The notes beneath the pieces were generated by a model. The model saw only the letters and a list, made by a program, of their open reading frames with translations. It ran no database searches and was not told the DNA's origin. A DNA stretch of 11,988 bases, taken from IMG/VR virus record IMGVR_UViG_2974794945_000001, positions 293,273 through 305,260 of that record. The stretch is one strand, 5' to 3'. Of the stretch, positions 1 through 11,988 are shown piece by piece (within the stretch, counting starts at the first letter, position 1; each line of letters begins with the position of its first letter). A program made the translations under genes and the position numbers. The stretch is from a virus (lineage: Duplodnaviria > Heunggongvirae > Uroviricota > Caudoviricetes).

Positions 1-139
1 CAACTCTTTTATTTCTAACTTGAGTTTCTAGTTGAATATCCAAAAGCCTTTGCTTTGCTCTGGCCAATATTAACCGTTCTAAATAATCCGGACCACTTGG
101 TTTTAACTCGGCGAGGTCCATTAAAGCTTGAAGACTCAT
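1..139 (-). CDS. Small hypothetical protein, 3' end runs off the window (MSLQALMDLAELKPSGPDYLERLILARAKQRLLDIQLETQVRNKRV...)
   Basis: Manually translated. ATG at 139 overlaps the TGA stop of the upstream ORF (ATGA coupling), and the frame stays open to the window edge. Not in the supplied ORF track. Confidence 0.6.
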   Translation of the reverse strand, partial: MSLQALMDLAELKPSGPDYLERLILARAKQRLLDIQLETQVRNKRV

Positions 140-318
140 AAACTAATCACCTTATTTAAAAGTTCTTGTGTAGGAATAGATGCTTTGAGTAAAGCATTTA
201 ATCGTTCATCTGCAGCAGCCATACGTTCATTCATTTGTTTAATACGGGCAGCTCTTTCTTCTGGTGGTTCTTGAGACCGTCTATATTCAATTAGTTCTTC
301 TAAGCTTTTCATATTCAT
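136..318 (-). CDS. Small helical hypothetical protein ending ...IPTQELLNKVISL
   Basis: 60-aa ORF from the track, co-oriented with its neighbours, stop coupled to the next start. True start may be 312. Confidence 0.7.
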   Translation of the reverse strand: MNMKSLEELIEYRRSQEPPEERAARIKQMNERMAAADERLNALLKASIPTQELLNKVISL

Positions 319-329
319 CGATCAATTAC

Positions 330-404
330 TCAGGTTAATGCGAATAGCCAATCGTCATAGGTTCCTTTGAAACCATGAATTACTGCACATTCATAAGCAC
401 TCAT
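330..404 (-). CDS. 24-aa micro-protein MSAYECAVIHGFKGTYDDWLFALT
   Basis: Manually translated. ATGA overlap with the stop of 401-571 and a GGTG SD-like element upstream. Matches the SAYExAVxxGFxGTxxxWL motif I recognise from phage collagen-like/tail proteins. Confidence 0.55.
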   Translation of the reverse strand: MSAYECAVIHGFKGTYDDWLFALT

Positions 405-571
405 AGATTCACCACTCGATTTAACATTTCTGGAGTAACTTGTTGGGCTTTCATTTGTGCTCTTAAGATACGTGTAATTATAACAGTCCGTGCCCTTGCT
501 TTACGGAGAAATTCTTCATGTGACGAATAACCCATAATTTTCCAGCAAGTTGGTACATGTTCTTTTGTCAT
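401..571 (-). CDS. 56-aa hypothetical protein (MTKEHVPTCWKIMGYSSHEEFLRKAR...VTPEMLNRVVNL)
   Basis: Manually translated and below the track cutoff. Fills the gap between co-oriented ORFs, and its C-terminus resembles that of 136-318. Confidence 0.65.
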   Translation of the reverse strand: MTKEHVPTCWKIMGYSSHEEFLRKARARTVIITRILRAQMKAQQVTPEMLNRVVNL

Positions 572-583
572 AACGTAAACCTT

Positions 584-838
584 TTAATGCATGAATGTTG
601 ATCCAATAACGTGACAGTTACAACCACACAAATTATGCTCGTCAGTTCCATCTATCACAATAGTTAAAGTTGGATACCAACCACGTTTAGCAAAGACTAA
701 CTTACCCCAAACAGATTCTGTATCTTCACGTTTCTCCACATGGGCTAATTCATTAAACTTCTTTATTAACCAATCAGAATTAACAGTACGGTCTTCGTTA
801 AAGTATTGTTGTCCACATCTATCACAACACGGTACCAT
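584..838 (-). CDS. Cys-rich hypothetical protein, possible Zn binding (CCxxC ... CxCxCH)
   Basis: 84-aa ORF from the track, with a short 17-nt overlap with the upstream gene. Confidence 0.65.
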   Translation of the reverse strand: MVPCCDRCGQQYFNEDRTVNSDWLIKKFNELAHVEKREDTESVWGKLVFAKRGWYPTLTIVIDGTDEHNLCGCNCHVIGSTFMH

Positions 839-1046
839 GGGGTAGTTCCTCCGAGAATGTTTTAAGGAATATGCTTTCAGCTATTACCCAGATTTCATTA
901 GTCTTAGAATCTTTAGTAGGTTCTAGATTGGTATACACTACCATTGGCCAACTACAGTCTTGTCCATGCTTACCAACACAGATAACATGAAATCGAATAC
1001 CCGATGGTGAGAAGTATGTGTGGTTTGGTTTAATTGATTCAAGCAT
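822..1046 (-). CDS. DUF1653-like small phage protein
   Basis: Pattern Y...G..F.V..V.KH......MVVY..L......IWV.....F...F resembles DUF1653. Recognised by eye only. Confidence 0.55.
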   Translation of the reverse strand: MLESIKPNHTYFSPSGIRFHVICVGKHGQDCSWPMVVYTNLEPTKDSKTNEIWVIAESIFLKTFSEELPHGTVL

Positions 1047-1054
1047 TAATGAAC

Positions 1055-1621
1055 CTATTGGGTTTGGACACTTACCGATACACCACCGGATGCGGTGAAT
1101 CTAGTAAAGCGGGGTTTGATTTCTATTCCGTACTGCTTACACCATTTACGCACTGAGTTATCTGATACACCATATTTCTCTCCAACCTTTACCATGGACA
1201 TTATTAACATGTCTGCTTCTAGTTGTTCTTTATCTGGACGTTCTACTTTTCTTCGACCCAAAGCAGAACATTCCGAACTGCAATATACATCAAGATCTTT
1301 ACTAAGTACACACTGACATTGTTCACAAAGTTTAGTTGGATATTGTTTTGGGTCAATACCCATACGGCGCATCCAACCATGCAGCTTTTGGTGTTGTGAT
1401 TGCGTAAGTACTAATAAATTTTCAGGGTGATTATTCATTTTGTTTTCGTCTAGATGATGTACCTCTTCATCTTTAGCCAACGGACGACCCATGAACTCTT
1501 CTGCTACCACGCGATGCTCATATACCCAGCCATACATCTTTGGATTCATTAAAGCATGTAAATGATCAGGTAGGTGTAGAGCAATGTACCCATTAATAAC
1601 TTTTTGTTTGATCTTTTCCAT
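1055..1621 (-). CDS. Free-standing HNH (HNH_3-type) homing endonuclease with C-terminal Zn ribbon and HTH
   Basis: YEHRVVAE...EEVHHLDENKMNNHPENLLVLTQSQHQKLH HNH motif; CEQC...CSSEC Cys cluster; MVKVGEKYGVSDNSVRKWCKQYGI HTH; GGGAG SD 6 nt before the ATG. Confidence 0.88.
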   Translation of the reverse strand: MEKIKQKVINGYIALHLPDHLHALMNPKMYGWVYEHRVVAEEFMGRPLAKDEEVHHLDENKMNNHPENLLVLTQSQHQKLHGWMRRMGIDPKQYPTKLCEQCQCVLSKDLDVYCSSECSALGRRKVERPDKEQLEADMLIMSMVKVGEKYGVSDNSVRKWCKQYGIEIKPRFTRFTASGGVSVSVQTQ

Positions 1622-1653
1622 TTACGTCTCCCGTCCATGGTTCGAATAGATAT

Positions 1654-1684
1654 AACGAAATAATGGAAGCCGAAGCTTCCATTA
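1654..1684 (-). terminator. Intrinsic terminator at the end of the tRNA cluster
   Basis: Minus strand TAATGGAAGC-TTCG-GCTTCCATTA: 10-bp stem with a cUUCGg loop, followed by TTTCGTT. Confidence 0.75.
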
Positions 1685-1689
1685 GAAAT

Positions 1690-1777
1690 TGGCTGGTAAG
1701 GCTGGACTCGAACCAGCGGTGTGCTTTCGCAAACGGATTAACAGTCCGCCCCCTGCTACCAACTCGGGTACTTACCA
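1690..1777 (-). tRNA. tRNA-Asn(GTT) with a long variable arm, CCA encoded
   Basis: TGGTAAG/CTTACCA acceptor, G73, CCA; GCGGA-CTGTTAA-TCCGT anticodon arm; GCTGG-TTCGAGT-CCAGC T arm; TGC-GAAA-GCA variable hairpin. Confidence 0.9.
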
Positions 1778-1789
1778 ATTTTAAAACGT

Positions 1790-1824
1790 ATCGGCAATGA
1801 CTCTACCAACTGAGCTATTTACCA
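1790..1824 (-). pseudogene. Isolated 5' half of a tRNA (acceptor 5' strand, D-arm, start of anticodon arm)
   Basis: TGGTAAA-TA-GCTC-AGTTGGTA-GAGT-C-ATTGC... I found no complementary GCAAT, T-arm or TTTACCA nearby. Confidence 0.65.
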
Positions 1825-1844
1825 ATGTATCGACAGTTCTTCAT

Positions 1845-1871
1845 GTATACTATTACACATCAAGTACTTTT
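1845..1871 (-). promoter_or_regulatory. Repeated phage promoter-like motif AAAAGTAC-TTGATGTGTAATAGTATAC
   Basis: One of four similar copies (1845-1871, 2951-2979, 3967-3991, 6370-6394), each upstream of a minus-strand gene or RNA. Resembles the phiKZ middle (AAanntTAC) and late (TATG) elements. Confidence 0.6.
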
Positions 1872-1957
1872 AATCTGTATTGGGATGCCAGGCTTCCACT
1901 GGATGATTGTTTTACCTAGACTCCCTTTAAAGATCTAGCAATGCTTGAAACTATTAC

Positions 1958-2067
1958 CTCAACAGTTCCCTAGTTACTGATTACCCTGCGCGCCAGGTCG
2001 TACGTTAACTAGGTAGGCGTGGAACGACGCCTCGTTTTAGTTCTGCACCGAAGTGCCTTCTGTTGAG
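1958..2067 (-). ncRNA. Candidate multi-stem structured RNA directly 3' of the tRNA-like element
   Basis: 8-bp closing helix CTCAACAG/CTGTTGAG encloses GCAC-TTCG-GTGC, GGCGT-CGTTCC-ACGCC and CCTAGTTA/TAACTAGG (with inner CCTG/CAGG). No plausible ORF. Confidence 0.5.
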
Positions 2068-2068
2068 C

Positions 2069-2146
2069 AGCCCTCCTTAGATACCGAATCTAAATCTCTC
2101 TATCCGTGGTATGGACAGAGCGCTTTACCGATTAAGCTAGGTGGGC
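2069..2146 (-). ncRNA. tRNA-like RNA or pseudo-tRNA with an extended anticodon stem, no encoded CCA
   Basis: GCCCACC/GGAGGGC acceptor (one A-A mismatch); GCTT-AATCGGTA-AAGC D-arm; CTCTGTCC-ATACCAC-GGATAGAG 8-bp arm; TTAGA-TTCGGTA-TCTAA T-like arm. Confidence 0.65.
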
Positions 2147-2153
2147 ATTGAAT

Positions 2154-2239
2154 TGGTGGATGAAGGAAGGAATTGAACCTCTAGGAGAACCGGCGGGGTT
2201 ACAGGCCGCTGACAGTAGCCATCTGTCTCTACATCATCC
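2154..2239 (-). tRNA. Atypical tRNA-Tyr(GTA), CCA encoded
   Basis: Anticodon loop CT-GTA-AC, A73-CCA, GG-TTCAATT-CC T loop; 8-bp acceptor GGATGATG/CTTCATCC (one T-T); 5-bp D-stem GACAG/CTGTC; C31-C39 mismatch. Confidence 0.7.
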
Positions 2240-2247
2240 GTAAAACA

Positions 2248-2382
2248 TTTGAAACTAACTATGGAGAAAGGCGACTCGTTTTATCTCCTGACTTGTACCC
2301 ATGCACCCATTATTGAATCACCGGGCGGCTCCTTTAGTGTGATTCGGGCTGTACCTTACCGTCGTTGTTAGTTAATTTCAAA
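2248..2382 (-). ncRNA. Candidate structured RNA between tRNA-Pro and tRNA-Tyr
   Basis: 14-bp closing stem TTTGAAATTAACTA/TAGTTAGTTTCAAA, whose one non-Watson-Crick pair is a U-G wobble on the minus strand. Encloses GAATCAC/GTGATTC and GGAGA/TCTCC hairpins. Confidence 0.5.
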
Positions 2383-2384
2383 AC

Positions 2385-2460
2385 TGGTCAGAGTGGGAGG
2401 ACTTGAACCTCCGACCACGTAGTCCCAAACCACGCATTCTACCAACTGAACTACACTCTG
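2385..2460 (-). tRNA. tRNA-Pro(TGG), CCA encoded
   Basis: Canonical 76-nt cloverleaf CAGAGTG...CGTGG-TTTGGGA-CTACG...GGAGG-TTCAAGT-CCTCC-CACTCTG-A-CCA. Confidence 0.97.
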
Positions 2461-2467
2461 ATGAAAC

Positions 2468-2544
2468 TGGCGGTTCCTACGGGACTTGAACCCGTGACCT
2501 CTCGCGTGACAGGCGAGCGCTCTAACCAACTGAGCTAAGGAACC
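2468..2544 (-). tRNA. tRNA-Asp(GTC), CCA encoded
   Basis: Canonical cloverleaf GGTTCCT...CTCGC-CTGTCAC-GCGAG...ACGGG-TTCAAGT-CCCGT-AGGAACC-G-CCA. Confidence 0.97.
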
Positions 2545-2553
2545 TAAAGCATT

Positions 2554-2651
2554 GAGAGTAACGGCGCTTTAACCGATTAAGCTAACGGCCCTGTTGGATA
2601 GGCGGGCCTTCCGAGTCAAGGGATTTGAACCCAAGTACCTCCGTTACTCTC
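2554..2651 (-). ncRNA. Circularly permuted tRNA-like RNA (3' half precedes 5' half)
   Basis: Minus-strand order: GAGAGTAACGG-AGGTA-CTTGGG-TTCAAAT-CCCTTG-ACTCGG-AAGGCCC-G-CC / linker TATCCAACA / GGGCCGT-TA-GCTT-AATCGGTTA-AAGC-G-CCGTTACTCTC. The ends form a perfect 11-bp stem and GGGCCGT pairs with AAGGCCC (6/7). Confidence 0.65.
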
Positions 2652-2655
2652 GAAT

Positions 2656-2823
2656 CTATGCTACTTGCTGTTCACGTTTACTGACCATGTAATCAGCATC
2701 GTTTACAGCTTCCCGAAGTATCTGTTTATCTAGTTTAAGATTCTTCCAACTTAGCCTGCTGCAACAGCGGCAATCTGCTGGACCAAAGTCATCTAAAGGA
2801 CGTGGTTTAATCTTAACTTTCAT
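2656..2823 (-). CDS. 55-aa Cys-containing protein inside the tRNA operon (MKVKIKPRPLDDFGPADCRCCSRLSWKNLKLDKQILREAVNDADYMVSKREQQVA)
   Basis: Manually translated. GGAG SD 6 nt upstream of the ATG; exactly fills the gap between tRNA-His and the permuted element. Confidence 0.7.
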   Translation of the reverse strand: MKVKIKPRPLDDFGPADCRCCSRLSWKNLKLDKQILREAVNDADYMVSKREQQVA

Positions 2824-2844
2824 AGACTACTCCGAGAAAAGAAT

Positions 2845-2922
2845 TGGTGTGAATGAAGAGGATCGAACTCTTGACTTCCAGGGTCACATCCTGGCACTCT
2901 AACCGACTGAGCTACATTCACC
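2845..2922 (-). tRNA. tRNA-His(GTG) with encoded G-1 and A73, CCA encoded
   Basis: G-GTGAATG-TA-GCTC-AGTCGGTTA-GAGT-G-CCAGG-ATGTGAC-CCTGG-AAGTC-AAGAG-TTCGATC-CTCTT-CATTCAC-A-CCA. Confidence 0.93.
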
Positions 2923-2950
2923 ATCAAGCGTCGAGGCAGCAACTGCTCTC

Positions 2951-2979
2951 GTATACTATTACATACCAAGTATTATTTT
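2951..2979 (-). promoter_or_regulatory. Promoter-like motif for the tRNA operon, AAAATAATAC-TTGGTATGTAATAGTATAC
   Basis: Copy of the repeated motif, 28 nt upstream of tRNA-His. Confidence 0.6.
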
Positions 2980-3058
2980 ACATTGGGTCAAAACTCTTGC
3001 AGCTGGACCTGCACTATTGCGCCAGTCCAACCACATATAGTTGTATACAATCAACTAC

Positions 3059-3910
3059 TTAACCGATAAACACAATCTTAGTGTTTACTCGACCCAGTTT
3101 GGCTAACACTCGGTAGAGACGATTAATGTTGATGTCGTCACTATTAATACGCTTAGCAGCATTAGTGATAATCAGTGTATGAAAGTTAGTATGGAACTGT
3201 GGGAAGTTAGCTAGCAAATGATCATTCAACCATTTCGATTCCCAAAACCATTTACGATGGGTAACTAATTTTTCACCATCGTTACTGCTGGTCATGATGC
3301 TAATTTCCGCTGATGGATCAGCCGCCATATACGCCAATGCTTCTCGAACATTAAAGTGTTGACACAGTTGATCTTCAATGAGTTGCTTAGCTTCATTGTC
3401 CAACGCCAGCAATTTAAACAACACCGACCATGAACATTGATCAATACGTGAATGGATGTCATCGTGATCAAAATGCACAAACCCACGACCTAGCGTTTGT
3501 TTGAATGCATTAACAAAAGTAGTTACGTTACCCAATGCCGGTCCATTTAAAAACGAAGTATTGTCACGAACGCGTTTCCAATCGGGTACATCGCCTTCTA
3601 ACAAATCCAAGTTATTTGCTTTTTGGATTATGCGTGCCATTTCCTTAGCAATGATTTCCGTAGGTTCATCTGTATCCAGTTCCGCTGTATCCAATGCTTC
3701 CTCAGTAAACCAGTAATGCAATGCATCATACCGTTTAAGAGTAAACTGTGAGATCACCTCACTAACTACCGGTACGTCTTCGCACAGGTGCTGTAGGCCC
3801 GTTGGGCTATTTTTACCATTACCAAAAACATAAGTTTCTAGTGGTTTATATTTCAAAGGTAACAAATCCCTAGGGTTTTCTATTCTTGCGGTCATTGCTG
3901 CTATGTTCAT
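3059..3910 (-). CDS. Hypothetical protein, 283 aa
   Basis: Long ORF co-oriented with its neighbours and preceded by a promoter-like motif. No family recognised. Confidence 0.85.
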   Translation of the reverse strand: MNIAAMTARIENPRDLLPLKYKPLETYVFGNGKNSPTGLQHLCEDVPVVSEVISQFTLKRYDALHYWFTEEALDTAELDTDEPTEIIAKEMARIIQKANNLDLLEGDVPDWKRVRDNTSFLNGPALGNVTTFVNAFKQTLGRGFVHFDHDDIHSRIDQCSWSVLFKLLALDNEAKQLIEDQLCQHFNVREALAYMAADPSAEISIMTSSNDGEKLVTHRKWFWESKWLNDHLLANFPQFHTNFHTLIITNAAKRINSDDININRLYRVLAKLGRVNTKIVFIG

Positions 3911-3966
3911 TTCTGTGTCCTATTCCCTAACGGGATGTGGTATCAGTTTAAGTAGCGGTATTGCTA

Positions 3967-3991
3967 CACATTATTACCTTATCAGTATTTT
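3967..3991 (-). promoter_or_regulatory. Promoter-like motif AAAATAC-TGATAAGGTAATAATGTG
   Basis: Copy of the repeated motif, just after a terminator and upstream of the 283-aa gene. Confidence 0.55.
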
Positions 3992-4000
3992 ACAGCATAA

Positions 4001-4018
4001 AGCCTCCCTAAGGAGACT
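4001..4018 (-). terminator. Terminator-like hairpin after the 4026-4505 ORF
   Basis: Minus strand AGTCTCC-TTAG-GGAGGCT (7 bp with a U-G pair), followed by TTAT. Confidence 0.6.
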
Positions 4019-4025
4019 AGATGCA

Positions 4026-4505
4026 TTAATTAGTAAATTTACCTGTGGTAACGTCGTAGTGAGATTCGGCAATGTGTTTCCATTCAGGCCATCGTTCACG
4101 AAAAGCTTTACGGGCTATTACCATCTCTTCTGGAGTCAGAACGATATCATACTGAATATCGTTGTTCCAAGGAAGAGGATTAAAACGGCCCGTTGATTTG
4201 TGGTAGAACGAATACTCGCCACTATCTACTGGCATTGCTACAGTATTGTTAGGGCCAGGTTTAACTGGGTGTTCTACTTCTACCCTTGGTGTAGCATTAG
4301 AGGCTTCCTTTAGAATAACAACAATTGATTTCCTGACAAATGGGGTAGGGCTTGCAAACTGGCTTAAGTCTGGAACGTAAGTGTCTTTGGTACCATGTAA
4401 TTGATAGCTTCGGCCATTTGCATTAGATCCTCGAAGACCAGGGAATTGTACTTTGATAAAAGTTTCTTGATCTGCTGATTGGACTTCAGTTGATGTTCGT
4501 TCCAC
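4026..4505 (-). CDS. Hypothetical protein, up to 159 aa; start uncertain
   Basis: ORF from the track. GTG start with a GGAAGGT SD-like element, but it overlaps the upstream gene by 142 nt. Alternative ATG at 4235 has no clear SD. Confidence 0.65.
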   Translation of the reverse strand: MERTSTEVQSADQETFIKVQFPGLRGSNANGRSYQLHGTKDTYVPDLSQFASPTPFVRKSIVVILKEASNATPRVEVEHPVKPGPNNTVAMPVDSGEYSFYHKSTGRFNPLPWNNDIQYDIVLTPEEMVIARKAFRERWPEWKHIAESHYDVTTGKFTN

Positions 4506-4780
4506 TGGTAACCTTCCACTTCCATAAACATGACAAACAAAGGCTTATCAGAAACAATAGCCAGTTCGGTTAGTTCTGCTACTGAATACATTCCAATAGC
4601 GGCTGGTGTAATTACAAAGACATTAGCCGAAGCTTCTTCTTTAGCCCTATCTTCACGGGCAGCATCTTCGGGTTTCCAATCGGCCATTACTGGATTAAAG
4701 TAAGGTACCTTTAATAGAGGAATTAAAAGCTCACGATAATCAGGGCCTGCGCAAGTGCCACCTAAAAAGACTTCACTCAT
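4364..4780 (-). CDS. Nucleoside 2-deoxyribosyltransferase-like protein (Nuc_deoxyri_tr2-type)
   Basis: VFLGGTC...YRELLIPLL...YFNPV..DW...E...K...VFVITP...GMYSVAE motif. Start placed at ATG 4780 (MSEVFLGG), coupled to the upstream TGA. Confidence 0.8.
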   Translation of the reverse strand: MSEVFLGGTCAGPDYRELLIPLLKVPYFNPVMADWKPEDAAREDRAKEEASANVFVITPAAIGMYSVAELTELAIVSDKPLFVMFMEVEGYQWNEHQLKSNQQIKKLLSKYNSLVFEDLMQMAEAINYMVPKTLTFQT

Positions 4781-4971
4781 TTGACAGTCACCCGAACACC
4801 TTTGTTCCACAAATCTACTCGACCAAAAAGACGATAGTTATTACGCCCTACGCCAATGCGAATCATTTCATTACCTGGTTTATTGACGAGTGGGGTGAAC
4901 TTAACTTGCTTTGATGCTCGAATTATTGATGTTGCCAATGCTGTCGCTACTAACTTGATTAATTGATCCAT
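4777..4971 (-). CDS. Small basic hypothetical protein, 64 aa
   Basis: ORF from the track. Stop coupled by ATGA to the next gene; overlaps the S/N-rich tail of DUF1353 by 71 nt. Confidence 0.65.
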   Translation of the reverse strand: MDQLIKLVATALATSIIRASKQVKFTPLVNKPGNEMIRIGVGRNNYRLFGRVDLWNKGVRVTVK

Positions 4972-5437
4972 TTTCTAGTTCCACTTTCTTTCTATTGATA
5001 ACCGGTTTGGTTGGATTAGTCAATACACGGTAACCATCAATACCCACTTGAATAACGTTACGTCTCCAAGCTGCAACTTCTAGTACTCGCATTGCTTCAT
5101 ACAAAATGCGATCTACTTCTTTGCGATCAATTCTTACCTGTGTAGGTACACCATTGATTACCTGGGTAATTTCGTAATGTTCACAGAGGTAGTCATGTAA
5201 AGTAGTAGCTTGAGAGTATTCGCCTAATGGGGAGATAAGCCATTGGAAGATAAATGGAACAGAAGCACCGTCCGTTAGAAAACCGGTAGGAATGTCAACA
5301 TACTTGTCTGAGTTTTCTTGTCCGATGTAATAACGGAAACCAGGAATGACACGGTAATAAGTTTTACCTAAGATACGACTAGCTTCTTTATCAAACGTCA
5401 GTTGTTCGTCTGCGGTGAATCGAGTAAACGTACTCAT
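4901..5437 (-). CDS. DUF1353 family phage protein
   Basis: IPTGFLTDGASVP...W...P.G.Y..A..LHDYL...R...DRILYEAM..L.V..WRR signature. Confidence 0.85.
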   Translation of the reverse strand: MSTFTRFTADEQLTFDKEASRILGKTYYRVIPGFRYYIGQENSDKYVDIPTGFLTDGASVPFIFQWLISPLGEYSQATTLHDYLCEHYEITQVINGVPTQVRIDRKEVDRILYEAMRVLEVAAWRRNVIQVGIDGYRVLTNPTKPVINRKKVELENGSINQVSSDSIGNINNSSIKAS

Positions 5438-5462
5438 TGTTATTTCGCCTGTGGTTGTTGTA

Positions 5463-5473
5463 CATACGATTAC
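5463..5473 (-). promoter_or_regulatory. Possible late-type promoter GTAATCGTATG
   Basis: TATG-ending variant of the repeated GTAATxxTAT motif, between a hairpin and the DUF1353 start. A sister copy GTAATCATATG lies at 6234-6244. Confidence 0.4.
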
Positions 5474-5477
5474 GGCA

Positions 5478-5502
5478 TAGAGAGAGCCATTGGCTCTCTC
5501 TA
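5478..5502. terminator. Terminator-like hairpin between the virion gene and DUF1353
   Basis: TAGAGAGAGCC-ATT-GGCTCTCTCTA, 11-bp perfect stem right after the stop at 5505. The T-run is on the plus side, so direction is uncertain. Confidence 0.6.
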
Positions 5503-5504
5503 TT

Positions 5505-6212
5505 TTATCCGCTTACATATTCTACAACTGGACGCCATGCACGGTTCTTATCTGTTGTAGTGGTACTGTACGGATAAAGTCCCGTAACTGCGCCACTACC
5601 ATTATTTCGTTGTACGTGATTTCCTGTACCAGAAATTAACTCTTGCATGATTGGGCAAGCCCCTAGCTGACTAAGTGTTCCTAAACCCATATCCGTAGGT
5701 GTATAGTCCGCCAATATTGGTCCTTCCAATGCTGTTCTTGTTGCCGACGTATTAATAAGACCATACATTAATTTGTTCCATTCTGAGCCGACCGAACCAG
5801 GTGGATTTAATGTATTTATTGCCCCGTCATAAGGACTAGAGTTAGCGCCGCGCATTAACCTAACTCGATATGTCACACCTTTAATAACAACAAGTTTATT
5901 TTGTGTTGGTGTAACTACACCAAAATTATTAAGGGAAGTCCATGACAAGTTAGTTCGAATAGACATCTTTGGAATAAATTGAATGTTGCCATTAAAAGCT
6001 AATTTAATCCAGTTAACTGTATCGTTAACTAACACTCCACCCGTTACACCACATAGTGCAGCTAGCTCTGAGCCACTAATAAATTCACTACTACCTACTT
6101 CACCAAAGTAACCAATTTGGTCGTTACCTGTGGCCAACACTTGTGGCCCCGGAATACCGTTAGGCCATGTAGTCTGTTTCCCAATACCTGAAGAGACTAA
6201 TAAGTCAAACAT
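5505..6212 (-). CDS. Putative virion structural protein of the phiKZ gp131-like paralogue family
   Basis: GPQVL..GN...GYFGEV...EFISG..LA...G...G...WIK....G...FIPK..IR..LSW..L...G.V...YRVRL..G...SEWNKLMY...QE...R...WRPVVE pattern, which I recognise from phiKZ-like tail-associated paralogues. Confidence 0.75.
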   Translation of the reverse strand: MFDLLVSSGIGKQTTWPNGIPGPQVLATGNDQIGYFGEVGSSEFISGSELAALCGVTGGVLVNDTVNWIKLAFNGNIQFIPKMSIRTNLSWTSLNNFGVVTPTQNKLVVIKGVTYRVRLMRGANSSPYDGAINTLNPPGSVGSEWNKLMYGLINTSATRTALEGPILADYTPTDMGLGTLSQLGACPIMQELISGTGNHVQRNNGSGAVTGLYPYSTTTTDKNRAWRPVVEYVSG

Positions 6213-6233
6213 AATTGTTACTCAGAAAAAATT

Positions 6234-6244
6234 CATATGATTAC
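6234..6244 (-). promoter_or_regulatory. Possible late-type promoter GTAATCATATG
   Basis: Between a terminator and the virion gene start; near-identical to 5463-5473. Confidence 0.4.
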
Positions 6245-6248
6245 GACA

Positions 6249-6276
6249 TAAAGGCCATCCCTAAGGACAGCCTTTA
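6249..6276 (-). terminator. Terminator-like hairpin
   Basis: Minus strand TAAAGGCTGTCC-TTAG-GGATGGCCTTTA: 12-bp stem that closes fully only on the minus strand, via two G-U pairs. Confidence 0.65.
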
Positions 6277-6369
6277 AGAAATGATAGCTACAGAAGGATC
6301 TCTTCTAGAGAACTCTACGATAGAGTGCCCGGCGGGTAACTAGTAGGTGTTGAGACAGCAGGTCTCTAA
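6249..6369 (-). ncRNA. Candidate ~120-nt small RNA between a promoter motif and a terminator
   Basis: No ATG-initiated ORF. Hairpins GAGAC-CTGCT-GTCTC, ACTCTA-TCG-TAGAGT and TAGAAG-AGATC-CTTCTG. Confidence 0.5.
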
Positions 6370-6394
6370 CATACTATTACCTACCCAGTATTTT
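6370..6394 (-). promoter_or_regulatory. Promoter-like motif AAAATAC-TGGGTAGGTAATAGTATG
   Basis: Copy of the repeated motif ending in TATG, immediately after the stop of the head protein gene. Confidence 0.55.
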
Positions 6395-8201
6395 ATTCAT
6401 TGCTATTTACTTTTACACCAGTGATGGATTTCTCAATCCAACGCATCAAACCAGTAGCCATTGATTCTACAAGATCCCAATAAGCATATTGGTTCTGGAA
6501 AAACAATTCCACAAAGTATTCTTGAATTCCATCTACCTCATCGTACAACTTAAGTAATGCTTCTTTTAGTTGTTTGTCATTTACATCACGAATAAGGTGC
6601 ATTCTTTTGTAATCAATGTGCATAGGAAAACTACCCATTGATAAACCAATGTATTCATCACGTGCTTTGATGAGTTCGATTACTGTATTAGTAGCAGCTT
6701 TAACACCAGCAATATCTAAACTAGGTAATTCAACTTCGGCATCGTCATCTAAGAAGTTATTAGGTTCTTTGTGATCAACGTCAAAATCTAATTCTTCAAA
6801 GTTAGCTGATTTTAATAGCTTCTCGACTTGCTCTGTATTTGCACCCTTAACATTGCCTTCCGTAATAAGTACTATAGCTGCACTGATTGGTTTTGCCCAA
6901 GCATCAGTTTTAGTACCGTTATGTTTACCGGTACGTTCCAATTCTTCTTTAATGCGTTTAACCACGGGTTGGTAATTGCCATCCATAGCTGCATCAGGAA
7001 AACGAACTGTAACTTTACCTGCAGTGATTGTTTGTTTCTTCAACCAACTATCATTGAGTAAAGTATCTTTTAATTTATCAATGGAATGCTTATCTACAGA
7101 TTCATCTACGGCTAGTTCTTTAGGCTTAGCTTTAAAGAGATCTTTTAAAGCATCAATCAAACCCTCGTTAGAAACTATGTGTTGTTCATTAGCAACTGTA
7201 GCCTTACCACCTTTAATAGAACGTTCCATGTAAATAACTGCGGCGATACATGTAGCGCTAAATTGACGCGATCCTTGCAATGCTTCTTGAATACCACTAT
7301 GCGACAATTTTTCCAACACACGGGTAGTTAGCTTTTCCCAAGCTTGTGAATTATAAGACTCACTTTCTAGGTCATTGCGTACAATTTCAAAATGGGCTTC
7401 TGAGAAACCACCTAATCCTTGGTCTAACTCATCATTTTGATTTTCAATCCGGGCAACGTCTGTTTTTATACATGTTAATATTGCCGTGGCTAATTCCAAC
7501 ATGGCTTCTGTGCTAAGAGGGGATGCTGTTGGTTCACCTTTACTCGGCAACAGATTTGTTTTAGTGCGTGTAGGTTTCTTAATGACATCTAAAACGTTTG
7601 GAATTGTATTCAATGCTTCCGAAGTCTTTTCGTATGCTTTGTCCGTAAGTTTACGTGCATCCCACAATTTTAAAACAGGTTGCAAATGTTTAATTACTTC
7701 TAACTGCGCACGGTCTACAGCTTGAGCAAAGGATAGATTAATAGCAAATGTCTCTTGTACACTGCTCACTAAATTCTTTAGATTCAGATCTTCTAACAAG
7801 TCAGAAACTTTTACATCGTGTTTAACTGGCGTTTGTTTATCTAACCATTCTTTGGACGCAAACGTACCTTCAATTGTTTTATGGATCTTGCCAATGCTTG
7901 CACTAGCATTACCATCAATCTCAATAAACTTCTTACCACGGTTATGAATACCAAACAACTTTCTTACCGATTCAATAACCCCTTCATTAGAAACAGTATC
8001 TTCTGGATCGACGATAGTTATTTCTTTATGTTGTTCTGTATCGTCTGTTACTCGCCCGCCCCCAGCGTTAGAATGTAACTCACGGGTTGTACCATCTTCG
8101 TCATCTGGTACGTGTGGACGATTACCTGGGTCCTCACGAGTACCCGGTTCATTAAGAGGGGGCTTACCCTCAGTTTCTTCCATCCAGTCGTATACGTTCA
8201 T
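6393..8201 (-). CDS. Putative internal head (inner-body-type) virion protein with two related domains and S/A-N-E protease motifs
   Basis: Acidic, low-complexity N-terminal propeptide. SNEGVIESVRKLF (aa 71) and ANE...SNEGLIDALKDLF (aa 337/344) fit the S/A/G-X-E specificity known for the phiKZ prohead protease gp175. Confidence 0.75.
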   Translation of the reverse strand: MNVYDWMEETEGKPPLNEPGTREDPGNRPHVPDDEDGTTRELHSNAGGGRVTDDTEQHKEITIVDPEDTVSNEGVIESVRKLFGIHNRGKKFIEIDGNASASIGKIHKTIEGTFASKEWLDKQTPVKHDVKVSDLLEDLNLKNLVSSVQETFAINLSFAQAVDRAQLEVIKHLQPVLKLWDARKLTDKAYEKTSEALNTIPNVLDVIKKPTRTKTNLLPSKGEPTASPLSTEAMLELATAILTCIKTDVARIENQNDELDQGLGGFSEAHFEIVRNDLESESYNSQAWEKLTTRVLEKLSHSGIQEALQGSRQFSATCIAAVIYMERSIKGGKATVANEQHIVSNEGLIDALKDLFKAKPKELAVDESVDKHSIDKLKDTLLNDSWLKKQTITAGKVTVRFPDAAMDGNYQPVVKRIKEELERTGKHNGTKTDAWAKPISAAIVLITEGNVKGANTEQVEKLLKSANFEELDFDVDHKEPNNFLDDDAEVELPSLDIAGVKAATNTVIELIKARDEYIGLSMGSFPMHIDYKRMHLIRDVNDKQLKEALLKLYDEVDGIQEYFVELFFQNQYAYWDLVESMATGLMRWIEKSITGVKVNSNE

Positions 8202-8243
8202 TGCAGTTCCTTGGTGTGTTTGTGTTGTGATATAAGATTGAGG

Positions 8244-8273
8244 CGAACAAATGGCTTCCCCTAGGGGAAGCCA
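8244..8273 (-). terminator. Intrinsic terminator of nrdAB
   Basis: TGGCTTCCC-CTAG-GGGAAGCCA, 9-bp stem, followed by TTTGTT on the minus strand, 8 nt after the nrdB stop. Confidence 0.75.
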
Positions 8274-8281
8274 ATATGTCG

Positions 8282-9499
8282 TTATGCCGGTACCACTTCT
8301 TTTGGCTGATAGTCTTTCAACAGAGCCATATCAAAACCAGGAATAGCAAATTCAAAGGTTGCGTTCTCATCACGACGTGTCAACAGATTCGTCATGTAAT
8401 CACCTTTCTTTTCTTCTTGTGCAGAAGCTTGTGTAGCGGAGATCTGAATGTACTTGGTCATGTAAGGAAGAGGGTTCTTCTCAGGCCATTCAAATGGGAA
8501 ACCAGAGATTTGCTCAAAGTCCCAATCAAACCGGAAGAAGATGTCATCTTTAACGCCCAAGAATTCTGCTGCTGCTTTAGCGTTAAACAGAACCCATTGA
8601 ATCAAAGACTTGGCAGTAACACCTGTCAGTTCACGACCTTCTGAGAACAGGTAAGTAGCCCATTCAACTTCAGTGCGAATAACTTCCCACAACAAACGGA
8701 CAATCTTATCTTTACATTGTTCGTACGCAATCTTACCACGTTCAGTAGCAAGTTCTGCTCGCAGTACATGTTGACCGAATTGTGCATGGATCTCAAATTC
8801 ATCAATTGCGATCTTTTGGACTGCTTTAGTAATCTGTTGGAACAGACCAGTACGACCAATGGCAAAGGTTACAGCAAACGATGCCATGAACTGGATACGT
8901 TCCAAGAAGTACAATGCAATCAAGAACATGAAAATATCGTTATATGTTTCTTGGGTGTTACCTACTTCACCAAGACCATACTGCAATGATGTTTTCAATG
9001 CACGAGACATTACATCGGAGACTACGGTCATCCGAGAGTGTGCTTCTTCTACTTTCAGAATCTCTTCACGAATCTCATCCGGATCATCAAAAGAACCACG
9101 AACGATTTCAGAATACGTCAACGCGTGAACACATTCGTTTTCAGAGATACGGTTATAGCCAGTCCAGATACGGCCATCAGTTACAACGTTACCCAGAATG
9201 GTTACAATCGAACGAGAGGCGACCGAGTCTGCTTCCCATTGCCATGCTAGGGTTTTAATCATCATGTCGTAGATCGACTTGTCAGCTGCTTTGAATTCAG
9301 CATTACAAGAAGAGAAGTCGAATTCTAGTTCATCCCAATCCAGCGAACGAAGACGCTTGTACAATGCCCAAGCTTCTGGATGGTTGTGTGTAATGGAGTC
9401 AAGCAAACCTGGATCTTCACCCAAGATGATGCTGTAGGAACCGTAGTCCCCTTTACTCAAGTTAAAAATCTTTGAAGACGTATCTGCAACAGTAGTCAT
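8282..9499 (-). CDS. nrdB: Ribonucleoside-diphosphate reductase class Ia beta subunit
   Basis: Ferritin-like ligands WEADS, ENECVHALTY (E..H...Y radical tyrosine), LERIQF and DEFEIH; C-terminal GDY. Start placed at ATG 9499 (MTTVAD) rather than 9562, which overlaps nrdA. Confidence 0.95.
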   Translation of the reverse strand: MTTVADTSSKIFNLSKGDYGSYSIILGEDPGLLDSITHNHPEAWALYKRLRSLDWDELEFDFSSCNAEFKAADKSIYDMMIKTLAWQWEADSVASRSIVTILGNVVTDGRIWTGYNRISENECVHALTYSEIVRGSFDDPDEIREEILKVEEAHSRMTVVSDVMSRALKTSLQYGLGEVGNTQETYNDIFMFLIALYFLERIQFMASFAVTFAIGRTGLFQQITKAVQKIAIDEFEIHAQFGQHVLRAELATERGKIAYEQCKDKIVRLLWEVIRTEVEWATYLFSEGRELTGVTAKSLIQWVLFNAKAAAEFLGVKDDIFFRFDWDFEQISGFPFEWPEKNPLPYMTKYIQISATQASAQEEKKGDYMTNLLTRRDENATFEFAIPGFDMALLKDYQPKEVVPA

Positions 9500-9549
9500 G
9501 TATATTTTCCAATTAGGGTGTTGTGGGTGACCGAAGCCACCCAGTCTAT

Positions 9550-11835
9550 TCAGAGGGAGCAAGCACCACTGGCACAGCCAGCATCTTCAGTTGTGTTAGC
9601 AAACGCAGACACACCACCATTCAAGTTTGCACCAGCAACGATTTCAACGTTGTGGTAGTAACGAGTTTTCTGACCTACGTGGTTCATGTACAACCAATCG
9701 TCAATCAGTTCGTTCGAATAGATGTGTTCTTGACCTGGAAGGATTCGACGGAACAAGTCAGCAGAGATACCACCATCAGTCCATTTCTGCCAGATGCCGT
9801 ATCCATCAATTTGACGACGTGTTGGAATTTCCCAAGCCAGTTCATATTCGTATTCAGGATCATCGCTGAACGGAGCAGCCCACTGAATGGTAATGTTGTT
9901 GTCTGTCTTGATGATAGTCAATGCACGAACGGCGTAGATTGAGTTAGCGCCACCCAGTGCTTTAGACGAAGCTTCGCCTGGCATGAATGCACCCAATACA
10001 GAGTGAGCCAACCCACCAGCTTTGATGATCAGTTTACGCAGTGGTTCCCAGTCTTGTTCGTTAACAAAACCACCAGCAACAACGGTATCAATGTTACGGT
10101 TGTAAGTATCGAGAGGCAACCAACCTTGAGGCCACTTGGTCTTATGAATCCATGGAGCCAACCCACGCTCTTCAACAATACGTAGCGATGCTTTGATCAA
10201 GCAATACATGTGGCGTTCTGCAAGACGGTGCATCTCACGCAAACCTTCTTCCGAAGAATAACGCAGTTTACGTTTGGCCATGTGGGTAGCCAGACCCATG
10301 ATACCAACACCAGCGGAGCGTCGAGATTTAGCAGTCAGTTCCAAATGCGGGAAAGCATATTCGGAATTGTCAATACAGTAGTCAATCATCTTCAATGCAT
10401 AGTAAGAAACTTCTTCATAACGCTCTTGGGTATGAATGTTGTTTACTACAATTGCAGCCAACGAACAAGTAGCAATTTCACCACGGCCATGATCTTCAGT
10501 TGAGTGCAGATCTTGCATCGAGTAATACGGTGCCGTCGGTTGGCAGATTTCCAAACACAGGTTAGACGACAAGATTGGATCAAGGAAAGGCGTGTGCCGA
10601 TTGATCTCAGTCATGTTAGCCCAGTAAGCTGTACCGGTTTCAATACCTTCGTTCAGTGCAGTCAATACAACTTTACGTGCGTTGACGTAAACTTTCTTGA
10701 ATGCTGGATCTTTCTCGTACTGCATGTACAGATTAATAAACTTGGAGATATCGCCATCATAGAAAGCAGTGTGTAGATCTGGAGCAGTGTAGATGTTCCA
10801 GGTCATCATCTCTCTGTCATTTGCAACCAACCATGCGGTAAAGGTGTTGGTCATCATGGCGTAATGCAGGTCACGGTTCTTTTTGTCGTCAGTCGACTTA
10901 GGGTTCCGCAAACGGGAGATGGTTTCTACTTCTGGGTCAAAGACGTTGTAGTACAATGAAATTGCACCGCCACGACCGTTCTGTGTGTTAGCACGAACAG
11001 CTTTACCTTGAGCAGCAATGTACGGCAGTTTACCTTGGTGTTTGATCAGACCGTTACGAACTGGATCGTTCAAAGAACGAGTAATCAAGTTAACGCCAAT
11101 GCCTGCAGCTTTCTGTGTCATCACGTTAGCAATGTAATCACCAACTGCTAGCGATACGCCATTATCACCGGAAGCAAACAAGCAGCACGATGCAAAGCCT
11201 TTAAGGACAGTACCCAGGTTAACGTAGTTAGGTGTTGGTGCAGACAGTTCCCGTTGCGAGAACATCTCGTACCAATTCTTAACATGTTTCATACGTACAT
11301 TAGCTGGCTCTTTCTCAGCCAATGCCATAGCCATACGCATGTAAGTGAACTGAGGTGTTTCATATTCTTTCTTGGTAACACGGTTCATCAGGGAATACTT
11401 CTGACGAATGTGATGCAAAGCAAAGTGTGGTGAATCCAAGTCTAGATCGTGATTGATCAGTTTTTCTAGTTGTGCATATTCACGAGTAGAGTAATCCAAC
11501 TTAACCATTACTTTGTCAGCACGCATCCGAGTGTGCAGTGCTTTAATGCTTGGGATACCATCCAGGCTGTAAATCTTCTTGCGTACACTTACTGCATACA
11601 AACGACCAGCTGCTACATAAGCTGACCAGGTTTCCATATCCAGCAGTCGATTGATAAGTGCTTGTTGGAATTCTTGAGAGTGGACTTTCTCTGGCAGTTC
11701 AGCAACTGTATCCATTACAACAGATGCCCAGTCGATATTGTGCAGGTTCTTAGAGAACCACTCACCCCAACCGTTGGCTTTATGAGCCATGTAGGGTTCT
11801 TCAGTGCCGTCCAACTTGATGATTGTCTTGATCAT
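9550..11835 (-). CDS. nrdA: Ribonucleoside-diphosphate reductase class Ia alpha subunit, uninterrupted
   Basis: FASCCLF, SSNLCLEI (N-x-C-x-E), ATCSLA, KTRYY tyrosine pair and C-terminal GCASGACSL redox Cys pair. N-terminal MIKTIIKLDG is ATP-cone-like. Confidence 0.97.
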   Translation of the reverse strand: MIKTIIKLDGTEEPYMAHKANGWGEWFSKNLHNIDWASVVMDTVAELPEKVHSQEFQQALINRLLDMETWSAYVAAGRLYAVSVRKKIYSLDGIPSIKALHTRMRADKVMVKLDYSTREYAQLEKLINHDLDLDSPHFALHHIRQKYSLMNRVTKKEYETPQFTYMRMAMALAEKEPANVRMKHVKNWYEMFSQRELSAPTPNYVNLGTVLKGFASCCLFASGDNGVSLAVGDYIANVMTQKAAGIGVNLITRSLNDPVRNGLIKHQGKLPYIAAQGKAVRANTQNGRGGAISLYYNVFDPEVETISRLRNPKSTDDKKNRDLHYAMMTNTFTAWLVANDREMMTWNIYTAPDLHTAFYDGDISKFINLYMQYEKDPAFKKVYVNARKVVLTALNEGIETGTAYWANMTEINRHTPFLDPILSSNLCLEICQPTAPYYSMQDLHSTEDHGRGEIATCSLAAIVVNNIHTQERYEEVSYYALKMIDYCIDNSEYAFPHLELTAKSRRSAGVGIMGLATHMAKRKLRYSSEEGLREMHRLAERHMYCLIKASLRIVEERGLAPWIHKTKWPQGWLPLDTYNRNIDTVVAGGFVNEQDWEPLRKLIIKAGGLAHSVLGAFMPGEASSKALGGANSIYAVRALTIIKTDNNITIQWAAPFSDDPEYEYELAWEIPTRRQIDGYGIWQKWTDGGISADLFRRILPGQEHIYSNELIDDWLYMNHVGQKTRYYHNVEIVAGANLNGGVSAFANTTEDAGCASGACSL

Positions 11836-11988
11836 TTTTCTACCATGAGTGACTGTGTGTGATATCGAAATACCAGAGCTTTAAACATAAACTTAGGGCT
11901 ATCAGTATTTCTCAACTTTGTCTCTTTGGGAAGATTTTACCTCCCCGTCGCATAGTATGTTAGAGGACTGCTAAGAGCAAAGGAGGGA

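What the first reader, a model, noticed from the sequence alone, without database searches (positions are those of the whole stretch)
1654..2979. A hybrid tRNA operon: real tRNAs interleaved with tRNA mimics and structured RNAs, a possible anti-defence RNA module
Seen: between a promoter motif (2951-2979) and a terminator (1654-1684) lie five tRNAs, a permuted tRNA-like RNA, an anticodon-extended tRNA-like RNA, a 5' tRNA half, two ~110-135 nt multi-stem RNAs and one 55-aa ORF, with very little unstructured spacer. The odd elements keep complementary stems, in places with minus-strand G-U pairs, which fits selection at the RNA level better than simple decay. Established: hosts use anticodon nucleases (PrrC, RloC, PARIS AriB) against phages, phage tRNAs can rescue this, and T4's tRNA cluster encodes stable RNAs of unknown function. 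Inference: RNase P and 3' trimming at flanking tRNAs would release a set of tRNA-shaped decoys or inhibitors alongside replacement tRNAs.
Basis: partly seen in the sequence, partly recalled or inferred. Interest (0 to 1): 0.75.

Follow-up and report, generated by a model that had tools for sequence, protein, structure and literature searches.

The report
Phage tRNA operon carrying undescribed RNAs
A giant Pseudomonas phage's tRNA gene cluster also encodes at least four conserved, folded non-coding RNA families (two shaped like tRNA) that recur beside tRNA genes in many unrelated phages, match no catalogued RNA family, and have no known function.

Summary
On the minus strand of 1654-2979 lie two conserved phage promoter motifs, one terminator, four ordinary tRNAs (His, Asp, Pro, Asn), a deviant tRNA-Tyr-like gene (E3), a 55-aa gene, and four non-decoding structured RNAs. 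These are E1 (a permuted tRNA mimic), E2, and E4 fused to E5 with its tail E6. A 5' tRNA half (E7) is also present.

The genome matches phiPsa21 in length (305,260 bp), a nucleus-forming Pseudomonas syringae jumbo phage.

E1, E2, E3 and E5 each recur in tRNA clusters of unrelated phages, in shuffled order. Each shows strong compensatory base-pair changes; none of 500 shuffles reached the observed covariation score. None reaches an Rfam 15 threshold.

E3 keeps an invariant GUA anticodon loop, A73 and CCA, so it is probably a working tRNA-Tyr. E1 has the layout of bacterial YrlA Y RNAs, but the phage has no Ro60 gene. E4 keeps the acceptor, D and T arms, but its "anticodon" arm is a variable hairpin, which argues against a simple anticodon-nuclease decoy. 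E7 is best read as a relic of a replaced tRNA-Asn gene.

RNA-level selection is therefore shown. The anti-defence role remains untested inference.

Earlier scan notes flagged E5 look-alikes and other undescribed RNAs next to phage tRNAs on other DNA.

The parts
2951..2979 (-). Promoter motif P1: an A-rich run, then TACT, then about 20 nt ending in GTATAC.
   Evidence: The 13-mer core occurs 3 times in the genome, each before a tRNA cluster. It is conserved in D6 and RVTF4 and phiKZ/PA1C. It fits the published phiKZ middle-promoter description of an A-rich repeat plus TACT about 22 nt before the TSS (PMC8244752). No transcript data exist for this phage.
2845..2921 (-). tRNA-His (GUG), CCA encoded.
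   Evidence: ARAGORN; Rfam tRNA 66.6 bits.
2656..2823 (-). 55-aa protein gene (ORF55) with invariant C18, C20, C21 and W26.
   Evidence: 18 homologous protein clusters of 52-57 aa. It is 73% identical to the RVTF4 copy. In the four other contigs examined (L352, L354, L355, L356) the gene sits inside a tRNA cluster. No Pfam or PHROG family matches. The AlphaFold model is poor, pLDDT 67.
2545..2662 (-). E1: circularly permuted tRNA mimic. In order it has a long closing stem, a T-arm, a closed acceptor-like hairpin, a D-arm, and the closing stem again.
   Evidence: 16 matches of 36 bits or more in phage records and IMG/VR contigs. 20 of 26 pairs show changes on both sides, and 0/500 shuffles reach the observed score. 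The closing stem differs in every copy. The weak Rfam YrlA match is 20.5 bits against a threshold of 69.
2468..2544 (-). tRNA-Asp (GUC).
   Evidence: 74.3 bits.
2385..2460 (-). tRNA-Pro (UGG).
   Evidence: 64.9 bits.
2247..2384 (-). E2: ~135-nt structured RNA with a closing stem, two covarying hairpins and long invariant unpaired stretches.
   Evidence: 12 distinct copies in Pseudomonas, Erwinia and Vibrio phages and IMG/VR contigs, beside tRNA genes in every annotated record examined. 14 of 21 pairs are compensatory, 0/500 shuffles. No Rfam match at E<=10.
2154..2239 (-). E3: deviant tRNA-Tyr-like gene. It has an 8-bp acceptor stem with U-U mismatches, a 5-bp D stem, a short variable arm and a 4-bp T stem. 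The loop CUGUAA(C/A) is invariant, and A73 and CCA are present.
   Evidence: 208 phage records, nearly all Pseudomonas phages. 14 distinct sequences give 12 of 25 compensatory pairs, 0/500 shuffles on the covariation score, and an invariant anticodon loop. It occupies the position held by a canonical tRNA-Tyr in D6 (after E2) and in L352/L354 (before ORF55).
2069..2146 (-). E4: tRNA-like domain with acceptor, D and T arms and an 8-bp 'anticodon' stem. It has no CCA and is fused to E5.
   Evidence: In at least 15 of 20 E5 copies a T-arm and acceptor strand end 2-3 nt before E5. The 'anticodon' arm differs in length and loop, and ARAGORN's anticodon calls disagree or fail.
1958..2067 (-). E5: 110-nt four-way-junction RNA with many invariant unpaired bases, including UAAAACGAGGCG, ACG..CGAC and GGUAAUCAG.
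   Evidence: 20 distinct copies on a structure-blind MAFFT alignment. 98% of cells are paired, 21 of 29 pairs are compensatory, 0/500 shuffles. Folding z-score is -3.8. No Rfam match.
1874..1956 (-). E6: 3' extension of E5 with two hairpins.
   Evidence: It is conserved in D6 and L014, with compensatory changes in the first hairpin seen by eye. Single-sequence folding is weak, z -1.4. This is the least certain part.
1845..1873 (-). Promoter motif P2, the second copy.
   Evidence: The equivalent motif stands before tRNA-Asn in RVTF4, phiKZ and PA1C.
1793..1823 (-). E7: 5' tRNA half (acceptor 5' strand plus D-arm) within the leader of tRNA-Asn.
   Evidence: In phiKZ and PA1C the same position holds the 5' half of a canonical tRNA-Asn, running through the anticodon (..GACUGUUA in phiKZ..GACUG in PA1C). 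There is no folding signal, z -0.4.
1690..1777 (-). tRNA-Asn (GUU) with an unusual long variable arm.
   Evidence: 52.2 bits. It is conserved in phiKZ-group phages.
1654..1684 (-). Intrinsic terminator.
   Evidence: A 10-bp stem with a UUCG loop and a T-run. It is conserved in phiKZ and PA1C with compensatory changes.
1055..1621 (-). HNH endonuclease gene just downstream (context).
   Evidence: Pfam HNH_3, E 8.5e-12; phrog_15471. phiKZ has an HNH gene in the same position after its tRNA-Asn.

Best explanation
The stretch is two adjacent transcription units, probably driven by the phage's own middle-type promoters and ending at one shared terminator.

They encode:
(a) Five decoding tRNAs: His, Asp, Pro, Asn and a structurally deviant but constrained tRNA-Tyr (E3). 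These include all four GUN-anticodon (queuosine-family) tRNAs.
(b) A small conserved protein that lives in tRNA clusters.
(c) Non-decoding structured RNAs from at least three undescribed families: E1, a YrlA-like permuted tRNA mimic; E2; and the composite E4-E5(-E6), in which a tRNA-like domain without a usable anticodon or CCA is fused to a highly conserved four-way-junction RNA.

Each RNA is an independent, horizontally shuffled module of phage tRNA clusters.

Inferred mechanism:
- RNase P cuts at the 5' ends of the tRNAs and of the tRNA-like E4.
- 3' trimming then releases the modules as compact stable RNAs sealed by long terminal helices.
- The tRNA-like parts serve as processing and stability handles, and as surfaces for proteins that read the tRNA elbow.
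- The invariant unpaired cores of E1, E2 and E5 bind a protein, RNA or small molecule in trans during infection, most likely within the contest over tRNA supply and integrity.

E7 is a relic, not a module.

Shown here: the parts, their conservation, their RNA-level constraint and their tRNA-cluster context.
Inferred: transcription, processing, accumulation and any role in trans.
For: Parts and boundaries.

Promoter motif: three genome copies, all before tRNA clusters. It is conserved in D6, RVTF4, phiKZ and PA1C. It matches the described phiKZ middle-promoter features. The tRNA-Leu of 201phi2-1 is transcribed from a middle promoter (PMC11512511).

RNA-level selection:
- E3: 12/25 compensatory pairs.
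- E1: 20/26 (that alignment is fitted to the model, but the closing stem is visibly different and complementary in every copy).
- E5: 21/29, with 98% of cells paired on a MAFFT alignment.
- E2: 14/21.
- In all four cases 0/500 shuffles reach the observed covariation score, and all slid controls are far lower.

Modularity: the order differs in D6 (His-Asp-E2-Tyr-Pro-E4-E5-E6-Asn-Asn) and RVTF4 (E1-E3-ORF-Asp-Pro-Asn). Two or more of the families co-occur in contigs of about 50 to 317 kb.

tRNA context elsewhere.

E3 as a real tRNA-Tyr: invariant GUA loop, A73, G1-C72 and CCA; positional replacement of a canonical tRNA-Tyr; no other tRNA-Tyr found in the genome.

E4 fused to E5 without CCA in at least 15 of 20 copies.

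E1 layout: it equals YrlA's T-arm, acceptor-like stem-loop and D-arm between a terminal stem (PMC4201824).

Nearby tRNA-repair gene: RtcB at genome 284881-286032.
Against: - No expression, end-mapping or stability data exist for this phage or for any homologue of E1, E2, E4 or E5.
- phiKZ, the only close model with deep RNA maps, lacks these families.
- No binding partner is identified. RtcB is absent from four of the five other E1-bearing phages tested, and the phage has no Ro60 gene.
- E3's T stem shows no covariation and carries non-pairs, and its single-sequence folding is no better than shuffles. Aminoacylation is not assured.
- The GUN tRNA set can also be explained by codon supply in a 43% GC phage on a GC-rich host.
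- E6 rests on three sequences.
Confidence: 0.55

Rival explanations
1. The tRNA-shaped and structured RNAs are decoys or inhibitors that soak up host anticodon nucleases (PrrC, RloC, PARIS AriB, colicin-E5-like enzymes), while the real tRNAs replace the cleaved ones.
For: - The cluster supplies all four UGU-loop (GUN) tRNAs. These are exactly the colicin E5 substrate set (PMC1635277).
- Phage tRNAs are known to counter tRNA-targeting defences (PMC10264068, PMC11464382).
- RtcB is encoded 8 kb away.
- One E1- and ORF55-bearing contig carries an Acb2/Tad1-like gene 1.3 kb from the cluster.
Against: - E4's anticodon arm is not conserved in length or loop.
- E1 has free ends where the anticodon loop would be. 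Neither element presents a defined anticodon loop.
- E2 and E5 are not tRNA-shaped.
- No nuclease or defence gene is linked to any of the families in the loci examined.
Confidence: 0.15
2. E5, and perhaps E2, are self-processing RNAs (undescribed ribozymes). They would define RNA ends in the polycistronic transcript. For example, E5 could cut at its own 5' edge to make the 3' end of the CCA-less tRNA-like E4.
For: - Many invariant unpaired nucleotides sit in junctions and internal loops, flanked by freely covarying helices.
- The junction is fixed at 2-3 nt, with a nearly invariant GC between E4's acceptor strand and E5's first helix.
- E2 and E5 share the motifs UAAAACGAG and ACGAC...GGUAA, but in opposite order.
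- A twister ribozyme lies 1.4 kb from an E5-like motif in one contig.
Against: - There is no similarity to any Rfam ribozyme, even at E<=10.
- No catalytic motif can be named.
- The same sequence features fit protein- or ligand-binding RNAs equally well.
- The twister neighbour is a single case.
Confidence: 0.12
3. The odd elements are decaying tRNA pseudogenes and neutral spacer hairpins left by recombination and homing-endonuclease traffic in the tRNA region. They have no function of their own.
For: - E7 fits this reading. It is a truncated tRNA-Asn 5' half with no folding signal. It sits beside a variant tRNA-Asn and an HNH endonuclease gene, as in phiKZ and PA1C.
- HNH genes are common in these clusters.
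Against: - E1, E2, E3 and E5 are kept in unrelated phages of different hosts. They have invariant cores and compensatory stem changes well beyond the controls.
- Pseudogenes would not preserve pairing while changing both strands.
Confidence: 0.05

Closest known systems
YrlA (Y RNA-like A) of bacteria and mycobacteriophages, Rfam RF02553 (Chen et al. 2014, PMC4201824)
   Same: E1 has the same permuted cloverleaf. A terminal stem carries both ends, followed by a variable region, a T-arm, a closed acceptor-like stem-loop and a D-arm. Like M. smegmatis YrlA, which is cut by RNase P and receives CCA, E1 keeps an invariant G-C-C right after the acceptor-like 3' strand.
   Different: E1 scores 20.5 bits against a threshold of 69. 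The phage has no Ro60/TROVE gene. The terminal stem has no conserved Ro-binding sequence and differs in every copy. E1's most conserved part is the acceptor-like hairpin and the linker before it. E1 always lies in a tRNA cluster, not next to rsr.
Phage T4 stable RNAs rnaC and rnaD (species 1 and 2), and T5 'RNA1', in phage tRNA clusters
   Same: They are compact non-coding RNAs of about 110-140 nt. They are encoded between or after tRNA genes, presumably released by tRNA processing, and their function has been unknown for decades.
   Different: I saw no shared motif when reading the T4 rnaC/rnaD sequences; this was inspection only, with no alignment run. E2 and E5 belong to other families, found in Pseudomonas, Erwinia and Vibrio phages.
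8/4 and 9/3 'allo-tRNA' / tRNA-Sec-like tRNAs (Mukai et al. 2016, PMC5389517)
   Same: E3 has an 8-bp acceptor stem, a 4-bp T stem and an extended D stem. Its best Rfam match is the tRNA-Sec model. 8/4 tRNAs occur in phage tRNA clusters.
   Different: The described phage 8/4 species are tRNA-Ser and tRNA-His. E3 carries GUA (Tyr), A73 and only a 2-3-bp variable arm, and it has conserved U-U mismatches in the acceptor stem.
GOLLD and ROOL large ornate RNAs; engineered tRNA scaffolds
   Same: GOLLD and ROOL are structured RNAs of phages and prophages that sit next to tRNA genes (from my own knowledge). E4-E5 resembles a natural version of a tRNA scaffold carrying a passenger RNA.
   Different: There is no Rfam match to GOLLD or ROOL. 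E2 and E5 are five to seven times smaller.

Membership tests
YrlA / bacterial Y RNA (for E1) | Reaches the Rfam RF02553 gathering score | tested here: not met
   20.5 bits against 69, E 0.27.
YrlA / bacterial Y RNA (for E1) | Permuted tRNA-like module: T-arm, acceptor-like stem-loop and D-arm enclosed by a terminal stem | tested here: met
   Alignments and covariation. The layout matches the one described in PMC4201824.
YrlA / bacterial Y RNA (for E1) | Encoded next to, or together with, a Ro60 (TROVE) gene | tested here: not met
   No PF05731 match in the 305-kb phage genome, while the control genomes do match. The host genome was not searchable.
YrlA / bacterial Y RNA (for E1) | Conserved Ro-binding helix in the terminal stem | tested here: not met
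   The terminal stem sequence differs completely between copies.
Transfer RNA, decoding (for E3) | Cloverleaf helices kept by covariation, a 7-nt anticodon loop with U33, and a 3' CCA | tested here: met
   The acceptor, D and anticodon stems covary. The loop CUGUAA(C/A) is invariant, and ACCA is encoded.
Transfer RNA, decoding (for E3) | Recognised by standard tRNA models | tested here: not met
   ARAGORN does not call it. The best Rfam match is tRNA-Sec at 22.8 bits against 47. A few GenBank records label homologues tRNA-Tyr, Val or Trp.
Transfer RNA, decoding (for E3) | Aminoacylation and use on the ribosome | not testable with these tools
   Needs charging assays or tRNA-seq.
Transfer RNA, decoding (for E4) | Conserved 7-nt anticodon loop on a 5-bp stem, plus CCA or a processable 3' end | tested here: not met
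   The stem is 5-11 bp and the loop 3-14 nt, with no conserved sequence. There is no CCA, and the 3' side runs straight into E5.
Known self-cleaving ribozymes and other Rfam families (for E2 and E5) | Match to a curated covariance model | tested here: not met
   No match at E<=10 over 1500-3150. No family overlaps the motif in the 15 related loci scanned.
T4 rnaC/rnaD-type stable RNAs of phage tRNA clusters (for E2 and E5) | Encoded within a phage tRNA cluster, non-coding and compactly folded | tested here: met
T4 rnaC/rnaD-type stable RNAs of phage tRNA clusters (for E2 and E5) | Accumulates as a stable processed RNA in infected cells | not testable with these tools
   No transcriptome of phiPsa21 or of any phage carrying these families was found.
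T4 rnaC/rnaD-type stable RNAs of phage tRNA clusters (for E2 and E5) | Sequence homology to T4 rnaC or rnaD | tested here: inconclusive
   I saw no shared motif on reading the T4 sequences; no alignment or search was run.

The most novel reading that the evidence does not exclude
E4-E5 and E2 represent a new functional class: tRNA-scaffolded effector RNAs of phages. Either they form a new self-cleaving ribozyme class that makes its own ends next to tRNA-like handles, or they are RNA inhibitors of a host tRNA-directed defence or repair enzyme. Under this reading, E1 is a Ro60-independent Y-RNA-like tRNA mimic belonging to the same toolkit.
Probability: 0.15. Interest if true: 0.85.

Novelty: new variant of a known kind. 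Interest (0 to 1): 0.66.

Why it matters
Phage tRNA clusters are usually annotated as lists of tRNAs separated by "spacers". Here most of the spacer is made of separate RNA genes that are as strongly constrained as the tRNAs. They are shared by unrelated phages of Pseudomonas, Erwinia, Vibrio, Cronobacter and uncultured hosts.

This gives three or four well-defined RNA families with clear alignments, ready for structural and genetic work. It extends tRNA mimicry of the YrlA type to phages that lack Ro60. It adds a probable 8/4-type tRNA-Tyr that standard tools miss, present in about 200 Pseudomonas phage records, many from phages of P. aeruginosa.

If the RNAs act on tRNA-targeting defences or on tRNA processing, they would be a new layer of phage counter-defence made of RNA. 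It would also bear on the fifty-year-old question of what the T4-type stable RNAs do.

Tried and rejected
- **Rfam, window:** gathering and E<=10 scans found only the four canonical tRNAs, plus weak YrlA, tRNA-Sec and tRNA hits on E1, E3 and E4.
- **Rfam, related loci:** 15 loci with the E5-type motif gave nothing over the motif.
- **Syntenic relatives:** a search of IMG/VR with the upstream 283-aa protein found none.
- **First E1 pattern:** it was too strict and found nothing.
- **E1 16-mer in bacterial genomes:** more than 120 hits, but all lack the flanking arms. About 280 hits are expected by chance, so there is no evidence of E1 in bacterial genomes.
- **Ro60 in the phage:** absent.
- **RtcB linkage to E1:** rejected as obligatory. 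RtcB is present in this genome and in pf16, but absent from GAP31, Astolliot, Peetri and PhiPA3.
- **T4 rnaC/rnaD:** no shared motif seen on reading the sequences.
- **phiKZ:** it lacks E1, E2, E3 and E5, and its published ~100-nt ncRNA between genes 298 and 297 is unrelated.
- **Pseudoknots:** AAAGG/CCUUU in E2 and loop GUUCC/GGAAC in E5 are not supported by the homologues on inspection.
- **ORF55:** no Pfam or PHROG family. The AlphaFold model is too poor for a fold search, pLDDT 67.
- **Host Ro60:** the host genome could not be searched.


Full report
**Where the window comes from.** The window is the last 12 kb of a 305,260-bp virus record. Its ribonucleotide reductase genes and tRNA region are most similar to Pseudomonas jumbo phages RVTF4, D6, 201phi2-1 and the phiKZ group. 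The record length equals that published for phiPsa21, a jumbo phage of P. syringae pv. actinidiae with eight annotated tRNAs (PMC6544186). D6 is described as the closest relative of Psa21 (PMC11139720). Everything discussed here is on the minus strand.

**What is there.** Reading from 2979 down to 1654:
- Promoter motif P1.
- tRNA-His.
- A 55-aa ORF with a GGAG ribosome-binding site.
- E1, 2545-2662.
- tRNA-Asp.
- tRNA-Pro.
- E2, 2247-2384.
- E3, 2154-2239.
- E4, 2069-2146.
- E5, 1958-2067.
- E6, 1874-1956.
- A second promoter motif P2, ~1845-1873.
- E7, a 5' tRNA half at ~1793-1823.
- tRNA-Asn.
- A terminator at 1684-1661 plus a T-run.

ARAGORN and Rfam agree on His, Asp, Pro and Asn. ARAGORN calls E4 "tRNA-Gly(acc)", but Rfam gives it only 19.5 bits. 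E3 is not called by ARAGORN, and its best Rfam match is tRNA-Sec at 22.8 bits. E1 weakly matches YrlA at 20.5 bits.

The one correction is the internal promoter.

**Promoters.** The 13-mer core of the motif occurs three times in the genome. Two copies are here and one is in front of the neighbouring tRNA-Trp/Ser cluster. Near-identical motifs precede the tRNA operons of D6 and RVTF4 and the tRNA-Asn of phiKZ and PA1C.

The motif is an A-rich run, then TACT, then about 20 nt. This is how the phiKZ middle-promoter motif is described: TACT centred 22 nt upstream of the TSS, preceded by an A-rich repeat (PMC8244752). In 201phi2-1 a tRNA is transcribed from a middle promoter (PMC11512511). Transcription by the phage's non-virion RNA polymerase is thus a reasonable inference, not a measurement.

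**The odd elements are conserved modules.**
- D6 has the order His-Asp-E2-Tyr(canonical)-Pro-E4-E5-E6-Asn-Asn.
- RVTF4 has P1-E1-E3-ORF-Asp-Pro-P2-Asn.

Beyond these relatives:
- E1 is found in Astolliot, Milchi, pf16, Peetri, PhiPA3, the Cronobacter phage GAP31, the Enterobacter phage EC152 and several IMG/VR contigs.
- E2 is found in HPP-Temi, an Erwinia jumbo phage, a 48-kb Vibrio phage and ten IMG/VR contigs.
- E5 is found in 47-kb Vibrio phages, phage TPWB-08 and many IMG/VR contigs.
- E3 is found in 208 phage records, nearly all Pseudomonas phages of several unrelated genera.

In almost every annotated record examined the elements lie between or beside tRNA genes. The exceptions are Vibrio phage 1.106.O (E5) and Peetri (E1), where no tRNA is annotated near the element. 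Two to four of the families co-occur, often in the same relative order, in contigs of about 50 to 317 kb.

**Covariation.**
- E3: on a MAFFT alignment of 14 distinct sequences, 12 of 25 pairs change on both sides while staying paired. The acceptor, D and anticodon stems all covary, and the loop CUGUAA(C/A) never changes.
- E5: on a MAFFT alignment of 20 distinct sequences, 98% of cells are paired and 21 of 29 pairs are compensatory. One hairpin and about 45 unpaired positions are invariant.
- E2: 14 of 21 pairs are compensatory, and one homologue carries an extra inserted hairpin.
- E1: 20 of 26 pairs are compensatory on a model-fitted alignment. Independently of that fit, the 7- to 18-bp closing helix is made of different complementary sequences in each of ten copies.

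In all four cases none of 500 column shuffles reached the observed covariation score, and sliding the 3' partners collapsed the signal. These controls do not fully correct for phylogeny, but the effect sizes are large.

Single-sequence folding is significantly better than shuffles for E5, E4, E1 and E2. It is not for E3 or E7.

**E1.** Its order of parts is a terminal stem, a short GAG/CUC helix and variable region, a T-arm, an eight-base invariant linker (CUCGGAA), a closed GGCCC/GGGCC hairpin, a D-arm, and the terminal stem again. [quoted passage not shown]

The bases G-C-C directly after the acceptor-like 3' strand are invariant, and the loop that follows varies in length. This parallels M. 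smegmatis YrlA, which RNase P cuts and which then receives CCA. It suggests similar processing, but that is only an inference.

E1 fails the other YrlA criteria. The Rfam score is far below threshold. The phage has no Ro60/TROVE gene. The terminal stem has no conserved sequence.

In Salmonella the Y RNAs are co-transcribed with RtcB. That ligase is encoded 8 kb away in this genome and also in pf16, but not in four other E1-bearing phages. E1's invariant 16-mer was not found in a meaningful context in 185,579 bacterial species genomes.

**E3.** It has an 8-bp acceptor stem (with one always-unpaired U-U and one often-unpaired position), a 5-bp D stem with the loop AUGGCUA, a 5-bp anticodon stem, a 2-3-bp variable arm and a 4-bp T stem. 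This is an 8/4 tRNA-Sec-like body. Such bodies are known in phages for tRNA-Ser and tRNA-His (PMC5389517), not for Tyr.

From general knowledge of TyrRS identity elements, E3 keeps the features bacterial TyrRS reads: GUA, A73 and G1-C72. It sits where D6 and other contigs have a canonical tRNA-Tyr, and the genome has no other tRNA-Tyr. I therefore read it as a working tRNA-Tyr, with a probability of about 0.6.

With E3 counted, the cluster supplies His, Asp, Asn and Tyr. All have U33-G34-U35, which is the substrate set of colicin E5-type tRNases (PMC1635277). That is compatible with replacement of cleaved tRNAs, but also with plain codon supply.

**E4-E5.** In at least 15 of the 20 distinct E5 copies, a T-arm and an acceptor 3' strand end two or three bases before E5's first helix. 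There is a nearly invariant G-C at the junction and never a CCA.

The acceptor stems covary. The D-arm carries the same AGCUUA...AAGC signature as E1. The "anticodon" arm ranges from a 5-bp stem with a 3-nt loop to an 11-bp stem, and ARAGORN's anticodon calls disagree or fail.

E4 is thus a non-decoding tRNA-like handle for E5, and it cannot mimic a particular anticodon loop. This is the main evidence against the decoy idea in its simple form.

E5's motif UAAAACGAGGCG-loop-CGCCUA also occurs in more than 120 IMG/VR contigs within other RNA architectures. One example lies in the late region of lambdoid phages. None of these is in Rfam.

E2 shares UAAAACGAG and ACGAC..GGUAA with E5, but in the opposite order. 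That hints at a common core.

**E7 and tRNA-Asn.** In phiKZ and PA1C the position of E7 holds the 5' half of a canonical tRNA-Asn that stops at the anticodon. It is followed by the same variant tRNA-Asn with a long variable arm, the terminator and an HNH endonuclease gene. This window also has an HNH gene there.

The simplest reading is that a cassette carrying the variant tRNA-Asn, perhaps together with the neighbouring HNH gene, displaced the 3' part of an older tRNA-Asn gene. E7 is the leftover, now part of the 5' leader.

**ORF55.** It is a real gene. There are 18 homologous clusters with invariant Cys-x-Cys-Cys and Trp. In the four other contigs examined it is embedded in a tRNA cluster, next to tRNA-Tyr and tRNA-Asn in three of them. 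Its function is unknown, and the structure prediction was not usable.

**Verdict.**
- RNA-level selection on E1, E2, E3 and E5 is shown.
- The families are absent from Rfam 15, and I found no description of them in the literature searched.
- The function is not known. My preferred model is given at about 0.55 overall: co-transcription, release by tRNA processing, and action in trans as stable RNAs on tRNA-handling factors.
- A specific anticodon-nuclease decoy role is given about 0.15, and a ribozyme role about 0.12.
- Earlier notes of this scan flagged E5 look-alikes in two other genomes and other undescribed RNAs beside phage tRNAs. I used them as leads only.

Noticed in passing
window 1690-1777 (-): The tRNA-Asn (GUU) has a class-II-like body: a long variable arm (UGC-GAAA-GCA) and an unusual D-arm. 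This variant is conserved in the phiKZ group (phiKZ, PA1C, BRkr, phiHQ). RVTF4 and D6 carry an ordinary tRNA-Asn instead. Which synthetase charges the variant is an open question.
   Followed up: partly
L021-L139 (IMG/VR), L027:1990-2180: The module UAAAACGAGGCG-loop-CGCCUA occurs in more than 120 viral contigs within several different larger RNAs. Many sit next to tRNAs or T-arm-like hairpins. One type lies in lambdoid phages (Huey, IME10) and shares its 3' tail with the lambda late region near 44.9 kb. No Rfam family covers it in the 15 loci scanned.
   Followed up: partly
window 1055-1621 (-); L359:2417-2899: An HNH endonuclease gene directly follows the tRNA-Asn and terminator in both this phage and phiKZ. 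This suggests a mobile cassette made of the variant tRNA-Asn plus a homing endonuclease.
   Followed up: partly
L356:3946-4170: A 30-kb contig carries E1 and the ORF55 homologue inside a nine-tRNA cluster. It also has an Acb2/Tad1-hairpin (anti-CBASS/Thoeris sponge-like) gene 1.3 kb downstream.
   Followed up: no
L030:11480-11534: A type-P5 twister ribozyme (58.5 bits) lies about 1.4 kb from an E5-type motif in one viral contig.
   Followed up: no
L007:1540-1632; L006:1552-1806: The GenBank records of HPP-Temi and Erwinia phage pEa_SNUABM_9 annotate 'hypothetical protein' CDSs over their E2 copies. Given the RNA covariation, these are probably mis-annotations.
   Followed up: no
genome G000:C1:284881-286032 (-) and ~292260 (-): An RtcB RNA ligase gene (432 bits) and a third copy of the tRNA promoter motif, in front of tRNA-Trp/Ser, lie just outside the window on the same strand. 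The whole 20-kb end of the record is a tRNA-centred region.
   Followed up: partly
window 2922-2950 (-): The leader after P1 starts with GAGAGCAGUUGCUGCCUC, a small hairpin. Its sequence is conserved in D6 and partly in RVTF4 and at the third promoter. It may mark the transcription start region.
   Followed up: no
L354:2390-2480: In an 85-kb contig, a further tRNA-like element with a long arm lies between the canonical tRNA-Tyr and the ORF55 homologue. It is not one of E1 to E5.
   Followed up: no
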